Of a stretch of 64,000 nucleotides of DNA, positions 1-64,000 are shown piece by piece; position 1 is the first letter of the stretch, and each line of letters opens with the position of its first letter. Source of the DNA: Syntrophaceae bacterium (GTDB lineage: Bacteria; Desulfobacterota; Syntrophia; Syntrophales; Smithellaceae). Under the pieces are notes generated by a model. The model had not been told where the DNA came from and ran no database searches. It saw only the letters and a list, made by a program, of their open reading frames with translations. Both the position numbers and the translations under genes were made by a program. The stretch is from contig PLGI01000198.1 in the NCBI GenBank assembly GCA_003139775.1, positions 964-64,963 of the forward strand. The letters are read 5' to 3'.

Positions 1-1614
1 CATGCCCAGAATTAGATCTTCATCTTTCAAGACATCCACCAAGACATTCAGCATATCGGGACGGATCATTGCCGAAACCATCTTTAAACTATAGGATCTC
101 TTTACGCTCGTTATGGCTACATAGGCAAAGCTGATAAGCGCCCAAGCACCGGCGATGAGGAAACAGATATCCACTTCGGCCTTGGAATCGGCATTGCCTA
201 TGGAATACAGATAAACGATGGCAATAACCATAATAACATTGCCGATGACACCTAGCACCGGAATAAGGCCGTGCTTGAGGATGCTGAAATCTTCTCTTTT
301 TTTGAAGGCGATGATGGTCCACACACAGGTTAAACCGTAGAGAATGAAAGTTCCGAAGTTTGAAGCAAGCGCGATGCCGGTAAGTCCGACCACCGACCGC
401 ACGCCGATCGCCGCGATGACTGAAGAAACGATAACCATGGCAACAATAGCCACATGCGGGGTGCTGAATTTCTGATGGATGAAACCCATCATGCTCGGCA
501 ATTCCCGGCCGCCGGCCATACCCGCGCTTACGCGGATGGCTGTATTCATACAGCTCAGGGTCGTGCCGATGATTGCGATAACTACTGTAACCGCCATGGT
601 AATCATAAGGCCGAATCCTATGCCGGGGAGCACGTTGTTGCCTATAAGCACTGCCAGATCGCCGATGGGCGCGGAAGAAGCGGCCGCGGCGGCCATTCCT
701 GTAGTAAGAGTCTTCCCGCTGCCGTTTATCAGTTTTTCACTGATCATGGTGCCCGCGGCAAAATATTCGATCAGATAGGCAAACAAACCCTGAATAATCA
801 GAGAAATGATGATAGCCTTCGGAATATTCTTCGACGGTTCTTTGGTTTCGGCAGCCAGAGCCGTGCAGCTCTCAAAACCGACCAATATAAGGATGGCAAG
901 AGTGGATTGGACAAGGACGCCGTTGAGCGAATGCGGCATGATGATATCCCATCCGCTGCTGAATGCCCATGTAGTAGCTCCCTGCGGGTTTCCCAGCCGG
1001 TAAAAGATAGCCAGGCCGCTGAAAATAACGAGAGTAACAAGCTGTATTATATTGATCCAGATGGAGGTCATAGTGGACCCGGTCACGCCGCGGTAGGCAA
1101 TATATCCGATGACTACTGCAATGATAACCGCAATAACCGTCAGGGAAATATTGGACAAGGTTCCACCGGAGAATTGGGTATAGATATACCCGATCATTGT
1201 GGCGAACATGGCCACCATAACACCCGGGTAGACCCAGTAAAACAAATGCGCGGCCCAGCCCGTCGCCAGCTTGGAGAGGCGAGCCATTGAATTGGGAGCC
1301 GCTCTTTTTGTTCCTGCATTGTCGAGGAAAGCCTTTTCCGCGAAGTAAGTAACGCTGGCAAAGCCCGCCTCCGGATAAATCTTCGCCAACTGCGAATAGG
1401 AAAGAGCTGTGAGAAAGCAAATAATCAAGGCAACCACAATCCCTGCCCAGATATCGCTTGCCACCGATGCCCCACTGGGTGCGGTAGCCGCGGCCTGCAT
1501 CTGGTACGTAATCCATAAAAATGCACCTGGTGCAATGAGTGCCATCGCGTTCACGGTCGCACCCCATAATCCCAGTGTAGGCTTTACTAAAGTTGAAATT
1601 TTTTCTTTAACCAT
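1..1614 (-). CDS. APC-superfamily amino-acid/polyamine permease, 3' end beyond window; last ~27 visible codons resemble the start of a PII (GlnB-like) domain
   Basis: Absent from ORF track because no stop lies in the window. Hand translation from ATG 1614..1612 (AGGAGG box a few nt upstream): MVKEKISTLVKPTLGLWGATVNAMALIAPGAFLWITYQMQ..., about 510 codons of multi-TM hydrophobic sequence, open to base 1. Track ORFs 454..1290(+), 479..778(+), 872..1567(-) are shadow frames of this gene. Confidence 0.75.
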   Translation of the reverse strand, partial: MVKEKISTLVKPTLGLWGATVNAMALIAPGAFLWITYQMQAAATAPSGASVASDIWAGIVVALIICFLTALSYSQLAKIYPEAGFASVTYFAEKAFLDNAGTKRAAPNSMARLSKLATGWAAHLFYWVYPGVMVAMFATMIGYIYTQFSGGTLSNISLTVIAVIIAVVIGYIAYRGVTGSTMTSIWINIIQLVTLVIFSGLAIFYRLGNPQGATTWAFSSGWDIIMPHSLNGVLVQSTLAILILVGFESCTALAAETKEPSKNIPKAIIISLIIQGLFAYLIEYFAAGTMISEKLINGSGKTLTTGMAAAAASSAPIGDLAVLIGNNVLPGIGFGLMITMAVTVVIAIIGTTLSCMNTAIRVSAGMAGGRELPSMMGFIHQKFSTPHVAIVAMVIVSSVIAAIGVRSVVGLTGIALASNFGTFILYGLTCVWTIIAFKKREDFSILKHGLIPVLGVIGNVIMVIAIVYLYSIGNADSKAEVDICFLIAGAWALISFAYVAITSVKRSYSLKMVSAMIRPDMLNVLVDVLKDEDLILGM

Positions 1615-1657
1615 TGCTCTTTCCTCCTTTTTCGAATTTATCATTGGCTTTAGATAG

Positions 1658-1674
1658 AGCATCCTTCGTGCCAA
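1658..1674 (-). promoter_or_regulatory. sigma-54 (-24/-12) promoter of the permease gene
   Basis: Minus-strand reading TTGGCACGAAGGATGCT = TGGCAC-N5-(A)TGC, ~45 nt upstream of the ATG at 1614. Confidence 0.7.
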
Positions 1675-1784
1675 CGTCTAAGATTTGATCCGGCAGAAGT
1701 CATAAGACAGCATTATGAAAGGTAAAATAATTGAATTGCAGTTTTCAGAGGATCGCAAAGACAGATAAAAAGAAATAACAAAAC

Positions 1785-1825
1785 TGTATTAATATGAACT
1801 GTAACCTTCTGATATGTAGGAATAT
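1785..1825 (-). promoter_or_regulatory. Candidate enhancer (UAS) shared with nifH
   Basis: GTATTAATA (1786..1794) and GTAGGAATA (1816..1824) 30 bp apart with TAACC between. 32 of 39 positions identical to 15524..15562 by hand alignment. ~120-150 bp upstream of the sigma-54 promoter. Confidence 0.5.
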
Positions 1826-2067
1826 CGATACATCGACGGTAATGGGGAGAGCCTTTCTCTCCATCATTAAAGTATCAATCATATGAAGCACGAATTAAAG
1901 GCCGCGAGAACTGCTACTGTGCGCAGGTCCGCGAAGACACGGGGTAAGACCGGCGGCTGATACCGAAATTTACAAACCGATGTTGAATCATCAAAATTCT
2001 ATGTTCGCTCCAAGTAGCCCGATTTCTCCGGTTTATATGTCAGATTTTCTATCCATCAATGTTCAGT

Positions 2068-2388
2068 CTAATTATTTCCAAACTGGATTATCATTGCGCC
2101 ACAAATAATAATCATCAACCCGACCCAAGTTGTGTATGGTATATTCTCTCTAAATACAAAACGGCCGAATAATATGCTTATCATTGCAAAGATTGCCACA
2201 TAGACTCCGAGCAGTTTTGAAAAATCCCATTTGACCGTGTTGACAAGTACGCCATAGGAACCCAGTATAGCGCACCCTATCAATATGACAGCTACGTTTT
2301 TTCCGCGCAATCCCTTACGGACAATCGCATCACCGCTAACCTCTAATATTGCTGCACCAATGAAAATAAGCCAAACCCAATATGTCAT
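2068..2388 (-). CDS. Small 4-TM membrane protein, UPF0060/YnfA-like (SMR/DMT-like)
   Basis: 106 aa, four hydrophobic segments. Pattern ILEVSGDAIVRKGLRG...YGVLVN...VYVAIFAMISILFG...GLMIIICGAMIIQ resembles the YnfA family. Start overlaps the nifV stop. Confidence 0.6.
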   Translation of the reverse strand: MTYWVWLIFIGAAILEVSGDAIVRKGLRGKNVAVILIGCAILGSYGVLVNTVKWDFSKLLGVYVAIFAMISILFGRFVFRENIPYTTWVGLMIIICGAMIIQFGNN

Positions 2389-3569
2389 ATTTGCTCCTCA
2401 TTTTTTTTGACAATGGCGTCCAAATAAGCAGCGGATATATTTTTACAGTGAACGGCCACTTCCTTGAACTGGGTCATAATGTCATCCAGTTGTTTTTCGT
2501 TAACTACATAACCGATTTTTTCAATATAACTTCGGATAGCATGACGGCCGGAATGCTTCCCGAGGACGAACCGGCTCTCCGGTATGCCTACCGATTGGGG
2601 TGTCATGATTTCATAGGTTTGCGTATTTTTAAGTAAGCCATCCTGATGGATGCCCGCTTCATGGGCAAAAGCATTAGCTCCCACGATAGCCTTGTTAGGC
2701 TGAACAGAAATTCCGGTGATTTCCGTCAGGAGTTGGGACGTCTTGTATATCTGCTCCATTTTGATCCTCGTCTGCACGTCGAAATGGTCGTTTCTTGTCT
2801 TTAAGGCCATGACCACTTCTTCCAGCGCGGCGTTGCCTGCCCGTTCACCGATACCGTTGATGGTGCATTTTACCTGGCTTACGCCCTGTTCCACAGCGGC
2901 CAGAGTATTGGCCACAGCAAGGCCAAGATCGTCATGGCAATGGATGGAAAGAATATGATCGCCGATATTTCCGGTGCGCTCAAAGATGTAGCTGATCAAC
3001 TCACCGAATTCAGAAGGAATGGCATAACCCACCGTATCGGCAACATTGACGATCTTTGCGCCCGCATCGATGGCCACCTCCAGAAGCCGGCAAAGAAAAT
3101 CCTTGTCCGTTCTTGTTGCGTCCATGGGCGAAAACTCGATGTTGTCCGTATAGGTTCGGGCATAGGCTACGGACATTTTTGTTATTTCCATTATTTCCTG
3201 CCGACTTTTTCTTAACTGATATTTAAGCAGAATATCGGAAGCCGGAAGAATAATATGGATGCGGGGAACAGCCGCTTCCCGGATGGCCTCCCATGTCCGG
3301 TCGATGTCGGTGGTTCTTGCTCTGGCGATGGCGGCGATCTGGCAACCTCTGATTTTCCGGGCTATCTGACGAACGGCGGTGAATTCTCCCGCGGAGGAGA
3401 CAGGAAATCCCGCTTCAATAATGTCCACGCCCAGTATTTCCAGTTGCCGCGCTAAGCGAAGCTTTTCGTCAGGCATCATGCCGGCGCCGGGTGACTGTTC
3501 TCCATCCCGCAAGGTCGTATCATATATAAAAATTCTTTTCCCCGGCATGGCTCTCTCCATACGGATCAT
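2385..3569 (-). CDS. nifV: Homocitrate synthase (NifV; LeuA/HMGL-like fold)
   Basis: [17 protein letters not shown]... [17 protein letters not shown]... typical of the isopropylmalate/homocitrate synthase family, ~390 aa, in a nif cluster. Start may be the ATGA-overlapped 3569 or the internal Met at 3548. Confidence 0.8.
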
Positions 3570-4057
3570 GTTAATTTTTTATTGATGGCGTCCAGTTTTC
3601 CGTAGAGTGCGGTCATCCGGCTCGTCACAAGGCCTGCCTGCCGGTAAAACATCAGTGCCCCGATATTTGTGACGTCGGCAACGAGTTGAATACGATGGGC
3701 ACCTTGCCCGGAACCCCAGACAATGACCTGTTCCAAAAGCTTTGTTCCGATACCTTTACGCCGGAATCCGGAAGCGACATACATGTCTTCCAGTAAAATC
3801 GAGTATCCGCCGCTGGATGTCGAGACGACGATCTGCGCTGTAACCATACCCACAACCTTGCCCGCCGCTTCGGCAATATAAATGGTCCCGGCATGCTGGT
3901 CCACAAGTAGAAGTTGCAGGCCGACCCTATTTTTATCAGCATCTATGGCAAAGTCTTTTTCAAGCTCAAAAAGATGATGGAGAAAAGTAACCATCGTCTG
4001 GATATCTCCGGGCTCTCCTTTCCTTATGCGAATATTCTTCATAGTTTCAATCCCCAT
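3566..4057 (-). CDS. GNAT-family N-acetyltransferase
   Basis: 163 aa with acetyl-CoA motif A (VASGFRRKGIGTKLLE). Confidence 0.8.
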   Translation of the reverse strand: MGIETMKNIRIRKGEPGDIQTMVTFLHHLFELEKDFAIDADKNRVGLQLLLVDQHAGTIYIAEAAGKVVGMVTAQIVVSTSSGGYSILLEDMYVASGFRRKGIGTKLLEQVIVWGSGQGAHRIQLVADVTNIGALMFYRQAGLVTSRMTALYGKLDAINKKLT

Positions 4058-4061
4058 AAAA

Positions 4062-4775
4062 TTATAAGGCCAGCGTCAGCCATGTCGCGTGCGCTGCTTT
4101 GGCAGGTGCACCCGTTGACGGTGTGGACGAGATGGATCTTTGCAACCAGCCTTTATCGATTTTCCCCTCGACAACAGGCAATATTTCGTCGGCCAGAGAG
4201 AATGCCTCTTGAATGTCATGGGTAACGTAAATAATAGGGAAAGTCATTTCATCCCTTAATAGTTTAACGTCTTCCCTCAGCTTCCGTCTGTTCATGAAAT
4301 CAAGTGCGGAAAAAGGTTCATCAAGAAGAAGCGCTCTGGGATTGCGGGCCAGAGCCTGACAGATGGCGCAGCGTTGACGTTCGCCGCCGGAAACCCTGTT
4401 GGGTTTACGGTCTCGAAGATGGCTTATGCCGAACATTTCGAGCAGATCGTCCGCCCGTTTAAGATCCCTGGTGGCAAAAGCCGCATTTTCACGCAGCGTC
4501 AAATGGGGGAAAAGGGTATAGTCTTGAAACACGTATCCCAGGCGGCGCTTCTGAGGGGCGACATAAATTTTTTGTGATGAATCGAACCAGACCTCGTCTC
4601 TATAGCTGATGCGGCCTTCGTCCGGAGTTTCGAGTCCCGCGATCATACGAATAATGGACGTTTTGCCGCTGCCCGACGGCCCGATCATCGCCAGTAATTC
4701 TTCAGGGAAACAGGAAAAGTTTATATCCAGATCAAAATAATTCAACTTTTTTTTGATGCAAACCCGGAGAGCCAT
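4062..4775 (-). CDS. modC: Molybdate ABC transporter ATP-binding protein, short form without obvious C-terminal TOBE domain
   Basis: Walker A GPSGSGKT, signature LSGGERQR, Walker B LLLDEPFSALD. Start moved to the Met after a GAGGAA box, 1 nt after the modB stop. Confidence 0.8.
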   Translation of the reverse strand: MALRVCIKKKLNYFDLDINFSCFPEELLAMIGPSGSGKTSIIRMIAGLETPDEGRISYRDEVWFDSSQKIYVAPQKRRLGYVFQDYTLFPHLTLRENAAFATRDLKRADDLLEMFGISHLRDRKPNRVSGGERQRCAICQALARNPRALLLDEPFSALDFMNRRKLREDVKLLRDEMTFPIIYVTHDIQEAFSLADEILPVVEGKIDKGWLQRSISSTPSTGAPAKAAHATWLTLAL

Positions 4776-4776
4776 A

Positions 4777-5448
4777 TCAAGATTCCTCACGATTCAGTTT
4801 GTTTACAATTAATAGAAATATATAACTTACCGGAACCAGACAAAGGGACATGAGCCCGGCTTCCCGGTAATTCATGGATTCCACAGCCTCATAAATAGCG
4901 ATAGCAGCGACTTTTGTTTCTCCAGGCACACTGCCCCCGACCATCAGGATGATGCCGAAGGCCCCCATGCTGTGCAGAAACACCAGGATCGCCGCGGCCG
5001 CGATACCACTTAAGCTGTTAGGAATGATCACCCGGAAGAAGGCCTCTGTGCGGGATAGACCGAGAACATATGCATTTTCCAGGAGCCGGCGATCAATCTT
5101 TTGAAAGGCGGCCTTCATCGGCTGCAGCGCAAAGGGAAGACTGCAAACCGCCGATGCAGCGGCAATTCCCAAGAAAGTGAACAGGAGCGATCCGCCCGTC
5201 ATGCTCTCCCAAAGACGTCCGACTACTCCTTTCGGACCCATTATCACCAAGAGATAAAAACCCATGACCGTAGGAGGCAGCGCCATAGGCAGGTTGATCA
5301 GCGCCTCGATGAATGATTTGCCCGGAAACTTCAGGAATGCAAGCCCATAGGCAAGAGGCGCCGCCAGAACCGTCAATATGGCTGTCGTCGCAATAGAGAG
5401 TTTTAATGAAACATATAAAGGTATCAGATCCATTTTACCTGTATCCAT
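4777..5448 (-). CDS. modB: Molybdate ABC transporter permease
   Basis: 223 aa polytopic protein of the CysTW/ModB type, placed between modA and modC. Confidence 0.85.
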   Translation of the reverse strand: MDTGKMDLIPLYVSLKLSIATTAILTVLAAPLAYGLAFLKFPGKSFIEALINLPMALPPTVMGFYLLVIMGPKGVVGRLWESMTGGSLLFTFLGIAAASAVCSLPFALQPMKAAFQKIDRRLLENAYVLGLSRTEAFFRVIIPNSLSGIAAAAILVFLHSMGAFGIILMVGGSVPGETKVAAIAIYEAVESMNYREAGLMSLCLVPVSYIFLLIVNKLNREES

Positions 5449-6175
5449 ACTTTTTCTTGATAAGTTCAGCCTCGGAAGAAATTAGAAATAACGCAAATTT
5501 GGAAGCCGCAGGTTTATTCTTTCCTTTCAGAACACAGGCCGACTGCACCACAGGCGGAGCTTGGGCCACCATGAAGAAACATCCTTTCCTGCCGCCATCC
5601 GTTACCGTTGATGATAGCGCACAGAATCCGGCATCGACGGCCTCGGAAGAGGCGTACTGAAATGTCTGGGCGATATCCTGGGCGATGACCAGCTTGCCTT
5701 GCAGAGCTTCCCATGATTGGGTATCCTTCATGGCCTTCATGGCGGCTGTTCCATAAGGGGCAGTAACCGGATTGGCAAGGGCTATTTTTTTTACAGACTC
5801 TCTTCTTAATGCTTCACGCCAATCGCCGGTCTTGCAAAAATCTTTTTTAGCCGACCACAAAACCACCTTGCCTGTCGCATAAATAAACGGTTTTTCGGCA
5901 AGACCTCCCTGATAAAGACGACTCGGACGATCTTCATCGGCGGACAGGAAAATATCATAAGGCGCCCCGTTGATGATCTGGCTATAAAGATTTCCGGAAG
6001 ATGTGAAGGTTGTCTCTACCTTGATGCCCGTGCTTGCCTCGAATTCCACGACAAGCTCTTTCATCGTCTGGATGTAATTAGCAGCCACCGCCGCGCGAAT
6101 TTTTTCTTCCGCATGAGCAAAGGAAGGCATTATCAATAATAATAAAAGAATATATCGGAAAAAACGGGTTTTCAT
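5435..6175 (-). CDS. modA: Periplasmic molybdate-binding protein
   Basis: Signal peptide MKTRFFRYILLLLLIMPSFAHA, then the ModA pattern TFTSSGNLYSQIINGAPYDIFLSAD. Confidence 0.85.
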   Translation of the reverse strand: MKTRFFRYILLLLLIMPSFAHAEEKIRAAVAANYIQTMKELVVEFEASTGIKVETTFTSSGNLYSQIINGAPYDIFLSADEDRPSRLYQGGLAEKPFIYATGKVVLWSAKKDFCKTGDWREALRRESVKKIALANPVTAPYGTAAMKAMKDTQSWEALQGKLVIAQDIAQTFQYASSEAVDAGFCALSSTVTDGGRKGCFFMVAQAPPVVQSACVLKGKNKPAASKFALFLISSEAELIKKKYGYR

Positions 6176-6192
6176 GGTAATTATTTTCCTTT

Positions 6193-6498
6193 CTATATGA
6201 GATAATTGTCCGCAGTTCTGCCGGCTTCCAGGGCATCGATGATTTCATCAATGGCTGATTCATTCTCGATTTTACCGTACCACCAGTTTTCCGGATAGAT
6301 CACCATGGCCGGTCCCCGATCGCAGACCTTGAGACATCCGGTGCTCGATACGACAACATCCGTTAAGCCCCTGTCGGATAGTTCCCGCTCCATATACTGA
6401 AGTAATTGCATGGAGTCCTTTTTGCTACAGACGCCTTGGGAATCTCCCGCAGCTCGGAAGCTTCCACAAACGAAAATATGATGTTTTGGTTTTTTCAT
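6193..6498 (-). CDS. Thioredoxin-like [2Fe-2S] ferredoxin
   Basis: MKKPKHHIFVCGSFR...GVCSKK...TGCLKVCDRGPAMVIYPE (Cys-X12-Cys...Cys-X3-Cys). Start trimmed to the Met at 6498 (GAGAGGA RBS) because the longer ORF overlaps the nifB 3' end. Confidence 0.75.
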   Translation of the reverse strand: MKKPKHHIFVCGSFRAAGDSQGVCSKKDSMQLLQYMERELSDRGLTDVVVSSTGCLKVCDRGPAMVIYPENWWYGKIENESAIDEIIDALEAGRTADNYLI

Positions 6499-6536
6499 TT
6501 TAATTCCTCTCTTTCCATTAGTCTTTTTATTATTGA

Positions 6537-7796
6537 TTATCCGCACCCCGTGCCATTCCCGCTGCATTGCTGGCCAATGCCGCAATGGCCAGCTTTACGC
6601 AGAAGGATTTTCGGTATGGCTTTTCCCGTTAGGGTGGCCTCGATGCCCTCCTTGGCCAACCCTTCCATGACGACAACATTAACGCCGCTGTTTTCAAGAA
6701 TGGCCAGAGGGCTGGGACCGATACCGCTGGCGAGAACGGTATTGCAGTCACGCAGCAAAAGAGACATGGCATCCCAGCGCTCCGGCCCGCCGCCAGGAGG
6801 AGGTGTGGAACGGCGTTCAATCAAAACAATTTTCCCGTCACGCATGCCAAATATCCATAATCCGGCAGCTTCACCCAAGTGTTGATTCACAAAGAACCCC
6901 TCCATGCTGGCTACGGCCACATAGGGTCTTTCCGGACTTTGATGGGGCAAAGAGGCTTTTCGGAGAAGATCCATGATTTCATCATTTTGTTTCTCTCCGA
7001 TCATTCCTGTGGCATCAGCGCGGCACCGGCTGCAATGAGACATCTGGGGAAGGTATGAACCGGCAGCCTTGCGCAGTCTCTCTACTTTTTCGTGCGCCAG
7101 CGGAGCAATATCCGCAAATGGCGTACCGGCCACATGATACATGGGAATGGCATTAAAGATGTCCGCCCTCATGTTCGCCATCTGCCGGGCAATTTCTATG
7201 ACATGATCATCATTAATGCCGGGAATGATCACGGTATTGATCTTCACGGTGATGCTTTTTGCCTTGAGGCGTCGGATAGCCTCCTGCTGCTTTTCTAAAA
7301 TGACCCGCGCGGCATCAGCACCCCGATAAACTCTGCTTTTCAACCTGGCCCAGGCGTATATTTTCTCCGCGACAGCAGTGTCAACGGCGTTGACCGTCAA
7401 GGTGATATGACTGACCTTCAGATCCGCCAGCTCATCAACGTAGTCTGCCAAAGCCAAACCATTTGTAGCCACACAGAGCATCATCTCCGGGTGTCTTTCC
7501 CTGACCAGATGAAGCGTCACCAGTGTCTGCTCCGGATTAGCAAAAGGGTCGCCGGGACCGGCTATTCCCACCACGGCTATATTTTTGATCCTGTCCAGCA
7601 CCTCGTCGAGATAATCCGCCGCCTGCCAGGGCAGCAGGATCGTACTCGATACGCCCGGCCGGGATTCGTTGACACATTCAAAATCACGATTACAGTAGTT
7701 GCACTGCATATTGCACGCAGGCGCTACGGGCAGGTGAATCCTTCCTGTCCGGTGGCGTGCGCCTTCGCTGAAGCAGGGATGGTCTTGGTATTTCAT
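6537..7796 (-). CDS. nifB: FeMo-cofactor biosynthesis radical SAM protein NifB with C-terminal NifX-like domain
   Basis: HPCFSEGARHRTGRIHLPVAPACNMQCNYCNR radical-SAM signature, 419 aa. Confidence 0.95.
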   Translation of the reverse strand: MKYQDHPCFSEGARHRTGRIHLPVAPACNMQCNYCNRDFECVNESRPGVSSTILLPWQAADYLDEVLDRIKNIAVVGIAGPGDPFANPEQTLVTLHLVRERHPEMMLCVATNGLALADYVDELADLKVSHITLTVNAVDTAVAEKIYAWARLKSRVYRGADAARVILEKQQEAIRRLKAKSITVKINTVIIPGINDDHVIEIARQMANMRADIFNAIPMYHVAGTPFADIAPLAHEKVERLRKAAGSYLPQMSHCSRCRADATGMIGEKQNDEIMDLLRKASLPHQSPERPYVAVASMEGFFVNQHLGEAAGLWIFGMRDGKIVLIERRSTPPPGGGPERWDAMSLLLRDCNTVLASGIGPSPLAILENSGVNVVVMEGLAKEGIEATLTGKAIPKILLRKAGHCGIGQQCSGNGTGCG

Positions 7797-7807
7797 GATG
7801 CTTCCTC

Positions 7808-9193
7808 CTATATGTAACTGTATCCAATAGCCGAGCTGCTCTGTTTATGCTCAATCAAGGCATTAACGATCCGGTCAAAGAGCTGTTGCGTTCCCGCGTA
7901 TCCCACATGAAGAATACGCTGACCGCCAATTCGGTCATGAATCGGGAAACCGGCTCGTACCAAGGGAATGCTCAGGTTTTTTGCCAGATAATAGCCCTTG
8001 CTGTTGCCGATGATGATGTCCACGCCGATACTCCGGCAGATCTCCAGCATGTCTTCAAAGTCCGCATCGTCCCGAATAATGATATCCTTATGTCCCTCCG
8101 ACAATCCAGAGGAAACGATTTCCTTGAATTTTTTTATAGAGGCGCCGGTTGCGCACAGGGCCGGCACAATGCCGATCTCATCCAGAAACGAGGCCATCGA
8201 TGCCACGAAGTCCGCCTCTCCATAGATAACGGCACGTTTGCCGGAGACAACCTTGTGACCGTCTATATAAGCATCCACAAGCCGTCCCCTTTCTTTTTTG
8301 TACTTATCCGGCATGGCTCTGCCCGACATTTCCTCCAGAGCACCAAAGAAGCGGTCCGTTTCACCAATGCCGATAGGAATCCCCAGCGTTACGGCCTTGA
8401 CGCCAAATGTCTCTTGAAGATAAGAGGCTGCGGTATCCATCGAAGCAAGGCTTCCGCCTAACTGAATTGTCGCTACGGATTGTCCCATGGACCGGATCGA
8501 TGCAACCGGAGTCCCGCCGGGAGAGAGTTTCTGATAATCAGACCAGGATTCGCCATCCAGAGTTTCCGAATAATCAGGGAGCATGGTATAAGAAAAGTGA
8601 AAATCATCCAGTATCTCCTTGATATGCCGCAAATCGGCCGCCGATAAAAATCCGGGAACTATATTCAACCTTCTGCTCCGGGGGCCGCCGGCGGCGAGAC
8701 TGATAACAGTTGCCCGGACAGCCTCGTGGTAACCATCCATATGAGTGCCACGGTAACTGGGAGTCGAGGCATAAATCAGGGCGGGAATCTCCACACCCTT
8801 ATTTGCCGCTTTATATTGTTCAATATAACTGCGGACATCATCACCGATTGTCTCCGACAGACAGGTGGAAGCGATGCCGATTGCCGCAGGCCTATACTGG
8901 CGTGTCAGATTGTCCAGAGCGATTCTTAAATTATCCGCGCCGCCGAAGATGGCCGTCGCTTCGCTGAAATTCGAGGAGGCAATATCTATTGGTTCCTTGA
9001 AATGACTTATCACGTAACGGCGGATATAAGTCGCACAGCCCTGTGAACCATGAATAAGAGGGACACAGCCCTCGATGCCGCGAAAAACAAGACTGGCGCC
9101 CAGCGGCGCACAAAGTTTGCAGGCGTTCCTCGTAGAAACAAAAGATGGCGCTGTTTTTTTAACTGTGTGCAGCTTGACGGATTGAGTTTGCAT
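7808..9193 (-). CDS. nifN: Nitrogenase MoFe cofactor scaffold subunit NifN
   Basis: 461 aa NifK-like paralogue directly after nifE, overlapping it by 35 nt. Confidence 0.9.
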   Translation of the reverse strand: MQTQSVKLHTVKKTAPSFVSTRNACKLCAPLGASLVFRGIEGCVPLIHGSQGCATYIRRYVISHFKEPIDIASSNFSEATAIFGGADNLRIALDNLTRQYRPAAIGIASTCLSETIGDDVRSYIEQYKAANKGVEIPALIYASTPSYRGTHMDGYHEAVRATVISLAAGGPRSRRLNIVPGFLSAADLRHIKEILDDFHFSYTMLPDYSETLDGESWSDYQKLSPGGTPVASIRSMGQSVATIQLGGSLASMDTAASYLQETFGVKAVTLGIPIGIGETDRFFGALEEMSGRAMPDKYKKERGRLVDAYIDGHKVVSGKRAVIYGEADFVASMASFLDEIGIVPALCATGASIKKFKEIVSSGLSEGHKDIIIRDDADFEDMLEICRSIGVDIIIGNSKGYYLAKNLSIPLVRAGFPIHDRIGGQRILHVGYAGTQQLFDRIVNALIEHKQSSSAIGYSYI

Positions 9194-10559
9194 CTTCCAT
9201 TTCCTCCTTTTGGGCCCGCAGGCATTTCGCTGGCGAAAATTGCCAGACCGGACTCATGATGGATCCGTGAACTTCCCGGCAAAAATTGATCATTCCCTCA
9301 AAGCCGGCTAGCGCCTCCTTGCGTTCATGGTTATGGTCGCAAAAGGCAATCCCCATTTTATAGGCGATGGGCCGCTCTTTCACGCCGCCGATCAGCAGAT
9401 CCACGTTCCTTTCCGACATAAAGCGGGACAGCTCCAGGGGATTCGTATCATCAACGATAATGGTTCCTTCGTCGCATATTTCTTCCAGATATTCATAGTC
9501 TTCCCTGTTTCCAGTCTGGGAACCGACAATGGCCGTGGCAATGCCTAGATGGCGCAGTGCCTTCACCAGCGAAAACGCCTTGAACGACCCGCCCACATAA
9601 ATAGCTGCCTTTTTCCCTTCCAGATACTTCCGATACGCTTCGACTTCAGGATAAATACGGCTCACCTCCTTGCGCACCAATTCCTCCGTATTTTTCAGAA
9701 TGGCCGGATCGTTGAAATGACGGGCAACTTTGTAGAGCGCGTCGGCCGTATCTTCAATACCGAAATAGGAGACCCGCTCGAAGGGAATGCCATAGTCCTT
9801 CTCCATCATCTTGGCAAGATAGGTCATGGACCCGGAACATTGGACAACATTCATCGCAGCCTTATGAGCGCGGCGGATTTCATCCACTCGTCCGTCGCCG
9901 GTCATGCACGAGACCACCTCAACACCCATTTGTTTGTAATATTCCTTGATGATCCATGTCTCGCCGGCCAGATTGAAATCTCCCAGGATGTTGATGCTGT
10001 GAGGTGCGGCAATCGATTGCTCATCCGTTCCGATCAGCCGGAACAATGCCTCGCATGCCGCCTTATAACCGTCTTTTTTCGTTCCCCGGAATCCTTCCGA
10101 ATGGACAGGGATCACATCAATGCCCTGTTCATCGGAAACTTTCCGGCAGACAGCCTGGATATCGTCGCCAATCAGGCCGATGATGCAGGTGGCATAGACA
10201 AAGGCGGCTTTCGGGTGGTATGCTCCGATAAGTTCCGTCAAAGCAGCGTAAAGTTTCTTTTCACCGCCGTAAATGACCTCTTCCTCGCGCAGATCTGTGG
10301 AGAAGCTCAGCCGGTGCAGCTCGGGCCCCGAGGAGAGAGAGCCCCGGATGTCCCACGTATAAGCGGCGCAGCCGACAGGACCGTGGATCAGATGCAGGGC
10401 GTCGGCAATAGGATAAAGGACCACCCGGGACCCGCAGAATACGCAAGCGCGCTGGCTCACGGAACCGGCGACACTGACCTTATCGCAGGCCATATCGAAA
10501 GTTCCTTCCGTGCCCTTTTCAAAAATCTGACCTTTTCTGGCCTCAAGAATCTCAATCAT
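9159..10559 (-). CDS. nifE: Nitrogenase MoFe cofactor scaffold subunit NifE
   Basis: 466 aa NifD-like paralogue (CVFCGSRVVLYPIADALHLIHGPVGCAAY...). Confidence 0.9.
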   Translation of the reverse strand: MIEILEARKGQIFEKGTEGTFDMACDKVSVAGSVSQRACVFCGSRVVLYPIADALHLIHGPVGCAAYTWDIRGSLSSGPELHRLSFSTDLREEEVIYGGEKKLYAALTELIGAYHPKAAFVYATCIIGLIGDDIQAVCRKVSDEQGIDVIPVHSEGFRGTKKDGYKAACEALFRLIGTDEQSIAAPHSINILGDFNLAGETWIIKEYYKQMGVEVVSCMTGDGRVDEIRRAHKAAMNVVQCSGSMTYLAKMMEKDYGIPFERVSYFGIEDTADALYKVARHFNDPAILKNTEELVRKEVSRIYPEVEAYRKYLEGKKAAIYVGGSFKAFSLVKALRHLGIATAIVGSQTGNREDYEYLEEICDEGTIIVDDTNPLELSRFMSERNVDLLIGGVKERPIAYKMGIAFCDHNHERKEALAGFEGMINFCREVHGSIMSPVWQFSPAKCLRAQKEEMEDANSIRQAAHS

Positions 10560-10677
10560 CGTCTTTCACCATTTTCTGTTCCCGCTTTAATGAAAGGGGA
10601 ACCGGGAAGACTCAGATACTCAGCTTCAAAATCCCCCCAGTATTCCCCTGGCAAAAGAGGGCGGGTTTATGTTTGTG

Positions 10678-12054
10678 CTACATGACCAGTTCAAAACTTT
10701 CTTCCGGTGCATCCCGATCCTGCCTATCCATAACGGCATTCAAAATCTTTTCCATCAGACGCATCGCGCCGCGGTATCCCACGACCGGAAAATACTGATG
10801 ACCTACCCTGTCATAAATCGGAAATCCAATCCTGATGAGGGGTATATCTTCATCGCGGGCAATGTATTTCGCGTAGGTGTTTCCGAAAATGAGGTCCGGC
10901 TTGCCGCTTTTAACCAATTGGTGGAAATAGAACATATCCGCTCCCGCACCATATTTGATAACGGTATCATCTCCCGTGAAAGAACGAATGCGTTCCTCAA
11001 ATTTTTCTCCTGCCGGAGTTCCGGTCACCACATAAAGAATCTTCATATCCATATCGGTAAGAAACTGGACTAGAGAGACCAACTGATCGGGATCTCCAAC
11101 AAGGGCCGCTTTCTTTCCGTAAAAATACTGATGCATGTCTGTCATCACATCAACCACCTGTCCCCGTTCGACCATAATGCTGTCGGGCACGCTCACACCG
11201 GCGGTCTTTCGCAGACAATCCACAAAGGCATCCATTGCCGAAATCCCGATGGGCAGATCGAGGTTAGTGAAGGGAACGCCGCATTTTGTATCCAGGAGTT
11301 TCGCTGCTGACAAAGATGCCGTACGGCCCAGGGAAACAGTAAAAGCGCTGTCTCCGGCGCTGGTGATCTGACTGACCGTTGCACCACCCTTGGGATACAT
11401 GTGAAAACGCCCATCCAGCGGGCCGTTAACGACCTCGGATGTGTCGGGGAAAAGGACTCCTTTGATTCCCATCATTGATAAGTTTCTTTTTATCTCGGCC
11501 ATGTCTGATGGCTCGACAAATCCCGGAATAATGTTGATCTGCCCTGTTCCTTTTCCTGTATGTTCGGAAAGATACTGCACCATGCTCTGGGTCATGTTGG
11601 CGAAACCCGTCACATGTGACCCCTTGAAACTTGGCGTATTCGTGTGGATGACCCGTTTCCCCTTGGGAATCTTTCCGTCCGCCAGCGCCTTGTTGATAAT
11701 CTGTCCGAGGTCGTCTCCGATGACTTCAGACAGACAAGTCGTGTGGACCGCCACGATATCGGGGCCGTAGATTGCGAAGATATTGTTAATAGCCTCAACT
11801 AGGTTGGCCTGGCCGCCGAAAACGGAAGCTCCTTCCGTAAAGGAACTGGTTGTGGCCATGACCGGATCTTTATAATGCCTGGTCAACGCGCTCCGATGGT
11901 AGGCGCAGCAACCCTGAGAACCATGGCTATGCGGCAAACAGTTGTGAATGCCCAGCGCTGCGTACATGGCCCCCACAGGCTGACAAGTCTTGGCCGGGTT
12001 GACTGTCAGGGCCGATCGATCTGTTAGTGTCTCGGGTGTGTGTCTAAGTAGCAT
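10678..12054 (-). CDS. nifK: Nitrogenase MoFe protein beta chain
   Basis: 458 aa; CQPVGAMYAALGIHNCLPHSHGSQGCCAY and the position after nifD. Confidence 0.95.
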   Translation of the reverse strand: MLLRHTPETLTDRSALTVNPAKTCQPVGAMYAALGIHNCLPHSHGSQGCCAYHRSALTRHYKDPVMATTSSFTEGASVFGGQANLVEAINNIFAIYGPDIVAVHTTCLSEVIGDDLGQIINKALADGKIPKGKRVIHTNTPSFKGSHVTGFANMTQSMVQYLSEHTGKGTGQINIIPGFVEPSDMAEIKRNLSMMGIKGVLFPDTSEVVNGPLDGRFHMYPKGGATVSQITSAGDSAFTVSLGRTASLSAAKLLDTKCGVPFTNLDLPIGISAMDAFVDCLRKTAGVSVPDSIMVERGQVVDVMTDMHQYFYGKKAALVGDPDQLVSLVQFLTDMDMKILYVVTGTPAGEKFEERIRSFTGDDTVIKYGAGADMFYFHQLVKSGKPDLIFGNTYAKYIARDEDIPLIRIGFPIYDRVGHQYFPVVGYRGAMRLMEKILNAVMDRQDRDAPEESFELVM

Positions 12055-12079
12055 GATGTTTCTCCTTTAACTGTTCTTT

Positions 12080-13735
12080 TTACCTGTTCCAAGCGTAGCT
12101 TCCCGACAGTTCGGGATTTTTTTGCCAGGGCGCTTTGATAAATCGAAAGACGTTGGAATTGACCATCCGGTCAATCTCCCGGTAAAAATTGATAGCGCCC
12201 CGGAATCCGGCGTAAGGGCCGCTATAGTCATAACTGTGCAGCTGTTTGAGCGGCACGCCGCCTTTCTGGATGACATATTTCTCCTTGATGCCGGCACAGA
12301 AGATATCCGGTTTGTATTTTTCCATCAGAACCTCTGCTTCATGATGGTTGAGGTCATCAATAATCAGATCGCCGCTTTTCATCTCCGCCATCATCCCCAG
12401 ATACTCGTTAAAGCCCATATGTTCGCGCTGCTCCAACTGCTGGAGTTCCCCTGCTGTTTTGCGGGGCCGGTATCGCGTCGGATCAGCCTCTACGGTCAGT
12501 TCTTCAATATTGCGTGTATCGGCGTCGACGACGATATTCGGAATGACTTTTCGCCCTTCATAATCGTCGCGGTGAGCAAACTCATACCCTGCGGAAACCG
12601 TCTTCATGCCAATCTCGGTGAAGAGGTCCTGATAGTGGTGCGCCCTTGATCCGCCGACAAAAAGCATGGCGGTTTTGCCCTCGCAACGGGCCTTGACCTC
12701 CTGACGGACTGCCTCCACATGATATATTTCCTCGGCGATGACCTTTTCCACTTTTTCCATCAATTCAGGCGCGCCGAAGTAGGCCGCAATTTTCCTAAGC
12801 GACTTCGCCGTGGCCTCCGCGCCGATGAAGCTGATCTTGAACCAGGGGATGCCGTAGCGTTTCTCCATCATATCCGCCATATAATTGATCGAGCGGTGAC
12901 ACATGACGACGTTCAGATCGACGGTATGGGCGCTGGCAAACTCCTCGTATTCCGAATTGCCGCTGAAAGTGGAATGGAGGGTCATCCCGCAGCGCTCAAT
13001 AATCCGTTCGATTTCAAAGGCGTCACCCCCGATGTTGTATTCGCCGAGAATATTAAAACGGTATTCTCCTTCTACGTGCTGCTCGATCTGCCCGACCACT
13101 TTTGAAAAAACCTTGTTGTTGGCAATATGATGGCCTGCGGACTGGCTCACGCCCTTATACCCCTCGCAACTGAAACCGAAGATGTTAACCTCCGGGTACT
13201 TCTCTTCCATTTCGCGGGCGACGGCATGGACATCATCACCGATCAGTCCGACAGGACAGGTGGAAAAGATACCAATCGCCTTGGGGTGAAATAAAGAAAT
13301 CGCTTCTTCAATGGCTTTTTTGAGCTTCTTTTCACCGCCGAAGATAATCTCTTCTTCCTGCATGTCAGTGGACATAGCGTAGGGCATGAAATTGGTGCCA
13401 TCCGCTGTTTTGGGCCTGGTCTGGTTACGTCTGGTCAGCCAACTGTAAAATCCGCAGCCGATCGGTCCGTGAGTAATCTGTAGGATATCGCGTGTCGGAC
13501 CGAGGACAACGCCCTTGCAACCGGCATAGGCACATCCCCTCATGGTGAGGATACCCGGAATCGTTCTGGTGTTCGCCATGATCTCCGGAGCCTGATCATT
13601 GTCTTCAATCTGGTTTACGATAATCTGTTTCGCCCGTTTACGGGCCACCTTTGCCGGATATTTCTTGAGGATGAGTTCTCTGACTTCCTGAGCCACGGCT
13701 GTATCATCCTGCGCGATGTTGCTATTCGTAGACAT
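12080..13735 (-). CDS. nifD: Nitrogenase MoFe protein alpha chain (long, anaerobe-type form)
   Basis: 551 aa; RGCAYAGCKGVVLGPTRDILQITHGPIGCGFYSW and a VMCHRS cofactor-Cys context. Confidence 0.95.
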   Translation of the reverse strand: MSTNSNIAQDDTAVAQEVRELILKKYPAKVARKRAKQIIVNQIEDNDQAPEIMANTRTIPGILTMRGCAYAGCKGVVLGPTRDILQITHGPIGCGFYSWLTRRNQTRPKTADGTNFMPYAMSTDMQEEEIIFGGEKKLKKAIEEAISLFHPKAIGIFSTCPVGLIGDDVHAVAREMEEKYPEVNIFGFSCEGYKGVSQSAGHHIANNKVFSKVVGQIEQHVEGEYRFNILGEYNIGGDAFEIERIIERCGMTLHSTFSGNSEYEEFASAHTVDLNVVMCHRSINYMADMMEKRYGIPWFKISFIGAEATAKSLRKIAAYFGAPELMEKVEKVIAEEIYHVEAVRQEVKARCEGKTAMLFVGGSRAHHYQDLFTEIGMKTVSAGYEFAHRDDYEGRKVIPNIVVDADTRNIEELTVEADPTRYRPRKTAGELQQLEQREHMGFNEYLGMMAEMKSGDLIIDDLNHHEAEVLMEKYKPDIFCAGIKEKYVIQKGGVPLKQLHSYDYSGPYAGFRGAINFYREIDRMVNSNVFRFIKAPWQKNPELSGSYAWNR

Positions 13736-13750
13736 GGTTTATCTCCCTTC

Positions 13751-14131
13751 TTATGCTTCATCCAGTGCGTCATTTCCCAACTCTCCGGTCCGGATGCGGA
13801 CAGCGTCATGTATGGGCAGGACAAATATTTTGCCGTCGCCGGATTTTCCCGTTTGGTTGGCGGCGATGATGACCGATACGGTCTTATTCGCCAGATTGTC
13901 CGGGACAACGATGGCGATCATTCTTTTGGAAATGAGCCGCTGGGTATTTCCCAACTGGGATATTGCTTCTTCGTAACCCTGCTCTGCGCCTTTGAGGAGC
14001 TGAACATCCACCAGGCCCTTGCCGCGCCCCAGGCAATCACGGGCATGCATCGAGGAAATGCCGGCTTCGATAAGGGCCTTTTTCGTCTGATTAATCTTGT
14101 TCATACGGATGATGGCCAGGATCTCTTTCAT
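13751..14131 (-). CDS. nifI2: PII-family nitrogenase regulator NifI2
   Basis: 126 aa PII fold (MKEILAIIRMNKINQTKKALIEAG...GDGKIFVLPI), second PII gene between nifH and nifD. Confidence 0.85.
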   Translation of the reverse strand: MKEILAIIRMNKINQTKKALIEAGISSMHARDCLGRGKGLVDVQLLKGAEQGYEEAISQLGNTQRLISKRMIAIVVPDNLANKTVSVIIAANQTGKSGDGKIFVLPIHDAVRIRTGELGNDALDEA

Positions 14132-14481
14132 AATGAAACCTCCTGTGTTCCGGCGTTGGTTTCCCTGATCCCGGAGCTGACGGTGTAAACCTCATCAACA
14201 GAGGAAACAAATATCTTGCCGTCGCCGTATGAACCTCTATCACCCGTCCGAGCAGCGCCCATGATCAGGCCGATCACCAGGTCCTTATCGGCATCGGGAA
14301 CCACAAGCATCAAGAGTTCCTTGGGCAATTCATCATAAGTGATATCACCTATCTTGATACCTCTCTGCTTGCCTCGTCCCGAAACATTCATCTTGGTCAC
14401 TGCCGGAAATCCTTCCGACATGAGCTGTTCCAAAATGACATCTACCTTTTCGGGCCTTACAATGGCTCTTATCATCAACAT
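14128..14481 (-). CDS. nifI1: PII-family nitrogenase regulator NifI1
   Basis: 117 aa PII fold (MLMIRAIVRPEKVDVILEQL...GDGKIFVSSV), immediately after nifH. Confidence 0.85.
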   Translation of the reverse strand: MLMIRAIVRPEKVDVILEQLMSEGFPAVTKMNVSGRGKQRGIKIGDITYDELPKELLMLVVPDADKDLVIGLIMGAARTGDRGSYGDGKIFVSSVDEVYTVSSGIRETNAGTQEVSL

Positions 14482-14506
14482 CTTTTTGTTCCTCCTTTGT
14501 TGTTGG

Positions 14507-15392
<886 letters not shown>

Positions 15393-15522
15393 AACATAAA
15401 GAGCGTTTATTATCTGGATATCGTCATTCTTAATGTACCGTGATAATCACGACATAAGAAATAATTTTTTCTGAATTGAAGTTTTGTAAGACTTGTAAAG
15501 ACAAAAGAAAAAACGACAAAGC

Positions 15523-15563
15523 GGTAGGAATATGAACATTAACCTTCAGATCGGTAGGAATAC
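15523..15563 (-). promoter_or_regulatory. Candidate enhancer (UAS): two GTAGGAATA repeats 30 bp apart flanking TAACC
   Basis: GTAGGAATA at 15524..15532 and 15554..15562, located between the nifA stop and the nifH promoter (~130-170 bp upstream). Near-identical block at 1786..1824. Confidence 0.5.
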
Positions 15564-15589
15564 TGTTGAATACAATTTATCAGGAAAGA

Positions 15590-17161
15590 CTATTTCATTT
15601 TCCCCGGGTCGATCCTGAATTTTGCCACCCTGAGGCCCATGATTCTTTCTGTCAATCCCAGGATTCGTGCAGCTTTGGCCATGTTACCGCGGCAGCGTTT
15701 CAATGCATCGCTGATCATCTCCTTTTCCAGAGAGATCAACATGTCCTGCAATGTGCCTTTCGATTCTTGGATGGGGGAGTCATCGCTTTTCTGCAGGTTT
15801 GGCGGCAGGTGATGGGTTTTGATGACGCCGTCTGTACAGAGAATGATGGCCCGTTCGATACAGTTTTCAAGCTCCCGGACATTTCCCGGCCAATGATAGT
15901 GCATGAGCATGTCCGTTGCCGAGACGGAGATGCTCACAATCTTCTTGTCCATCTCCTTGGCGTATTTCTCGATGAAATGATTGGCCAGAAGGATGATATC
16001 CGTCTTTCGCTCCCGCAGGGGCGGAACGACGATGGGGAAGATGTTCAGCCTATAGTAGAGATCTTCCCGAAACTTTCCTTCTCGTATGAGCGCCTCCAGA
16101 TCCCTATTTGTTGCGGCGATAATCCGGATGTTCACTTTTATGCTCATATTGCCACCGAGGCGCTCGAACATCCGTTCCTGAAGGACGCGCAGTAATTTTG
16201 TCTGAACGGCTGGCGGAAGGTCGCCTATTTCGTCAAGAAAGATAGTACCGTTGTTAGCGAGTTCAAAACGTCCCTTGCGAAACTCAGTAGCTCCGGTGAA
16301 AGCGCCCTTTTCATGCCCGAAAAGCTCGCTTTCGATGAGGGACTCCGGCAGGGCCGCGCAGTTGACGATGATGTAAGGACCTCTCGCGTAACTCGAATTG
16401 TAATGGATCGCATGGGCAACGCGTTCCTTGCCGACGCCGCTTTCACCCAAGATCAGAACTGTTGCATTTGTGCGGCAGACCTTTTCGATCATCCCATAAA
16501 TGTTTTGCATAACTTTTGAGGTGCCGATGATGGTTTTGGGGCCGTACTTGATCCTCAGTTCATCTTGCAGCCGACGGTTTTCTTCTTTGATCTTGTCGAG
16601 TTCCTCCTGGGCCAATTGACGCAGACGTACGGCCTGCGAAATTGTGGAGGCAATGATCGTGAGCAGCCGGACATCCTCTTCAAAGTATGTGCCTTCGGTA
16701 ACGAGACGATCAACGGAAATGGTTCCGATAACTTCATTGCCGATTTTTATGGGGACACAGATAAACGCAATGTCCCTTTTATTTAATTTTTTCCTGGAAC
16801 CCGTCCTGTCCAAGAACAATGGATTATCGGAAATACTGGGTACAATGATCGTCTTGCCAGTATTGATCACCTTGCCGGTAATGCCTTCACCCATCCGGTA
16901 TTTTCCTTTGACCTGTTCCTCAGGCAGGAGTCCGTAAGCCTCTTCGATGACAATTTCCCCACTCTCACGGTTCAATATTGTCAGGGCGCCACGGGGCATT
17001 TCCGTGTTTTCGGCCATGCTCTTCAGGACAAACTTCAGGGCTGCCTTAAGATCGAGGCTTTCACTCAGTTTCTTGCTTATCTCAAAAAGTAGGGAAAGCT
17101 CTTTTATTTCACGCGAGACCCTGTCACTTTCATTGCAAGGCGTCATAACGAAATACTCCAT
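15590..17161 (-). CDS. nifA: sigma-54-dependent transcriptional activator, NifA-type (GAF - AAA+ - Fis HTH)
   Basis: 523 aa; GAF-like N-terminus, GESGVGKE Walker A, GAFTGA loop (EKGAFTGA), C-terminal [24 protein letters not shown]. Sits directly upstream of nifH. Confidence 0.85.
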
Positions 17162-17546
17162 TCAATCTTATATAGCATATTACTATAAACATTTTATAAC
17201 ATCAAGATTCATGCCATTGATTATTGTTATTATAAGCCATGAAAATTAAAGATATAATCATGATAAAAGTCGACGAACAATCCCTGATTAAAGAACTGTT
17301 TCGTTATGAATAATTGAAAAACCGTACAGAATTGTGGTGCATAAAGTAACCGGTGACCAGATGCAAAATTTCTTTATAGTTAATTCTAGTATCAGTAATT
17401 TTGGTTTTTTGAATGCCGTATTTCGTTGATGCGTTGGTGGGCGAAAGCGTGTAATTGACACTATGCAAGGTTTGAGGCTGTCCCAAAAATGTGAGGATAG
17501 TCCCAACGGAAAGTCGCTTATAATCTTAGTATCTCCATGCCTTCAT

Positions 17547-18602
17547 TTATTGCTTCTTCATGGAGCTGTTGATCTTTTTTATCGTTTCCATCTTCCCCCA
17601 ATATGAAGCCATGCAGACAAGAAGATTCACGGCATCACGCATTGAGCTTGTGGCAAGTTTTCTGGCGATGGATACCGACTCGCTATATGCGTTTCCAAGG
17701 TTGCGCAACTCTTCTTCCTTTCCTTGTTTTAATAATTCTTTATATCCATGTTGAATTTGCATCATAATGCATTCTTCCAACAACCAGAGATTTGAAGGAT
17801 TTGCGAGGTGGGCTTTTTCAATTTTTTCAATGTCATCTGTCGATGGTTCAAATGTTTTCCACTTGGAGGCTTTGGTTGTTTCATCGGCCCAATCTGTCGG
17901 AAGAAAATGATGTTTTACCTCAAATACATTAATGCCCGCGGGAATGCCTTTAGGTTTGATTAAATGCGGGAGATCAAAAGTATATGGTGTTTTGTCTGTT
18001 AGAGGGTATAGTTTCTCATATGCGGCTTCGCTGAGATAAATGTGCGTAAAAGCTCCTTCCCGCGAATGGCTCTCGATCCTTTTAGTTAAATTAATTGCAT
18101 ATCCTTCAGGTTGATATTTATTATTGCCTATTTTATTAATCCATGCTTGCCCAAAATGAATCCCAACGGCAATATCGGAAGTATGTTTTCCGGAGTTGAT
18201 TTTCTCTTTATTGGATTCACTCAGAAGCCATCTCCGCTTAAGATCCAAGGCAATAGTTATTGCAGTATCAATATCATCTGCCCATAAATCCTGGTTTAAT
18301 TCTTCCGGATCTTTCCTGAAGATCATTAAATGACCCTCATTGCCTCTAACCTGGGATTTAAAATCAATGTTGTTTGGGGAGACATAGAACTCCTTTTTAT
18401 ATTTATTGGTTATTTCTTCAAACAGCGATCTGAATTGTCGTAATATCCTGTTGTATTTTTCGAGTGGTTCATAATTGGAAATTTCCGAGCATCCAACAAT
18501 ATCCGCGAATAGTATAACGATTTGTCCTTCCCAACCAATTGATTCAATAACCGGGTGTCTTCTTATCTCAGGTGTGCTTCTTCCTACGCGCAGTTTAGGC
18601 AT
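17547..18602 (-). CDS. Class III adenylate/guanylate cyclase domain protein with helical C-terminal region
   Basis: 351 aa; IVILFADIVGCSEIS and GIHFGQAW...GYAINLTKRIES match class III cyclase metal and transition-state motifs. C-terminal ~110 aa is helical/TPR-like. Confidence 0.65.
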   Translation of the reverse strand: MPKLRVGRSTPEIRRHPVIESIGWEGQIVILFADIVGCSEISNYEPLEKYNRILRQFRSLFEEITNKYKKEFYVSPNNIDFKSQVRGNEGHLMIFRKDPEELNQDLWADDIDTAITIALDLKRRWLLSESNKEKINSGKHTSDIAVGIHFGQAWINKIGNNKYQPEGYAINLTKRIESHSREGAFTHIYLSEAAYEKLYPLTDKTPYTFDLPHLIKPKGIPAGINVFEVKHHFLPTDWADETTKASKWKTFEPSTDDIEKIEKAHLANPSNLWLLEECIMMQIQHGYKELLKQGKEEELRNLGNAYSESVSIARKLATSSMRDAVNLLVCMASYWGKMETIKKINSSMKKQ

Positions 18603-18658
18603 ATTAATAATCCCTTCTTTATCACGACTGATCAGGAAAAATATTTCAAAACCCTTAC

Positions 18659-18703
18659 ATAAAAAGCCGCTGCAATTTTATTTCAGAAAAATTGCAGCGG
18701 CTT
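18659..18703 (-). terminator. Rho-independent terminator after amtB-glnK-HTH
   Basis: 16-bp perfect stem AAGCCGCTGCAATTTT / AAAATTGCAGCGGCTT (18664..18679 / 18687..18702), followed on the minus strand by TTTTTAT. Confidence 0.7.
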
Positions 18704-18764
18704 TAAAACAAACGTCACCTCTTAGAAAGTGTAACCTAAAGTAACTCCGCCATAAAGGTAGGAA

Positions 18765-18971
18765 CTATCCCGCACCTCTGAATTGTTCACGGTCAATCCG
18801 ATATTTATGGATTTTGTAATCCAGAATGCGTCGTGTGGTTCCTAAAAGTTTGGCGGCGGCCGTTTGATTGCCCTTAGTTCTTGTCAACGCATGAATGATG
18901 ACTGTCTTCTCGCAGTCTAAAACACAGCGCTCCAATACATTTTCTTCGGTATTTAATTTATTATTGTCCAT
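18765..18971 (-). CDS. Stand-alone Fis-type helix-turn-helix protein (~68 aa)
   Basis: MDNNKLNTEENVLERCVLDCEKTVIIHALTRTKGNQTAAAKLLGTTRRILDYKIHKYRI resembles the C-terminal HTH_8 domain of sigma-54 activators. Start trimmed so it does not overlap glnK (12-nt gap). Confidence 0.6.
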   Translation of the reverse strand: MDNNKLNTEENVLERCVLDCEKTVIIHALTRTKGNQTAAAKLLGTTRRILDYKIHKYRIDREQFRGAG

Positions 18972-18982
18972 AAGAGATAACC

Positions 18983-19324
18983 TCAGCCAATGGCGCCGTC
19001 GCCTCGTTCGCCGCTGCTGATGCGGATACATTCCGCAAGCTGCATCACGAAAATTTTGCCGTCGCCGACATCTCCGGTATGAGCTCCTTTGCCAATCGCT
19101 TTAATTGTCGGCGCCACAAAATCGTCATTTACGGCGATATCGAGTCTGATTTTAGTAAGCAGGCCGCCTGCTTCTTTCGCGCCTCTGTATATTTCGGTGA
19201 CCCCTTTTTGTCTGCCCTGCCCCAGAACACTGGTAACAGTCATCAAATTTACTCCCACGGCCTCCAGTTCTCTTTTAACCGCATCAAGTTTGTGCGGCTG
19301 AATAATAGCAATGATTAGTTTCAT
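18983..19324 (-). CDS. glnK: Nitrogen regulatory protein PII (GlnK)
   Basis: 113 aa; MKLIIAIIQPHKLDAVKRELE..., T-loop GRQKGVTEIYRGAKE; directly downstream of amtB. Confidence 0.9.
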   Translation of the reverse strand: MKLIIAIIQPHKLDAVKRELEAVGVNLMTVTSVLGQGRQKGVTEIYRGAKEAGGLLTKIRLDIAVNDDFVAPTIKAIGKGAHTGDVGDGKIFVMQLAECIRISSGERGDGAIG

Positions 19325-19336
19325 ATTATTTTCCTC

Positions 19337-20569
19337 CTATTCAATCACGGTATAAGCGGCTTCGCTTTGTTGAGTCAAATCCAGGCCGACGAGTTCATTT
19401 TTCTCTTCAACCCTCATGCCGATAAGAGCATCGACAATCTTGAAGATTATGAAGGTCATGATTACAGCAAAGGCGACTGTGGCTAAAAGCGATAAAGATT
19501 GAACCACAAGCTGATGCGCATTGCCGAAAAGAAGACCGTTCGCGCCTGCCGCATTGACGGCTTTTTCCGCAAATAGTCCTGTGGCTATCGTTCCGACAGT
19601 TCCACCAACACCATGCACGCCGAACGCGTCCAGAGAGTCGTCGTAGCCCAGTTTGCCTTTAATGACAGCAACAGCAATATAACAAACAAAAGCAACAATC
19701 ATGCCTATAAACAACGCGTTCATCGGGTTGACAAAACCGCAGGCCGGTGTGATCGCGACAAGTCCGGCCACAGCTCCGGTAACCGTTCCCAGAATAGTTG
19801 GTGTTCCATTGTGCCACCATTCAATGAGCGCCCAGGTTAGTCCCGCTGCGGCTGTTGCCGTATTGGTGGTGACAAAAGCGTTGGCTGCTAAGCCATCGGC
19901 AGCCAACGCGCTACCCGCATTAAAACCAAACCAGCCGAACCACAAGAGTGCTCCACCCAGAACAGCAAACGGCAGATTATGCGGACGAATAGGCCCGTAA
20001 TTTAATCCAACTCTCTTTCCCAGCAACAAAGCCAAAACCAGAGCCGAAACTCCTGAGCTGATATGGACAACCATACCACCGGCAAAATCAAGCGCGCCCA
20101 GATTTTTCAGCCAGCCGCCTGTTCCCCAAACCCAATGCGCCAGAGGATCATAAACAAAAGTCGCCCAGAGAATAGTAAAGAGCAGGAAGGCCGGAAATTT
20201 CACTCTTTCCGCATAAGCGCCGATAATTAAAGCCGGTGTAATAACGGCGAACATCATTTGAAAGGCCATAAAAACACTGTGCGGTATAGTAGCGGCGTAA
20301 TCCTTATTCGGCAAGGAACCTACACCGTTTAGGCCTGCCCAACTCAAATTGCCTATTAGTCCGTGAAAATCGGGGCCGAAGGCCAGAGAGTAACCGAACA
20401 AAACCCACTGCAAACTGATTACGCACAAAATAATAAAGCATTGCATTAAAATAGAAAGAACGTTCTTCCGGCGAACGAGTCCCCCGTAAAAAAATGCCAA
20501 GCCCGGCATGGTCATCAGCAATACCAGCGCCGTGGACATCAAAACCCATGCTGTATCTCCTGAATTCAT
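19337..20569 (-). CDS. amtB: Ammonium transporter
   Basis: Amt/MEP signature sequence (DFAGGMVVHISSG, FGWFGFNAGSA). Start trimmed to MNSGDTAWVL (GAGGAGG RBS) at 20569. Confidence 0.95.
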   Translation of the reverse strand: MNSGDTAWVLMSTALVLLMTMPGLAFFYGGLVRRKNVLSILMQCFIILCVISLQWVLFGYSLAFGPDFHGLIGNLSWAGLNGVGSLPNKDYAATIPHSVFMAFQMMFAVITPALIIGAYAERVKFPAFLLFTILWATFVYDPLAHWVWGTGGWLKNLGALDFAGGMVVHISSGVSALVLALLLGKRVGLNYGPIRPHNLPFAVLGGALLWFGWFGFNAGSALAADGLAANAFVTTNTATAAAGLTWALIEWWHNGTPTILGTVTGAVAGLVAITPACGFVNPMNALFIGMIVAFVCYIAVAVIKGKLGYDDSLDAFGVHGVGGTVGTIATGLFAEKAVNAAGANGLLFGNAHQLVVQSLSLLATVAFAVIMTFIIFKIVDALIGMRVEEKNELVGLDLTQQSEAAYTVIE

Positions 20570-20597
20570 TTTTAATACCTCCTCGAAAATTTTTTTT

Positions 20598-20826
20598 ATG
20601 AGACTCAAATTTAATGAAACTCAGATATTACAAACGCCGTGCAGTAATATCTGCAAGTTGAATTATCCCGCCAAAGGCGGAGAGTAATGAAACCCAAGCT
20701 TCAGAAACGAAGTGCATAACCTAAAGGTCATCTGCGACTGAAGCTTGCAGGTTGAATTATCCTGCATAAGCAAGAGTTGAATAACCCAAAGCTTGCTTTG
20801 GGGTTTCATACCCGTGGCTTTCGACT
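20598..20826 (-). repeat. Family-1 hairpin-linker mosaic repeat, copy A-left (forms the amtB leader)
   Basis: Alternating linker words (GGATAATTCAAC.., GGGTTTCATTAC.., GAGTCTCAT) separated by perfect hairpins, e.g. 20623..20652, 20669..20679, 20696..20746, 20786..20801. Confidence 0.8.
20716..20730 (+). repeat. 15-nt core ATAACCTAAAGGTCA, copy 1 (inside a family-1 hairpin loop)
   Basis: Exact 15-mer. The loop is 21 nt longer than in the paralogous units at 20632..20643 and 21603..21614. Confidence 0.7.
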
Positions 20827-20834
20827 ATACTTAA

Positions 20835-20851
20835 GGCAAGGACAGTGCCAA
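20835..20851 (-). promoter_or_regulatory. sigma-54 promoter of amtB-glnK
   Basis: Minus-strand reading TTGGCACTGTCCTTGCC = TGGCAC-N5-TTGC, a full consensus match. Confidence 0.75.
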
Positions 20852-20932
20852 AATAAAACTTATCGCCGAAATTACCGAAATAACTGATGAATTGATGATA
20901 AACCAAGTTGCGCGATTGGAACAATTTTGTGT

Positions 20933-20970
20933 AAAGATAAGAAATAACCAACCAAAATGTAAAGGAATAC
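20933..20970 (-). promoter_or_regulatory. Degenerate copy of the nifH/permease enhancer-like element
   Basis: TAACC (20945..20949)-N9-GTAAAGGAATAC (20959..20970), same orientation and a similar distance (~90-125 bp) from the sigma-54 promoter. Confidence 0.3.
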
Positions 20971-20995
20971 GCCCTTTATACTCTCTCTTCGGAAA

Positions 20996-21197
20996 AAATC
21001 ACGGGTATGAACCCCAAAGCAAGGTTTGGAAACAAATTTCGCAGCAAGCTGCGGGATTGTTTCCAATAAACCTTTGGTTATTGGATAATTCGACTACCAA
21101 ATTTCATTACGTTGCACTTATGAAATTTGAGTCTCATTACAAATTACCAATTCCGCTGCGCTTCGCTTTAGGAATTGGAGTTTCAACAATAAAAAAA
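20996..21197 (+). repeat. Family-1 mosaic repeat, copy A-right (inverted relative to A-left)
   Basis: AAATCACGGGTATGAACCCCAAAGCAAGGTTTGG ... GGATAATTCGAC ... GAGTCTCATTAC ... CCAATTCCGCTGCGCTTCGCTTTAGGAATTGGAGTTTCAACAATAAAAAAA. Both ends align to copy D. Confidence 0.8.
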
Positions 21198-21300
21198 CTG
21201 CTGAACTCTAACCTGACATGTGGTACAGGCATCGGAGGCAGATCAGATCCATTCGACATGTTTAATTAATTTCTTCAGACGCGAAAAAATAGTTCAACTT

Positions 21301-21480
21301 ATGAAAAAAATATTGAGAATAGGATTTATCGGTACTCTTCACATGACGGTTTACCTGTGGCTGCTGCCTTTCGTAATTCTACCGAAATTCGGAAATACAG
21401 GCACAAAAATCACAGTAACCATATTGATACTGGTTTCCCTGATTGTATTATCCAGTCTGTTTATTAAAAAAAGAAAGTAG
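21301..21480 (+). CDS. Possible small (59 aa) two-TM membrane protein
   Basis: MKKILRIGFIGTLHMTVYLWLLPFVILPKF...ILILVSLIVLSSLFIKKRK; no clear RBS and no recognisable family. Confidence 0.3.
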   Translation: MKKILRIGFIGTLHMTVYLWLLPFVILPKFGNTGTKITVTILILVSLIVLSSLFIKKRK

Positions 21481-21580
21481 AATCAGCGACTGAAAATAAA
21501 ATCAATGTGACAGTAATAATATAGCGCCGTGTTCCATCTGACAGCAGTTGGACAAATTTCCCATATTTTACCCACCGGAC

Positions 21581-21666
21581 TTTAATGAGACCCAAGTTTT
21601 AGAAACGCAGTGCACTGAAACTTGATGGTCGAATTATCCCGATTGCGTAGCGTATCGGGATTGGTC
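21581..21666 (-). repeat. Family-1 mosaic repeat, copy B (one X-hairpin-Y unit plus a short hairpin)
   Basis: TTTAATGAGACCC / AAGTTTTAG-AAACGCAGTGCA-CTGAAACTT / GATGGTCGAATTATCCC / GATTGCGTAGCGTATC / GGGATTGGTC. Confidence 0.75.
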
Positions 21667-21775
21667 TTTATTACCACAAAATACCCGGTAGGAAAAATTT
21701 ATTTATATTTGATTTTATGACACATTTTTCTCTTTTCATTTTTTTGAATTGATATAGGATTGCACAAAATACTCG

Positions 21776-21790
21776 TGACCTTTAGGTTAT
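21776..21790 (-). repeat. 15-nt core ATAACCTAAAGGTCA, copy 2
   Basis: Exact reverse complement TGACCTTTAGGTTAT, flanked by direct AAAATAC...AAAATAC. Confidence 0.7.
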
Positions 21791-21892
21791 CGGAAAATAC
21801 CCACTGGGTATATTAATTGTTATCTAAGAATGTCTTGACAGATATGCATAGATGATACATACTCAGACATCTTAATTGTATGAGGTGAAACT

Positions 21893-22087
21893 ATGAGAAC
21901 AACTTTGAATATCGAAGATAACCTGATGGACAAGGCATCCAAAATGACTGGGATCAAGGAAAAAACCGCACTCGTTAAGCTTGGGCTTGAGGCTCTTATT
22001 GCCAGAGAAAGTGGCAAGAGGCTTGCAAGGCTTGGTGGGACTCAAAAGCATTTGCAGGCAATACCAAGAAGAAAAGGAGCATTATAA
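21893..22087 (+). CDS. vapB: Type II antitoxin, VapB/DUF2191-like
   Basis: 64 aa; MRTTLNIEDNLMDKASKMTGIKEKTALVKLGLEALI is typical of antitoxins paired with PIN toxins. 3-nt gap to the PIN gene. Confidence 0.8.
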   Translation: MRTTLNIEDNLMDKASKMTGIKEKTALVKLGLEALIARESGKRLARLGGTQKHLQAIPRRKGAL

Positions 22088-22090
22088 GAA

Positions 22091-22456
22091 ATGGTGCTTG
22101 TGGATACATCGGTTTGGGTTTCACATTTGAGGGATGGAAATGCTGATCTTGCAAACCTGCTCAATAATGGAAGGGTACTATGCCACCCATTAATTGTAGG
22201 CGAACTTGCCTGCGGGAATCTCAAAGACAGAGCAGGCATCCTTTCGTTTTTGCAATTGCTGCCGATGAGCATCGAAGCCGAACATGATGAAGTATTGTCA
22301 TTTATAGAGAATAACCGTTTAATGGGAAAAGGGATGGGCTATGTTGATGTCCATCTTATTACATCCGCTGTATTAACGGGTGTACCTGTCTGGACACTGG
22401 ATAAGAAACTGGCGCAAGCTGCGGATAGCCTGTACATAAAATACATAAAAAAATAG
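22091..22456 (+). CDS. vapC: PIN-domain toxin VapC
   Basis: 121 aa; MVLVDTSVWVSHLR... with conserved acidic residues (DTSV, GEL, DVHL). Confidence 0.85.
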   Translation: MVLVDTSVWVSHLRDGNADLANLLNNGRVLCHPLIVGELACGNLKDRAGILSFLQLLPMSIEAEHDEVLSFIENNRLMGKGMGYVDVHLITSAVLTGVPVWTLDKKLAQAADSLYIKYIKK

Positions 22457-22583
22457 ATAACCCCTATAAGGCTTCTTCTTGTCAAGAGCAAAATATTTCC
22501 TTGACGGAAAAAGGTGATTGCAAGAACAATTTTCGCCAGGGCACGGAGTTGCGGTAACAGAGGCAGCGATGCCGGCTTCCTGC

Positions 22584-22608
22584 TGGTTCAATCATTCTGA
22601 TTGAACCA
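22584..22608. repeat. Palindrome TGGTTCAATC-N5-GATTGAACCA, copy 1
   Basis: Perfect 9-10 bp arms, loop ATTCT. Confidence 0.8.
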
Positions 22609-22693
22609 TTTATTTAATTTTGCTATAAATTCCCAATGATTCGCTTTTATCGAAGGACAATCGAATCAGCAAATATAAAAATATCTAAATGCT

Positions 22694-22719
22694 CGGTTCA
22701 ATCTACAAGATTGAACCAG
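22694..22719. repeat. Palindrome GGTTCAATC-N5-GATTGAACC, copy 2
   Basis: Same arms, different loop (TACAA), 110 bp from copy 1 and ~90 bp upstream of the 22808 ORF. Confidence 0.8.
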
Positions 22720-22807
22720 CCTAAGAGTATATTAATTATTTTGAGTAAATAAATGATAATAACAGCATAACTTAGCAGCAATAAAAGCAACATCGAATGG
22801 AGAATAT

Positions 22808-23599
22808 ATGTTATCGGACAAAGAAACCGAAAAAGATGACAAAAGACAACGTGATATTGGGTTGCTGTCCAGTCGGACTGCGATAATAGTTGCACTATTG
22901 GCAGCCTTTACTGCAATCGTCACTTTGCTTCTCAATTATTGGTTGGTTGAGCGAACCCGCACTGATATTGCAGCGCAAACCATTGCTCTCGAAAAAATTA
23001 AAGTCGACATCGCGCTATCTGCACAAAAAACTGCAGAGTCTGTTGCAAAGATCGACGAGGCGCGTATTAGTCAAGAAAGACAGTCAGTAGCGACAATGGC
23101 ACAATTGGAATCTAAAAAGATTCAACTCGAAAATAAAAAAAGTAATCATGAACAAACAAGACTCACACCCGATATCGCCAAGCTTTCGAATGATCTTAGG
23201 CCTAATATAGTTATTTCGTGTGACGGCTCAAACAGTGATAGGAAAACAGTAAAGCTTGAGTGTAGTTTTAAAAACAATGGCGCACAACGCGTCAAAATTT
23301 ATCCTAAAACGGTCGGAATGTACGATAAAAACCAAAAGGGAATTAAGGAAGCCTTAAGCGAATTTGATGGTGAATCGAATACAATTCTACCCGGCGCCAC
23401 TGGGTCAAATACCTATACAGTCACACTAACATCTATTGGGGAAATAGTGAACCAGCCGATATATAAAATTGAATTCGACGCAATAACAGACCAACAAGCT
23501 ATTAATCTTACAAGGCGCTTGGCTAGCGGATACATCACCGAAGCAGAATTAAAAGAACTATCACGGCAAGGTTACACCATTAACCTGCATTTTAACTGA
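22808..23599 (+). CDS. Hypothetical protein: N-terminal TM anchor, coiled-coil, C-terminal beta-rich domain
   Basis: 263 aa; TM AIIVALLAAFTAIVTLLLNYWLV, then a heptad-like Q/K/E-rich stretch. No family recognised. Confidence 0.55.
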   Translation: MLSDKETEKDDKRQRDIGLLSSRTAIIVALLAAFTAIVTLLLNYWLVERTRTDIAAQTIALEKIKVDIALSAQKTAESVAKIDEARISQERQSVATMAQLESKKIQLENKKSNHEQTRLTPDIAKLSNDLRPNIVISCDGSNSDRKTVKLECSFKNNGAQRVKIYPKTVGMYDKNQKGIKEALSEFDGESNTILPGATGSNTYTVTLTSIGEIVNQPIYKIEFDAITDQQAINLTRRLASGYITEAELKELSRQGYTINLHFN

Positions 23600-23743
23600 A
23601 GCTGAGTTCCGCAAATAAAAGACCGATGACAGCAATAGCAAATAAAAAGCATGAAGGCCATAAGAACAAAGGCAATACAGCCGATCGCTTCGCTCCCGCT
23701 GATTTTTTTGTGAAAGCAACAGTCAATAATATTTTTGTCTATT

Positions 23744-23909
23744 ATTTCAATTCCAAATCAAAGATGATATCGAGGCGGCGAGGAGTAGGCACCGGAGGCG
23801 TATAACCTAAAGGTCACACGTATGAAAATACGCTGAGGAAGCCGACGACCCAGGCATGCGCCGGGCAGGCTCCGCCAACAAAGATAGCGCTTTGAGTTGG
23901 GATTGAAAT
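23744..23909 (+). repeat. Family-2 interspersed element, copy C (with terminal inverted repeats)
   Basis: ATTTCAATTCCAAATCAAAG (23744..23763) vs reverse complement of CTTTGAGTTGGGATTGAAAT (23890..23909), 18/20 match. Core GAGGCGGCGAGGAGTAGGC..GGAGGCGTAT..ATACGCTGAGGAAGCCGACGAC..GCCAACAAAG. Confidence 0.75.
23802..23816 (+). repeat. 15-nt core ATAACCTAAAGGTCA, copy 3 (inside a family-2 hairpin loop)
   Basis: Exact 15-mer flanked by direct CGTAT...CGTAT. The family-2 copies at 54583.. and 57794.. lack it. Confidence 0.7.
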
Positions 23910-25603
23910 CAAGTTTCTTCCAGTGCTTTCCGGCACTCGCTGATCAGCGCTTTTTTAGAGACACCCAGATCAACGATATCCCAGGGCAGAATTTCATCAA
24001 ATTGCTTTTGGCGGTAAACGTAAAAGTCGGGATTGATGTTTACTTCTTTCATTGCCTGCGCCCAGTTTCCCTCCAGACGATTCACAGCCAGCAATATTTC
24101 GCCCACCCGGCGATCACCCAGAGAAAGCAGGGCCTGAACATAGTTCCACTTCGGAACATCGTGAATAACCTTTATCTGCTTCTCCTGGCTAAAAGCATTC
24201 TCGATCTTTTTAATTTTTTTACCGGTGACATTGACATCGGCCAGAGCGCACCACTGCAAAGGAGTTGCCGGTTTGGGAATAAATTGATTGATGCTCAGCG
24301 TAATGCGCCGGAACTTTTTTTTGCCCTGAGAATTTTGCAGAACGTGATGTTGAATTTTTCTGGTAAGCTCAATGATGGCATCAATATCCTGTTCTTCTTC
24401 TTTGGGCAGGCCAACCATAAAATAAAGCCGCAAATTGGGAATTTCTTTTTCCACAAGTATTTCCGCGGCACGGATTATATCCGCTTCAGTTATGTCTTTG
24501 CGTAAAAGGTCCCGCATTCTCTGGCTGCCTGCTTCCGGCGCGAGCGCGACTGTCTCAATGCCGTTGGCCTTTATTAAATCAACAATCTGTTCATTGATCT
24601 GGTCAATCCGCAGGGAACCTATACCCGCCTGCGCCTTTTTCGCGATGATGTATTCACAAATATGGATGAGGTCGGGATGATCGGAGACAGCCGTTCCGAC
24701 CAGGCCTATCTTCTTTTTTCTCTTTAAACCGCGATCAATTGCGGCGATAATCTCTGCCTTGCCGCGGAAACGCGCCGGGCGATAAGCGAAGCTGGCCGCG
24801 CAAAAGCGGCAGCTTCGAGCACAGCCTCTGTTTACTTCCACCAGAAACATATCTTCCATTTCAGTCTGGGGCGCGCTGATAACTTCTTCCGTACAAAAAG
24901 CATTGATATCTTTTATGTGCTTGATTTTGATTTTCTCCGGCAATCCCGCATCTTTTGGCATAATTGACTGAATCCTGCTTTCTGCCGAATACTTTACTTC
25001 ATAAAGACCCGGAACATAAATATTGTTTATTTTCTTTTGCAAACTTTTAAGTAATTTCCGGCGATCATAATTAAGGTGTCGTGCTTCTTCAAAATAACGG
25101 CAAAATTGCGGCAATGTTTCTTCGGCTTCACCCAGAATAAACAAATCAAAAAAATCGGCTAGAGGCTCAGGATTAAGCGTAAGCGCAATACCGCCGCCGA
25201 TAACCAACGGATAACTATCCGGTCGGTCTCTGGCTAAGAGAGGGATCCCTGCCAGCGCCAGCATTTTTAAAACATGGGGATAATCGTTTTCGAAGGATAA
25301 AGAAAAAGCCAAAATGTCAAATTCGGCAATTGACTTTTGGCTCTCCATACTAACCATTTCCGCCGCTCCGGAAACGAATTCGGCGTCGTTTCCGGAAGCG
25401 GGCAGAAATACTCTCTCACAAAGGAAGGAGGACTGCTCATTAAATATTTTATAAACCGTTTGGAAACCCAGGTTCGCCATACCCGTCCGGTAATAATTGG
25501 GATAAGCCAGACAAACCGTATTGCAGGTGCCCCAAACTTTTTTTACATATCCTGTTTCACTCTCCAGAACGGCGACATATTTTTTTTTCAGTTTCCAATC
25601 CAT
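23909..25603 (-). CDS. B12-binding-domain radical SAM protein (TIGR03960-like)
   Basis: 564 aa; N-terminal YPNYYRTGMANLGFQTVY and a radical-SAM core VEVNRGCARSCRFCAAS. Confidence 0.75.
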   Translation of the reverse strand: MDWKLKKKYVAVLESETGYVKKVWGTCNTVCLAYPNYYRTGMANLGFQTVYKIFNEQSSFLCERVFLPASGNDAEFVSGAAEMVSMESQKSIAEFDILAFSLSFENDYPHVLKMLALAGIPLLARDRPDSYPLVIGGGIALTLNPEPLADFFDLFILGEAEETLPQFCRYFEEARHLNYDRRKLLKSLQKKINNIYVPGLYEVKYSAESRIQSIMPKDAGLPEKIKIKHIKDINAFCTEEVISAPQTEMEDMFLVEVNRGCARSCRFCAASFAYRPARFRGKAEIIAAIDRGLKRKKKIGLVGTAVSDHPDLIHICEYIIAKKAQAGIGSLRIDQINEQIVDLIKANGIETVALAPEAGSQRMRDLLRKDITEADIIRAAEILVEKEIPNLRLYFMVGLPKEEEQDIDAIIELTRKIQHHVLQNSQGKKKFRRITLSINQFIPKPATPLQWCALADVNVTGKKIKKIENAFSQEKQIKVIHDVPKWNYVQALLSLGDRRVGEILLAVNRLEGNWAQAMKEVNINPDFYVYRQKQFDEILPWDIVDLGVSKKALISECRKALEET

Positions 25604-25635
25604 GGTTTTATCATGGCCTATTTCCTGTCAAAACT

Positions 25636-26787
25636 TCAGTCAGCCTGGCGGCGTAAAAATGTCGGAATCTGTATATCTATGTTTTCAGTTTCACCGTTGA
25701 TGCCCATAGCCGCTACATTAGCATGGCTGTTTGTTTTTTCTCGGCGCATGAAAGTAGGCGTCGATAAATCTTCCCGCCGGTAACCGCCTAAATGTGTAAC
25801 ATTTCCCAGTGACTCCTTTTTCTTCATAAAATCATCAAAGCCCGTGGCAATGACAGTGATGCGGATTTCATCATGCATATTTTGATCGATGACTGTACCG
25901 AAGATAATATTAGCATCGTCATCCGCTTCCTCCTGAATCAATGATGAAGCTTCATTAACTTCATAAAGACTCATATCCGGTCCGCCGGTGATGTTGAGCA
26001 GAATTCCGTGCGCGCCCTGGATAGTGTTGTCTTCCAGAAGAGGAGATGAAATAGCTCTCTGCGCCGCTTCTACCGCCCGGTTTTCACCGCTCGCCACGCC
26101 GGTACCCATGATGGCCATACCCATATTGCTCATGACACTCCTGACATCGGCGAAATCAAGATTAATCAGTCCCGGAACTAGAATCAGATCTGATATCCCT
26201 TTGACCGCCTGATAAAGGATATCGTCCGCTTTTTTGAAAGCTTCCAAAAGCGACAAGTTGCGGCCGCCCAGACTCAAAAGCCGTTGGTTGGGAACAACAA
26301 TGAGCGTATCTACAGTTTCCCGCAGCTGGGCGATGCCTTCTTCAGCCTGGATATTACGTTTTTTGCCTTCAAACTGAAAAGGCTTGGTAACCACGGCAAT
26401 GGTCAGAATGCTGCATTCGCGGGCAATCTCCGCAATAACCGGAGTTGCGCCTGTTCCCGTTCCTCCACCCATTCCCGCAGTGATAAAGATCATGTCCGCG
26501 CCTTCCAGGTACGGCTTGATTTCATCGCGGGATTCCAAAGCCGATTGTCTGCCAATTTCAGGGTTGGAACCGGCCCCCAGACCTTTTGTTATTTGCGTAC
26601 CAATTTGAATTTTGATTGGCGAATTCGATACACCGAGCGCCTGCGCATCCGTATTTGCGTTGATGAAATCAACTCCATGCAGGGATGATGAAATCATGGT
26701 ATTGACGGCGTTTCCGCCGCCGCCACCTACGCCAATCACCTTTATTTTCGCCAAATTTTCACTGCATACCTCTGTCAATTCAAACAT
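25636..26787 (-). CDS. ftsZ: Cell division GTPase FtsZ
   Basis: [19 protein letters not shown] tubulin signature. Confidence 0.97.
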
Positions 26788-26802
26788 ATCCTCTCCTTCC
26801 TT

Positions 26803-28029
26803 TCAAAAAAATTCTGAAAACATTTTTTTTACCGTTCTTGCCACATTGCCGAATACACCTGTTGTCTTTCTGTAAATGGAATCGCCGCCTAACTGATTAT
26901 TTCCATAAATTATTAAACCAACGCCTATAGCATGCGCCGGTGAATTCACAATATCGATCAGGCCCCCGACACCAATAGGAATGCCTTTCCGCGCCGGCAT
27001 ATCAAAGATTTGTTCGGCAAGCTCACTGATACCGGGCAAAAGCGATGTCCCCCCGGTTAAAACAACTCCGGCGGCCAGTAAATCTTCGAACCCGAAACGG
27101 ACAATTTCATTGTAAGCAAGATTTAAAATTTCTTCTACTCTCGGTTCTACTATCCGTCCCAGTATCTGACGCGATACTTCGCGGTCTTCCCTGCCGCCTA
27201 AACTGGGCACCATGATTGTTTCATCCTTGGGAATCATGGAAGTCATGGCGCACCCGTATTTAATTTTAATTTTTTCCGCTTCGCCCAAAGGCGTGCGTAA
27301 ACCGGTGGAGATATCCGAAGTAAGATAGTTACCTCCGACAGGCAATATAGCCGTATGTTTGATGCTTGCTTCAGAAAAAATAGTAATTGAAGTATTGGAT
27401 CCGCCAATATCAATTAAAACCACTCCTAAATCTTTCTCATCAGCGCTTAACACCGCCTCACCGGCGGCCAATTGCTCCAGAACGATATCATCAATATCCA
27501 AACCTACCCGATTGACGGATTTTACAATGTCCTGGATGGCGGAGGTGGCTCCGGTAACAATGTGCACTTTAGCCTCCAGCCGGACGCCGGACATTCCTAT
27601 TGGATCTTTAATTCCCTCCTGACCGTCAATTACATAACTCTGGGGAAGAATGTGCATGATTTCCCTGCCTATGGGAATGGCAATGGCTTTGGACGCTTCA
27701 ACCGCTCTTTGTACATCGCCTTCATCCACTTCCCGGCCTTTAATGGAAACTATGCTCAACGAATTTTGTCCTTTAATATGGCTACCGGAAATTCCAACAT
27801 AAACCGAATTGATGCGGCATCCGGACATGTGTTCAGCTTCTTCCACCGCCGTTTTTATTGATTCCACCATGCTGTCGATATTGACAACTGTCCCTTTTCT
27901 AATTTCTTTGGTCAGAGATGTCCCGATGCCAATTATGTCAATGCCGGTTTCAGTAACCTCACCGACAATAGCCGTGGTTTTTGTCGTTCCGATATCGAGC
28001 CCAACTAACACATTGCTTCTTTTTTTCAT
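26803..28029 (-). CDS. ftsA: Cell division protein FtsA
   Basis: Actin-like ATPase, LVGLDIGTTKTTAIVGE; dcw context. Confidence 0.95.
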   Translation of the reverse strand: MKKRSNVLVGLDIGTTKTTAIVGEVTETGIDIIGIGTSLTKEIRKGTVVNIDSMVESIKTAVEEAEHMSGCRINSVYVGISGSHIKGQNSLSIVSIKGREVDEGDVQRAVEASKAIAIPIGREIMHILPQSYVIDGQEGIKDPIGMSGVRLEAKVHIVTGATSAIQDIVKSVNRVGLDIDDIVLEQLAAGEAVLSADEKDLGVVLIDIGGSNTSITIFSEASIKHTAILPVGGNYLTSDISTGLRTPLGEAEKIKIKYGCAMTSMIPKDETIMVPSLGGREDREVSRQILGRIVEPRVEEILNLAYNEIVRFGFEDLLAAGVVLTGGTSLLPGISELAEQIFDMPARKGIPIGVGGLIDIVNSPAHAIGVGLIIYGNNQLGGDSIYRKTTGVFGNVARTVKKMFSEFF

Positions 28030-28077
28030 CAGCACTTTCCCCTCTTCTTAATTTTACCAGCCCGCGGGCTTTTCTTT

Positions 28078-28917
28078 TTATATCAGATACTGCTTTCCTT
28101 TATTGCCCTGCTCTATCCGCCCCGGAGCATTTTTGCGTTGTACCGTAACTTTTGATTCATCGGATAAATCAATGCATAAATAGCCGTTTTTCATTCCTCT
28201 CTGTTCCAGATCAGCCAGAACCAGAGTTAATTTCTTCAGTTTACTTTCAAAATCGCCTATGCCCAGTTTTAAGTAAAGTCCTGTATCGGAAATTAAGGAC
28301 AGTCCGAATACGTCATCGATATGAATTTCGGAAATTGTGCCTAAATAAGCATACTGGCTGGAACCGGATACAGTTTTCAATAAATTAAGCGTGCTTAAAA
28401 AAAGCGGGGACTTAGTTTTGTCTTGAGCGTTGATTCCGGTAAGTATCGGAAGATCCACTTCATCGCCTTTACCCATTTTTTTAAACACAAAACCTTCGCC
28501 ATCCATCAGATAAAAATCACTGCCCTGTTTGACTAAAGCCAACGGACTTCTTTCCTGCACTTCCAAAACAAGCTTGTTGGGCAGTTCCCTGCCAATATAA
28601 ACATTTTTCACCCATTGGTTCGCGGCAACCCGGCGTATAATCGCATCGGTATTTATGGCTAGCAGGTTTTGCGCGATCTTTATCTCCGCTGATGCCAGAA
28701 CTTCTTTTTCCGTCAGTTCCTTCAACCCGCGCACGGAAATTTCTTTTATTTCAAAATACGGTCTGCTTATAAGGACGTTGTAAGCATAAATAAACAAAGA
28801 GCTCAGCGCCGCGATGGCAATCAGTAATCCCATAGCGGCCAAAAAATCTTCCGATATATTGGTAAAACGCCTACGTATCCGGTTTTTTTTCGCTTTAAGT
28901 CCTGATCTTTTCAACAT
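28078..28917 (-). CDS. ftsQ: Cell division protein FtsQ
   Basis: 279 aa, single TM then a POTRA-like region (FEIKEISVRGLKELTEKEV). Confidence 0.85.
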   Translation of the reverse strand: MLKRSGLKAKKNRIRRRFTNISEDFLAAMGLLIAIAALSSLFIYAYNVLISRPYFEIKEISVRGLKELTEKEVLASAEIKIAQNLLAINTDAIIRRVAANQWVKNVYIGRELPNKLVLEVQERSPLALVKQGSDFYLMDGEGFVFKKMGKGDEVDLPILTGINAQDKTKSPLFLSTLNLLKTVSGSSQYAYLGTISEIHIDDVFGLSLISDTGLYLKLGIGDFESKLKKLTLVLADLEQRGMKNGYLCIDLSDESKVTVQRKNAPGRIEQGNKGKQYLI

Positions 28918-29843
28918 TAATTTTCTCCAACAATCACAACTTCCGGCTCCAGAATCACACCCTTTTCTTTTTCGGCCTTGGATTGAATAAGCGCGATGAG
29001 CTCTAGAACATCGGAAGCTGTGGCCTTTCCCCTATTGACAATAAAGTTCGCGTGTTTAGGCGATATCTGCGCGTCTCCCACATTCATCCCTTTCATCCCC
29101 ATTTCTTCAATAAGTTCCCCGGCTGCCTGCATGGGCAAATTCTTAAAAATGGAACCGGCATTAGGAAATTCCAAAGGATGTTTTTTCTGACGCCATTGCA
29201 AAATTTCACTTATTTTTTTCTTGATTTTCACCCGCTCACCTTTTTCCAGTTTAAATTGAGCTCCCAGTATTATTGTGTCGGGAGGAAACTCTGTCTTGCG
29301 GTAACCAAAAGATATTTCCTCTCTGTTCATTGTCTTCTTCCCGCCTGCGGCATCAAGTAAAAATACCGCCTTTATAACATCTTTAATTTCTTTCCCATAA
29401 GCTCCGGCATTCATCCAGACAGCGCCACCGACACTGCCGGGAATACCGGCGCAAAATTCAATCCCTGTCAGCTCGTCTGTTGCTGACCGGCTGACAACTT
29501 TTGCCAGCGCCGCGCCTGCCTGGGCGGAGATGAAATCACCGCCTCCCGGTGTATATTCGTATCTGATTTCTTTCATTCCGGTCATCAGCAAAATTGCTCC
29601 CCTGTATCCACCGTCCCGCACAATGATATTAGTCAGATTTCCTGCCGGCAAAAACTTTATTTTCTTTTCTCTAAGTTTCCTGACAACGCCAACAAGTTGA
29701 TCTTCACTTTTTATCAACACCAGAGCGCCAGCATTGCCGCCAACATTAAACGATGTATGACGCGACATCGGTTCATCATATAATATTTTCCCTGCAATTA
29801 TACTGCCCAACGCTTCTTTAATTTCATTTTTAACGGCCATCAC
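28917..29843 (-). CDS. murB: UDP-N-acetylenolpyruvoylglucosamine reductase
   Basis: 308 aa FAD-binding MurB pattern (GGNAGALVL, AGIPGSVGGAVWMNAGAYG). Confidence 0.93.
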   Translation of the reverse strand: MMAVKNEIKEALGSIIAGKILYDEPMSRHTSFNVGGNAGALVLIKSEDQLVGVVRKLREKKIKFLPAGNLTNIIVRDGGYRGAILLMTGMKEIRYEYTPGGGDFISAQAGAALAKVVSRSATDELTGIEFCAGIPGSVGGAVWMNAGAYGKEIKDVIKAVFLLDAAGGKKTMNREEISFGYRKTEFPPDTIILGAQFKLEKGERVKIKKKISEILQWRQKKHPLEFPNAGSIFKNLPMQAAGELIEEMGMKGMNVGDAQISPKHANFIVNRGKATASDVLELIALIQSKAEKEKGVILEPEVVIVGEN

Positions 29844-31252
29844 TTTTTTGTTTTCCTTGCCGTCAGTTGTTTTAAAAATTCTTCGCCAATTTTATAAATA
29901 CTACCTGCCCCCAGGGTGGCAACAGTATCTTTCGCTTTTACCGTCTTTAAGAGGTATTTTATAGTGCCTTCCGCCTGCGGAATATATTTTACATGTGGTT
30001 GCCCGGTTTGTCTGATAGCCTCGCAAAGTGCGGCGGAATTAATTCCGGCAATAGGCTCTTCACTGGCCGGATATATGTCATTGATAATCAAGATGTCGAC
30101 ATTCCTGAAAGCTTTCGTGAATTCATCAAAGAGCGCCCTTGTCCGGGTGAACCTGTGCGGCTGGAAGACTACGATCAGCCTGTCCTTCCATATTTGCCGT
30201 ATAGCGGTCAGTGTCTCTTTGATTTCTGTCGGATGATGGCCATAATCATCAACTACGGTGATATCGCCTACCCTTCCTTTAATTTCCAAACGGCGCTGTA
30301 CTCCGGAAAAGCTTTGCAGACCTTCCTTGATGGTTGCAAAATCTAAATTAAGTTCGCGGGCTACCGCTACTGCCGCTAAAGAATTATAGACGTTGAACAT
30401 CCCGGGCACAGTTAACTCAATCGTCCCCAATTTCGCCCCTTTATAAACGAGACCGTAGGTGGTTTTTCTTTTTAGAAATTTTATCTTCTGGGCGCTGTAG
30501 TCTGCAGGCAACTCAATGCCATAAGTTATCATCTTGCGTTTGATCAACGGAGTAATTTCCCGCACGTGGATATTGTCGCTGCAAATAACCGTGCAGCCGT
30601 AAAAGGGAACGATATTGGCAAATTTAAGAAACGCTTCTTTGATTTCAGTAATGCCCGGATAAAAATCCAAATGCTCGCGGTCGATGTTTGTAATGACGGC
30701 AATTGTTGGCGACAATTTTAAAAATGAGCCGTCACTTTCATCCGCTTCCGCCACAATGATTTCACCATGGCCTAATCGGGCATTGCTGCCGATGCTAGCC
30801 AGTTTTCCCCCGATGACCATCGTCGGATCTAAACCGCCCTGCGCGAGGATCGTGGAAATCATTGATGTGGTCGTGGTTTTTCCGTGGCTGCCGGAGACGG
30901 CGACAGAAAATTTCATTTTGAGAAGTTCCGCCAGCATTTCCGCCCGCGGAATTACCGGAATATTTTTCCGGTGCGCTTCTATAACTTCCGGATTATCGGG
31001 CTTTACTGCCGTGGAAGTAACAACCACATCGGCATTGCCAATATTTTCCGCCGCATGTCCTATGACTACATGCGCCCCAATCTTCTGCAATCGCGCCGTT
31101 GTCTCTGAAGGCTGAACGTCGGAACCGCCGACATGGTAACCGAGATTAACCAGAACTTCGGCAATCCCGCTCATACCAATGCCTCCAATCCCGACAAAAT
31201 GAATGCATTTTACTTTGCGTTGCATTAAGCTGTTTTTTTTATCTACTCTCAT
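29840..31252 (-). CDS. murC: UDP-N-acetylmuramate--L-alanine ligase
   Basis: IHFVGIGGIGMSGIAE, GSHGKTTTTSM. Confidence 0.95.
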   Translation of the reverse strand: MRVDKKNSLMQRKVKCIHFVGIGGIGMSGIAEVLVNLGYHVGGSDVQPSETTARLQKIGAHVVIGHAAENIGNADVVVTSTAVKPDNPEVIEAHRKNIPVIPRAEMLAELLKMKFSVAVSGSHGKTTTTSMISTILAQGGLDPTMVIGGKLASIGSNARLGHGEIIVAEADESDGSFLKLSPTIAVITNIDREHLDFYPGITEIKEAFLKFANIVPFYGCTVICSDNIHVREITPLIKRKMITYGIELPADYSAQKIKFLKRKTTYGLVYKGAKLGTIELTVPGMFNVYNSLAAVAVARELNLDFATIKEGLQSFSGVQRRLEIKGRVGDITVVDDYGHHPTEIKETLTAIRQIWKDRLIVVFQPHRFTRTRALFDEFTKAFRNVDILIINDIYPASEEPIAGINSAALCEAIRQTGQPHVKYIPQAEGTIKYLLKTVKAKDTVATLGAGSIYKIGEEFLKQLTARKTKK

Positions 31253-31294
31253 TTATCCTGCCATTTTCTTTCTATCTTTATGAACTGCATATAC

Positions 31295-32380
31295 CTAATT
31301 TTTCTCAGCCATTAATTTAATACAGTTGTCAACTATTGCTTCCGCCGCATCAATCTTGCTCAGTCTTAATGAATTTTCTTCCATCTGATGCAGCTTTTGT
31401 TCATCTCGCAATAGATTCTCAACTGCACCAAATAACTTACCGCCGCTAAGTTCCCGCTCTGAAATCATGACAGCGGCGCCTTCGGAAGCCAGAGCTTGTG
31501 CATTTTTTGATTGATGATCGTTTGCCGCCCAAGGGTACGGAATCAAAATCGCAGCCTTACCCGCCGCGGTAATTTCCGCAAGCGACGTGGCGCCGGCGCG
31601 ACAAATGATTAAATCCGCATCCGCATAAGCTCCGGCCATATCAACAATGAAAGGCGTAACTTTCGCCCGAATACCGAATTGTTCGTAAGCTTTCTTTATC
31701 TCTTCCAATTGCCGTGAACCGGTTTGATGCAAAACATGAACCTTATTTTTCATACTCTGCAATTGCGGCAATATATCGATGATGCTTTTATTGATCGCCT
31801 CCGCTCCCTGCGATCCACCGAAAATAAGCAACTGCCAATAATCTTTTTTATCTTTTGCTTTATCACGTTTCACAACAAATGCCGCCCGTACAGGATTGCC
31901 GCTTAAAATCACTTTTGTTTGCGGAAAGTATGTTCGGGTTTGCGCATATGTTACGAATATTTTATCTGCAAAATTACCCAGGATTCTGTTAGTGATACCC
32001 GGGATAGCATTTTGTTCCGCGATTGCGGTAGGTATACTCATAAAATGGGCTGTAAGCACTGCCGGACCTGAAGCGTAGCCGCCCACACCAATAACAATGT
32101 TAGGGCGAAACTGCTTCAAAATGCGCCCTGATTGCAACATGCTTAGCGGAATCTGATAAGCGCCTCTTACCAATGCCTTACCCCCTCGTCCCTTAACTCC
32201 CTCAATATCAATTTCTCTGAGTTCATAACCAAGCTGACCAAGCAATTTGCTTTCAATGCCTTTTTTCGTTCCAATAAAAATGATTCTCGTTTTATCATCT
32301 CTTCTTAAAAATTCCTCAGCGATGGCAATTCCGGGGAACAAGTGTCCGCCTGTTCCTCCTCCCGCAATTACTATGCGCAT
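31295..32380 (-). CDS. murG: Undecaprenyldiphospho-muramoylpentapeptide beta-N-acetylglucosaminyltransferase
   Basis: MRIVIAGGGTGGHLFPGIAIAEE; start trimmed to this Met. Confidence 0.93.
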   Translation of the reverse strand: MRIVIAGGGTGGHLFPGIAIAEEFLRRDDKTRIIFIGTKKGIESKLLGQLGYELREIDIEGVKGRGGKALVRGAYQIPLSMLQSGRILKQFRPNIVIGVGGYASGPAVLTAHFMSIPTAIAEQNAIPGITNRILGNFADKIFVTYAQTRTYFPQTKVILSGNPVRAAFVVKRDKAKDKKDYWQLLIFGGSQGAEAINKSIIDILPQLQSMKNKVHVLHQTGSRQLEEIKKAYEQFGIRAKVTPFIVDMAGAYADADLIICRAGATSLAEITAAGKAAILIPYPWAANDHQSKNAQALASEGAAVMISERELSGGKLFGAVENLLRDEQKLHQMEENSLRLSKIDAAEAIVDNCIKLMAEKN

Positions 32381-32456
32381 TTTTTCTTCAGACAAAATCA
32401 AACCTTTTCAACTTTTCTTTTAGCAAATAGCTAAATTTTCCTTGACATTTCATTCA

Positions 32457-33563
32457 TCACGTCTGGGTGGAAATATTCAATAAAATGCCTACAGCCGTCA
32501 TGGTCATAATAAATGCGGTCCCACCATAACTCAAAAAAGGCAGCACCAAACCCTTTAGTGGTATAAGTCCCATTACACCGGCAATATTTATGAATGCCTC
32601 CAACGCAATTACCATGGTCAATCCCGAGGCCAACAGCGTCCCGAAAAGATCCGGCGCTTTCAATGCAATCATAAAGCCGCGAAAAGCAAAAATAGCAAAC
32701 ATGACTATTACAATAGCCACTCCGATAAAGCCGCTTTCCTCGGCAATGATAGAAAGAATAAAATCAGTATGCGGCTCGGGCAAATAAAATAATTTTTGCA
32801 TGCCGTCTCCTATTCCCACGCCAAATGTTCCACCGGAACCAAAAGAGAGCAGCGATTGGATAATCTGGAAACCGGTATTGTCAGCATCTTTCCATGGATC
32901 CAAAAAAGCGGTCAAACGTGTTAACCTGTATCCTTTATAAAAAATCAACAATACTCCGACAGGAATAAAGGCTGCTATCAAAAAGAAAAGATGCTTTATC
33001 TGTGAGCCTGCTATACACAACATTAAAAGCAAAATTGTGGCGATAATTACGGCCGTTCCAAAATCAGGCTCCAGTAAAATCAGCAAAATGATAATAGAGG
33101 TAATCACTAAAGGAACCAAAATACCCTTGCTGAAATCCTTTAGCTGATGCGCCTTGCGGGTTAGTAAGTGTGCCAGGAAAATTACTATTGTAATTTTAAC
33201 CATCTCGGTTACCTGGAAAGAAAATCCTCCCAAATTCAACCAGCGCGTCGCCCCTCCGCGCTTCATTCCCAAATGCGGTATCAGCAGCATCGACAGTAAG
33301 AGGAAAGATAATAACATCCCCGGATAAGCCCATTTTCTTAATTGCATATAAGGAATCCTGGTCATAATAATCATAGAACTCAGGCCCACAAAAACAAAGA
33401 AGAGTTGTTTTTTTAAAAAATATTGGCCGTCTTTAAACTTTTCCAACGCAATAATGGAACTGGACGAATAAATCATCGCCGTGCCCACAGTCACCAAAAT
33501 CAAAGTAACTAAAAGCAAAATAATGTCCGGCAATTTATTTTCTTTTTTAACCGCAGCATCCAT
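32457..33563 (-). CDS. ftsW: SEDS-family peptidoglycan polymerase FtsW
   Basis: 368 aa polytopic protein; LPEPHTDFIL and SYGGTA motifs. Confidence 0.92.
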   Translation of the reverse strand: MDAAVKKENKLPDIILLLVTLILVTVGTAMIYSSSSIIALEKFKDGQYFLKKQLFFVFVGLSSMIIMTRIPYMQLRKWAYPGMLLSFLLLSMLLIPHLGMKRGGATRWLNLGGFSFQVTEMVKITIVIFLAHLLTRKAHQLKDFSKGILVPLVITSIIILLILLEPDFGTAVIIATILLLMLCIAGSQIKHLFFLIAAFIPVGVLLIFYKGYRLTRLTAFLDPWKDADNTGFQIIQSLLSFGSGGTFGVGIGDGMQKLFYLPEPHTDFILSIIAEESGFIGVAIVIVMFAIFAFRGFMIALKAPDLFGTLLASGLTMVIALEAFINIAGVMGLIPLKGLVLPFLSYGGTAFIMTMTAVGILLNISTQT

Positions 33564-34907
33564 TTAAAGATTCCCCACTACATCCTTAAAAAAATTGCCC
33601 CGTTCTTTATAATCGGCAAATTCATCAAAGCTGGCGCAACCAGGTGAGAGTAAAATAACATCGTCAGGCTTTGCATTTTTATAAGCGCTCTCAATAGCTT
33701 CCTGTAATTTCGCTTTTTTTAACGTCGGCATATCCTCGCCAATTAACGACGCAATACGATTGCGCGCTTCGCCAAACAAAATTACTTTTTTGGCTTTTGT
33801 AGCGAGCAATGGTTTCAGAGTTTCAAAATTACCGTCTTTATCGCGGCCACCCAAAAGTAAAATTACGGGCTGGGCAAATGTCTCCAGCGCCCGCGCAACG
33901 GAACCAACATTCGTTCCCTTGGAGTCATCGTAAAATTTGATCGAATTCTTCTCAGCAACAAATTCGATGCGATGCGATAATCCGCGAAAGGCGGCAACAG
34001 CCGCAATTATATTTTTCTGACTGCAACCACAGAAGCGCGCCGCCATTATAGCCGCCATCACGTTTTCCATATTATGCAAGCCGGGAAGATTAATAATGCT
34101 TAGAGGATATTGTTCTTCGTTCGCTCCGGGCATCCTCAGAACAATATTACTGTTCTTAATAAATATTCCTTTTTGCAGAATATTTTTCGAACTGAACCTG
34201 ACAATTTGTGCGTTAACGACCCGGGCTATTCCTTTCTGCTCCTGATCTGCGGCATTAAGAATCGCAAAATCAGCTTTTGTTTGATTAGCAAATACTCTGG
34301 TCTTGATGCGGCGATACTCCGCAAAAGACCCATGATAATTGATATGATCACAGGTGATATTCAAAAGCACAGCAATAAACGGATGGAATTTTTCTATCCA
34401 CTGGAGTTGGAAACTGCTGATTTCAGCAACGATAAAATCATCTTTCTGTGAACCCTCCACATATTCAATCAAAGGAGTGCCAATGTTCCCGCCGACAAAC
34501 GTTTTCTTTCCCGAGCTTTTCAAAATTTCACCCAACAGGGTTGTTGTTGTCGTTTTACCGTTAGTGCCGGTTACAGCAATTACCGGAACTTTTAAAAACC
34601 AGTAAGCTAGTTCGATTTCGCTGAAAACAGGTATATTCTTTTTTTGCGCGTCAACTAATAAATCATTGTAGGGAGGAACGCCGGGAGAAGGAATAACCAT
34701 GCTTGCACCCTTTAAAATACGGGTATTATAGTCGCCGATTTCCAGCCATTTTTCCTTGGCAAGCTGTTCAAACTCACACCCCCATTGATCAACCGGCTTT
34801 TCGTCCGTGACGGCTACTTTTGCGCCTTGTTTTCCTAAAAACCTGGCCACGGCAATCCCCGTTTTGCCCATACCGATTATGACTATTTTTTTACCGGTAA
34901 AATCCAT
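33564..34907 (-). CDS. murD: UDP-N-acetylmuramoylalanine--D-glutamate ligase
   Basis: VIIGMGKTGIAVARFL, GTNGKTTTTTL. Confidence 0.95.
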   Translation of the reverse strand: MDFTGKKIVIIGMGKTGIAVARFLGKQGAKVAVTDEKPVDQWGCEFEQLAKEKWLEIGDYNTRILKGASMVIPSPGVPPYNDLLVDAQKKNIPVFSEIELAYWFLKVPVIAVTGTNGKTTTTTLLGEILKSSGKKTFVGGNIGTPLIEYVEGSQKDDFIVAEISSFQLQWIEKFHPFIAVLLNITCDHINYHGSFAEYRRIKTRVFANQTKADFAILNAADQEQKGIARVVNAQIVRFSSKNILQKGIFIKNSNIVLRMPGANEEQYPLSIINLPGLHNMENVMAAIMAARFCGCSQKNIIAAVAAFRGLSHRIEFVAEKNSIKFYDDSKGTNVGSVARALETFAQPVILLLGGRDKDGNFETLKPLLATKAKKVILFGEARNRIASLIGEDMPTLKKAKLQEAIESAYKNAKPDDVILLSPGCASFDEFADYKERGNFFKDVVGNL

Positions 34908-34914
34908 GCTTCCT

Positions 34915-35994
34915 CTAACGTAACTTCAATGTACTCATGGCCATTAAGGCTAATAAAATAGAAATGATCCAAAACCGTACAATTACTTTCGGCTCCGCCC
35001 ATCCCTTCAATTCGAAATGATGATGCAGAGGCGCCATCCGGAGAATGCGTTTCCCGTCAGTTAGTTTGAAATAACCAACTTGAAAAATAACCGAAAATGT
35101 TTCCACAACAAATATGCCGCCGACGATAGCCAGTAATATTTCCTGTTTGGTTATAATCGCCATCGTGCCTAACGCTCCACCAAGCGAAAGGGAGCCGACA
35201 TCTCCCATAAAAATTTCCGCAGGATAAGCATTAAACCAAAGAAAGCCAAGGCCTGCCCCCACAAGAGCTCCACAGAATACTGCCAATTCACCGGCGCCGG
35301 AAACGTAGACAATCTGCAAATACTTAGCGACTTTCACATTTCCGGCAAAGTAGGCAAAAAGCAGATAGGTGGCAAAACAGATAATTATGGGGCCGATAGC
35401 CAGACCATCCAAGCCATCTGTCAAATTTACGGCATTGGCTGCACCCACGATGATAAATGTGGAAAGCAGGATATATCCCCAACCAAGGTTAGGCAATATC
35501 GTTTTAAAAAAAGGAACTATTATTTGCGAGTTGAAACCGGGTTTCAAGTAAAGAATTATACTGACAAACAGAGCGATCATGATTTCCGCGACCAGCCTTG
35601 TTTTACCGGAGATGCCCTTGGAACTCTTACCGGCAAGTTTACGGTAATCGTCAATAAATCCAATCAATCCATAACCTATTGTCACCAACATTATCAACCA
35701 GACATAAATAGCAGAAAGATTTGCCCAAAGCAGTGTAGAGATCACCACGGCAAAGATGACTAATATCCCTCCCATCGTGGGGGTGCCTTTCTTGATCAAA
35801 TGGCTTTGCGGCCCGTCTTCTCTGATCTGCTGACTGATTTGCATATCTTGCAGTTTCCGAATCATCCATGGGCCGACGACCAGACAAATCAAAAGCGCGG
35901 TGATTGACGCAAAAATCGTCCGAAAAGTGATATAACGAAATACGTTAAAAAATGAAAACGTGGTATGCAAAGGATATAATAAATAGTAAATCAA
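34915..35994 (-). CDS. mraY: Phospho-N-acetylmuramoyl-pentapeptide transferase
   Basis: [27 protein letters not shown] motifs. Confidence 0.96.
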
Positions 35995-35996
35995 TT

Positions 35997-37463
35997 CTAA
36001 TTCACTCCTGAATAATGAATCGTTTTATTATTTCCATTAATTTCATCACTGCCAAAATCATCACATATTTTAGCCGCAATTTTTTCCATCTTCATTCGGC
36101 GTGAACCTTTCACTAAAATCCAATCTCCTTTTTTTAAATGTTCCTTTAAGTAAGTAATGCCTTTTTCTTTATCAGACAAAAAGAAAATATTTTGGGGCGA
36201 CAGGCCCCCTTCCGCCGCGCCGGTAGCTGTAATAGCAGAAAAATCCCCCTGAAGAAAAAGAGTGTTGACGCCAATAGTCGCTATCAACATTCCAATTTTT
36301 CGATGCATTTCGTCAGCTTCTTCTCCCAACTCCAACATGTCGCCTAAAAACACGTAACCATTATGGTGGGCCTTTAAATCTTTCAAGGTCAGCAGGGCTT
36401 CCCGCACCGAAGCAGGGTTGGCGTTGTACGAATCATCCAAAAGAAAAGCGCCGTTATGCAACCGGATCATTTCCATGCGTCCACTAAACGGCCGGAACGC
36501 CGCCAAACCTTCCGCTATCGTCTTGAGGTCTATGCCCACAGCAAAAGCCGTGGCTGCTGCCGCCATAGCATCATAGACATGATGAAGACCGGCAATTTTC
36601 ATCTCCACTTTTTGTATGCTGCCGCGGACGATTAAATTAAAGCGCACTCCCTTGACACCATTTCTTTCTATATCTTTTACAGTGACATCGGCATTAGGAC
36701 TCATGCTGAAAGTAATTCTCCGGCCATTCCATCTTTCGGCAGCAGTTGTAATGGCCTCATCGTCAAGATTAATGATAGCAATGCCTGAAGATGACATATT
36801 AAGAAACAAATCATTTTTTTCTTCCCTAACAACATCTAGGGAACCAAATCCGGCCAGATGCGCCGGACCGACGTTCGTAATCAAGCCGATATCCGGCACT
36901 GCAATTTGCGTGAGTCTCTTTATTTCCCCCCTAGTATTCGTGCCCATCTCCAAAATCACCAATTCATGTTCCCCGGTAAGGCGAAATATCGTCTGTGGCA
37001 AACCAATCAGATTATTTAAATTTCCCTCCGTTTTTAGAATATTTTTCCCCCGGGCGATGATTACCGCCATCATTTCTTTAGTTGTCGTCTTCCCCGAAGA
37101 ACCCGTTAATCCAATCACAGGAATAGAAAACCGTTTCCTCCACTCATGAGCTAAATCTCCCAGCGCAAGTAATGTATCGGCAACCTTAATCACGGCAACA
37201 GTTTTATCCACCGGGGTTTGATTAATTTTGGCCTCATCCTGCACCAAAACGCCTGCGGCACCTTGTTCTAAAGCTTTCCGCACAAAATCATGGCCGTCAA
37301 ATTTTTCACCTTTCAAGGCGATGAAGAGATTCCCTTTGAATACCTGCCGCGAATCAGTGGATATTCCATAAAATGTATTCTCCGGTTTTCCGGAAACTAA
37401 AATTCCGGCAGTTGCCTTTAATACATTTTCTAATGAAAATATTGGCGAATCATTATTTATCAA
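35997..37463 (-). CDS. murF: UDP-N-acetylmuramoyl-tripeptide--D-alanyl-D-alanine ligase
   Basis: [14 protein letters not shown]; dcw position. Confidence 0.93.
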
Positions 37464-38995
37464 TTTACTGTACTTGACTCCTTAAGTTTTAAAGTTTGCG
37501 TTACAACAACACGATCATCAAATGGTATTTTGTTTGTTCCCAGAATTTGGTAATCCTCATGACCTTTGCCCGCAATCAAAACAATATCTCCCCGCCCAGC
37601 CGCACTTATTGCCGTTTCAATAGCCTTTCTCCGTTCGGAAATTACTGTATAGGCATGAGCATCATCCTTTATTTTCAAATTGTCAGGCGCTATTTTCTGT
37701 ATCTTAGTTCGATCAATTCCCGCCTCTATTTCCGCGATGATCGCCAGCGGATCTTCCAGACGGGGATTATCCGAAGTTACAATAGTCAAGTCACTGTAAA
37801 ATGTTGCCGCCTCACCCATAAGCGGCCTCTTGCCGGTGTCTCTGTTTCCGCCGCAGCCGAATACAGTGATAATTCTTTTTTTTTTGAATTCCGCCAGATT
37901 TTGCAACACCTGCTTTAAAGCATCTGGTTTATGCGCGTAATCAATAAGAACAGTAAAACCGGAAGAAGAATCGATCCGCTCCAGACGTCCCGGCACATAA
38001 GATAGATTTTCTATCCCCGCCTTAATCGACGCTTTCGGAATTTGCAGAGCTTTTGCCGCCGCCGTAGCAGCAAGAATATTATAAATATTAAACTTGCCGA
38101 CAAGCGGTGTATGAATGGAAATGGTTTCTCCTGCTAAATCAATGTCGGCTTTTATCCCGGCCATGGACAACTCATAGCTTACCGTCTTAACTGCGTCATT
38201 TTTTTCCACACCATAAGTTAATGCCGGAAGCGTTACATCCTTTAAAATAATTTGTCCCCACTTGTCATCGCCGTTAATTATCATTTTTTGCGGATGAACC
38301 TTCTTGCTTTGCGGTAATACGTCAGCAAAAAATCGTTTCTTGGCCTGAAAGTAATTTTCCATAGTCAAATGATAATCAAGATGTTCATGGGTGAGATTAG
38401 TAAACACGCCCAGATCAAAATCGCAATCGTCAATTCTTTTCAGGTCAATGGCGTGAGAAGAAACTTCCGCGATGACATGAGTGATTCCCTCATCAGCCAT
38501 TGCCCGGAGTATCTTTTGCATTTCATACGATTCCGGAGTCGTGTTGGGCGCGGGATATGTTTTGTTATTGTAACGGTAATTAACCGTGCCCAAAACTCCG
38601 CATTTGCAGCCAGCCGCAGTAAGTATTGATTCCAGAATATATGTCGTTGTTGTTTTACCGTTTGTTCCTGTAACGCCGATGAGACATAATCGGGCGGAGG
38701 GATTACTGAAATAATTTTTAGCCAGCACACCCAATGCCCGCCTGCTGCTCGTCACCTTAATTGCTATTCCCCCGTATGGAATTTGCATATCTTTTTCGTA
38801 AACAATATAACGCGCGCCTCGATTTACCGCATCCGCAATATAATCATGACCGTTATGTTTTAATCCAGCAATGGCCACAAACAGGGACCTATCCTCACAT
38901 TTATCCGCTGCGTAACAAAGCGTGGATACATCTCCCGTGGCATCTACAGAAAGATTTATTATATCTAAACCCTTAATCAATTGACTCAGCTTCAT
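37460..38995 (-). CDS. murE: UDP-N-acetylmuramoyl-L-alanyl-D-glutamate--2,6-diaminopimelate ligase
   Basis: GVTGTNGKTTTTY, DNPR motif (TSDNPRLEDP). Confidence 0.95.
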   Translation of the reverse strand: MKLSQLIKGLDIINLSVDATGDVSTLCYAADKCEDRSLFVAIAGLKHNGHDYIADAVNRGARYIVYEKDMQIPYGGIAIKVTSSRRALGVLAKNYFSNPSARLCLIGVTGTNGKTTTTYILESILTAAGCKCGVLGTVNYRYNNKTYPAPNTTPESYEMQKILRAMADEGITHVIAEVSSHAIDLKRIDDCDFDLGVFTNLTHEHLDYHLTMENYFQAKKRFFADVLPQSKKVHPQKMIINGDDKWGQIILKDVTLPALTYGVEKNDAVKTVSYELSMAGIKADIDLAGETISIHTPLVGKFNIYNILAATAAAKALQIPKASIKAGIENLSYVPGRLERIDSSSGFTVLIDYAHKPDALKQVLQNLAEFKKKRIITVFGCGGNRDTGKRPLMGEAATFYSDLTIVTSDNPRLEDPLAIIAEIEAGIDRTKIQKIAPDNLKIKDDAHAYTVISERRKAIETAISAAGRGDIVLIAGKGHEDYQILGTNKIPFDDRVVVTQTLKLKESSTVN

Positions 38996-39002
38996 GTATT
39001 CC

Positions 39003-40976
39003 TCAGTTGCTTAACTCAAAAACAACATTGCACACGCGTTCATCACCGAATGGCGTGTGGGCTTGTGGATACTGGCGCACTGCCCAACCATTGCCTGATA
39101 TTTTAAGCTCGATTGATTCGGCTTTTGCTTTTTTCATCGCTTCTCTGATTGTCAAACCAGAAAAATCAGGCATTATTGATTCATCATCGCCAGCAACATT
39201 TTGCGGGGTTAAAGTTTGCTGCGCCGAGACCAGTTGCACTTTATTTGTGTCTTTTTCAAAAACAGGAGTTTCCCGAATGTTTGTTTTAAAGCAATTGAGT
39301 ATTTGCTCCCCGATATTTTTAAATACCGGCGCTGCGGCCACCCCACCCCACTTATCTTTTTGCGGCTCATCAAGAATTACCAGAATGGCAACCTGCGGAT
39401 TATCAGCTGGAAAAAAACCCATAAAAGATGTGCGCACTTTTTCCGATGAATATACACCGCGGGAGAAATCGAATTTTTGCGAAGTCCCTGTTTTACCGGC
39501 AACAGCTACATTGACAATGCGCGCATTTTTACCGGTGCCGTCGACAGCACCGACAACTTCCGTCAGCATGTTGGTGAGACGCTTCGCCACGTCGGGAGAA
39601 ATAACTTTACGCACTACTGTTGGCGTATACAGTTTAATGAGGCGATTATCTTTATCTGCAAAGCCTCGCACAACGTAAGGCTTCATTAAAACTCCGTTGT
39701 TGGCAATGGCCGACACGGCGGCAATTAATTGAATTGCCGTAACCGAAACACCCTGGCCAAAACCGATCATCGCCGTATCAACGGGCACCCAATTTTTCAC
39801 CGGCCTTACCAACCCCGCGGACTCGCCGGGCAGATCTATACCTGTCTTCACCCCAAAACCAAAACTTTCAATATAATCGTAGAACTTTTCTTTTCCCATC
39901 TTTTGAGCAATTTTTGCAGCACCAATATTGCTGGAATATTTTAATATATCAGGGACTGATAACACTCCGTGACGTTTCTTGTTTGCTTCATGAATAACAC
40001 GGTTTGCTACTTTATAATTTCCATTTTCACAGAAAAACTTATCTGATTCCTTGATGATCTTTTCTTCCAGTGCGCCAGCCACTAAAAAAGGTTTGAAGGT
40101 TGATCCCGGATCAAAATAATCGGTAATAGCGCGGTTCCGCCATTTTTCGGGTGTAAGCCCATCTACGTTATTGGGATTGAATCCCATTTCGTTAGCCATT
40201 GCTAAAATCTCTCCGGTTTTAGGATCCATGACAATGGCAAGTCCCCCTTTTGCGCCTTTGGAAAGAACAGCATCTTTTAAATGGGTTTCCACAAGATATT
40301 GAATCCGATTATCAATGGTTAAAACAAGATTTGTGCTTTCATTTTTTTTTATTTCATTATTTTCGACACGTAAAAATAATTTTTTCCCTTTGGCATCCCG
40401 CGCCCAGGCCAGCTTCTCCGGTTTCCCTTTCAAGGATTCATCATATTTACTTTCCAATCCTTCCAACCCGTTAGCATCCATGCCAACAAATCCAACCAAA
40501 TGTGCGGCCAGTTCGCCATTGGGATAAAAGCGCTTCGGCTCTTTGACTAGAAAAATTCCTTCGATGTCTGCATTCTCCACAGAAGCAGCTTGCTCTGGAG
40601 AAATTTTTCTGGCCAACCAACAAAAGTTTTTTGGCTGTGATATTTTTTTGAGGACTGATTGACTATCTAAATTGAGGATTCCTGCAACTTGCCCGGCAGC
40701 CCTGATGGGATCAGCAATTTTGGAAGGATCGGCGCAAACGGAATTAGCCATGATTGATACAGCAAGTTTTTCACCATTGCGATCGTAAATTACGCCTCTT
40801 TCCGGTGGTAACTGCAGCACAGTAGTATGCTGCCGTTGTGCTAATGTTTTTAGTTTTTTACCCGATAAAACCTGTAACTGAAAAGCACGGGATATCAAGG
40901 CAATAAATAACACCAGAAACATTATGAAAATGATGCCAATCTTGAATTTTAGCCATTTTTTCGATTCACTCGCCAT
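39003..40976 (-). CDS. ftsI: Peptidoglycan D,D-transpeptidase FtsI (PBP3)
   Basis: 657 aa; N-terminal TM, STFK, SSN and KTGT motifs. Confidence 0.95.
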   Translation of the reverse strand: MASESKKWLKFKIGIIFIMFLVLFIALISRAFQLQVLSGKKLKTLAQRQHTTVLQLPPERGVIYDRNGEKLAVSIMANSVCADPSKIADPIRAAGQVAGILNLDSQSVLKKISQPKNFCWLARKISPEQAASVENADIEGIFLVKEPKRFYPNGELAAHLVGFVGMDANGLEGLESKYDESLKGKPEKLAWARDAKGKKLFLRVENNEIKKNESTNLVLTIDNRIQYLVETHLKDAVLSKGAKGGLAIVMDPKTGEILAMANEMGFNPNNVDGLTPEKWRNRAITDYFDPGSTFKPFLVAGALEEKIIKESDKFFCENGNYKVANRVIHEANKKRHGVLSVPDILKYSSNIGAAKIAQKMGKEKFYDYIESFGFGVKTGIDLPGESAGLVRPVKNWVPVDTAMIGFGQGVSVTAIQLIAAVSAIANNGVLMKPYVVRGFADKDNRLIKLYTPTVVRKVISPDVAKRLTNMLTEVVGAVDGTGKNARIVNVAVAGKTGTSQKFDFSRGVYSSEKVRTSFMGFFPADNPQVAILVILDEPQKDKWGGVAAAPVFKNIGEQILNCFKTNIRETPVFEKDTNKVQLVSAQQTLTPQNVAGDDESIMPDFSGLTIREAMKKAKAESIELKISGNGWAVRQYPQAHTPFGDERVCNVVFELSN

Positions 40977-40977
40977 A

Positions 40978-41325
40978 TCATTCTCCCGATTTTTTTAAGA
41001 CAATTACTTGATCATTATCAGGATAGGACATCTGCAATTTGTTTCTCATTATGCTTTCAATTCGTTGCGGTGATTTGAGCATCGCATATTCCAATTTCAA
41101 TTTTTTTTGTTCTTCCAATTTTTGTTCTTTGACATTTAGTTCCGTAGCAATATTATATTCCAATTCTGTCATCCGAATATGCGAGCCGACATAGATCAAG
41201 GCAACAAACATGAACACTATGGCAAAAATAATAAAAGTCGAATACTTAATCCCGAAAGAAGTTTCCTTTACTTCCCGGAAACCGGGAATAACTCGTGTTC
41301 CAACAGATTGCGCAGATTGTGCCAT
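40978..41325 (-). CDS. ftsL: Cell division protein FtsL
   Basis: 115 aa, single TM plus coiled-coil, between rsmH and ftsI. Confidence 0.8.
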   Translation of the reverse strand: MAQSAQSVGTRVIPGFREVKETSFGIKYSTFIIFAIVFMFVALIYVGSHIRMTELEYNIATELNVKEQKLEEQKKLKLEYAMLKSPQRIESIMRNKLQMSYPDNDQVIVLKKSGE

Positions 41326-41326
41326 T

Positions 41327-42262
41327 TTAAACTCTCCCAGCCACGCGCAATTTAGCGCTACGGGCGCGTGGATTAGCTTCGATTTCTTCTGCCGCGGGAA
41401 TTAGCGCTTTTCTATTTATGTTTTTGAGCTTTGCTTCTTTTTGACAGACGCAAAATGGCATATCCTTGGGGCAGACACAATCTCCGGCCAAGGCGCGAAA
41501 TTCATTTTTTACAATGCGATCTTCCAGCGAATGGAAAGAAATTACGCAAAGGCGGCCACCGGGTTTTAGCGCTTCAGCAGCTGCTTTAATTGCCGGTTTT
41601 ATGTTATCCAGCTCATTGTTGACTGCGATTCTTATGGCTTGAAAGGTTCTTGTGGCGGGATGAATTTTTTGCCATTTTAATTTGGCGGGCATGCAAGAAG
41701 CAACTATAGACGCAAGTTCCATGGTTGTTTCAATGGGCGACAATTGTCTTTTTTTTGATATTGTCCTGGCGATTCTTGCAGCCATTTTTTCTTCTCCGTA
41801 AAACTTGATAATATTTTCCAGTTCGTTTTGCGCGAAGCTGTTGACAATATCGTAAGCACTGAGTTTCAAGCTGCGATCCATCCGCATATCGAGCGGCGCT
41901 TGCAGACTGAAACTAAAACCTCTTTGAGCTGTATTCAGTTGATGGGAAGAGACTCCCAAATCCAGAAGAACACCATCAACTTTTTCTATGTTTAATTTTT
42001 CCAGTACTTTGCTTAAATCGGCAAAATTAGCTTTTATCAGAATCTTGCGGGAACCAAATTCCGCCAGCCGCGACTCTGCAAACTGCAAAGCCTGGTCATC
42101 ACAATCAATTCCCACTAAAAACGCATCTGTTTCCTTAAGTATTGCATAAGAATGACCCGCGCCCCCCACAGTGCCATCCACATAAATTCCCGTCTTACTA
42201 ACTACTAGAGAAGCAATAACTTCTTTAAGCATTACCGGCTCGTGATAAAAGTCGGTACTCAT
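41327..42262 (-). CDS. rsmH: 16S rRNA (cytosine1402-N4)-methyltransferase
   Basis: HEPVMLKEV...DGTVGGAGHS...SFHSLEDRIVK. Confidence 0.96.
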   Translation of the reverse strand: MSTDFYHEPVMLKEVIASLVVSKTGIYVDGTVGGAGHSYAILKETDAFLVGIDCDDQALQFAESRLAEFGSRKILIKANFADLSKVLEKLNIEKVDGVLLDLGVSSHQLNTAQRGFSFSLQAPLDMRMDRSLKLSAYDIVNSFAQNELENIIKFYGEEKMAARIARTISKKRQLSPIETTMELASIVASCMPAKLKWQKIHPATRTFQAIRIAVNNELDNIKPAIKAAAEALKPGGRLCVISFHSLEDRIVKNEFRALAGDCVCPKDMPFCVCQKEAKLKNINRKALIPAAEEIEANPRARSAKLRVAGRV

Positions 42263-42265
42263 AGC

Positions 42266-42712
42266 TTAAATTCCCAAATCAGCTATGAAGTTAGTGTTCT
42301 TGTCAATTTCACTGCCGGCCTTTTTCATTTCCTCTTCAAAACGATCTTTCGACCAGATTTCGATTACTTTCAGCATACCGGCCAGAACAATATCTTTTTC
42401 CAATTTGGCATATTCACGCAGAGTCGGCGGGATAAGCACACGTCCCTGTCCATCAAGATTGCAATCAACAGCCCCGGACATAAAGAAGCGCTGAAACGAC
42501 CGCACCTCCTTGCGCAATTTGGATTGATGAGCTACCTTTTCCTCAATTACCAGCCATTCATCATAAGGAAAAACCATCAAGTACTGGTCCCAGTTGGTAA
42601 TCACCATCCGGTTGTCGTACTCTTCCGCGAATATCTCGCGGAATTTGGAAGGAAAGATTATTCTTCCTTTTTCATCAATATTGTGCTGATATTGACCCCT
42701 AAATACAGACAT
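42266..42712 (-). CDS. mraZ: Division/cell wall cluster transcriptional regulator MraZ
   Basis: MSVFRGQYQHNIDEKGRIIFPSKFRE (SpoVT-AbrB repeats). Start trimmed to the Met after a GGAGGGA RBS. Confidence 0.93.
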   Translation of the reverse strand: MSVFRGQYQHNIDEKGRIIFPSKFREIFAEEYDNRMVITNWDQYLMVFPYDEWLVIEEKVAHQSKLRKEVRSFQRFFMSGAVDCNLDGQGRVLIPPTLREYAKLEKDIVLAGMLKVIEIWSKDRFEEEMKKAGSEIDKNTNFIADLGI

Positions 42713-42924
42713 TAGTTCCCTCCACGATAAACCACTTTGCTCCACATGGTCGACTATAAAGGTGGTATTTGCCTTTGTCAAGCAAAAAATTTAACTTTTT
42801 TTCGATTAAGTAACTTAAAATCACTGGGAAAATGGAGAAAAGGAAACAGAAATAATTTTGAACTGGAAAAATTATGGAAACAAAAATGTTGATTTAAAAA
42901 TTAAAGGTGTTTTTTCATCCTTTT

Positions 42925-44091
42925 TTATTCAAGGTCTGAATCTTCAAGTGACTGTATTGATTCATTATTAATATATCGATAGCGTTTTATTGCTTGATTA
43001 TGCTCATTAAAAGAAGATGAAAAAAAGTGCGAACCGTCTTTTTTAGAAACAAAGTAAAGATAATTAACAGAAGCTGGATAAAGCACAGCCTTAAAGGAAG
43101 TCAATCCCGGATTGGCGATTGGTCCCGGCGGCAAACCTCTTATAATATAAGTGTTATAAAGCGATTTTCTTTTCAAATGACTGCGCAAGATTTTGCCTTC
43201 AAAATTATCCAAATCATAAACTGCCGTCGGATCGCTTTGTAAAGGCATTCTCTTTTTGAGTCTGTTGTGAAACACTGCGGAGATAATAGGTTTTTCCATA
43301 TCATCACCTGATTCTTTGCCGATCATAGAAGCAAAGGTAACAAACTGATGAGTGTTAAATCCAAGCTCTCCGGCTCTTTTAATCATTTCCGGTGTAACTT
43401 TTTTCCAGAACTGATTCACCATTATTTTCATAATTTGGCGCGTGCTCATCGAACGGTCAAAAAAGTAAGTATCTGGAAAAAGGTAACCCTCTATAGAATC
43501 CGCCTTAATATTTAAAGATTCTAAAAAATCTTCATCGCTGGCCAGTTCAAAAAATAATTCTTTATCAATCAGTCTGAATTCATCCAAGCGCGCGACGATT
43601 TCCAGCATGGATAAATCCTCAGGGATAACGACTTTATAGTTTTTGATTTCTCCACGCAGCAGTTTATCAATCATCTCCACAGGAGTCAGGGAAGTGTTAA
43701 ATTCATATTCGCCGGCGCGAATGGAACGCGAGGCTCTTTTTATTATGGACAAGCTATAAAAGAAAACACGATGTTTGATTAGCCCCGCCTGATTAAGTAT
43801 CTCCGTAACTTTTAGAAAGCTGGAGCCAGTGGGGATATCGACCAGTATAGTCATATTTTTCTTATCAATGGAACTGGTTGAATAATTTACCAACAGAACA
43901 CAAAAGAGTAAAATAACAACAAAAGATAGAATAATGTAGCGAATTACCTTACCTGTAAAATGGGGCATTTTAAAAAAATTAAAAGAGAAAAGTTTCTTTT
44001 CCCATACCTCCACTCGTCGTTTATTTCCATTTGCAGAATTGGTTGTTGGGCCGGGTTTTTTATAAGTATTTTTTTTCTTCAATTTTTTCAT
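42925..44091 (-). CDS. mltG: Endolytic murein transglycosylase MltG (YceG-like)
   Basis: TM anchor plus a YceG domain (IEGYLFPDTY, ASMIGKES, YNTY...GLPPGPI). The true start may be the internal Met. Confidence 0.85.
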   Translation of the reverse strand: MKKLKKKNTYKKPGPTTNSANGNKRRVEVWEKKLFSFNFFKMPHFTGKVIRYIILSFVVILLFCVLLVNYSTSSIDKKNMTILVDIPTGSSFLKVTEILNQAGLIKHRVFFYSLSIIKRASRSIRAGEYEFNTSLTPVEMIDKLLRGEIKNYKVVIPEDLSMLEIVARLDEFRLIDKELFFELASDEDFLESLNIKADSIEGYLFPDTYFFDRSMSTRQIMKIMVNQFWKKVTPEMIKRAGELGFNTHQFVTFASMIGKESGDDMEKPIISAVFHNRLKKRMPLQSDPTAVYDLDNFEGKILRSHLKRKSLYNTYIIRGLPPGPIANPGLTSFKAVLYPASVNYLYFVSKKDGSHFFSSSFNEHNQAIKRYRYINNESIQSLEDSDLE

Positions 44092-44117
44092 ATTTTTTGC
44101 GGAATTAATTTATTAAA

Positions 44118-44531
44118 CTATTTAGTGATTGAATCCAGGTAACCTTGAAGGATCAGGCAGGCGGCCAGTTTATCCACCATTTTTTTTCTTTTTTCCCAAC
44201 GAATCCCGGAATTGATCAGTATTTCTTCAGCTTCTTTGGTAGAGAGTGTTTCCGGCCATTTAACAACGGGAAGAAAAAAAGTTGCTTCCAGTATAGCTGT
44301 AAAACGATTGACTTTTTCGCATTGGATACCTTCTGAACCGTCCAGTCTTACCGGATAACCTATTACAATTTTCTCTACTTTATAGTCTCTGATCAAACTT
44401 CCTAAAATTTCCCAATCATGCTTTTTAGTTTTTCTTATTATTGTAGGCAAACCTTGAGCGGTAAACCCCAATTCATCGCAGATAGCCACGCCAATTCTTT
44501 TTTCACCGTAATCCAAACCAAGTATGCGCAA
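44118..44531 (-). CDS. ruvX: Putative pre-16S rRNA nuclease / Holliday junction resolvase-like RuvX (YqgF)
   Basis: MRILGLDYGEKRIGVAICDELG. Confidence 0.9.
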   Translation of the reverse strand: MRILGLDYGEKRIGVAICDELGFTAQGLPTIIRKTKKHDWEILGSLIRDYKVEKIVIGYPVRLDGSEGIQCEKVNRFTAILEATFFLPVVKWPETLSTKEAEEILINSGIRWEKRKKMVDKLAACLILQGYLDSITK

Positions 44532-44588
44532 GAAGTACCTCTTCTATTTCATTTTCTAACAATTCCCCCTGGCATTTTCAAGGACTAA

Positions 44589-44789
44589 TTTATTGTTGAA
44601 ACTCCAATTCCGAATGCGAAGCATAGCGGAATTGGTAAGTTGAACAATCCCGCGCAGCGGAGGGTAATGAGACTCGCTGACCATAGGAAGCGTTTGTCGA
44701 ATTATACCGCATAAGCAGGTATTTAATACTCCCCAGCTTGCTGCTGAACCTGTTTCCAAAGCTTGCTTTGGGGTTTATACCCGTGATTT
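44589..44789 (-). repeat. Family-1 mosaic repeat, copy D
   Basis: The reverse complement aligns end to end with copy A-right (AAATCACGGGTATAAACCCCAAAGCAAGCTTTGGAAAC ... CCAATTCCGCTATGCTTCGCATTCGGAATTGGAGTTTCAACAATAAA). Confidence 0.8.
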
Positions 44790-44910
44790 GATGTCTTTAA
44801 CTATGATAAACAAACATGATTAATTTTAATTAATTGTAAATATAATCTTGTGAAAAAATGAGGAGTTTGTTATTTTTTAAAAAATATTACCAAATCAAAC
44901 AGGCAAATAA

Positions 44911-46824
44911 ATGAAACACTTTGTTCTCGGCACAGCCGGTCATGTCGATCACGGAAAAACTGCGCTAATTAAAGCTCTTACTGGAGTGGATACCGATCGT
45001 TTAAAAGAGGAAAAAGAAAGGGGCATTACCATTGAACTGGGTTTTGCCTCACTTGCTCTTCCTTCCGGTCAGACACTTGGTATAGTGGATGTTCCCGGGC
45101 ATGAAAAATTCATCAAAAATATGGTTTCCGGCGCCGCGGGCATTGATTTAGTAATGATGGTAATGGCCGCGGACGAGGGCATCATGCCGCAAACGAAAGA
45201 ACATTTACATATTTGTTCGCTTTTGGGAATCTCCAAAGGTATCGTTGCTCTGACTAAAATTGATCTTGTCGAAAAAGACTGGCTGGAGCTTGTAAAATCG
45301 GAAATCATCGAATTCCTTCAGGGAACTTTTTTAGAAGGCGTACCCATTTTGCCGGTATCCGCCATTAAACAGGAAGGACTTACTGATCTGATCATGGCAA
45401 TTGATGCGACTGTAAGCAAAATCAATGAAAAAGCGGATGATGGAATTTTTCGTCTGCCTGTGGATCGTGTGTTTACGATGAAAGGATTCGGCACCGTCGT
45501 TACCGGCACACTGGTTTCCGACCATATTAAAACCAGCGAAGAAATTGAAATACTTCCCGGAGATATTACCGCCCGCATTAGAGGAATTCAGGTGCATAAT
45601 CAGCCGGTGGAAGAAGCATGGTCCGGTCAGCGCACGGCGATTAATCTTCAAGGTATTGAAAAATCGACCATTGGACGCGGCAATGTCCTTGTGCGTCCTA
45701 AAACTGCTTGGCCATCGAAGCGACTTGATGTTTTTGTCGAATTCCTCGCCTCTAATTCTAAGAATCTGAAGAATCGTGCACTCATTCGTCTGCACGCGGG
45801 CACAAGCGAAATTATCGCCCGCATAATACTGCTGGATAAAGATGAACTTGCGCCGGGACAAAAAGCCTTTGCTCAATTAGTTCTGGAAAGTGAAGATGTA
45901 ATTGTTTCCGGTGACCGCTTTGTTCTGCGCAGCTATTCGCCGGTAACAACAATTGGCGGCGGTCAGATTATTGATCCTCTGCCCTTGAAGCATAAAAGAC
46001 AAAACGAAAAAATTATTGCCGATTTGAATATATTGCATAACGGATCGCTGCCGGAAAGAATTTCCGTAATCATGGAGAGAACCGGGTTTTCCGGCATCAA
46101 TTTGTGCGGACTTACCTTTCGCCTTGGAGTAAACGCGAAGAAAATCCGGGAAGCTCTGGAGAGTTTGCTTTCCAGCAAAAAAACGATTCTTCTGGATAGC
46201 GAAGATACAACAGTAATCTCTGCTTACTTTTACAATCGGCTGGAAGAACTTATCGGTAAAAATATTGCCACCTATCATAAAAAAAACCCTTTGCAGGAGG
46301 GCATCTCCAAAGAACAGCTTAAAGAAACACTCGGACGCACTATATCGGCAAAACTGTTCAATCTGGCGCTACGAAGCCTTGGTAAAAAAGAAACCATTGT
46401 CAGCGACAAAGACAATGTCCGTATGGCAGGGCATCAGGTGCAACTGGCCGGGGATCTTGACTCGCTACGGCATAACATTGCCCGGATTTATAGTGAGGCG
46501 GGACTTACGCCGCCTTCTCTCACCAATGTTGTCAACGACTTTAAGGATCAAAAAGTCAAAGCACAAAGCATTATCAAACTGATGCTCAAAAACGGAGACT
46601 TGATCAAAATCAATGAAGAGCTCTGTTTCGCACGTGGGTCCCTGAGTAAATTGCGAGACGATTACAAAGCGATGCTGGTAAAAGACGGCAAGGCGACACC
46701 GGCGACATTCAAAGATCTAACCGGTCTTTCGCGCAAATACATTATTCCGTTGATGGAATATTTTGATGTAAATAAGCTGACCGTAAGAGTAGGCGATCAT
46801 CGCATTTTACGGGAAAAAATATGA
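44911..46824 (+). CDS. selB: Selenocysteine-specific translation elongation factor
   Basis: 637 aa; [28 protein letters not shown]-terminal winged-helix extension. Confidence 0.93.
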
Positions 46825-46832
46825 GTAAGACG

Positions 46833-46937
46833 ATCCTGCGAAGTTGCGGGGTATTAACCCCTCAGCTTCGCAGGATTGTTCAACTTACCAATTACGCTGC
46901 GCTACGCTTTCGGAATTGGAGTTTCAACAATAAAAAA
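46833..46937 (+). repeat. Family-1 mosaic repeat, copy E (3' half of the element)
   Basis: 11-bp stem ATCCTGCGAAG/CTTCGCAGGAT with a nested GGGG-TATTAA-CCCC, then ATTGTTCAAC TTACCAATTACGCTGCGCTACGCTTTCGGAATTGGAGTTTCAACAATAAAAAA. Confidence 0.75.
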
Positions 46938-47061
46938 CATTGATTCCTGCAGCGCACGTGGTAAAAGCTGTCGAGCTTTTACACAAGGCGGATATTATGC
47001 TTATCGGTTATATTCACGGCGGTAAAACGAACATTTATTTTCAGGAAAGGCGGATAATGAT

Positions 47062-48024
47062 TTGAAAACAAAAGAAATTTATCTCCAAGATATCAAACAG
47101 GGGGACAAGGTAGCTGGCACCTTTTTGGCTGCTGAAAAGAATATGGCCTTTTCTCTGAAAGGCTCTCCTTATCTGAACGTGCGCCTGAAGGATAAGACCG
47201 GCGAGCTCGATGGCAAGGTCTGGGATAACGCGATTGAATTAGATCAACAGTTTAAAAAAGGCGATGTAATCTATATTGAAGGAAAAGCCGCCAGTTATAA
47301 AAATTCAATTCAAATATCTATAATCAAAATTATAAAGAATGAATGGGAAGATGTCGAACCTGCCGACTATTTACCCGCAGCCAAAGGCGACGTTGCCGCC
47401 ATGTTTAATGAAATACTCATCTATGTTGAAAAAATGCAGACTAAACCACTGCAAGAATTGCTGCAATCTTTCTTTCATGATCAAAAAACCGCAGAACTTT
47501 TTCAAAGAGCGCCTGCGGCAAAAGGTTTTCATCATATTTATTTAGGCGGACTTCTGGAACATACACTCTCTGTTGTACGCTTATTGGAAAAAGTATCCGA
47601 ACATTACCCAACCCTCAACAAAGACATGGTTATTACCGGTGGTATACTTCATGATATCGGCAAAATATACGAATTTTCTTATGACCACATAATTGATTAC
47701 AGCGATGAAGGAAGATTAATCGGCCACATTATTATGGGCGTGGAAATGATCGATAAAAAAATTGCCGCTATTGATGGTTTTCCTCCGCAATTAGCACTGG
47801 AATTACGCCATATTATTTTAAGTCATCACGGAGAATTTGAATTCGGTTCTCCTAAACGCCCGAAAACCCTGGAAGCTTTGGTCGTCCATTATATTGATGA
47901 TCTGGATGCCAAGTTTAACGCATTTCAAACATTAATTACTGATTCTACCAATGCCGATTCCGATTGGACAAACTACAACCGCCTTTTGGAGCGTTTTATT
48001 TATAAGGGTAAACCACGGGTATGA
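47062..48024 (+). CDS. OB-fold plus HD-domain nuclease (YhaM-like 3'-5' exoribonuclease)
   Basis: 320 aa, TTG start; OB-fold N-terminus, HD motif (GGLLEHTLSV...LHDIGK). Confidence 0.7.
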   Translation: MKTKEIYLQDIKQGDKVAGTFLAAEKNMAFSLKGSPYLNVRLKDKTGELDGKVWDNAIELDQQFKKGDVIYIEGKAASYKNSIQISIIKIIKNEWEDVEPADYLPAAKGDVAAMFNEILIYVEKMQTKPLQELLQSFFHDQKTAELFQRAPAAKGFHHIYLGGLLEHTLSVVRLLEKVSEHYPTLNKDMVITGGILHDIGKIYEFSYDHIIDYSDEGRLIGHIIMGVEMIDKKIAAIDGFPPQLALELRHIILSHHGEFEFGSPKRPKTLEALVVHYIDDLDAKFNAFQTLITDSTNADSDWTNYNRLLERFIYKGKPRV

Positions 48025-48192
48025 ACTCCACAGCAAGCGGCGGGGTTCATGCTTTCCGCTTCGCGGGATAATTTCCAATAGTTTTTAGCTATTGGATAGT
48101 TCGACTTACAAATTTCATTACGCTACGCTTATAAAATTTGAGTCTCACTACAACTAACGCTTTCTATAGTCAGCGAGTCTCATTAAATTTGA
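48014..48192 (+). repeat. Family-1 mosaic repeat, copy F
   Basis: CACGGGTATGAAC... GGATAGTTCGAC ... CAAATTTCAT-loop-ATAAAATTTG AGTCTCACTAC ... AACGCTTTCTATAGTCAGCGAGTCTCATTAAATTTGA. The first 11 nt overlap the upstream gene's stop codon. Confidence 0.8.
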
Positions 48193-48328
48193 AATTGATT
48201 TTTTGAAAAAAAGGGACTGTGAAGGGCGCGTCGCCTGAAATGGACTTAAAGAGCAACGAAATGCTTTTTCTCGTTTGATTGTAGTTACCTACACAGAAAA
48301 AATAGTTCAAAAGATTAAGGATGGTATC

Positions 48329-50338
48329 ATGGCTTACAGGATGGATACTTTATGCGGGATATTCCATAATCAGGCATTGCGTTATGGAGGTCAGGTTGAG
48401 CTTCTTCGGGGCAAGTTCGATGGGGAGGGCCGCACGAGCAGCGATTGGCATTCCCGAACATGGAAAGAGACTCGTGACGAAGCTATAAATATGGCCAAGG
48501 GTTTGATTGTTTTAGGATTAAATAAAGGTGATCGAGTCGTTATCTTTTCTGAAAGCAGGCCAAGATGGATCATTGCCGATCAAGCTATCCAAGCCTGCGG
48601 TGCCGTCGGCATTCCTCTTTATCCAACTTTAACATTGGAAGAATTGGGATATATGACATCGGACAGCGGGGCCAAGATGGTCATCGTTTCTACTCAGGAA
48701 AAGGGAGAAATGACCCTCAAGGCAAAGACGCAGGGCATTCCCATAGAAACAATCATAACGATGTGTCCCTGGGAAGGCACGAAACCGGCAGGTGTTTACA
48801 CTTTTAATGAGGTCATGACTTTAGGAAAACAAAAGATAAGCGATCAGGAAGTAGAAAATAAAATAAACGCTGTCGTCCCCGAAGATGTCGCTTCCATAAT
48901 TTATACTTCCGGAACTACTGGAAAGCAAAAAGGTGCCATCCTTACCCAGAAAAACTGGGTGTCTAATCTTCATCAGGCTTCTAATTCAACACTCGTCCGT
49001 CATCAGAAAGAGTTGGGACTTCACCTGACATTCCTTGTTCATCTGCCTTTATGTCACGTATTCGGCAGGACAACCGACTACCACATAGGAGCCCTTCAAC
49101 AGGGCGGCATTCTCGTTTTTGCAGAAAGCTTCGAAAAAATACCGAAAAATATTCTGGAAGTAAGACCCAATGTTATAATAAGCATTCCCCGATTATGGGA
49201 AAAAATATACGACACCACAAAATCAATCGTCTCCCGGCAGAATAAGACCACCCAGTCAATTTTCAATTGGGCAATGAAGCTGGGTGAAAAGTATTGCAAT
49301 GCCATGGCAACGGCTACAAGAATGGGTCAAATTGATTTGCTTCAATTCGCGCTGGCCAACGTGCTTGTTTTCAATAAAATTAAAAAGACGGCCGGTCTGG
49401 ATCGCGTCGTACTCGGCGCATCGGGCGGAGGCAAGCTTTCCAAAGATGTTTGCGTATTTATCCGCGCTCTGGGTATTCAACTCAGCGAAGGTTACGGGCT
49501 TACAGAAACATCGCCGGTAATTAACTTCAACGAACCAGAATTCAGCGGCAGCTTTGATCCCAGCAAGGCTGGCTGGTTTGGCAATAAGATGATCGATTTG
49601 ACTGTGGATCTGATGATTACGAAACAGGCGCAGGGGTTGTCGCCTTATACTAGTCCTATACGTTCGTTGGGACTTTCCCTGGCTTATAATACCGTTGCTC
49701 ATAAACTGCAAATCAAGCCCGGTACCGTCGGCAAACCGGCTCTCTGGACGGAGGAAAAAATCGCCGAAGATGGTGAAATTCTTGTCAAGGGTCCTCAAGT
49801 ATTCAAAGGATACTGGAATATGCCGGAAGAGACAGCCGAGGCATTCACTGAGGATGGGTGGTTCAAGACCGGCGATATCGGTGAATTTGATAAGGACGGG
49901 TTTCTCCTGATTACTGACCGCAAGAAGGAGCTCTTTGTAACTTCGGGCGGCAAGAATATTGCACCGCACCCAATTGAACTGGCACTGACAGGTAAGCCTT
50001 ATATCGATCAGGCCTGCCTCCTCGGCGACGCGAAGAAATATATCTGCGCTCTTATCGTTCCTGATTTTTCAGAACTTCAGCGTTTTTCCAAGCACAACAA
50101 CATTCCGGCATGTTCTGATAAAGACCTTATCGTAAATGAACAGGTCAAGGAATTAATCAAAAAACAGGTAGATGAGGTCAACGAAACACTGCCTCGTTAC
50201 GAACAGATTAAGTACTATAAGATACTGGACAAAGCCTTCAGCGTCGAGACAGGTGAACTGACACCAACTTTGAAACTGAAGCGCAGAATCGTCTTTGAAA
50301 AATTCAAAGATGATATCGAAAAACTGTACAAAAACTAA
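48329..50338 (+). CDS. Long-chain-fatty-acid--CoA ligase (AMP-dependent synthetase)
   Basis: IIYTSGTTGKQKGA AMP-binding motif, GWFKTGD, ...TLKLKRR. Start placed at the Met after an AAGGATGG box; the ORF-track start 48275 is also possible. Confidence 0.85.
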   Translation: MAYRMDTLCGIFHNQALRYGGQVELLRGKFDGEGRTSSDWHSRTWKETRDEAINMAKGLIVLGLNKGDRVVIFSESRPRWIIADQAIQACGAVGIPLYPTLTLEELGYMTSDSGAKMVIVSTQEKGEMTLKAKTQGIPIETIITMCPWEGTKPAGVYTFNEVMTLGKQKISDQEVENKINAVVPEDVASIIYTSGTTGKQKGAILTQKNWVSNLHQASNSTLVRHQKELGLHLTFLVHLPLCHVFGRTTDYHIGALQQGGILVFAESFEKIPKNILEVRPNVIISIPRLWEKIYDTTKSIVSRQNKTTQSIFNWAMKLGEKYCNAMATATRMGQIDLLQFALANVLVFNKIKKTAGLDRVVLGASGGGKLSKDVCVFIRALGIQLSEGYGLTETSPVINFNEPEFSGSFDPSKAGWFGNKMIDLTVDLMITKQAQGLSPYTSPIRSLGLSLAYNTVAHKLQIKPGTVGKPALWTEEKIAEDGEILVKGPQVFKGYWNMPEETAEAFTEDGWFKTGDIGEFDKDGFLLITDRKKELFVTSGGKNIAPHPIELALTGKPYIDQACLLGDAKKYICALIVPDFSELQRFSKHNNIPACSDKDLIVNEQVKELIKKQVDEVNETLPRYEQIKYYKILDKAFSVETGELTPTLKLKRRIVFEKFKDDIEKLYKN

Positions 50339-50347
50339 AACAAATCA

Positions 50348-50388
50348 CTCCAGACCTTTCTGGTTTTAAAGATAAGAAAGGTCTGGAG
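50348..50388. terminator. Bidirectional hairpin terminator between convergent genes
   Basis: 14-bp perfect stem CTCCAGACCTTTCT / AGAAAGGTCTGGAG. Confidence 0.6.
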
Positions 50389-50404
50389 AAAATATTGTTA
50401 TTTT

Positions 50405-51205
50405 TTATTTCCCTTTGAAATCCGCCGCCCTTTTCTCCATAAAAGCGATGAAGGCTTCTTTCAGATCTATCGATGTCATTAAAAACATGTTCTTTTGTAT
50501 CGCCAGAGCCATGCCTTCATTAACGTTTGTATAGCGACTGAAGTTAAGAACCTCTTTTGTGCATTGTATGGCAAGGGGAGCATTTGCGGTTATCTGCTTC
50601 GCTAATTGCAGCGCGGCTGACATAAGAGCGTCTTTATCAGCATAAACTTCAGCGACAAGACCCATTTTCTCGGCCTTCCGCGCTGAATAGTTTCCTGCTG
50701 TATAGGCCATCTCTCTGGCAAATCCCTGGCCAATTATCAGGGGAAGCCGTTGAAGCACACCCATATCGGCAACCAATCCAATATTGGCTTCTTTGAGACA
50801 GAAAATCGCGTCTTCACTGCAGAGTCGAATATCGCAGGCGGAAATCATATCAAGCCCGGCGCCGATGCACTTGCTATGCACGGCCGCAATTACCGGTTTA
50901 GGACATTCCTCAATGGCATTGCAGCAATCAAACAATGACTGGGATTTTTTTATGGCATCGAAAGCACCTCTGGCCGAATCACTGAAATTCGAGGCGGCGT
51001 CTTTCAAGTCGAGACCGGCACAAAAAATTCTGGCGTTGCTTTGCAGAACAATTGCCCTTACGTCATCCATAGCTCCCATTTTTTTGAATACATCGGCAAT
51101 CTCCGAAGCAAACTCCAAACTCACAGCATTCAGGGCCTCCGCCCTGGCCAAAGTTACCGTCGCGATGTAATCCTTAATCTCCAATTCAATAAATTTATAT
51201 TTCAT
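50405..51205 (-). CDS. Enoyl-CoA hydratase/isomerase (crotonase) family protein
   Basis: ~266 aa; FCAGLDLKD oxyanion-hole motif. Start trimmed to MKYKFIELE after an AAGGAGA RBS. Confidence 0.85.
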   Translation of the reverse strand: MKYKFIELEIKDYIATVTLARAEALNAVSLEFASEIADVFKKMGAMDDVRAIVLQSNARIFCAGLDLKDAASNFSDSARGAFDAIKKSQSLFDCCNAIEECPKPVIAAVHSKCIGAGLDMISACDIRLCSEDAIFCLKEANIGLVADMGVLQRLPLIIGQGFAREMAYTAGNYSARKAEKMGLVAEVYADKDALMSAALQLAKQITANAPLAIQCTKEVLNFSRYTNVNEGMALAIQKNMFLMTSIDLKEAFIAFMEKRAADFKGK

Positions 51206-51256
51206 ATATTTCTCCTTCAAAAATTTTACGTTTTTTTAGTGTTTATTTAAGCATTC

Positions 51257-51907
51257 TCAGGATTTTTTGTAGAGAGAGTTTTTAGCTATATATTGACGGA
51301 CTTTATCCGGTGTAAGATATCTTATAGATTTATCGGCTTTAATCATCTCTTTCATGTGAGAAGAAGAAATGTCCAAAAAGCTTACATGACGGAAATATAT
51401 GGTGTGACCGGTCGGCCCTTTAAATCCGTCATTTTTTTCATCGTAAGTAAATCGTGCGACAAATTCTTTCGGCAGAATACAGTCCAATTTCACATTTTCA
51501 TAGCCGGGACGGGTCATTACGGCAAAATTGCACAACAGCAGAAGTCTTTCCCAATCCTTCCATGTCGTAATCGCTTGAAAAGCATCTTGCCCGACGATAA
51601 AATATAGTTCTAAATCTTCCATGTACTTGTTGAGAATATATTCCACTGTTTCCACGGAATAAGATTTCCCGGCGCGTAAATTCTCCACATCGGAAAAAGA
51701 GAAATTAACATTTTCCTCGATTGCCAGACGAATCATTTGTTCGCGATGTTTAAAGGACGTGATTTCTGCTTCCAACTTATGCGGCGGCCGGGATGAAGGG
51801 ACAAAAATAATGCGGTTCAAATTAAATATTCCCAGCATTTCTTCCGCGCCCCGCAAATGACCGAAATGAATCGGATCAAATGTTCCGCCTAAAAGTCCCC
51901 ATCTCAT
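51257..51907 (-). CDS. nadD: Nicotinate-nucleotide adenylyltransferase
   Basis: [14 protein letters not shown] (HxGH) motif. Confidence 0.92.
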
Positions 51908-53160
51908 GTTCGCACCTGCCCATTGCCATAAATTATAAATTTTGTTGTCGTTAATTCTTCCAGCCCCATAGGACCGAAAGCATGAAGCTTTGTCGTGGAG
52001 ATGCCGATTTCAGCACCCAGTCCCAGTTCAAAGCCATCGCTGAAACGGGTCGAAGCATTGACCAGCACGGTCGAAGAGTTGACTTCGTTCAAAAAGCGTT
52101 GAGAATTGGCATAGTCATTCGTGATTATTGATTCCGTATGTAAAGACCCGTATTTTTCAATATGAGCGATAGCTTCATCAATGTTCTCAACAACCTTTAC
52201 GGCCAGAATCAAATCGAGATATTCGGTATACCAATCCTTTTCGTTGGCTTTTTCAATGTTTTTTAAGATCAATTTTGTTTTTTCACATCCCCTTATCACG
52301 ACGCCTGCTTTTTTTAATTTTTTTGCCGCCTGCGGCAGAAATTTACCGGCAATGTCTTTATGCACAAGCATTGTTTCCATGGCATTGCATACACCCGGAC
52401 GCTGAGTTTTGGCGTTTAAACAAACATTTACGGCCATGTCCATATCAGCATGCGCGTCCACAAAAATATGGCAGACTCCTTTATAGTGCTTAAGTACCGG
52501 TATTTTGGATTGGGCGACTACGGCGCGAATCAATTCTTCTCCGCCACGGGGAATGATTAAATCAATATACTCATCCAATTGCAACATTGCCGAGACAGCT
52601 TCGCGGTCAGTCAGCGGAATAACCTGAATAGTGTTTACAGGCAGGGACGTTTTGCACAAGACTCCTTGCAGGATAGAAGCAATGGCTAAATTGGATTTGA
52701 TTGATTCGGAACCACCTCGCAAAATTACGGCGTTCCCCGCCTTGAGGCAAAGAGCGGCAGCATCAACGGTAACATTGGGACGTGATTCGTAAATGATGCC
52801 GATAACACCCAAAGGAATACGCATCCGGCCTACCAAAAGCCCGTTGGGCCTACGCCACATGGAAGTTACTTTGCCCACAGGATCAGGCAGAGCGGCCACT
52901 TCTCTTAATCCTCTGGCCATCTGTTCGATTGTATCTTGTTTCAAGGTAAGACGTTCCAGCATGGCACGGGAGATGCCTGATTTTTTAGCTATGACCACAT
53001 CTTTGGCATTTTCCGCCAGAAGAAATTTACAATTCTTCTCCAGTTCATCAGCCATCTGTAAAAGGGCGTTATTTTTTTCCGTTGTTGTAACGCGGGAAAG
53101 TTTTCGTGCCGCTAATGCCGCGTCCTGAGCAATTTGTTTTATAGATTTTTTTATATCCAC
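51904..53160 (-). CDS. proA: Gamma-glutamyl phosphate reductase
   Basis: 418 aa aldehyde-dehydrogenase fold; [22 protein letters not shown]. Confidence 0.93.
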
Positions 53161-53190
53161 CGCTTGTCCTTAAAATCAAAAATATTATTG

Positions 53191-53330
53191 TAATCCCAAA
53201 GCAAGTTTTGGAACCCGATTCCGTTTCAGCGAATTTCAAATCCCACGTCGCTTCACTCCTGGGATAATTCGACTAACGCTTCAAACTTCATCCCGACTCG
53301 TCGGGATTCGTTTTCAGCGAGTCTCATTAA
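53191..53330 (+). repeat. Family-1 mosaic repeat, copy G
   Basis: CCCAAAGCAAGTTTTGG ... CCCA-loop-TGGGATAATTCGAC TAACGCTTC ... TCCCGACTCGTCGGGA TTCGTTTTCAGCGAGTCTCATTAA. Confidence 0.75.
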
Positions 53331-53498
53331 TAAATTTTCTTGCATTTTCGCCAATTATTGATAAAAACTGCCCAACTGAAAACAGATAACAAAAATTTAA
53401 AGAACTTGATTGTTTTCAGCTTTTAACAATAAGTATTACTGATGTCAATCTACAAAACAAAAGTTTAAGTGTCAAGGCCTTTGCCATAATAGAAAAAA

Positions 53499-54566
53499 AT
53501 GAACCGAATACGAATTAAAGCGGGCAAAAACATTTACAAAATCATCAAAGATGGTGGATTTAATTTTGATTCTGTCTCCACTTATTTTGGACCGGCGATA
53601 GGGCCACGCTGGCTGATTGCCAGCGGCTTTGACTTAACTCTCTTGAAAGGCGGGTTTTTAGGCCGCTCGAGCGCCATGAATCTGGTTGGCTCCTCTGCGG
53701 GTGCCTTTCGCTTTGCCGCCTGGTTGCAGCCGGAGGCCGTGGAATGTTACGGCAAACTTTTGGATGCTTATATCAACGTAAGATACTCCAGAAAAGACAC
53801 ACCGGCAACAGTGCTGGAAAAAATCACCGGCGTAATTAATGAATATCTCGAAGACGACGCGCTGCCTTTTGCCCTGGCTAATAAAAAATATCGTTTGGTT
53901 GTCATTACCGCCCGGGCACGCGGTCTTGTTGCTTTTGAAAATATCTGGTTACAAAAAATTGGTCTGGTAACTTGTTATGTCTTTAATTATTTCAGCCGTA
54001 ATAATATTTATCGTTTCGTGGACAGAGTTGTATTTTATAATGGCGCCAAACCGCCATCCTTTTGTTTTCAGTCGCAGTTCCGCGGCAATTACGTGCAGAT
54101 AAATGAAGTTAATTTTAAATCCGCAGTGCTGGCTTCAGGCGCCATACCTCTTGTCATTGAAGGTGTGCGTGATATTTATGGCGCTCCGCGTGGAGTCTAT
54201 CGCGATGGCGGACTTATTGATTATCATCTTACGCATCAGTTTGCCGCTAAAGAAAATGAAATAGTGCTTTTCTTCCATCATCAGGAACGGATCATTCCGG
54301 GCTGGCTGGACAAAAATATAGTGCGCCGAGCACCGGATGCGGAAACATTAAGCAATGTTTTAATGGTTCTCCCCTCGCAAAGCTTTATCGAAAATCTTCC
54401 GGGCGGAAAAGTTCCCGACCGCACGGATTTTGTCACCTTCATTGACGACCAGGAAACAAGAATTAAAAACTGGCGCAAAGCCGTGGAGTTATCCACGCCG
54501 CTGGGCGAAGATTTTTTAGAACTGGTGGAGAGCGGCAAGATCCGCGATCTGGTTGAAAAATTATAA
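53499..54566 (+). CDS. Patatin-like phospholipase family protein
   Basis: 355 aa; GSSAGA (GxSxG nucleophile elbow) and YRDGGLIDY (catalytic Asp of the DGG motif). Confidence 0.6.
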   Translation: MNRIRIKAGKNIYKIIKDGGFNFDSVSTYFGPAIGPRWLIASGFDLTLLKGGFLGRSSAMNLVGSSAGAFRFAAWLQPEAVECYGKLLDAYINVRYSRKDTPATVLEKITGVINEYLEDDALPFALANKKYRLVVITARARGLVAFENIWLQKIGLVTCYVFNYFSRNNIYRFVDRVVFYNGAKPPSFCFQSQFRGNYVQINEVNFKSAVLASGAIPLVIEGVRDIYGAPRGVYRDGGLIDYHLTHQFAAKENEIVLFFHHQERIIPGWLDKNIVRRAPDAETLSNVLMVLPSQSFIENLPGGKVPDRTDFVTFIDDQETRIKNWRKAVELSTPLGEDFLELVESGKIRDLVEKL

Positions 54567-54582
54567 GGTTTAATACCAGGTT

Positions 54583-54685
54583 GCATTCAAAGGATAACGC
54601 GACGGCAAGGAGGAGGCTCCGCAGGCGTATTATTAATACGTTGAGGAAGCCGACGACGCAGCCAACAAAGTTAGCCAAAGAATGC
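54583..54685 (+). repeat. Family-2 interspersed element, copy H
   Basis: GCATTC...GACGGCAAGGAGGAGGCTCCGCAGGCGTATTATTAATACGTTGAGGAAGCCGACGACGCAGCCAACAAAG...GAATGC. Confidence 0.75.
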
Positions 54686-54708
54686 GACTTGGTATAAGAT
54701 GGTTTGTG

Positions 54709-55623
54709 ATGACCATTCAAGCCCTTCTCGACCTCTACAAGTCCTGCACGCTTTGTCCGCGCGCCTGCCGGGTTGACCGGACAAAAGGCGAATTGGGCTA
54801 TTGCCGTCTGCCTGCCGATATAGTCATGGATTGCGCTCTGGCCCATCACGGAGAGGAGCCGCCTCTTTCCGGAACGCGCGGAGCCGGGACAATTTTCCTT
54901 TCTTCCTGCAACCTGGGTTGCATCTATTGCCAGAATTATCAGATTTCTCACAGCGCACAGGGGCGTAATCTGACTGTATTGCAACTGGCAAAGGTCATGC
55001 TGGATCTCCAGAAAAGCGGCTGTCACAATGTTGAGCCGGTCACCCCGACGCCGCAAGCTCCTCTGGTGATAGAGGCTCTGTGCATGGCGCGCATGCAGGG
55101 ACTTACGGTGCCGTTTGTTTATAATTGCGGCGGCTATGAAAATCCTGATGTTATTCGTTTGCTAGACGGCATGGTGGATATTTATCTGCCGGATTTTAAA
55201 TACAGTTTGGAAAAAGATTCTGTGGAGTTTTCTTCCGCGCCGGGATATCCCCGTTTCGCGTTGGATTCGTTAAAAGAAATGGTGAAGCAGGTCGGCGACG
55301 GTCTGGAATTAAAAAACGGCGTAGCTCAAAAAGGAATAATTATTCGCCATTTAGTTTTACCCGGCAGGATAGAAAATTCTAAAGAAGCTTTAAGGCTGAT
55401 CAAAAAGAAAATATCCACGTCGGTTTTCTTAAGCCTCATGTCTCAATACACTCCGGTTGCCAAAGTGCGCAATCATCCAATTTTGAAACGCAGAATCACT
55501 AAGAATGAATACGAGCAAGTCACGGATTATGCTCTGAAGTTAGGTTTCGATAATATTTTTGTTCAGGAAGTCAACGACTACGAACTGACTCCGGATTTTG
55601 ACCAAGAAAATCCCTTTGATTAA
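54709..55623 (+). CDS. Radical SAM protein, PflX/pyruvate-formate-lyase-activase-like
   Basis: CNLGCIYCQN (CX3CX2C) plus an N-terminal CTLCPRAC cluster. Start moved from 54682 to Met 54709 because 54682 lies within repeat H; uncertain. Confidence 0.75.
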   Translation: MTIQALLDLYKSCTLCPRACRVDRTKGELGYCRLPADIVMDCALAHHGEEPPLSGTRGAGTIFLSSCNLGCIYCQNYQISHSAQGRNLTVLQLAKVMLDLQKSGCHNVEPVTPTPQAPLVIEALCMARMQGLTVPFVYNCGGYENPDVIRLLDGMVDIYLPDFKYSLEKDSVEFSSAPGYPRFALDSLKEMVKQVGDGLELKNGVAQKGIIIRHLVLPGRIENSKEALRLIKKKISTSVFLSLMSQYTPVAKVRNHPILKRRITKNEYEQVTDYALKLGFDNIFVQEVNDYELTPDFDQENPFD

Positions 55624-55636
55624 TTGATACCAATTC

Positions 55637-55768
55637 GCATTCATTCGTCTACCTTTGTTGGCATCGTCATCGGCTTCTAGACGTATTGTACTATACGACT
55701 GCGTCGCCTCTTCCTCGCCGCCGCGGTATACTTTTGACTGCAAATCGGTATAAATTCTGCTTGAATGG
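55637..55768 (-). repeat. Family-2 interspersed element, copy I (inverted relative to H)
   Basis: Reverse complement reads CCATTC...CGGCGGCGAGGAAGAGGCGACGCAGTCGTATAGTACAATACGTCTAGAAGCCGATGACGATGCCAACAAAGG...GAATGAATGC. Confidence 0.75.
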
Positions 55769-55834
55769 ATAACACCTAAGCTTACTTGGAGCCATGCGTA
55801 AGCGCTGATCCAATACAGCAACTTGTTGGGCTTT

Positions 55835-56149
55835 TTATTTTCTTTCTTTGGGTTCTTCGTTTGCAGAGTTGAAACGCACTAATTTATCCCAATCGATTTC
55901 ACCAGTATCTTTGCAAAATACATTGGCAAATTCTTTAGTGAATTTATTAATCATTTGCGAATAAGATTCTATAAAAACATCATTCTTTTCCTTAGCTTTA
56001 TGTCCAAGTGGTTCAATAATCTCTGTAAAAAGATCAGCGTCACCGGAAATAAACTCCCAAAAACGCTGACCACAATACTTGAAATAATCACCTTTATCCG
56101 GTTTGCTGTCCCTTCCGTAACAACAACCATTTACAGCAACGATATTCAA
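55835..56149 (-). pseudogene. Probable C-terminal remnant of a restriction endonuclease gene
   Basis: 104 aa ORF with a TTG start and no RBS, in a very AT-rich islet downstream of a truncated methyltransferase. The family assignment is only a vague recollection. Confidence 0.3.
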
Positions 56150-56215
56150 TTTTGAGTTGCTGGTTCTCAGTGTCTTTTTTTGCAGTTTTAAAGTCTGCTA
56201 CCATTTTCGAGATGA

Positions 56216-56395
56216 TTATACTTTGAGTTTTTCATTTATTGAATTAGCAATTGCATCAAACCAATTTATCTTGTCAGCTATAGAATATTTTATTTTTTCA
56301 ATTTCTTCCGGCGTTAAATTTCTTTCTATCTCTTGAAGAGCCACCGTTTGAATATCTTCTTCATTGAGTGAATAAATGATTTTGCTACTTTTCAT
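56216..56395 (-). CDS. Small hypothetical protein (59 aa)
   Basis: Below the ORF-track cutoff. Hand translation MKSSKIIYSLNEEDIQTVALQEIERNLTPEEIEKIKYSIADKINWFDAIANSINEKLKV; GGAG box 7 nt upstream; 12 nt after the HNH gene stop. Confidence 0.4.
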   Translation of the reverse strand: MKSSKIIYSLNEEDIQTVALQEIERNLTPEEIEKIKYSIADKINWFDAIANSINEKLKV

Positions 56396-56407
56396 TTTTA
56401 AACTCCA

Positions 56408-57337
56408 TTACGTGAAAAATTTATTTTCACGATGCCAACTAATTGCATTTTGATGAGGGTAAATTTCTTTTCTTTTCGGAAGAAGCATTTTCGAATTTTT
56501 ATTGGATAATGCTCTGATGAAATCATAATCGCCCATTCTGCCAAAATCAGAAGGTAAAGAATTTACTTTTAGGGAAACTTGAATTTTATAATCATCTTGC
56601 AATGTGAACCATCCAGCATCAAAAGCCCAATGATGCAGATGACATAAAGACAACCCATTAAAAATATCATCTTTTCCTTTTTCACTATTAGGAACAATAT
56701 GTGCAGCTTCAACTTCCCACAATAAAGAATCTGGAGTTTTAATTTTCATACCACAAAAAGCACACTTGTAATCATATGCTTCTATCACCGCTTGACGAAA
56801 GCCTCTTGTTCTGATTGTTGATTCTCTGGTAACCTTTGCGACTTTCTTTTCTTTATCAAATGGATTATAATTTGCAGGTCGAGGTGTTTCAATAAGTTTC
56901 TTTACAATTTTTTGAACTTCAAAGGATTTTGTTGGAAGAAATTCTTTTTGTGTTTTAGGAATATTCAAAATCTTCAATGCCTCATCAAGGCCATTTTCAG
57001 TTAGCATCCATTCTTTCTTGTTTGTCAGAAGAATTGTTGATGTTGGTCTTGAAACCAAATTTTCTTTTGCTAACGAATCAGCAGCTCGATAGAGTAAACG
57101 ATGCCAAAGTGGTGTTTTTACAATTCTATTTTCTTTACGATAAATTCTTTCTAAAACAGCAGTCCTCTGATTTTTGTTTAAAATAAATTCATCAGCTATT
57201 TCATTTACGATTTCTTCACCAGTGGCAAACTCTTTTATTACACCATTATGTTTAAACAAAGTTTTCAGCAAAGCTTCTTCAACTTTCTTTCTCGATGGCA
57301 TAGCCAAATCTTTAAGCATTTTACCTTCGTAACTCAT
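56408..57337 (-). CDS. HNH endonuclease with N-terminal winged-helix-like region (restriction-type)
   Basis: CAFCG...EAAHIVP...LCHLHHWAFDAG HNH motif. Start set at the ATG forming an ATGA overlap with the stop of the methyltransferase fragment. Confidence 0.7.
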   Translation of the reverse strand: MSYEGKMLKDLAMPSRKKVEEALLKTLFKHNGVIKEFATGEEIVNEIADEFILNKNQRTAVLERIYRKENRIVKTPLWHRLLYRAADSLAKENLVSRPTSTILLTNKKEWMLTENGLDEALKILNIPKTQKEFLPTKSFEVQKIVKKLIETPRPANYNPFDKEKKVAKVTRESTIRTRGFRQAVIEAYDYKCAFCGMKIKTPDSLLWEVEAAHIVPNSEKGKDDIFNGLSLCHLHHWAFDAGWFTLQDDYKIQVSLKVNSLPSDFGRMGDYDFIRALSNKNSKMLLPKRKEIYPHQNAISWHRENKFFT

Positions 57338-57576
57338 ATAAACACTTTTTCCTTGATATTGAGAATAAAAGTTCCCGAAGGCTTGAGTACACGTAAAAGC
57401 TGTTCTGAAATAGGCAAAAACCATTTTACGTATTGATCAGGATGAATTCCACCATAGGTATTTTTTCGTTGGTCTGCATAAGGTGGTGATGTCACTATAA
57501 GATCAACAGAATTAGCCGGAAGTTGTTTTAAAACCTCTTTGCTATCTCCATGATATATATTTGAAGTTACTTCCAT
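57334..57576 (-). pseudogene. N-terminal 80-aa fragment of a beta-class N4/N6 DNA methyltransferase
   Basis: VDLIVTSPPYADQR (motif IV, D/SPPY) present. The SAM-binding motif I and the rest of the enzyme are absent. Confidence 0.7.
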
Positions 57577-57793
57577 TTTATTCTCATTTTTTTACTTATA
57601 CTTAAATATTTCTGTTAGAAATTATTTTATATATGCTGTCTAACATTTAATATTTCAAGTTAATATTTCCCAATTTCCGTCACATTCATACTCTTTTTCA
57701 TTTAGAATAAAAAGACAAAAATATGAATGACGGGGTTGTAAGAAACTCAATGTTCAGGGGCTGTTCAAAAATGTTCAGATGCAAGGCGCGCAA

Positions 57794-57857
57794 AAACTGA
57801 ACCGCGAGGCGTATTATACATACGTTGAGCGGTGCGGTTTGCAATGCAACGCCGCAG
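57794..57857 (+). repeat. Family-2 interspersed element, copy J (core only)
   Basis: AACCGCGAGGCGTATTATACATACGTTGAGCGGTGCGGTT, same central hairpin as C, H and I. Confidence 0.6.
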
Positions 57858-57878
57858 ATGAATTTTTTTCAACAGCAC

Positions 57879-58580
57879 CTATGGCATTTCGAAAATTTGG
57901 ACTCCCGCCGGAGGTTTGAATTGGAACATTTTTTGCGCCATTCCAGTGTTTACGGAAATATTGGAAAATTTCAGCGTCGTGGAGTTGCCCATAACATCAT
58001 CGAAGCTTATCTGCAGAATATAAAAATTATTTTTGTCAATTGTCAACTTGATTGAATTGCAGGCAGCCGTCTTTTCTCTGGGAATCAACACAAGCAGATA
58101 ATTGCCATCTTTGTCCTGAGCTTTGGGTTCGGCATATTTTATTACAAAATCATTTTTTAATTTTCCCGACCCGGAAAAAAAGTTAATCAGAAACTTCGAT
58201 TGAAAAATACTTTCCGACTTCTGCGTGTAGACAACCTTTTCCTTAGAAAGGTAAAGCCACGCTTTTTGACTGTTGATCACCAGTTTTTTGCCCTGTGGTT
58301 TTGTGTATTCCCAAAGCATGTTCTTTGGATTCTTAAAAAAAACTTTGCCTTCTTCCCTTTCTGTTTTCTTAATCGACTTAATGGTTGCTTCCTGAATGAA
58401 ATCAGCCTTCAGGTCTTTTGTTTTCTCATAAGAGCTCTGAATATTTTGGGCAATATCGCCAACCACTAGAAGTTCTTCGGAAAAAACACAACAAGGTAGA
58501 GATAGCAGTGATAAAATAAGGCAAAGACCAGCCCCCGTTGTCGTAAATAGCTTAATTATTTTAATAAATTTTTTTATCAT
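57879..58580 (-). CDS. lolA: Outer-membrane lipoprotein carrier protein LolA-like
   Basis: Signal peptide, then GKVFFKNPKNMLWEYTKPQGKKLVINSQKAWLY. Start trimmed to MIKKFIKII. Confidence 0.75.
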   Translation of the reverse strand: MIKKFIKIIKLFTTTGAGLCLILSLLSLPCCVFSEELLVVGDIAQNIQSSYEKTKDLKADFIQEATIKSIKKTEREEGKVFFKNPKNMLWEYTKPQGKKLVINSQKAWLYLSKEKVVYTQKSESIFQSKFLINFFSGSGKLKNDFVIKYAEPKAQDKDGNYLLVLIPREKTAACNSIKLTIDKNNFYILQISFDDVMGNSTTLKFSNISVNTGMAQKMFQFKPPAGVQIFEMP

Positions 58581-58838
58581 TTTTTTATAAAAAACCGGCC
58601 ACAGGTGGCACACTTTTTTCTATGAAGTTTATATCTTGCTCTTATCCTACCGTATAAGTGACGATGATAAAAGGCTATATTAATAAGTTATTGATTATAT
58701 TAAATATTTAAGTTGCTCAAACCTTAGGCAATTTGGTGTAAAATCGTAACAATTACGCACTTACGAAGATTATCAACAAGGTTATCAACAACCATTTCCA
58801 CAGTCTTGTGGAATACAAATCCAAGTACCTGTATCAAA

Positions 58839-58868
58839 GGGGAAAATCAATCCCGCAACTTGAAATCC
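58839..58868 (-). repeat. Possible family-1 fragment
   Basis: Minus strand reads GGATTTCAAGTTGC GGGATTGATTTTCCCC, close to the linker word GGATAATTCAACTTGC. Confidence 0.3.
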
Positions 58869-58917
58869 ACTGGTTCCAGCTAGGGGATTCCACTATAAAA
58901 CCTTTTACGCATTTATC

Positions 58918-59994
58918 CTAATCCGCGATTTTGACGCGCCAGCCAAATGGATCTTCTTTCAATCCATATTGGATTTGTAATATTTCATTGTATAATTTTT
59001 CGGCAAGAATTCCGGTTTTTCCGCCATTAATCAAATATTCCTTGCCACGGAAATGAATTTGTCCAACAGGCGAAACGACTGCCGCCGTTCCGGACGCAAA
59101 AGCTTCTTTCAACGAACCATTTTGCGAGGCAGTTATAACTTCATCAATAGATATTGGCCTTTCCACAACTTTGGTTTGCAAGTGACGTGCTAAAGCAATA
59201 ACCGAGTTTCGCGTAACACCCGGTAAAATTGATCCAGCTAAAGGAGGCGTGATTAATTCTTCACCAAGGAGGAAGAAGATGTTACTTGTTCCGACCTCCT
59301 CCACATATTTCTTTTCAACGGAATCCAGCCAAAGAACCTGCGTATATCCCATATTCGTAGCTATTCTGCTGGCATAAAGGCTGGCGGCATAATTACCGGC
59401 CGCCTTGACATGACCTATTCCTCCTCGCACCGCGCGAACGTATTCCTCCGACACATACATTTTTGTCGGAGAAAATCCCTGAGGATAATAGGCGCCCACC
59501 GGCCCTACCACTATAAAAAATAAATATTCGGTAGATGGATGCACTCCCAAAGCCGCCTCTGTGGCAATCATAGTCGGACGTATATACATGGAAGTTCCGG
59601 CACCATGAGGAATCCAGTCTTTTTCCAGAATAATCAGTTTTTTCATTGCTTCCATAAAAAGATTATCTTCGATCGGCGGCATACAGAGTCTTTCCGCGGA
59701 TGAATTCATTCTCTTGATATTTTCCTGCGGGCGAAAAAGATAAATTTCACCTTTTGGACCGCGATAGGCCTTGAGACCTTCAAAAATTTCCTGACCGTAA
59801 TGCAAACACATTGCAGTTGGATCTAATTTTAAAGAACGGTATGGCTCAATTACCGGATCATACCAACCCTTGCCATCCTTGTATTTTACGTTAAAGAAGT
59901 GGTCGGTAAATATCTTACCGAAACCAAGTTTGGATTCATCAGTGGGTTTGGCTTTTCTTTTTTTCAGCGGCGCTTTCTTGACTTTAATTTCCAT
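58918..59994 (-). CDS. ilvE: Branched-chain amino acid aminotransferase
   Basis: Class IV aminotransferase (FEGLKAYRG, EVGTSNIF). Start trimmed to MEIKVKK to avoid overlap with the upstream gene. Confidence 0.9.
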   Translation of the reverse strand: MEIKVKKAPLKKRKAKPTDESKLGFGKIFTDHFFNVKYKDGKGWYDPVIEPYRSLKLDPTAMCLHYGQEIFEGLKAYRGPKGEIYLFRPQENIKRMNSSAERLCMPPIEDNLFMEAMKKLIILEKDWIPHGAGTSMYIRPTMIATEAALGVHPSTEYLFFIVVGPVGAYYPQGFSPTKMYVSEEYVRAVRGGIGHVKAAGNYAASLYASRIATNMGYTQVLWLDSVEKKYVEEVGTSNIFFLLGEELITPPLAGSILPGVTRNSVIALARHLQTKVVERPISIDEVITASQNGSLKEAFASGTAAVVSPVGQIHFRGKEYLINGGKTGILAEKLYNEILQIQYGLKEDPFGWRVKIAD

Positions 59995-60086
59995 AAATGC
60001 CTCTTTCACCAGGCTGCAGCCTCGCGCATATCCTTCCACTACCTCGAAAGTCGGTCTGGTATTAAAATTTTTACTTTGACATATCA

Positions 60087-61616
60087 CTAAATTAAACTGC
60101 GATCAAGACTTCGATATTGAATTGCTTCGGCAACATGAGCAGGTTCAATATTTTCTTTGTTTTCCAGATCAGCAATTGTGCGGGATACTTTCAATATCCG
60201 GTTTACCGCCCGGGCGCTAAACCCCAGTTTTTCAATGGCCATTTCGATAAGCTTATGCGATTCCTCGCCTATCTGACAAAAATTCTTAATTTGTTTTTCC
60301 GTCATCCGGGCATTACATAGTATGCCTTTGTGGCCAAAACGCTTTTTTTGCAGATCACGCGCTTTGTTTACGCGATCTCTAATCGTTGCGGAAGACTCTC
60401 CCAATTCTTTATCAGACAGGGCTCGATATTTAACTGAAGGCACCTCAATATGTAAATCTATTCGATCCAATAGCGGTCCCGATATTTTAGATTGATACTG
60501 ACGAATTTGCTGCGGGCTGCAACGGCAAGTATGAACACGGTCGCCAAAATAACCGCAGGGACAGGGATTCATTGCCGCCACCAACATAAATTTTGCGGGG
60601 AAAGAAGCCGTTACCGAAGAACGCGTAATTGTTATGGTGCCATCCTCCAGAGGCTGGCGAAGGGCTTCCAACGCGTTTTTTTTGAATTCGGGAAGTTCAT
60701 CTAAGAAAAGCACACCCAGATGGGCAAGGCTTATTTCTCCCGGGCGCGGTGTCTGGCCGCCCCCAACCAAACCGGCATCGGATATCGTGTGATGCGGCGA
60801 ACGAAAAGGCCGCACCGCGATTAACATTTCATCTTTATTCAAGGAGCCGGCAATGGAAAATACTTTTGTTACTTCGATCGCTTCATCAAAGGAAAGATCG
60901 GGCAAAATTGTAGGCAGTCTTTTTGCCAGCATGCTTTTACCGGAACCGGGCGGACCGATCATGATCACATTATGGCCTCCGGCCGCCGCAATTTCCAGTG
61001 CTCTCATTGCCTGTTTCTGACCCTTTATTTCATTAAAATCGACTTCATATTTACGGGTTTTTTGGAAAATTTTACTTATGTCCAAAGAAACCGGTTCGAT
61101 ATTACTCCGTCCAGCTAAAAATTCCACAACATCCGGCAGTGTTTTCACCGGAAAGACGTTAATCCCTTCCACCATAGCCGCTTCCGCGGCGTTTTCTTCA
61201 GGAACAAAAACCGATTTAATGCCTATTTCTTTGGCTTTAAAAGTGGCAGGTAAGACACCATTTACGCCTTTAATACTGCCGTCAAGAGACAGTTCTCCAA
61301 TAAAAAAACAATCCTGTAGTGCGGCTTCTTTAATTAATTCTTCCGCGGCCAGAATTCCCACAGCAATGGGAAGGTCAAAACCTGTTCCTTCTTTTTTAAT
61401 ATCGGCGGGAGCCAGATTGATGGTTACACGGCTGCGGGGGAAACGATAGCCGGAATTTTTTATGGCGGCTTTGATCCGATCTCTGCTTTCTTTAACCGAA
61501 GCATCAGGCAAACCGACAGTGGCAAATTGAGGCAAACCCTGAGATGTGTCCACCTCTACGAACACTGGGTATGATTCCATACCAATGACGCTCATACTGA
61601 TTACTTTAACGAACAT
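60087..61616 (-). CDS. YifB/ComM-family Mg-chelatase-like ATPase
   Basis: 509 aa; Lon-like N-terminal domain, [11 protein letters not shown] Walker A, C-terminal HTH-like region. Confidence 0.9.
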
Positions 61617-61665
61617 TGGGCCTTCTTCAACGAAACAAGTGCAACGGTTGTTATGCGATCCTCTA

Positions 61666-64000
61666 TTATACGCCCTTATTGTCTATTTTTAAGAATAGAT
61701 TAACCCCTGTTGCCTCGGATTCAATTGAAACCGAATCAGGATCAGCGCCCGCTTTGCCGGCCAATTCAGTCAACTCTGTTATGTCTCTATGGAATAAAAA
61801 CCATTCCCCAAATTCCATATAATTCCTTGATGGATTTAATGTTGAAAAATTGCCAATAACCACTTTGCCATTTATTGTTAACATTTTCATTAATGAGCGC
61901 AGCAGTAATACAAACTTTTCATTGTCAAGATAATCAAAAAGTCCTGCAGACCAGATTAAGTCGTACTGTTTTTCCGTACGGAAACGAAATGCGTTTTCAC
62001 AAAAGAAAGTAATATTCGAACCATTGAGCAGTTGTTTGGAGTATTCTATGGCCTTTGAATCCATATCCAGACAATCAAAATGTATTTTTGACAATGGATG
62101 TTTACATTTGTATTCATAAATATCACGACATGGGCCGCTACCTATATTCAACACGGCCTTTTCTATAACCTGTGATTTTTCAATTTCAGCTAATATGTTT
62201 TTAAAATAGTCTTTCCTGTTTCGCACTGCTTTGGGTGCAGCCTGCCAATGAAAGAACTTATCCCAATTTTCCAGATGCTTTTTTGGTGAAATCCATCCCA
62301 TATAAATTCTATCTATTATTTCATAATCGCCGTGGTAACCATGGGGACTCTTACACACAAATCCCTGTATGGTATCTTCCGAAAAAGCTTCCCCGCAAGC
62401 CGCCCACAACTCCCTGATTTGAGCGCGAGAAATCTTACCCTCTTTAAGCATAGAGTTTATATAAGAATAATAATCGTTGAGCTCAACATACTCACTTGGT
62501 TCAGGACCTCCTCGTTCCACAAACGACATCAAGTAATCTTTTATCTTCTTAAATTCGTTAATTCTTCTCTCTTGAGGATATGACTCCGAACAAATCCTGT
62601 CTTTTCCGTTCTTTTTTCCCTGGTACATAAGATGATCAGCCCGGTTAACGAAGGCTTTTATGTCTTCCTTTTTCTTATACTGCGCAAGTCCTATGCTCAC
62701 TGTAAGATAGACGTGTTTACCCGGTGACGGAGAAAAATTCTCTTTTCTTAATTCCTCTCTGATTCTTTCCGCATTAACAATGCCTTCCTCGCATGTTGTC
62801 ATGGGCAAGATGACTGTAAATTCCTCACCGCCATAACGATAGGCGGAATCCGCCTTGCGAAGACATCTTTTTATCACCTGGCCGAGTCGCAATAAAACCT
62901 GATCTCCCTCAATATGGCCATAAGCATCGTTGAACGCCTTGAAATCGTCTAGATCAATAAGGAGAATGGTTAATGGCTGTTCATGGCGGTCCAGTCGGTC
63001 AATTTCCATTTTAAGCTGATGGTAAAAATGCCTGGAATTATAAAGCTGGGTGAGGTCATCGATAATGCTCATTTCGCGATATCTTTCTTCGCTGTCTCTA
63101 ACCTCCTTTTCCAGCTGCTTACGTTCGGTGATATCGCGGGACACCGCCTGAAAGCCTGTAATTTTGCCATCTTCCACAATCAACTGGGTATTCTGCCCAA
63201 GCCAAACCTCACGGCCATCCTTAGTGATCATGGGATATTCTGAATATGTATTTTGAAGCCTCTTTACGAACTGAATACCGAAGAACCTAATGGCTTCGTC
63301 ACGCAAGTGCGGATGGATCATGGCCTGATAATGTTTTCCAATAATCTCCTCTTCTTCGTACCCTGTTATACGGATCGTCGATGCATTTACGAAGGTAAAA
63401 TATCCATTATCATCGGTCCTGAAGACCATATCGCTCGCATTTTCCACCAATGCCCGATACCGCTCCTCACTAGCCCGCAGTGCCGCCTCTGCCCGCTTGC
63501 GATCGGTAATGTCCCGGCTCACCGCGAGTATCCCGATCGGTTTGTTTTCCTTGTCCCGCTGAGCGGATATGTTGCTCTCCAGCCAGATAACGGATCCATC
63601 CTTTTTATATTCTTCAACCTCCAGGATGCGGATTCTCCAGAGATCGGCGGTTCCAGCGGCTTCCAATTTTAACTCTTTTTCAAAAAGAGTCAGCGGTGCC
63701 TTCAGGGATCCGGGGGTCATGAATTGGTCGAGGGTCATATTCATGGCCTCCTCAACGGTGTATCCATGAGTACGCATGATGGACGGGCTGATATAGGTAA
63801 AGCGTAAATTCATATCCGTGACGATAACGAGGTCAGCCGTGTTTTCTGCAATTAGGCGGTATTTTTCTTCGCTTTCCCTTAGCACTTCCTCCGCCCGCTT
63901 GTGGCCAGCGATTTCATGTTCAAGCTCCCGATTAATGATCTGATAATCCGTCATTCGCCTTTCCAGTTCTTGATTGACCTTTTTAGTCTTTTCCTGCTCA
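61666..64000 (-). CDS. Multi-PAS sensor diguanylate cyclase fused to a C-terminal class I SAM-dependent methyltransferase domain; 5' end probably beyond window
   Basis: Three PAS/PAC-like repeats, GGDEF domain (RYGGEEF), then ~300 aa with NIGSGPCRD and [12 protein letters not shown] (SAM-MTase motifs I and post-I/II). The frame stays open upstream of Met 63954 to base 64000. Confidence 0.8.

What the first reader, a model, noticed from the sequence alone, without database searches (positions are those of the whole stretch)
20570..20851. amtB has a consensus sigma-54 promoter separated from its start codon by a ~250-nt leader built entirely of repeat modules
Seen:
- TTGGCACTGTCCTTGCC (minus strand, 20835..20851) is a full TGGCAC-N5-TTGC match.
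- The amtB ATG with its GAGGAGG RBS is at 20569.
- Everything between (20598..20826) is family-1 repeat copy A-left. It consists of six consecutive hairpins (stems of 3-9 bp, mostly perfect) alternating with linker words GGATAATTCAAC(C/T)TGC and G(G/A)GTTTCATTA(C/A).
- By contrast, the nifH and permease sigma-54 promoters sit only ~45 nt from their ATGs.

Inference: the repeat is transcribed as the 5' UTR of amtB-glnK. It could act as a regulatory leader (protein sponge or binding array, attenuator, stability element) rather than inert junk.
Basis: partly seen in the sequence, partly recalled or inferred. Interest (0 to 1): 0.65.

Follow-up and report, generated by a model that had tools for sequence, protein, structure and literature searches.

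The report
Mobile hairpin repeat inside amtB leader
The long "leader" between the nitrogen-regulated promoter and the ammonium-transporter gene is one copy of a small hairpin-rich repeat that is scattered through the genomes of Smithella-type bacteria and landed just after the transcription start, so it is a tolerated insertion, not a purpose-built regulator.

Summary
An exact TGGCAC-N5-TTGC site (20836-20850, minus strand) lies 267 nt upstream of the amtB ATG (20569), and about 220 nt of that gap (20598-20817) is a modular hairpin repeat.

In the four closest amtB orthologues (76-89% aa identity) the same promoter, an upstream palindrome, the SD and the ATG are conserved. The promoter sits 59-61 nt from the ATG in three of them and 112 nt in the fourth, and none has a repeat. 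The repeat is therefore a lineage-specific insertion at about +8 of the transcript.

It belongs to a family found in more than 109 loci of about 30 Smithella/Smithellaceae MAGs. The window holds 11 units at 7 intergenic sites, next to unrelated genes and in both orientations. The core is a 57-nt unit: conserved flanks with a 10-bp stem that covaries strongly (92% paired, 290 double changes).

The hairpins are optimised on the strand complementary to amtB mRNA. That strand carries GNA "mini-hairpin" caps and tolerates G·T. This points to a DNA-level, REP/BIME- or MITE-like life cycle.

The element is most likely co-transcribed as a passive structured 5' UTR. It might dampen translation. The family appears undescribed.

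The parts
20836..20850 (-). Sigma-54 (-24/-12) promoter TGGCACTGTCCTTGC of amtB-glnK. Predicted +1 is near 20824.
   Evidence: Only exact match in the window. The TGGCAC..TTGC columns are invariant in four orthologous loci. The +1 position is inferred from the canonical spacing (GC at -12).
20918..20932 (-). Conserved upstream palindrome-like site ACACAAAATTGTTCC. Candidate enhancer-binding-protein site (UAS).
   Evidence: ACA(A/T)(A/T)ATTGT is conserved in the window, L152, L114 and L111 about 70-85 nt upstream of the promoter. A GAF-sigma54-HTH activator is encoded at 15590-17161. Its function as a UAS is inferred.
20818..20826 (-). Ancestral start-of-transcript segment AGTCGAAAG. It is shared with the relative L152, which lacks the repeat.
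   Evidence: L152 reads ...TTGCCTTAACAAAAGTCGAAAG|AAAAACTTTTTAAAGGAGGAATTAAAAATG.
20598..20817 (-). Canonical left end CCACGGGTATGAAACCCC (20800-20817) and right end AATTTGAGTCTCATAAA (20595-20611).
   Evidence: Absent from orthologous sites. The termini match those of other copies in the window and in other genomes.
20685..20762 (-). Core unit 1 (78 nt). GGATAATTCAAC, a 10-bp stem CAAGCTTCAG/CTGAAGCTTG, then GGGTTTCATTA. Its loop carries a nested 15-nt motif TGACCTTTAGGTTAT (20716-20730).
   Evidence: (partial CM match).
20612..20668 (-). Core unit 2 (57 nt). GGATAATTCAAC, a 10-bp stem CAGATATTAC/GTAATATCTG with loop TGCACGGCGTTT, then GAGTTTCATTA.
   Evidence: CM R1 score 71.9 bits, E = 3.5e-15. 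Coordinates.
20666..20681 (-). Short G+C hairpin TCCGCCTTTGGCGGGA that joins unit 1 to unit 2 ('hairpin A' type). Its 3' arm supplies the GGA of the next GGATAATTC word.
20760..20813 (-). Head modules: hairpins GGGTATGAAACCC and CCAAAGCAAGCTTTGG, the word-1-like GGGTTATTCAAC, and hairpin TCTTGCTTATGCAGGA.
   Evidence: The same head is found in copies Aright, C and E and in many loci.
20567..20585 (-). amtB Shine-Dalgarno GAGGAGG and ATG (20569-20567). This is ancestral sequence immediately 3' of the insertion.
   Evidence: Conserved in orthologues. Pfam Ammonium_transp match, E = 2.5e-132.
20996..21196 (+). Second copy of the family (Aright), inverted relative to the leader copy, on the far side of the promoter/UAS segment.
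21583..21662 (-). Third copy (B): hairpin A plus one 57-nt unit.
   Evidence: 76 bits.
44589..44789 (-). Full-length copy (C) upstream of a RuvX-family gene.
46859..46937 (+). Copy D.
47996..48185 (+). Copy E.
53189..53329 (+). Copy F.

Best explanation
**What it is.** The roughly 250-nt 'leader' is the short ancestral amtB leader interrupted by one complete, roughly 220-bp copy of a dispersed mosaic hairpin repeat. The repeat is non-coding and specific to Smithella/Smithellaceae genomes. In three of the four closest relatives the promoter lies about 60 nt from the ATG, which implies an ancestral 5' UTR of about 35 nt.

**How the family is built.**
- A head module (CACGGGTATGAA...).
- One or more 57-nt units: GGATAATTCRAC, a variable 10-bp stem with a 12-nt loop, then GRGTYTCATTA. 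The units are joined by short G+C hairpins.
- A tail module (...GAGTYTCA(CAA)TAAA).

**What is shown.**
- The element inserted at about +8 of the sigma-54-dependent amtB-glnK transcript.
- The promoter, the upstream activator site, the SD and the ATG are all intact.

**What is inferred.**
- Transcription from the sigma-54 promoter reads through the element. It has no terminator-like hairpin, so the element rides along as a highly structured 5' UTR.
- Any effect on amtB is a by-product of the hairpins. They could protect or process the mRNA 5' end. One thermodynamic prediction has them partly occluding the SD and AUG.
- It is not a nitrogen-specific sensing device.

**How the family probably maintains itself (inferred).** The hairpins are strand-asymmetric. 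On the strand complementary to amtB mRNA they are capped by C-GNA-G / GCGNAGC mini-hairpins and tolerate G·T wobble. This suggests the family spreads through a single-stranded DNA form of that strand, in the manner of REP/BIME or IS200/IS605-type elements. No transposase was identified.
For: **1. It is an insertion.**
- L152 (89% AmtB identity) reads TTGGCACTCTCCTTGCCTTAACAAAAGTCGAAAG|AAAAACTTTTTAAAGGAGGAATTAAAAATG. The window has the same flanks with 220 nt between GTCGAAAG and the A-run.
- The promoter is 59 nt from the ATG in L114 and 61 nt in L111. L134 is 112 nt, also without the repeat.
- CM R1 finds no unit in any of 80 related amtB loci, 409 kb in total.

**2. It belongs to a dispersed family.**
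- 104 of the 109 are labelled Smithella, Smithellaceae, Syntrophaceae or Deltaproteobacteria.
- 105 of 130 units are exactly 57 nt.
- The window holds 11 units at 7 intergenic sites.
- 147 of 158 units are intergenic.
- Head-to-tail element lengths are 104-348 bp.

**3. The hairpins are real and under constraint.**
- 92% of cells are paired, against 67% in shuffles and 15-46% in slid controls.
- There are 290 double-sided changes, and 0 of 500 shuffles reach the observed values.

**4. It is not amtB-specific and not strand-locked to transcription.**
- Between tandem genes, 43 units are sense and 35 antisense. 28 lie between divergent genes and 15 between convergent genes.
- Orthologous copies sit in the leuC-leuD spacer of three genomes.
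- Many copies abut the SDs of unrelated genes.

**5. The strands differ.**
- Stem mismatches on the mRNA-sense strand are A·C/C·A 36 against G·T/T·G 5.
- The apex reads C-GNA-G on the opposite strand in 51 of 100 units and in 0 of 100 on the sense strand.
- For the adjoining hairpin the counts are 130 of 157 against 2.
- d(GCGNAGC) is the extraordinarily stable DNA mini-hairpin (PMC13037366).

**6. Read-through is plausible.** The leader has no terminator-like site, and no sigma-70-like site lies between the element and the SD.

**7. amtB is intact and in use.** The ORF is full length. The identical protein is indexed in 168 blocks of the assembly collection.
Against: - No transcript data were available. 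The start site and read-through are inferred from sequence alone.
- A weak internal promoter cannot be excluded by a consensus scan.
- There is a modest excess of copies in sense orientation just upstream of gene starts (49 vs 27 within 300 nt). Twelve copies have the SD directly abutting the element's end. This could reflect selection for an RNA-level role, not only an insertion preference.
- With the element present, predicted folding lowers the unpaired probability of the SD to 0.28 and of the AUG to 0.01. Without it the values are 0.76 and 0.77 in L152, and 0.48 and 0.62 with the element deleted in silico. A real effect on expression is therefore possible.
- The ssDNA mobility model is weakly supported. 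No transposase lies near the copies, no autonomous partner was found, and orientation shows no bias relative to GC skew (76:72).
- Only one filled/empty site pair was examined.
Confidence: 0.72

Rival explanations
1. Dedicated regulatory leader. The hairpin array would be a functional amtB-glnK 5' UTR: an attenuator, a stability element, or a protein-binding array or sponge. It would tune ammonium-transporter expression.
For: - It lies in the transcribed region downstream of a conserved sigma-54 promoter.
- It folds strongly.
- Its 3' end is predicted to pair with the SD and AUG.
- The family shows a modest sense bias next to gene starts.
- A second locus (L010/L004) has the layout sigma-54-like promoter, then element, then SD.
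Against: - Absent from all related amtB loci, including those at 87-89% identity.
- The same element sits beside unrelated genes in both orientations.
- No terminator/antiterminator pair and no Rfam match.
- The hairpin caps and wobble tolerance favour the strand that is not in the amtB mRNA.
- The GGA of the linker word is the 3' foot of the preceding hairpin, not a loop motif as in CsrA/Rsm sponges (read directly from the sequence).
Confidence: 0.12
2. Promoter displacement. The insertion uncoupled amtB from the sigma-54 promoter, and amtB is now driven by a promoter inside or at the 3' edge of the element, or is poorly expressed.
For: - Many family copies end within 0-20 nt of the SDs of other genes. 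This would be convenient if the element's tail carried an outward promoter.
- 220 nt of stable hairpins could impede elongation or invite RNase cleavage.
Against: - No sigma-70-like match between the element and the SD. The only minus-strand matches overlap the sigma-54 site or lie upstream of it.
- The tail sequence GAGTCTCATAAAAAAAA has no recognisable -35/-10 pair (read directly from the sequence).
- Copies inside operons such as leuC-leuD are tolerated, which argues that transcription passes through them.
- The promoter and UAS remain intact and conserved.
Confidence: 0.1
3. Invertible promoter switch. The two inverted copies (20598-20817 and 20996-21196) would act as recombination arms that flip the 170-bp promoter/UAS segment between amtB and the small ORF at 21301.
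For: The heads of the two copies face each other across the promoter segment and share about 36 nt at 89% identity.
Against: - No recombinase gene is adjacent. The neighbours are amtB, a 59-aa ORF with no Pfam hit, and vapBC.
- An independent assembly (L110) has the same orientation.
- The promoter/UAS segment is ancestral and collinear with amtB in relatives.
- Inverted neighbouring copies are expected by chance in a family this dense.
Confidence: 0.03

Closest known systems
REP / BIME elements of Enterobacteria and Pseudomonas (RAYT-associated; PMC2817692, PMC3733652, PMC3116915)
   Same: - Short extragenic hairpins in high copy, clustered into mosaic arrays with conserved linker motifs.
- Sub-families with alternative complementary stem residues.
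- Found in transcribed non-coding DNA, including intercistronic spacers.
- G·T tolerated on one strand.
- Thought to act through a single-stranded DNA form.
   Different: - The hairpins are arranged head-to-tail, all with the same strand polarity. Alternating HH/TT arrangement, or REPIN doublets, are not seen.
- The unpaired tag next to the stems is GTCG/GTTG (on the GNA strand), not GTAG or CGTC.
- The conserved parts are the linkers and the loop, while the stems vary widely.
- No RAYT flanked by these units was found.
BOX elements of Streptococcus pneumoniae (modular boxA-boxB(n)-boxC; PMC3049150)
   Same: - Modular head, variable number of internal modules, and tail.
- 100-350 bp, intergenic and co-transcribed with neighbouring genes.
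- Strongly folded, with no transposase of their own.
   Different: - No sequence relationship.
- BOX modules are conserved sequences. They are not covarying stems with conserved flanks.
- A different phylum.
MITEs such as Neisseria Correia elements and enterobacterial ERIC/RU elements (PMC3184786, PMC2229807)
   Same: - Small non-autonomous insertions with defined ends.
- Presence/absence polymorphism between relatives.
- Often inserted between promoter and gene, and carried in the mRNA.
   Different: - No clear terminal inverted repeats. There is only a 9/12 sub-terminal resemblance.
- No target-site duplication at the one filled/empty pair examined.
IS200/IS605-family ends and other HUH-processed ssDNA hairpins (PMC6006769); d(GCGNAGC) mini-hairpin DNA (PMC13037366)
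   Same: - Strand-specific hairpins.
- No target duplication.
- Apical GCGNAGC / C-GNA-G caps, which are known to be exceptionally stable in single-stranded DNA.
   Different: - No TnpA or RAYT is linked to the copies.
- No orientation bias relative to GC skew (76:72).
- The insertion target was not defined beyond an A/T-rich run.
Long structured 5' UTRs of nitrogen genes (for example the glnA RNA/glutamine riboswitch leaders known from cyanobacteria; my own knowledge)
   Same: A long folded leader in front of a nitrogen-assimilation gene.
   Different: Those leaders are conserved at the orthologous locus and bind a ligand. This one is absent from orthologues and is a genome-wide repeat.

Membership tests
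Sigma-54-dependent promoter | GG at -24 and GC at -12 with canonical TGGCAC-N5-TTGC spacing | tested here: met
   Exact match at 20836-20850, the only one in the window.
Sigma-54-dependent promoter | Conserved in position upstream of the orthologous gene | tested here: met
   L152, L114, L111 and L134 all carry TGGCA-N-TTGC upstream of amtB. The GG/GC columns are invariant.
Sigma-54-dependent promoter | A bacterial enhancer-binding protein and an upstream activator site | tested here: met
   A GAF-Sigma54_activat-HTH_8 protein is encoded at 15590-17161. The palindrome-like ACACAAAATTGT is conserved about 70-85 nt upstream. Binding itself was not tested.
Sigma-54-dependent promoter | Mapped transcription start dependent on RpoN | not testable with these tools
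   No transcript data.
Dedicated cis-regulatory leader (riboswitch / attenuator) of amtB | Conserved at the orthologous locus in related species | tested here: not met
   Absent from 80 related amtB loci, including those at 87-89% identity.
Dedicated cis-regulatory leader (riboswitch / attenuator) of amtB | Intrinsic terminator or alternative terminator/antiterminator fold in the leader | tested here: not met
   No terminator-like site on the minus strand between 20826 and 20570.
Dedicated cis-regulatory leader (riboswitch / attenuator) of amtB | Match to a curated RNA family | tested here: not met
   Rfam at gathering threshold over the window, and at E<=1 over 20500-21700: no hits.
REP / BIME (RAYT-mobilised) | Short imperfect palindromes, extragenic, high copy | tested here: met
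   10-bp stems with a 12-nt loop. 147 of 158 units are intergenic. 11 units per 64 kb. More than 109 loci across about 30 MAGs.
REP / BIME (RAYT-mobilised) | Unpaired GTAG (or CGTC) tetranucleotide at one end of the stem | tested here: inconclusive
   The conserved word next to the stems reads GTCG/GTTG on the GNA strand. It sits 3-4 nt from one stem and 4 nt 5' of the next. Degenerate GTMG tags are reported for some REP families (PMC3733652), but canonical GTAG/CGTC is not present.
REP / BIME (RAYT-mobilised) | REPs in alternating orientation within clusters (HH/TT dimers, REPIN doublets) | tested here: not met
   All hairpins of an array carry their GNA cap on the same strand, so they are head-to-tail.
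REP / BIME (RAYT-mobilised) | A RAYT (Y1 transposase) gene flanked by the repeats | tested here: inconclusive
   The only Y1_Tnp gene in 877 kb of held sequence (L026) is flanked by unrelated AAAGGGGAC repeats. Whole genomes could not be searched.
MITE | Defined ends, 100-400 bp, presence/absence polymorphism between relatives | tested here: met
   Head-to-tail lengths are 104-348 bp. The amtB site is filled in the window and empty in relatives.
MITE | Terminal inverted repeats | tested here: inconclusive
   Only a 9/12 resemblance between GTATGAAACCCC (head) and the reverse complement of the tail, TTGTGAAACTCC (read from the sequences).
MITE | Target-site duplication | tested here: not met
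   None is visible at the amtB junctions GAAAG| and |AAAAA. Only one site was examined.
IS200/IS605-type ssDNA element | Strand-specific hairpins | tested here: met
   GNA caps 51 vs 0 and 130 vs 2. Wobble asymmetry 36 vs 5.
IS200/IS605-type ssDNA element | Orientation bias relative to replication (lagging-strand template) | tested here: not met
   76 vs 72 relative to local GC skew, p = 0.8. The proxy is noisy on 8-kb pieces.
IS200/IS605-type ssDNA element | Associated TnpA/HUH gene | tested here: inconclusive
   No gene is recurrent near the copies, and no autonomous-size element was found.

The most novel reading that the evidence does not exclude
The Smithellaceae element may be more than selfish DNA. 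It could be a previously undescribed class of head-to-tail arrays of GNA-capped hairpins, with conserved single-stranded linkers and freely covarying stems.

On this reading it spreads by a strand-specific mechanism that is neither the RAYT/REPIN scheme nor a TIR-MITE scheme. It would also have been co-opted as a portable 5'-UTR cassette placed directly in front of Shine-Dalgarno sequences.

In amtB it would then set the translation or stability of the sigma-54 transcript, for example by pairing its 3' word with the SD/AUG region.
Probability: 0.12. Interest if true: 0.6.

Novelty: new member of a known kind. Interest (0 to 1): 0.33.

Why it matters
**For amtB.** The unusual promoter-to-gene distance is explained. 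The result gives a clean natural comparison for testing what 220 nt of hairpins do to a sigma-54 transcript: the same promoter, SD and gene, with the element in this lineage and without it in relatives.

**For genome annotation.** Smithella and its relatives are key syntrophic alkane and fatty-acid degraders known almost only from MAGs. A dense, structured repeat family affects them in three ways:
- it breaks assemblies;
- it inflates intergenic regions;
- it can be mistaken for regulatory RNA.

The 57-nt unit and the covariance model built here identify it specifically (11 hits in 64 kb, against 0 in 409 kb of unrelated DNA).

**For repeat biology.** This makes it a useful case for asking whether such elements are selected as ssDNA, as RNA, or both.

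Tried and rejected
- **Known RNA families.** Rfam at gathering threshold over the whole window, and at E<=1 over 20500-21700, gave nothing.
- **tRNA/tmRNA and tandem repeats.** Neither was found around the locus. The modules are too divergent for TRF.
- **CRISPR-like reading.** I considered word 2 + G+C hairpin + word 1 as a 37-39-nt 'repeat' with the 34-nt hairpin as a 'spacer'. I rejected it because most loci hold single units, the 'spacers' are palindromes shared between loci and genomes, and no cas context was seen.
- **Linked transposase.**
  - All-vs-all clustering of 760 ORFs from 109 loci found only housekeeping families near units.
  - A motif scan found one RAYT, in L026, but it has its own AAAGGGGAC flanks.
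  - A search for head and tail termini 0.6-2.5 kb apart found only ordinary genes between separate elements.
- **Orientation.**
  - There is no bias relative to GC skew.
  - Relative to genes there is only a weak bias.
  - A k-mer approach to delimiting whole arrays failed, because orthologous coding k-mers swamped it. Its numbers are not used.
- **Enrichment of sigma-54 sites upstream of units.** 7 hits against about 1.2 expected, but only about 4 are independent. This is not convincing.
- **Literature.** Searches for the linker words and for Smithella/Syntrophus repeats found no description of the family. The library is limited to open-access papers.
- **Invertible-switch reading of the inverted pair.** Rejected; see the rival explanations.
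- **Not used.** Protein homology, structure prediction and fold searches, because the feature is non-coding.
Full report
**1. The observation**

On the minus strand the window reads TTTTGGCACTGTCCTTGCCTTAAGTATAGTCGAAAGCCACGGG...(repeat)...GAGTCTCATAAAAAAAATTTTCGAGGAGGTATTAAAAATG.
- TGGCAC-N5-TTGC occupies 20850-20836. It is the only exact match in the 64 kb.
- The ORF that starts at 20569 is a full-length ammonium transporter (Pfam Ammonium_transp, E = 2.5e-132).
- It is followed by a P-II gene, a small HTH_8 protein, a cyclase-domain protein, a GAF-sigma54-HTH activator and nifH.
- As RNA the 267-nt stretch folds at -80.9 kcal/mol, z = -4.7 against dinucleotide shuffles.
- The comparison with nifH also holds: its promoter lies 46 nt from its ATG.

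**2. A dispersed family, not a local array**

The same modules recur at six other intergenic sites in the window:

| Copy | Coordinates | Strand |
|---|---|---|
| Aright | 20996-21196 | + |
| B | 21583-21662 | - |
| C | 44589-44789 | - |
| D | 46859-46937 | + |
| E | 47996-48185 | + |
| F | 53189-53329 | + |

- A pattern built from the two linker words (GGATAATTCRAC-N28-58-GRGTYTCATTA) hit more than 109 stretches in the species-representative genome collection.
- 104 of the 109 are labelled Smithella, Smithellaceae, Syntrophaceae or unclassified Deltaproteobacteria, from about 30 MAGs. The other five carry other labels and may be binning errors.
- The exact AmtB protein is encoded on contigs in 168 blocks of the assembly collection. 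The one contig shown has the same leader.

**3. Anatomy of the family**

- 105 of 130 units are exactly 57 nt.
- The unit is: GGATAATTCRAC; 3-4 nt; a 10-bp stem; a 12-nt loop (consensus TGCACTTCGTTT) that contains two further pairs; the second stem arm; then (G)RGTYTCATTA.
- On 100 distinct units this structure is 92% paired. Shuffled partners give 67% and slid controls give 15-46%.
- Nine of the ten stem pairs, and both loop pairs, show changes on both sides: 290 cells in all, reached by 0 of 500 shuffles.
- Immediately 5' of each unit is a second hairpin whose 3' arm supplies the GGA(T) of the linker word.
- Complete elements start with (A)ATCACGGGTATGAACCCC plus two or three short hairpins, and end with ...GGAGTTTCACAATAAA. 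Head-to-tail lengths are 104-348 bp.
- The amtB copy has both canonical ends: CCACGGGTATGAAACCCC at 20800-20817 and AATTTGAGTCTCATAAA at 20595-20611. It is therefore one complete element.
- A covariance model of the unit (R1) finds 11 units in the window and none in 409 kb of unrelated amtB loci.

**4. The amtB copy is an insertion**

- A metagenome scan with AmtB returned orthologous loci.
- In L152 (89% aa identity) the region reads TTGGCACTCTCCTTGCCTTAACAAAAGTCGAAAG-AAAAACTTTTTAAAGGAGGAATTAAAAATG, so the promoter is 60 nt from the ATG.
- The distance is 59 nt in L114 (87%), 61 nt in L111 (76%) and 112 nt in L134 (79%). None carries a repeat.
- In the alignment, the -24/-12 elements, an upstream ACA(A/T)(A/T)ATTGT palindrome-like site, the SD and the first codons are conserved. 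About 220 nt are present only in the window, between GTCGAAAG (ends at 20818) and the A-run that begins at 20597.
- With GC at -12, the start is predicted near 20824, so the element lies at about +8.
- No target-site duplication is apparent.

**5.

- The promoter is real and the repeat lies downstream of the predicted start.
- The leader has no terminator-like hairpin, and no sigma-70-like site lies between the element and the SD. The one sigma-70-like match, TTGGCA-16-TATAGT, overlaps the sigma-54 site, and its -10 is not conserved in L152.
- Co-transcription as the 5' UTR is therefore the default reading.
- A dedicated regulatory role is not supported, for three reasons:
  - the block is missing in the closest relatives;
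  - the family lies next to unrelated housekeeping genes;
  - three genomes keep an orthologous copy in the leuC-leuD intercistronic spacer directly before the leuD SD. This shows that transcription and translation of flanking genes tolerate the element.

**6. Orientation**

- Relative to flanking ORFs the counts are: 43 sense and 35 antisense between tandem genes, 28 between divergent genes, 15 between convergent genes, and 11 of 158 inside ORFs.
- A gene start with an SD lies within 300 nt of the unit's 3' side in 49 cases and of its 5' side in 27. In twelve cases the SD directly abuts ...CATTA. This modest sense bias is inflated by orthologous sites, and by the unit usually lying at the tail of an element.
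- There is no bias relative to local GC skew (76:72).

**7. Strand asymmetry**

The asymmetry is intrinsic to the element.
- On the strand that is sense to amtB, stem mismatches are A·C/C·A 36 against G·T/T·G 5. They are scattered over many positions and sub-families. The complementary strand is therefore the one that keeps wobble-paired hairpins.
- On that complementary strand the apex reads C-GNA-G in 51 of 100 units, and GCGNAGC or ACGNAGT in 43. The sense strand has none.
- The adjoining hairpin shows the same pattern: 130 of 157 against 2.
- d(GCGNAGC) is the 'mini-hairpin' DNA motif. It has two G-C pairs and a sheared G·A pair, a Tm of about 76 °C, and is markedly more stable as DNA than the corresponding RNA (PMC13037366).
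- Together with the weak orientation bias towards transcription, this favours a single-stranded-DNA stage of one strand as the selected form. REP/RAYT and IS200/IS605 systems work in this way (PMC2817692, PMC6006769).
- G·T pairing has also been read as a sign of RNA function in REPs (PMC3733652), so an RNA role for copies transcribed in the other orientation is not excluded.
- No transposase was linked to the family.

**8. Possible effect on amtB**

- In a thermodynamic model of the transcript from +1 to +40 of the CDS, the SD is unpaired with probability 0.28 and the AUG with 0.01. This is because the last unit's 3' arm and word (UCUGAGUUUCAUU...UCUC) pair with AAUGAAUUCAGG and GAGG.
- In L152 the values are 0.76 and 0.77. 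With the element deleted in silico they are 0.48 and 0.62.
- This is a prediction only. Co-transcriptional folding of the strong local hairpins would compete with that pairing.

**9. Comparison with known systems**

- The family works like REP/BIME, BOX or MITE-type intergenic repeats.
- It fails or leaves open several membership criteria:
  - the hairpins are head-to-tail, not alternating;
  - the tag is GTCG/GTTG, not GTAG/CGTC;
  - there are no clear TIRs and no target-site duplication;
  - no associated RAYT was found.
- I found no description of it in Rfam or in the searchable literature.
- I therefore class it as a new member of a known kind, the small structured non-autonomous intergenic repeats.

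**10. Verdict**

- The 'regulatory leader' reading is only partly supported.
- The leader is an incidental, tolerated insertion of a lineage-wide repeat at about +8 of a conserved sigma-54 transcript.
- Interest is modest for amtB biology. It is somewhat higher for the repeat family itself.

Noticed in passing
window 20716-20730 (-), 21776-21790 (+), 23802-23816 (-); 64 occurrences in loci L001-L109: A 15-nt imperfect palindrome, TGACCTTTAGGTTAT, occurs as a nested ~20-nt insertion in the apical loops of the longer (68-79 nt) units. When nested it always has the same orientation relative to the unit (13 vs 0). It also occurs alone in intergenic DNA. It may be a second mini-repeat or a protein-binding site that targets the loops.
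   Followed up: partly
window 20996-21196 (+) versus 20598-20817 (-): Two family copies lie head-to-head on either side of the ancestral amtB promoter/UAS segment (20827-20995). I considered an invertible switch, but there is no recombinase nearby and an independent assembly has the same orientation.
   Followed up: partly
window 20918-20932 (-): The palindrome-like ACACAAAATTGTTCC is conserved 70-85 nt upstream of the sigma-54 promoter in four amtB orthologues. It is a candidate binding site for the NifA/NtrC-type activator encoded at 15590-17161.
   Followed up: partly
L010 about 5925-6000 (reverse strand of the locus); orthologous sites in L004 and L082: A sigma-54-like site (TGGCACGGTCTTTTC in L010, TGGCACGATAATTTC in L004) lies 44-51 nt upstream of a family unit. 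That unit directly abuts the SD (CATTA|GGAGGTAACAGATCATG) of a conserved 91-aa membrane-protein gene. This is a second locus with the layout promoter, then element, then SD.
   Followed up: partly
L059, L096, L106 (and L072): leuC-leuD spacer: Orthologous family units are retained in the leuC-leuD intercistronic spacer of several species, ending 0-3 nt before the leuD SD. One has the nested TGACCTTTAGGTCA insert. The stems show both compensatory and disruptive changes.
   Followed up: partly
L026 1152-1775: A RAYT-type Y1 transposase gene (Pfam Y1_Tnp, E = 8e-13) in Smithella sp. SCADC is flanked by inverted ATAAAGGGGACAGAT repeats. These are a different repeat system from the one studied here.
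   Followed up: partly
window 20824-20851 (-): A sigma-70-like match (TTGGCA-16-TATAGT, 10 of 12) overlaps the sigma-54 site. Its -10 hexamer is not conserved in L152, so it is probably fortuitous.
   Followed up: partly
window 21893-22456 (+): A vapB-vapC (VapB_antitoxin + PIN) toxin-antitoxin pair lies just beyond the repeats. A 59-aa hydrophobic ORF at 21301-21480 has no Pfam match.
   Followed up: no
L021, L050, L063, L073, L095: Five of the 109 pattern-hit contigs are labelled Mariniphaga, Candidatus Buchananbacteria, Bacteroidales, Victivallales and 'archaeon'. These are short contigs in MAGs. Mis-binned Smithellaceae DNA is more likely than true occurrence of the family in those taxa.
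   Followed up: no
window 20559-20625 (-): The 3' word of the last unit (CUGAGUUUCAUU...UCUC) is partly complementary to the amtB SD/AUG region (GAGG...AAUGAAUUCAGG). In silico this lowers the accessibility of the start codon from about 0.6-0.8 to 0.01.
   Followed up: partly

Follow-up and report, generated by a model that had tools for sequence, protein, structure and literature searches.

A probable lineage-specific family of modular, hairpin-chain mobile DNA elements in the Smithella clade

In a 64,000-nt stretch of contig PLGI01000198.1 from a Syntrophaceae bacterium (the window), two copies of a hairpin-rich repeat stand on either side of the amtB promoter, and related copies lie at other sites of the same stretch. 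This raises the question of what kind of element these repeats are and whether the pair at amtB belongs to the control of that gene. A first-pass annotation, made from the letters alone, had proposed seven main copies and a possible eighth of one family, here called family 1, and had read it as REP/BIME-like, MITE-like or a set of structured RNA modules.

The seven main copies (Table 1) were all confirmed by repeat finding, a word scan and a covariance model of the long hairpin unit, and the putative eighth, a fragment at 58839-58868, found no support from the word scan or the covariance model. The model returned 10 long-hairpin units in the window at E <= 0.006, every one of them within the seven loci. 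GRGTYTCATTA occurs 7 times in the window where 0.15 occurrences are expected by chance, and GGATWRTTCRAC occurs 8 times (0.03 expected). Copy boundaries were refined from empty-site comparisons together with word positions (Table 1). A-left, annotated at 20598-20826, stands as a copy except for 8 nt (GTCGAAAG, 20818-20825), which are native and present in the empty site of locus L153, while G is sound as a copy and extends about 27 nt further at its 5' boundary, where it has a degenerate head. Three copies are on the minus and four on the plus strand, with a density of about one locus per 9 kb.

Table 1. Family 1 copies in the window and two neighboring features of the amtB upstream region
Feature	Position	Strand	Structure or sequence	Location	Covariance-model matches and other support
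A-left	20597-20817	(-)	221-bp composite: head, three short and two long hairpins, one with a nested mini-hairpin	amtB 5' leader, between sigma-54 promoter and RBS	20611-20668, 20686-20758
Nested mini-hairpin	20717-20730	(-)	TGACCTTTAGGTTA	Apical loop of an A-left long hairpin	
A-right	20997-21187	(+)	Full-length: head AATCACGGGTATGAA, internal hairpins, tail end GGAGTTTCAAC, then AATAAA		21083-21140, 21141-21184; repeat finding; fold z-score -5.85
B	21583-21662	(-)	Minimal doublet: short ATCCC...GGGAT hairpin, then one 57-nt long hairpin		21582-21639 (76.5 bits)
D	44595-44788	(-)	Full-length	Divergent ruvX-selB intergenic region	44595-44650, 44664-44707
E	46833-46929	(+)	Headless: one nested short hairpin and the tail long hairpin	Between selB and HD-domain gene	46873-46928
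F	48011-48185	(+)	Has head	Overlaps 3' end of HD-domain gene, whose stop codon lies inside the F head	48094-48151
G	53164-53329	(+)	Degenerate head	Divergent intergenic region between aldehyde-dehydrogenase-family gene and 355-aa ORF	53262-53330
amtB sigma-54-type -24/-12 promoter	20835-20851	(-)	TTGGCACTGTCCTTGCC, TTGGCAC-N4-TTGC	Context, outside the family	
Conserved upstream block	20903-20932	(-)	ACAAAATTGTTCCAATCGCGCAACT	Context, outside the family	

At amtB, A-left and A-right are inverted to each other, as annotated, and flank about 180 bp with the sigma-54-type promoter and the conserved upstream block. That the inverted pair forms a unit with this promoter is not borne out: in the closest relatives, whose AmtB is 89% and 87% identical, the promoter is kept and the repeat is missing. 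The GGCAC-N5-TTGC motif is kept at equal distance from amtB in the repeat-free loci L153, L115 and L112. L153 also has the upstream block, which is partly conserved in L112, in each case upstream of a repeat-free amtB promoter. The block is a candidate activator site for the amtB promoter, at which an activator may bind. To judge from the filled and empty sites, A-left inserted independently, as 221 bp placed downstream of the promoter within the predicted amtB 5' leader. It is outside the conserved sigma-54 control region, and A-right and B are separate nearby insertions. With A-left the leader is longer by about 221 nt, all of it strongly folded.

Regarding the internal structure, the family had been described as hairpins each followed by a linker word. 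We found this grammar to be wrong, as consecutive words base-pair with each other and are the basal arms of extended hairpins. Pairing is either TAAT/ATTA with GAC/GTC or ATTGTT/AACAAT with AAC/GTT, giving a 57-nt extended hairpin with the paired words at its base; stems of 10 bp and loops of 12 nt are found in addition to these basal helices. Unit borders read GGA-TAAT-TC-GAC ... GTC-TC-ATTA, with a variable 3-nt spacer before the stem (TAA, CTG, CAT or TAG). In total 127 X-Y units were found, and the spacing between the words is exactly 34 nt in 109 of them. Among 101 distinct units, which come from 33 or more assemblies of the Smithella clade, the proportion of paired cells is 95.1%, compared with 17-44% in slid controls, and 303 cells are compensatory. 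At columns 10-51, where the search pattern permitted all base combinations, the words pair by G-C in 79 units and by A-U in 19. Folds of whole copies gave z-scores from -4.6 to -5.9. Mismatches on the strand that the first-pass annotation had read are A.C or C.A in 44 cases and G.T or T.G in 11, spread across many columns and sequences, a wobble asymmetry pointing to the strand opposite to that reading orientation as the folded one.

The order of modules is likewise regular. An optional head (AATCACGGGTAT...) is followed by short hairpins of the ATCCC...GGGAT type and then by at least one 57-nt extended hairpin, and chains end in ...G(A/G)GT(C/T)TCATTA or ...GGAGTTTCA(A/C). In feature maps nearly all loci carry co-oriented H-X-Y-T chains running head-to-tail, inverted units being rare nested exceptions (for example L200 5119-5176), and the doublet architecture of B is repeated at many loci. 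The mini-hairpin nested in A-left had 52 strict matches, 25 of them in family 1 loops and all 25 co-oriented with the host unit. This 14-21-nt mini-hairpin is also present in a second repeat family and within itself. The pairing of the words bears directly on a reading of the copies as degenerate or orphan CRISPR-like arrays or as substrates of a Cas6-type nuclease. The words are loosely like what we take to be the 3' handles of type I-C repeats (a hairpin, then ...ATTG..AAC), but they pair together, hence they are not single-stranded handles, and the stems vary with compensation. In addition, there is no regular repeat-spacer periodicity (the first-pass annotation had already seen no regular array), the units are scattered over hundreds of housekeeping intergenic sites, no cas gene was found among the genes neighboring any copy, and insertions are discrete whole elements. 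The likeness of the words to CRISPR termini is superficial only, and we consider the CRISPR reading effectively refuted.

The family is not confined to the window. More than 109 matching stretches were found in at least 33 Smithella/Syntrophaceae assemblies, and the names of the assemblies with matches are almost all Smithella, Syntrophaceae or delta proteobacterium. In 744 kb of Smithella-clade loci, chosen for carrying at least one unit, we counted 195 units, compared with 2 weak matches in amtB loci of other organisms (409 kb); eight viral contigs (90 kb) carry units at low density and no informative genes. Regarding the orientation of copies to neighboring genes, the caution of the first-pass annotation against reading a bias into the window was justified: by crude longest-ORF gene calls, 33 units in tandem intergenic regions are co-oriented with the genes and 32 are anti-oriented, and units are also present in 14 convergent and 19 divergent regions. 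Many copies stop just short of the RBS, 10-40 nt ahead of a start codon. Orientation relative to the sign of local GC skew, a crude proxy for the replication strand, is 62:65, and 19:27 at |skew| >= 0.06, which is not significant. In the literature that we covered on Smithella/Syntrophaceae repeats, REP/RAYT systems and MITEs, the family is not described.

Filled and empty sites were compared between species or MAGs, and clean empty sites were found in close relatives for A-left, D, E and G and for three further sites in other genomes. With the insertion point marked ^ and the element in round brackets, the A-left site is GTCGAAAG^AAAAAC in L153 and GTCGAAAG(CCACGGGTATG...GAGTCTCAT)AAAAAAAA in the window. 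For D, in forward orientation, the empty L200 site reads ...ATATCA^AATAATTT and the filled one GACATCA(AATCACGGG...GGAGTTTCAAC)AATAAATT; D is missing in L201 and L202 too. The E site is empty in L200 (GACGAT^AAAAAC) and also in L202, and the G site is CCTTAA^ATAAATTTAC in L201 and CCTTAA(AATCAAAAA...GAGTCTCATTA)ATAAATTTTC in the window. At the F site both junctions are common to the window and L200, but the modules between them differ, L200 having about 400 nt of its own content with one inverted unit; L202 has no element there. L201 and L202 (90-91% identity) contain no unit in 9 kb in which the window has four elements.

These comparisons also bear on the proposal that the copies are functional structured RNA modules, i.e. 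leader elements or small RNAs, in which case A-left would regulate amtB translation or mRNA stability. The structural covariation is strong, many copies end within 10-40 nt of a start codon and A-left is located in the predicted amtB leader. Moreover, hairpins of REP, BOX and ERIC repeats affect mRNA stability when transcribed (PMC3049150), and those of family 1, once transcribed, would be expected to act likewise. Against this stand the absence of strand bias, with copies in convergent regions too, and the insertion polymorphism: in the closest relatives amtB retains its promoter and RBS and has a leader free of the element, four other sites are empty in relatives, and module content at one locus varies between species. 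The wobble asymmetry is found on the strand opposite to the annotated orientation and favors, for A-left, the strand antisense to amtB. A search of the whole window against Rfam at the gathering threshold returned no match, and at a permissive E-value only three chance-level matches (E = 3.6-5.4) were obtained for 20500-21800. We regard the structured-RNA alternative, which the first-pass annotation had left standing beside the mobile one, as disfavored and quite improbable. Hammerhead and other self-cleaving ribozymes, CsrA-titrating GGA RNAs, ToxI-type antitoxin repeats, retron msDNA and TIGR arrays were dropped on anatomy alone, the Rfam search covering those of them that have a family there.

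The junctions themselves are asymmetric. In about seven filled/empty pairs the right flank starts with (A)ATAAA or AAAAA, and a logo of 48 tail ends gives N-A(.94)-A(.71)-T(.62)-A(.71)-A(.69)-A(.58), while no conservation was seen in the left flank beyond the element's own AAT. The ends are not inverted repeats of each other, the 5' end AATCACGGGTATGAA being unlike the reverse-complemented 3' end GTTGAAACTCCAA or TAATGAGACTC, and no head-tail pairing was found in folds of the copies. AT or AAT is common to element start and target at four of about six junctions (D, E, G and L085). This could be a 2-3 bp duplication or the element's own start lying beside an AATAAA target; a duplication, if real, would imply a different enzyme class. 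The former is what an ordinary MITE would leave, mobilized by a DDE transposase with a 2-3 bp AT/AAT target duplication and AATAAA as the transposase target, and the small size, AT-richness and strong folding of the elements would suit it. A-left, however, has no target duplication; variant heads (AAC, TGC and GAC) are not mirrored by variants of the right flank in a test of a 3-bp AAT duplication with few variants; after ends of the ...CATTA type comes AAA, not AAT; there is no relation between the head CACGGGTATGAA and the reverse-complemented tail GTTGAAACTCC; and no IS with such termini was seen in the loci examined. We therefore consider a MITE of this kind very improbable. Retro-insertion with 5' truncation, an idea prompted by the headless copies, was rejected, as 5' ends fall at discrete module boundaries, either the ATCCC start or the AATCACGGG start, and not at random positions.

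Taken with about 70% confidence, our main reading is that family 1 is a lineage-specific, gene-less, modular, non-autonomous mobile DNA element of the Smithella/Smithellaceae clade (Syntrophales). The kind proposed in the first-pass annotation holds insofar as the copies are a genuine interspersed, hairpin-rich mosaic; they are analogous to REP/BIME, BOX or IS200/IS605-derived repeats but, by tag, unit order and termini, would fall outside the REPs and the MITEs. The question of REP membership arises since family 1 shares much with REP/BIME/REPIN-RAYT systems (PMC2817692, PMC3116915, PMC3733652). If the units were bona fide REPs moved by a single-copy RAYT, the chains would be BIME-like clusters. 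Both are high-copy, intergenic, imperfectly palindromic sequences with compensatory evolution and no clear target duplication, inherited vertically within a clade, with several subfamilies in one genome and a mosaic organization like that of BIMEs (PMC2817692, PMC3733652). In the REP superfamilies one foot of the palindrome bears a conserved tetranucleotide, GTAG or CGTC (PMC3733652), whereas family 1 units lack such a tag at the foot on either strand and are bounded by TAAT..GAC and GTC..ATTA. The 10-bp stems and 12-nt loops with basal helices make longer, multi-helix hairpins compared with the 8-9-bp stems and 4-5-nt loops of four CGTC REP families. REPs are mostly arranged in inverted (HH/TT) dimers and rarely head-to-tail, in contrast to the head-to-tail chains of family 1; similarly, BIMEs alternate unit orientation and contain linker motifs, whereas family 1 is a mosaic without alternation, its supposed linkers being paired helix arms.

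No mobilizing enzyme was found near the copies. In about 1 Mb of DNA from the Smithella clade and the 90 kb of viral contigs, no transposase of any kind adjoined the units or lay between them. With an IS200 TnpA and an E. coli RAYT as approximate queries, phmmer gave no match among 4686 ORFs of at least 60 aa (about 0.98 Mb), taken from the window and from 111 loci, which represent about 1% of each genome, and none in the eight viral contigs. ORFs between inverted units, the arrangement expected around a RAYT, were housekeeping genes by eye with no RAYT-like ORF among them, and no head...ORF...tail arrangement was present in the 111 loci (about 1% of each genome). All-against-all clustering of neighboring proteins likewise yielded as its top clusters only housekeeping families, judged by eye from sequence, e.g. 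an ABC ATPase, a sensor-type protein, an SDR and LeuA/LeuD. Together with the missing tag and the head-to-tail order, the lack of a RAYT-like ORF in about 1 Mb of sequence makes the REP-RAYT reading unlikely.

Returning to the non-autonomous mobile element, we compared family 1 with three further systems. The BOX elements of streptococci (boxA-boxB(n)-boxC; Croucher et al. 2011, PMC3049150) likewise combine conserved terminal modules with a variable, co-oriented interior, are intergenic, strongly folded, often near gene starts and variable between related genomes, and have related families with other module sets in sister taxa. BOX ends, in contrast, are TIRs similar to those of ISSpn2, while the ends of family 1 are mutually unrelated and no IS partner was found. 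Family 1 further differs in that every module is a hairpin, junction words pair across modules, and headless and doublet forms insert; there is no sequence similarity between the two, as family 1 is confined to the Smithella clade. IS200/IS605-derived elements (PATEs, Nezha-type MITEs; 'peel and paste') have in common with family 1 the absence of TIRs and of a clear duplication, asymmetric ends, subterminal hairpins, and apparently one strand as the folded one. IS200/IS605 elements insert next to a specific short sequence on one side, and family 1 also inserts beside such a sequence on one side only (TTTAT^ on the complementary strand). Their ends are usually similar to each other, whereas the end hairpins of family 1 are dissimilar; family 1 also showed no replication-strand bias by the GC-skew proxy and no TnpA among the ORFs searched, and its modular chains with nesting are atypical of them. 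Integron attC sites resemble family 1 in conserving structure over sequence, in their imperfect hairpins with internal loops and in seemingly preferring one strand, and two of its words, ATTCAAC and GTTCAAC, agree with RYYYAAC, the consensus of the inverse core. The attC core GTTRRRY pairs over 7 bp, whereas the 3' partner in family 1 pairs over 3 bp and then meets a 2x2 mismatch; near the copies there are also no cassettes, no integrase and no array context, the copies being scattered in housekeeping intergenic regions.

Regarding the mechanism, on our main reading whole chains and minimal two-hairpin doublets insert as units directly 5' of an ATAAA-like sequence, and existing copies gain further units by nesting. 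Hairpin shape rather than sequence conserved by compensatory change, wobble tolerated preferentially on one strand and a single sequence-specific flank together suggest a trans-acting enzyme that reads folded single-stranded DNA. An HUH/Y1 transposase as in the IS200/IS605-RAYT group would be the likeliest candidate, and it would act on the complement of the strand in the annotated orientation. Recent insertion of the IS200/IS605 type predicts an orientation bias, and we count this, with the 27 versus 19 skew result, against our main reading. The hairpin chains and the mini-hairpin might instead reflect an undescribed form of DNA mobility, in which tiny modules are inserted into or appended to hairpins and chains grow one module at a time, either through an enzyme that targets structure and is no relative of RAYT/TnpA or through an RNA/cDNA route; we hold this to be doubtful.

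As a mobile element of this kind, family 1 accounts for a noticeable share of the intergenic DNA in Smithella-type syntrophs, organisms not yet genetically manipulable. It joins features in an unusual combination: co-oriented chains with pairing junctions, the absence of inverted termini and of a clear duplication, an ATAAA target on one side, nesting, and a long history of compensatory evolution throughout a clade of family rank. That repeats can be abundant without a dedicated transposase has a precedent in the CGTC-type REPs (PMC3733652), and identifying the mover of family 1 could reveal a new partner enzyme. Copies that go unrecognized may be misread as regulatory structures, small RNAs or CRISPR fragments, and amtB is an example of this risk, its repeats flanking a sigma-54 promoter that relatives have without them. 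Since copies change gene ends and leaders, as with the stop codon of the HD-domain gene in F and the 221 nt of structure that A-left brings to the amtB leader, family 1 may be a source of regulatory variation in these organisms.

A repeat search linked the 20.5-21.8 kb region of the window to four further intergenic regions by related sequence (direct families D1, D3, D5, D13, D17; inverted pairs I1-I4, I6, I8, I9). Within the window, a covariance model built from relatives detected ten long-hairpin units, none of them outside the seven loci where the first-pass annotation had proposed a repeat family (family 1), which is hereby confirmed with corrected boundaries. The short words on which that proposal was built are real and non-random, GRGTYTCATTA occurring 7 times against 0.15 expected from shuffles and GGATWRTTCRAC 8 times against 0.03, while a possible eighth copy at 58839-58868 was backed neither by the covariance model nor by a 2-mismatch word scan and is dropped. 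The window derives from a Smithella-like Syntrophales bacterium with a nif cluster, amtB-glnB and ftsQAZ, and two metagenome contigs match it at 100% identity across 21 kb.

The words had been read as linkers between hairpins, but they are in fact helix arms. We scanned one genome per species for GGATAATTCRAC-N(15-45)-GRGTYTCATTA; the gap between the words was exactly 34 nt in 109 of 127 units. Stem sequences vary among units (CAAGCTTCAG, CAGATATTAC, CAAATTTCAT, CCAATTCCGC and others) with pairing always kept, and consecutive words are themselves complementary, forming TAAT/ATTA and GAC/GTC helices that a 2x2 mismatch separates. Word variants are likewise matched (TTCAAC with GTTTC, TTCGAC with GTCTC). 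Among 101 distinct 58-nt units, standard pairs filled 95.1% of cells compared to 17-44% with the partners slid, and both sides had changed in 303 cells. For the word-word pair of columns 10-51, where the search pattern permitted all four combinations, we counted 79 G-C, 19 A-U, 2 G-U and one unpaired. The other word combination behaves likewise (ATTGTT-C-AAC ... GTT-TC-AACAAT in the predicted structure of copy D), and whole copies fold much more stably than shuffles (z-scores -4.6 to -5.9). Since the words pair with each other as the stems do, the element is a head-to-tail hairpin chain, made up of an optional head (AATCACGGGTAT..., conserved from AAT onward), short hairpins of the ATCCC...GGGAT type and one or more extended hairpins. 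Its commonest minimal form is a two-hairpin doublet, such as B.

The word scan yielded more than 109 matching stretches in at least 33 assemblies, almost all of which, among the matches listed, are named Smithella, Smithellaceae, Syntrophaceae or delta proteobacterium. Mis-binning is suspected for the four contigs with other labels, among them L052, which aligns by blastn over ~410 bp to three Smithella-clade loci. With the covariance model, 744 kb of Smithella-clade loci, every locus having been chosen for at least one unit, gave 195 units, and 409 kb of amtB loci taken from other organisms gave only two weak matches. Both lie in L113 (AmtB 66% identical) at 524-582 and 2231-2296 (-) and resemble a diverged doublet architecture with diverged words (TAAATTCAGC...GGCTTCATTTA; ATGAGTTCAG...GGACTTCCCTCAT); this family or a sister one may extend outside the Smithella clade. 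A description of family 1 was not found in the searchable literature.

Two relatives, L153 and L115 (AmtB 89% and 87% identical), keep the GGCAC-N5-TTGC sigma-54 -24/-12 motif and the RBS of amtB without the repeat, and the block upstream of the promoter is also conserved in L153. Comparison of the empty site in L153, ...TTGCCTTAACAAAAGTCGAAAG^AAAAACTTTTTAAAGGAGG, with the filled site in the window, ...GTCGAAAG[CCACGGGTATG...GAGTCTCAT]AAAAAAAATTTTCGAGGAGG, identifies A-left as a 221-bp insertion, which would lie in the amtB 5' leader judging by the transcription start predicted from the promoter position. The arrangement of repeats around this promoter is a coincidence of independent insertions. 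Copies D, E, F and G were compared with contigs whose HD-domain proteins share 90-93% identity with that of the window. These contigs offer clean empty sites for three copies (D, E, G). For F, both junctions of the window recur in L200, where they enclose ~400 nt of other modules, including an inverted one, and L202 has no element; L201 and L202 contain zero units across 9 kb each. The HD-domain gene ends at its own TAA in L202 and at a TGA within the F head in the window, so its last codons were replaced by the insertion. In L200 (HD protein 93% identical; 3450-4000) only short remnants of selB persist between ruvX and the HD gene; selB is intact (637 aa) in the window, L201 and L202. Other genomes supplied three more filled/empty pairs (L085/L078, L006/L028, L078/L085).

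The two ends of the element are unrelated in sequence and thus form no terminal inverted repeats. In all ~7 informative filled/empty pairs the element lies directly 5' of A-rich sequence, with right flanks CAATAAAC, AATAATTT, ATAAAAAC, ATAAATTT, AATTTGAT, AAAAAC or AAAATTAAT. Tails of the GGAGTTTCA type (n=48) are followed by N-AATAAA (frequencies 0.94, 0.71, 0.62, 0.71, 0.69, 0.58) and ...CATTA-type ends by AAA. The left flank shows no conservation. A-left lacks a target duplication. The first AT or AAT of the element equals the target start at D, E, G and L085, and this would allow a 2-3-bp duplication there, although variant heads have no matching variant right flanks. Non-Watson-Crick cells were A.C/C.A in 44 and G.T/T.G in 11 cases, across many columns and units, pointing to wobble tolerated on the strand complementary to that on which the words read. 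On this complementary strand the element comes after TTTAT^. No significant orientation bias was seen with respect to local GC skew (19 versus 27 in strongly skewed loci). Family 1 is interspersed, clade-specific and structurally constrained; its elements come and go as discrete units at ATAAA-like sites, and sites already occupied show nesting and reshuffling.

The first-pass annotation had considered REP/BIME- or MITE-like DNA or a family of RNA modules. By crude longest-ORF gene calls, 33 of the units lying between tandem genes run in the direction of those genes and 32 are anti-oriented, with 19 further units in divergent and 14 in convergent regions; Rfam gave no match, and orthologous sites differ among relatives. 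The RNA reading is therefore not supported, and family 1 behaves as mobile DNA rather than strand-specific RNA. Insertions often adjoin or replace stop codons, and in 9 of the 32 anti-oriented cases the TAA of the terminal TAATGAGAC is the stop of a called opposite-strand ORF. The REP/BIME/MITE-like part was right in kind. Family 1 does not qualify as REP proper, given the missing GTAG or CGTC tag and the head-to-tail organization instead of inverted dimers, nor as MITE, given the lack of inverted termini, nor as CRISPR, given the lack of an array and of nearby cas genes. Closest in architecture are BOX-type composite repeats with terminal and variable internal modules (PMC3049150), in dynamics REP/BIME/REPIN families (PMC2817692, PMC3116915, PMC3733652), and in insertion anatomy IS200/IS605-derived elements.

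We regard family 1 as a selfish or mobile interspersed repeat (probability about 0.85). Its folded single-stranded DNA would be recognised by a trans-acting enzyme; the best fit is an IS200/IS605-RAYT-type HUH/Y1 transposase, given that inverted repeats and a clear duplication are absent, that the target lies on one side only and that the strands are asymmetric. A Y1 step specifically is rather doubtful: the two end hairpins are dissimilar and replication-strand bias was not detected. No Y1/HUH transposase gene was found in ~1 Mb of sequence, which is a weak test.

A 14-nt mini-hairpin, TG(A/C)CCTT(T/C)AGG(T/G)TA (18-21 nt with variable lead), has 52 strict matches in ~1 Mb, 25 of them in apical loops of family-1 long hairpins each of these 25 pointing the same way as its host unit. 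The mini-hairpin also occurs nested in itself, as three tandem copies of period 18, stand-alone, and apically in a second, palindromic repeat family (...GGAGGAGGCNCCGNAGGCGTAT-loop-ATACGNTGAGGAAGCCGACGAC...). Positions 3 and 12 covary (A-T 42, C-G 9). The second family has relatives in L076, L084 and L105, and two inverted copies enclose a radical-SAM ORF. The low-GC island is likely the remnant of a restriction-modification or mobile island that has decayed.

Table. Coordinates of repeats and neighbouring features (window positions unless a locus is named)
Feature	Position	Strand	Remark
A-left	20597-20817	-	
A-right	20997-21187	+	
B	21583-21662	-	
D	44595-44788	-	
E	46833-46929	+	
F	48011-48185	+	
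G	53164-53329	+	
Mini-hairpin	20717-20730	-	
Mini-hairpin	21776-21789	+	
Mini-hairpin	23803-23816	-	
Mini-hairpin	L041 ~3895-3945	-	outside window
Mini-hairpin	L072 ~5369		outside window
Second repeat family	23760-23890		
Second repeat family	54590-54680		
Second repeat family	55650-55735		
Radical-SAM ORF	54682-55623		313 aa
VapB-like antitoxin + PIN-domain (VapC-like) pair	21820-22456		just past B; Pfam matches
HD-domain (3'-5' exoribonuclease-like) gene	47062-48024		stop TGA inside F head (48011-48024)
Low-GC island	55800-58000		GC 0.34 vs ~0.44 elsewhere
EcoO109I-type restriction endonuclease fragment	55835-56149	-	in low-GC island
HNH endonuclease ORF	56408-57424	-	in low-GC island

Hairpins inserted in transcribed regions become part of mRNAs and may alter their stability or translation, effects known for REP, BOX and ERIC elements (PMC3049150); such an effect is a consequence of insertion and not the reason for the existence of family 1. 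The family is somewhat unusual, and knowing it is useful for the annotation of syntroph genomes.

Follow-up and report, generated by a model that had tools for sequence, protein, structure and literature searches.

An apparently undescribed, probably mobile family of hairpin modules in the amtB leader and other intergenic regions of Smithellaceae genomes

In the genome of a Syntrophaceae bacterium, the leader of the ammonium transporter gene amtB holds, between a putative sigma-54 promoter and the Shine-Dalgarno sequence, a composite (E1) of repeated units that can fold into hairpins. The promoter (TTGGCAC-N5-TTGC) is assigned by the established -24/-12 consensus. Such a location raises the question of whether the units belong to a regulatory RNA of the ammonium transport operon or to something that merely sits there. 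The original prediction considered three units (U1, U2 and U3) on the amtB-sense strand, and described them as a recognised structured element, with conserved flanks and loop but completely swapped, fully compensated stems. The 64-kb stretch of DNA analysed here, referred to as the window, was followed up together with about 1 Mb of fetched DNA from other loci, and its features are collected in Table 1. With a probability of roughly 60%, U1, U2 and U3 are modules of an apparently undescribed, lineage-restricted, high-copy and modular hairpin-repeat family, which is probably mobile, non-autonomous, and probably acts as single-stranded DNA.

Table 1. Hairpin modules, composites and neighbouring features of the 64-kb window.
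Feature	Position	Strand	Description
P-II gene	18983-19324	-	downstream of amtB; PF00543, E=8.8e-25
amtB, ammonium transporter	19337..20569	-	PF00909, E=2.5e-132
E1 composite, 219 nt	20598..20816	-	head CACGGGTATGAAACCCC..., U1, spacer hairpin, U2, short tail ...AAATTTGAGTCTCAT
U2	20612..20668	-	57-nt module; stem AGATATTAC / GTAATATCT; model match 73.9 bits, E=1e-15
U1-U2 spacer hairpin	20669..20684	-	CCGCC-TTT-GGCGG; 3' G's merge into GGAT of U2
U1	20685..20762	-	57-nt module plus 21-nt insert in tip; GGATAATTCAAC start at 20762, GGGTTTCATTA end at 20685
U1 insert, 21 nt (TCGCAGATGACCTTTAGGTTA)	20717..20737	-	contains separate small repeat TGACCTTTAGGTTAT
Putative sigma-54-type promoter of amtB-glnB	20836..20852	-	TTGGCAC-N5-TTGC, immediately upstream of E1; kept in L110-L112
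E2 composite	21000..21190	+	head CACGGGTATGAACCCC, nested hairpins, U4, second tandem unit, tail GGAGTTTCAAC-AAT
U4	21083-21139	+	full module in E2; 77.7 bits, E=1.2e-16
Second tandem unit of E2	21140-21184	+	32.4 bits
E3	21583..21662	-	spacer hairpin CCCGAT...ATCGGG, then U3; no head
U3	21583..21639	-	stem AAGTTTCAG / CTAAAACTT; model match 78.5 bits, E=7.8e-17
E4 composite	44592..44785	-	head, short module 44665-44707, module 44594-44650 (outer stem ATTGT/ACAAT), tail
E5	46829..46931	+	spacer hairpins, one module 46873-46929, tail; between selB and HD-domain gene
E6 composite	48014..48185	+	head, hairpins, module 48094-48150, short module ending GAGTCTCATTA at 48185
E7	53192..53329	+	partial head (CCCAAAGCAAG...), spacer hairpin, 68-nt module 53262-53329; 57.3 bits, E=1.4e-11

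The three units were found where they had been placed, with the minus-strand sequence as described, conserved flanks and loop, and 9-bp stems that are perfect or nearly so. The stems of U1 (arms AAGCTTCAG and CTGAAGCTT) and U2 have three of nine positions in common and are each perfectly complementary, while U3 departs from U1 by one compensated pair and by one C.A mismatch, which the plus strand alone reads as a G.U/G.T wobble. The resemblance of the units is far above chance. The loop TGCACNNCGTTT is found once in each of U1, U2 and U3 and nowhere else in the window, and the word GRGTYTCATTA, with up to one mismatch allowed, occurs 12 times against 4.4 expected, a number reached by none of 100 shuffles. 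A covariance model of the module (R1) matches U2, U3 and a fourth full copy overlooked by the original prediction, U4, with E values of 1e-15 to 1e-17. The match in U1 (20688-20756, E=1e-4) scores lower because of the insert in its tip, the portion that had been abbreviated by an ellipsis in the first description. A U1-type module with the identical insert is also present in another locus (L026), and the stem type of U2 recurs in at least 13 copies from many genomes. The repeat embedded in the insert, TGACCTTTAGGTTAT, is a near-palindrome with three exact copies in the window against 0.12 expected, and 21 copies in the fetched loci, many of them within module tips.

The module is a 57-nt hairpin (consensus GGATAATTCRAC...GRGTYTCATTA) built in layers. 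On the strand originally read (the reading strand), the conserved flanks pair with each other, forming a TAAT/ATTA outer stem and a 4-bp RAC(Y)/(R)GTY stem on either side of an invariant TC x TC internal loop, and further inwards follow a 2-nt bulge, a 10-bp variable stem, a small internal loop, and a 2-bp stem closing a triloop. The 12-nt loop of the first description is indeed conserved, but it is not wholly a loop, two more covarying pairs (columns 29-35 and 30-34) closing the triloop within it.

Folding of the module is clearly under selection. Across 150 distinct copies in a structural alignment, 93.3% of the cells pair, compared with 74.2% in shuffles and at most 47.5% in slid controls, and 19 of the 20 pairs have been changed on both sides, although shared descent of the copies means that these counts do not represent independent events. 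The covariation score is 0.528 versus 0.179, and none of 500 shuffles reaches the observed scores. The unpaired bases are equally constrained, the TC/TC loop being unchanged in 173-174 of 174 copies, the internal loop and triloop almost invariant, and T31 and T36 conserved. The original prediction had called for covariation to be examined on a structural alignment, with the concern that stems in a larger alignment might vary without staying complementary. Pairing is kept, and its reading of selection on both pairing and loop or flank sequence, hence of a recognised structured element rather than neutral decay, is upheld by the maintained pairing together with the near-invariant unpaired bases. 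The complete swap between the U1 and U2 stems is another matter. There are 24 distinct perfect stems, 19 of which are linked by single compensated steps, and the U2 type forms a separate cluster; the two stems are pre-existing subfamilies recurring in many genomes, not the outcome of compensation in place.

Discrete stem subfamilies recurring across genomes could also arise with no structural selection at all, if stems were perfected by hairpin-templated quasi-palindrome correction during replication and the subfamilies were amplified master copies. Whole stems that differ at one orthologous site (see below) resemble copying more than stepwise substitution and would suit such a process. Nevertheless, templated correction is quite improbable as an explanation, for such a process would also have removed features like the TC/TC loop, bulge and tip mismatches, all of which stay nearly invariant, and it predicts no strand asymmetry; the 19 stem types joined by single compensated steps, with wobble intermediates observed, also count against it.

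Strand asymmetry is pronounced. On the reading strand, mismatches are A.C in 80 cases versus G.T in 33, and the ratio rises to 40:2 at pairs 23-40, 29-35 and 30-34, in many sequence backgrounds; wobble intermediates therefore exist on the complement alone. G.T pairs are tolerated in DNA and RNA alike, so that the asymmetry marks the strand and not the chemistry. The predicted fold of the complement is also the more stable one in 142 of 168 copies under RNA parameters (a gain of 2.2 kcal/mol) and in 132 of 168 under DNA parameters. Read on the complement, the internal loop becomes a tandem G.A/A.G pair, purines predominate in the loop below the tip, and the tip itself is a C-GNA-G triloop, (A/G)CGNAG(T/C), similar to GCGAAGC. 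Most spacer hairpins likewise read (A/G)C-GNA-G(T/C) or CCGC-GAA-GCGG on that strand. By mismatch asymmetry and predicted folding, the constrained strand is most likely the complement, instead of the amtB-sense strand on which the structure was originally drawn. The small TGACCTTTAGGTTAT insert shows the opposite behaviour, with its wobble on the reading strand. A K-turn was considered for the G.A pairs and rejected, as they lie in a symmetric 2x2 loop between Watson-Crick pairs, without an adjacent 3-nt bulge.

Any inverted repeat would yield these pair counts, and the apparent covariation might, therefore, be the dyad symmetry of double-stranded palindromes, serving as sites for dimeric DNA-binding or nucleoid proteins, or as supercoil-absorbing cruciforms. 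REP/BIME elements bind proteins such as gyrase and IHF (PMC2817692), and the embedded TGACCTTTAGGTTAT is itself near-palindromic. Duplex sites are, however, not expected to show a strand preference such as the 40:2 ratio at three pairs. The dyad symmetry is also interrupted by the internal loop, bulge and triloop, all of them invariant and kept in that form. A 10-bp variable stem of about 24 sequence types would also be unusual for a sequence-specific duplex binder, and this explanation is judged improbable.

As to the chemistry of the fold, mini-hairpins of the d(GCGNAGC) type are exceptionally stable, far more so than the corresponding RNAs (PMC13037366), the closing pair governing the stability of d(GNA) triloops (PMC3201870). 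Because of this difference between DNA and RNA, and because the orientation relative to genes is close to random, the fold under selection is most likely that of single-stranded DNA.

Modules are assembled head-to-tail into composites of 80-240 nt in intergenic DNA, between a head (CACGGGTATGAAC-CCCAAAGCAAGCTTTGG...) and a tail (...AATTGGAGTTTCAAC; also ...GGAGTTTCAAC). Small GC hairpins often separate neighbouring units, and CCGC-TTC/TTT-GCGG hairpins, analogous to the U1-U2 spacer, are the commonest words upstream of modules. Among neighbours up to 200 nt apart, 22 cases are direct and four inverted, and modules abut with gaps of -5 to about 100 nt. GTTTCA...GAAAC-like words flanking the hairpins recall a CRISPR array, a candidate that was rejected since the 'spacers' are conserved hairpins of few types, with dispersed copies.

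The covariance model R1 places 10 modules in seven places of the window, next to unrelated genes; six of them, beyond U1 to U4, had also been overlooked. Together the 10 modules are spread over 33 kb amid housekeeping genes. E2 is divergent from E1. By extrapolation from the window, copies would number hundreds per genome or chromosome, in both orientations. The GC skew is negative across the whole window, which corresponds to a single replichore, and the structured strand is the plus strand for E1, E3 and E4 and the minus strand for E2, E5, E6 and E7, a small sample. No replication-linked orientation is seen among these seven elements of one replichore, and the split is not as predicted by a lagging-strand-dependent, IS608-like mechanism.

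Comparison with close relatives shows that the composites are present or absent at orthologous sites and that their interiors are remodelled. E1 is missing from the amtB leaders of L110, L111 and L112 (AmtB 90-94% identical), where the sigma-54 promoter and Shine-Dalgarno sequence are kept, and the leader of L113 (AmtB 89% identical) is also without the element. E1 was inserted into the 5' leader of amtB and does not represent an ancestral regulator of the gene. In the same way, E4 is missing from the ruvX-selB spacer of L123, L124 and L125, E5 is missing in these three loci, and E6 is missing in L125 and L126; L122 has the E6 ends around a remodelled interior. A composite of about 165 nt in L083 stands at a site that is clean and empty in L076, and L059 bears an element at a site empty in L040. 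At least once, a whole stem differs between two genomes at one orthologous site: L040 and L059 have an identical neighbouring hairpin and different stems (AAACTTCAA versus CAATCGCGA). In the orthologous pair L004/L011, the module is 91% identical and the aligned flank 78%.

The ends of the elements are less sharply defined. AAT precedes most canonical heads and follows most tails, which fits the filled L083 site versus the empty L076 site, and E1 has no duplication. Compared by eye with the reverse complement of the tail GTTGAAACTCCAA, the head TATGAA-CCCCAA agrees at 9 of 13 positions, a resemblance of imperfect, subterminal inverted repeats. On the complement strand, the left flank is often ...TTTAT/TTTATTG, a word also present in the empty L076 site, and element boundaries are ambiguous.

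This turnover bears directly on the question raised by the locus. E1 has the amtB-sense orientation, and from its place after the sigma-54 promoter and before the Shine-Dalgarno sequence it is probably transcribed within the amtB mRNA; its hairpins also covary strongly, as would be expected of a cis-regulatory leader RNA specific to amtB or to nitrogen (a riboswitch, attenuator or protein-binding leader) co-transcribed with the gene. Such a leader is largely refuted, and is highly improbable, considering the four orthologous leaders without the element, the modules of identical kind that adjoin unrelated genes in close to random orientation, and the mismatch asymmetry favouring the antisense strand; the tie to amtB implied by the original prediction falls with it. 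Nor is there an Rfam family to match: the whole window gave no hit at gathering thresholds, and a search at E<=10 over 20500-21750 returned noise alone.

A pattern scan recovered the module from at least 109 stretches, nearly all of them from Smithella, Smithellaceae or Syntrophaceae metagenome-assembled genomes (MAGs), with 109 of 132 pattern matches exactly 57 nt long. The vast majority of copies (161 of 174) lie outside long open reading frames (ORFs), and the neighbours include yceG/ruvX, selB, an HD-domain nuclease gene, an acyl-CoA synthetase gene, and many others. Eight viral-contig stretches carry the module as well; these are probably host-derived regions. No description of the hairpin-module family was found in the full-text literature searched, a coverage outside which most subscription journals lie.

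In co-directional intergenic regions, elements have the same orientation as the neighbouring genes in 39 cases and the opposite one in 36. There is a mild bias for the reading strand to be mRNA-sense (tails 39 vs 23, heads 35 vs 17, modules 89 vs 64), so that the elements may have some RNA-level or expression effect. Many tails lie 2-27 nt upstream of a start codon, and 7 of 60 copies have the GGAG of the tail at a distance of 7-12 nt from the long ORF that follows. These observations fit a structured RNA selected by the host and acting wherever it is transcribed, for example, as an mRNA stabiliser, RNase processing site, translational modulator or protein sponge. Roles of that kind have been proposed for REP, ERIC, BOX and Correia elements. 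The higher identity of the L004/L011 module than of its flank, and the folding gain of the complement with RNA parameters, are further points in favour of a structured RNA. It is, nevertheless, unlikely, as the strand that tolerates wobbles and bears the purine motifs runs antisense to the adjoining genes in about half of the copies or more, and turnover at orthologous sites is rapid. A consensus scan found no consistent internal promoter or terminator signal within the elements, the single strong promoter-like match being the sigma-54 region, and the C-G-closed GNA triloop is a DNA-stable motif that is much weaker in RNA (PMC13037366).

In the preferred reading, that of a mobile, non-autonomous hairpin family handled as single-stranded DNA, modules are acquired, lost and exchanged among close relatives. 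Speculatively, a trans-acting protein, such as an HUH/Y1-type transposase or a structure-specific recombinase, would recognise the fold and copy or exchange the modules. Stems could then drift provided that pairing holds, with the unpaired recognition bases staying fixed. A bolder version, which appears doubtful, is that individual modules of 49-57 nt, and not whole composites alone, are the mobile or exchangeable units of a previously unrecognised single-stranded-DNA system. The tandem-G.A loop and the GNA-tipped hairpin of one strand would be the target of a structure-specific enzyme, which would insert or swap modules at conserved junctions (...CATTA|CRAC...). Exchange of single modules would lead to direct tandem arrays, to different stems at one orthologous site, and to subfamilies common to several species. 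If true, it would constitute cassette-like recombination without cassettes, distinct from REP/RAYT, IS200/IS605 and integrons.

A mobilising gene was sought in the fetched DNA. No recurrent transposase was found near the elements in about 1 Mb, and when all ORFs in their vicinity were clustered, housekeeping paralogues alone emerged (ABC ATPase, PAS, TPR, aconitase family, binding protein, SDR and AMP-binding). The sole long head-tail pair, in L028 (300-2500 nt checked), was rejected because its head is a false one within an Lpt-permease-like gene, as judged by eye from the translation. Scanning all six-frame ORFs of about 1 Mb for the HUH...Y motif yielded one RAYT-like Y1 gene (L027, 1128-1772; PF01797 E=9e-13; NF047646 69 bits, below the cutoff of 80). 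This gene is flanked by AAAGGGGAC repeats, not by hairpin modules, and no RAYT gene flanked by hairpin modules was found in the DNA searched.

Several consequences follow for annotation and beyond. Covariation upstream of amtB is easily misfiled as a new nitrogen riboswitch, where it instead reflects a repeat inserted into the leader of an operon under putative sigma-54 control. The hosts are uncultured, environmentally important syntrophic Smithella that degrade alkanes and fatty acids; in their MAGs, the repeats probably fragment assemblies, and they may alter the expression of adjoining genes, some copies supplying the putative ribosome-binding site of a neighbouring gene. With about two dozen stem types, compensated steps, invariant non-canonical motifs and a clear strand signature, the family offers a well-resolved natural experiment on how structure constrains evolution, and a protein recognising the module fold could be a new single-stranded-DNA enzyme.

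Among known repeats, MITEs and PATEs share with the modules a small size, non-coding content, presence/absence polymorphism with fairly sharp boundaries (here at E1, E4, E5, E6, L083/L076 and L059/L040), AT-rich intergenic targets and subterminal hairpins. Both are non-autonomous offshoots of insertion sequences. PATEs derive from IS200/IS605, lack terminal inverted repeats and target-site duplications, carry strand-specific subterminal hairpins and insert 3' of a short conserved target, and the strand specificity of the modules fits peel-and-paste transposition through single-stranded DNA. However, the modules have no clear terminal inverted repeats (9 of 13 positions at best), a possible AAT duplication in some cases and none for E1, no replication orientation bias in the window, and no identified parent insertion sequence. 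The interior of the composites also consists of exchangeable modules, unlike that of ordinary MITEs.

Pneumococcal BOX elements consist of boxA, boxB repeated n times, and boxC. In both families, a constant head and a constant tail enclose tandem internal modules whose number varies. Both are intergenic, fold stably, are frequently transcribed together with adjacent genes, and depend on a mobilising enzyme that is borrowed or not known. The same layout is seen here in head-to-tail spans of 83-240 nt holding zero to several modules, and in E6 and its L122 counterpart, with the same ends and a different interior. A sequence relationship is not expected, the phylum is another one, and the likeness is one of architecture alone. 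Unlike BOX, the modules have many stem subfamilies, are individually replaceable, and are under strand-specific constraint with G.A and GNA motifs.

The attC sites of integrons are recognised by fold rather than sequence, as the modules appear to be, and have in common with them conserved outer boxes, an unpaired spacer, bulged or extra-helical bases, a variable tip, strand specificity and a similar length. The shortest attC sites are near 57 nt. About a quarter of the module copies read ...TTCAAC / GTT..., which resembles RYYYAAC/GTTRRRY, and the modules might, therefore, be taken for attC sites or a relative, whose folded single strand is recognised by a tyrosine recombinase. This is very improbable. 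The AAC/GTT core is not conserved, since about 70% of copies have GAC/GTC in its place (at pair 10-51, 117 of 168 copies have G-C and 41 have A-T), and the outer boxes are interrupted by the TC/TC mismatch. Moreover, the modules abut without gene cassettes and are scattered over the chromosome rather than gathered in one array, and no intI gene or integrase was seen with them.

REP/BIME elements come close in their general features, being high-copy, extragenic, hairpin-forming, mosaic in their composites and lineage-specific. A Y1 HUH enzyme would presumably act on the single-stranded hairpins of both, and in both the structure is kept and the sequence varies by subfamily. In REP systems, the RAYT (Y1) transposase gene is flanked by the repeats themselves. 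REPs are GC-rich palindromes of 20-40 nt (PMC3733652, PMC2817692), whereas the modules are 57 nt long and AT-rich, with long stems and conserved internal loops. A REP is a short, imperfect palindrome that ends on one side in a conserved GTAG or CGTC tetranucleotide (PMC3733652), and neither strand of the module conserves such a tag. REPINs and BIMEs are also inverted or alternating doublets, while the modules are mostly direct (22 vs 4).

Finally, d(GCGNAGC) mini-hairpins are found at single-strand initiation sites, such as the phage G4 origin and ssiA of RSF1010, and at phage N4 early promoters (PMC13037366). On the complement strand, the module tip and most spacer hairpins are the same C-G-closed GNA triloop. 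In the phage and plasmid origins such sites are single, whereas the motif of the modules is set within a far larger hairpin, and is repeated in both orientations.

The three hairpin units first seen near amtB (U1, U2 and U3) match the minus strand of the window exactly, and their resemblance is not due to chance. Their stem arms are AAGCTTCAG/CTGAAGCTT in U1, AGATATTAC/GTAATATCT in U2, and AAGTTTCAG/CTAAAACTT in U3. The loop word TGCACNNCGTTT has three copies in the window, confined to these units, and the flank word GRGTYTCATTA occurs 12 times, compared with 4.4 expected, a count as high being found in 0 of 100 shuffles. More copies can be located via the flank words (see the table), and a covariance model of the module, i.e., the 57-nt hairpin repeat unit, places ten modules across the window. 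The modules are not local to amtB, as their neighbours are unrelated: amtB/P-II, yceG, selB, an HD/OB-fold gene, an AMP-binding enzyme gene, and an aldehyde dehydrogenase-family gene.

Coordinates of the repeat units and associated features in the window
Feature	Position	Strand	Basis
Predicted sigma-54 promoter of amtB-glnB (canonical TTGGCAC-N5-TTGC)	20836-20852	-	sequence; conserved in loci L110-L112
E1, amtB leader element (U1 and U2)	20598-20816		
U1	20762 (GGATAATTCAAC, start) to 20685 (GGGTTTCATTA, end)	-	sequence
U2	20612-20668	-	sequence
U3	21583-21639	-	sequence
U4, further module	21083-21139	+	flank words
Further copies	~44590-44790	-	flank words
Further copies	46830-46930	+	flank words
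E6	48014-48185	+	flank words
Further copies (E7)	53190-53330	+	flank words
15-mer TGACCTTTAGGTTAT	20716-20730	-	exact match
15-mer TGACCTTTAGGTTAT	21776-21790	+	exact match
15-mer TGACCTTTAGGTTAT	23802-23816	-	exact match

Scanning one genome per species with the pattern GGATAATTCRAC-N18-48-GRGTYTCATTA yields at least 109 stretches with a match; among the matches listed, nearly all lie in MAGs named Smithella, Smithellaceae, Syntrophaceae, or 'delta proteobacterium'. The length is exactly 57 nt in 109 of the 132 pattern matches within the fetched DNA. The window's AmtB has relatives 88-98% identical to it, and the named ones are likewise labelled Smithellaceae, Smithella, or Deltaproteobacteria. 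A Smithellaceae genome is thus the most probable origin of the window. Extrapolating from ten modules in 64 kb, a genome would carry hundreds of copies. Exact module matches are also found in eight stretches of 'viral' IMG/VR contigs (L114-L121; L-numbers denote loci fetched from related genomes or contigs) and, in a few cases, in MAGs that bear the names of other phyla or their members: Mariniphaga, Buchananbacteria, Bacteroidales, and Victivallales (L022, L050, L062, L071). These may be host-derived or mis-binned contigs, or may reflect a wider host range.

For the fold analysis, copies were collected with up to three mismatches allowed in each flank and the inner 34 nt left free, which gave 181 candidates, 174 of them forming seven or more of the ten inner pairs; as ascertainment relied on the flanks, flank conservation is overstated, the inner 34 nt being unconstrained in the search. 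On the amtB-sense strand, used for the first description and called here the reading strand, the outer stem pairs columns 4-7 with 54-57 (TAAT/ATTA) and covaries to ATTGT/ACAAT and TAGT/ACTA. It is followed by a TC x TC internal loop (columns 8-9 and 52-53), invariant in 173-174 of 174 copies, by columns 10-13 paired with 48-51 (10-51 is G-C in 117 copies and A-T in 41; 13-48 is T-A in 109 and C-G in 50), and by a 2-nt bulge at columns 14-15. Columns 16-25 with 38-47 correspond to the 9-bp stem of the original prediction plus a constant C-G pair, and what had been read as a 12-nt loop holds a T-N-C/T triloop closed by two extra pairs, 29-35 (A-T 82, G-C 70) and 30-34 (C-G).

Pairs were counted over 150 distinct copies aligned without gaps; these are related by descent, so that the counts are not independent events. 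Paired cells amount to 93.3%, compared with 74.2% in shuffles, 19 of the 20 pairs show changes on both sides, and the covariation score is 0.528 versus 0.179; on every measure, 0 of 500 shuffles score as high. Sliding the partners as a control gives at most 47.5% paired. These results support the proposed selection on pairing, loop, and flanks.

The variable stems form a limited set of types recurring in many genomes, including AGATATTAC, AAGCTTCAG, AAGTTTCAG, AAATTTCAG, GCTTCAAAC, CAATTCCGC, AAAATTCAG, and AAACTTTAA. Nineteen of the 24 distinct perfectly paired stems make up one network, in which neighbours are one compensated pair apart, and step-by-step compensated evolution within it is real. 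The U1 and U3 stems belong to this network, whereas the U2 type (AGATATTAC/AAATATTAC) stands in a separate cluster. The swapped stems of U1 and U2, first described as fully compensated, are therefore not compensation in place; the two units belong to two lineages of one family that happen to be neighbours.

Modules are strung into composites that commonly open with the head (A)ATCACGGGTATGAAC-CCCAAAGCAAGCTTTGG... and close with the tail ...AATTGGAGTTTCA(A)C-AAT, 83-240 nt from head to tail. Neighbouring modules are direct in 22 cases and inverted in 4, joined either directly (...GTYTCATTA/CRAC..., the slash marking the join) or via small GC hairpins, for example, CCGC-TTC-GCGG. The tip of U1 carries a 21-nt insert, present also in a U1-type module of L026, which includes TGACCTTTAGGTTAT, a separate small repeat (three exact copies in the window, compared with 0.12 expected). 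This near-palindromic 15-mer has 21 exact copies in 19 fetched loci, both free in intergenic DNA and, in many cases, nested in module tips; its G.T wobble lies on the reading strand, opposite to that of the modules. Facing each other across 443 nt, U4 and U3 make up an inverted repeat of 57 nt with 77% complementarity; the DNA between them holds a small ORF (21220-21480, ATG near 21302), whose hydrophobic peptide has no Pfam match. An unrelated 35-nt inverted repeat (22582-22616 and 22686-22720, 77% complementary, 69 nt apart), with arms that are each palindromic (TGGTTCAATC...GATTGAACCA), lies upstream of an ORF at 22808-23599.

Orthologous sites show turnover. In L110, L111, and L112, with AmtB 94, 93, and 90% identical to the window's, the DNA upstream of amtB can be aligned to the window up to and including the predicted sigma-54 promoter, after which ~25 nt lead to the Shine-Dalgarno sequence; it is in this stretch, between GAAAGC and AAAA..., that the window has the 219-nt E1. 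As these loci share promoter and leader without the element, E1 has been inserted into the 5' leader of amtB. The leader of L113 (AmtB 89%) is more diverged and also lacks it. Since E1 starts 19 nt past the promoter TTGC, it should, judging from sequence, be part of the amtB transcript. The elements in the ruvX-selB spacer (E4) and between selB and the HD-domain gene (E5) are each absent from L123, L124, and L125, and neither L125 nor L126 has E6. L122 (HD protein 93% identical) has E6 with identical head, tail, and flanks and a different interior: the stem at the same position differs, GAC/GTC is replaced by GGC/GCC with compensation, and the 15-mer insert and ~250 nt of extra modules are present. 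The HD-domain gene (47062-48024) runs ~10 nt into the E6 head, which takes in its last codons and stop, an overlap also kept in L122. Similarly, a ~165-nt composite in L083 faces a clean empty site in L076 (ACAAGT/CAATAAAC). An element abuts a start codon in L059 and is missing from its L040 counterpart; these two loci also share an identical neighbouring hairpin (AACGTGCGAAGCAACGTTGG), beside which their module stems differ (AAACTTCAA vs CAATCGCGA). In all this, the family behaves as a mobile or recombinogenic repeat and not as a conserved regulator, and the implied link to amtB largely falls, as the same modules adjoin unrelated genes and relatives' amtB leaders lack E1.

The two strands are not equivalent. 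Mismatches at paired positions of the reading strand are A.C in 80 cases and G.T in 33; for the three pairs 23-40, 29-35, and 30-34, A.C leads by 40 to 2 across many different sequence backgrounds. As A.C on this strand is G.T on the complement, wobble intermediates are tolerated on the complement only; the odd position of U3, correctly described as a wobble on the plus strand only, fits this family-wide pattern. A strand-biased mutation process could leave such asymmetry, but is unlikely, because copies occur in both orientations relative to transcription and replication. On the complement, the invariant internal loop becomes a tandem G.A pair (5'-GA-3'/3'-AG-5'), the tip reads (A/G)C-GNA-G(T/C) above a loop of AA opposite GNA, and most spacer hairpins are CCGC-GAA-GCGG; on the reading strand, all these motifs are pyrimidine mismatches instead. 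Predictions likewise give the complement the more stable fold: RNA parameters do so for 142 of 168 copies, with an average gain of 2.2 kcal/mol, and DNA parameters for 132 of 168.

Mini-hairpins of the GCGNAGC type, in which a C-G pair closes the GNA triloop, have extraordinary stability in DNA and far less in RNA, and are found at single-strand initiation sites (PMC13037366; PMC3201870). Modules in co-directional intergenic spacers are nearly evenly oriented (39 same, 36 opposite), and no conserved internal promoter is found in the elements. Together, these features favour a single-stranded DNA form, seen by whichever protein would copy or exchange modules. With crude long-ORF calls in the fetched loci, the reading strand is in mild excess as the mRNA sense of the downstream gene (tails 39/23, heads 35/17, modules 89/64), so that the well-folding strand is, if anything, more often antisense. 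RNA-level effects are possible, as many tails are closely followed by a start codon, and at 7 of 60 canonical tails the element appears, from spacing, to supply a ribosome-binding site, the tail GGAG (...AATTGGAGTTTCA...) standing 7-12 nt 5' of a long-ORF start codon (L059, L039, L016, L015, L083/L021, L046). In L059 (minus strand), the tail abuts the ATG of a gene at ~571-1665, presumably leuB-like from its N-terminal residues, whose L040 orthologue lacks the element.

The closest mechanistic models are REP/RAYT and IS200/IS605-derived elements, on which HUH Y1 enzymes act in the form of single-stranded hairpins; by analogy, modules would be copied or exchanged as single-stranded DNA folds by a partner protein. 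Simple membership of these groups is nevertheless countered by several lines of evidence. The modules lack the GTAG or CGTC tag and are arranged direct, not inverted; their AAT direct repeat fits some copies, not E1, and the ends are blurred. No replication-linked orientation is seen among the window's seven elements, where GC skew is negative throughout and the structured strand is plus for three and minus for four. In ~1 Mb, neither a partner gene near modules nor a recurrent transposase near elements is found. The sole Y1 gene in this DNA, RAYT-like, belongs to Smithella sp. SCADC (L027, 1128-1772, +; PF01797, E=9e-13; NF047646 69 bits, below cutoff) and bears its own, different repeats (GATAAAGGGGAC four times to the left, GTCCCCTTTT twice, inverted, to the right), with a hairpin module ~325 nt downstream.

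The elements have no match in Rfam, and no description of the family was found in literature full text searched by diagnostic sequence words and Smithella repeats. The modules are best placed as an apparently new family among bacterial interspersed hairpin or mosaic repeats. They are unusual in that the hairpins are long and AT-rich, with non-canonical motifs that do not vary, the modules follow one another in direct tandem, the stems are exchangeable, and the strand signature is clear. These traits could also point to a more novel mechanism, though we consider this improbable. In integron attC sites, too, it is the fold that counts rather than the sequence, but core sequence and context do not fit. 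In architecture, the family is closest to pneumococcal BOX elements, with n modules between head and tail, and to the mosaic BIMEs.
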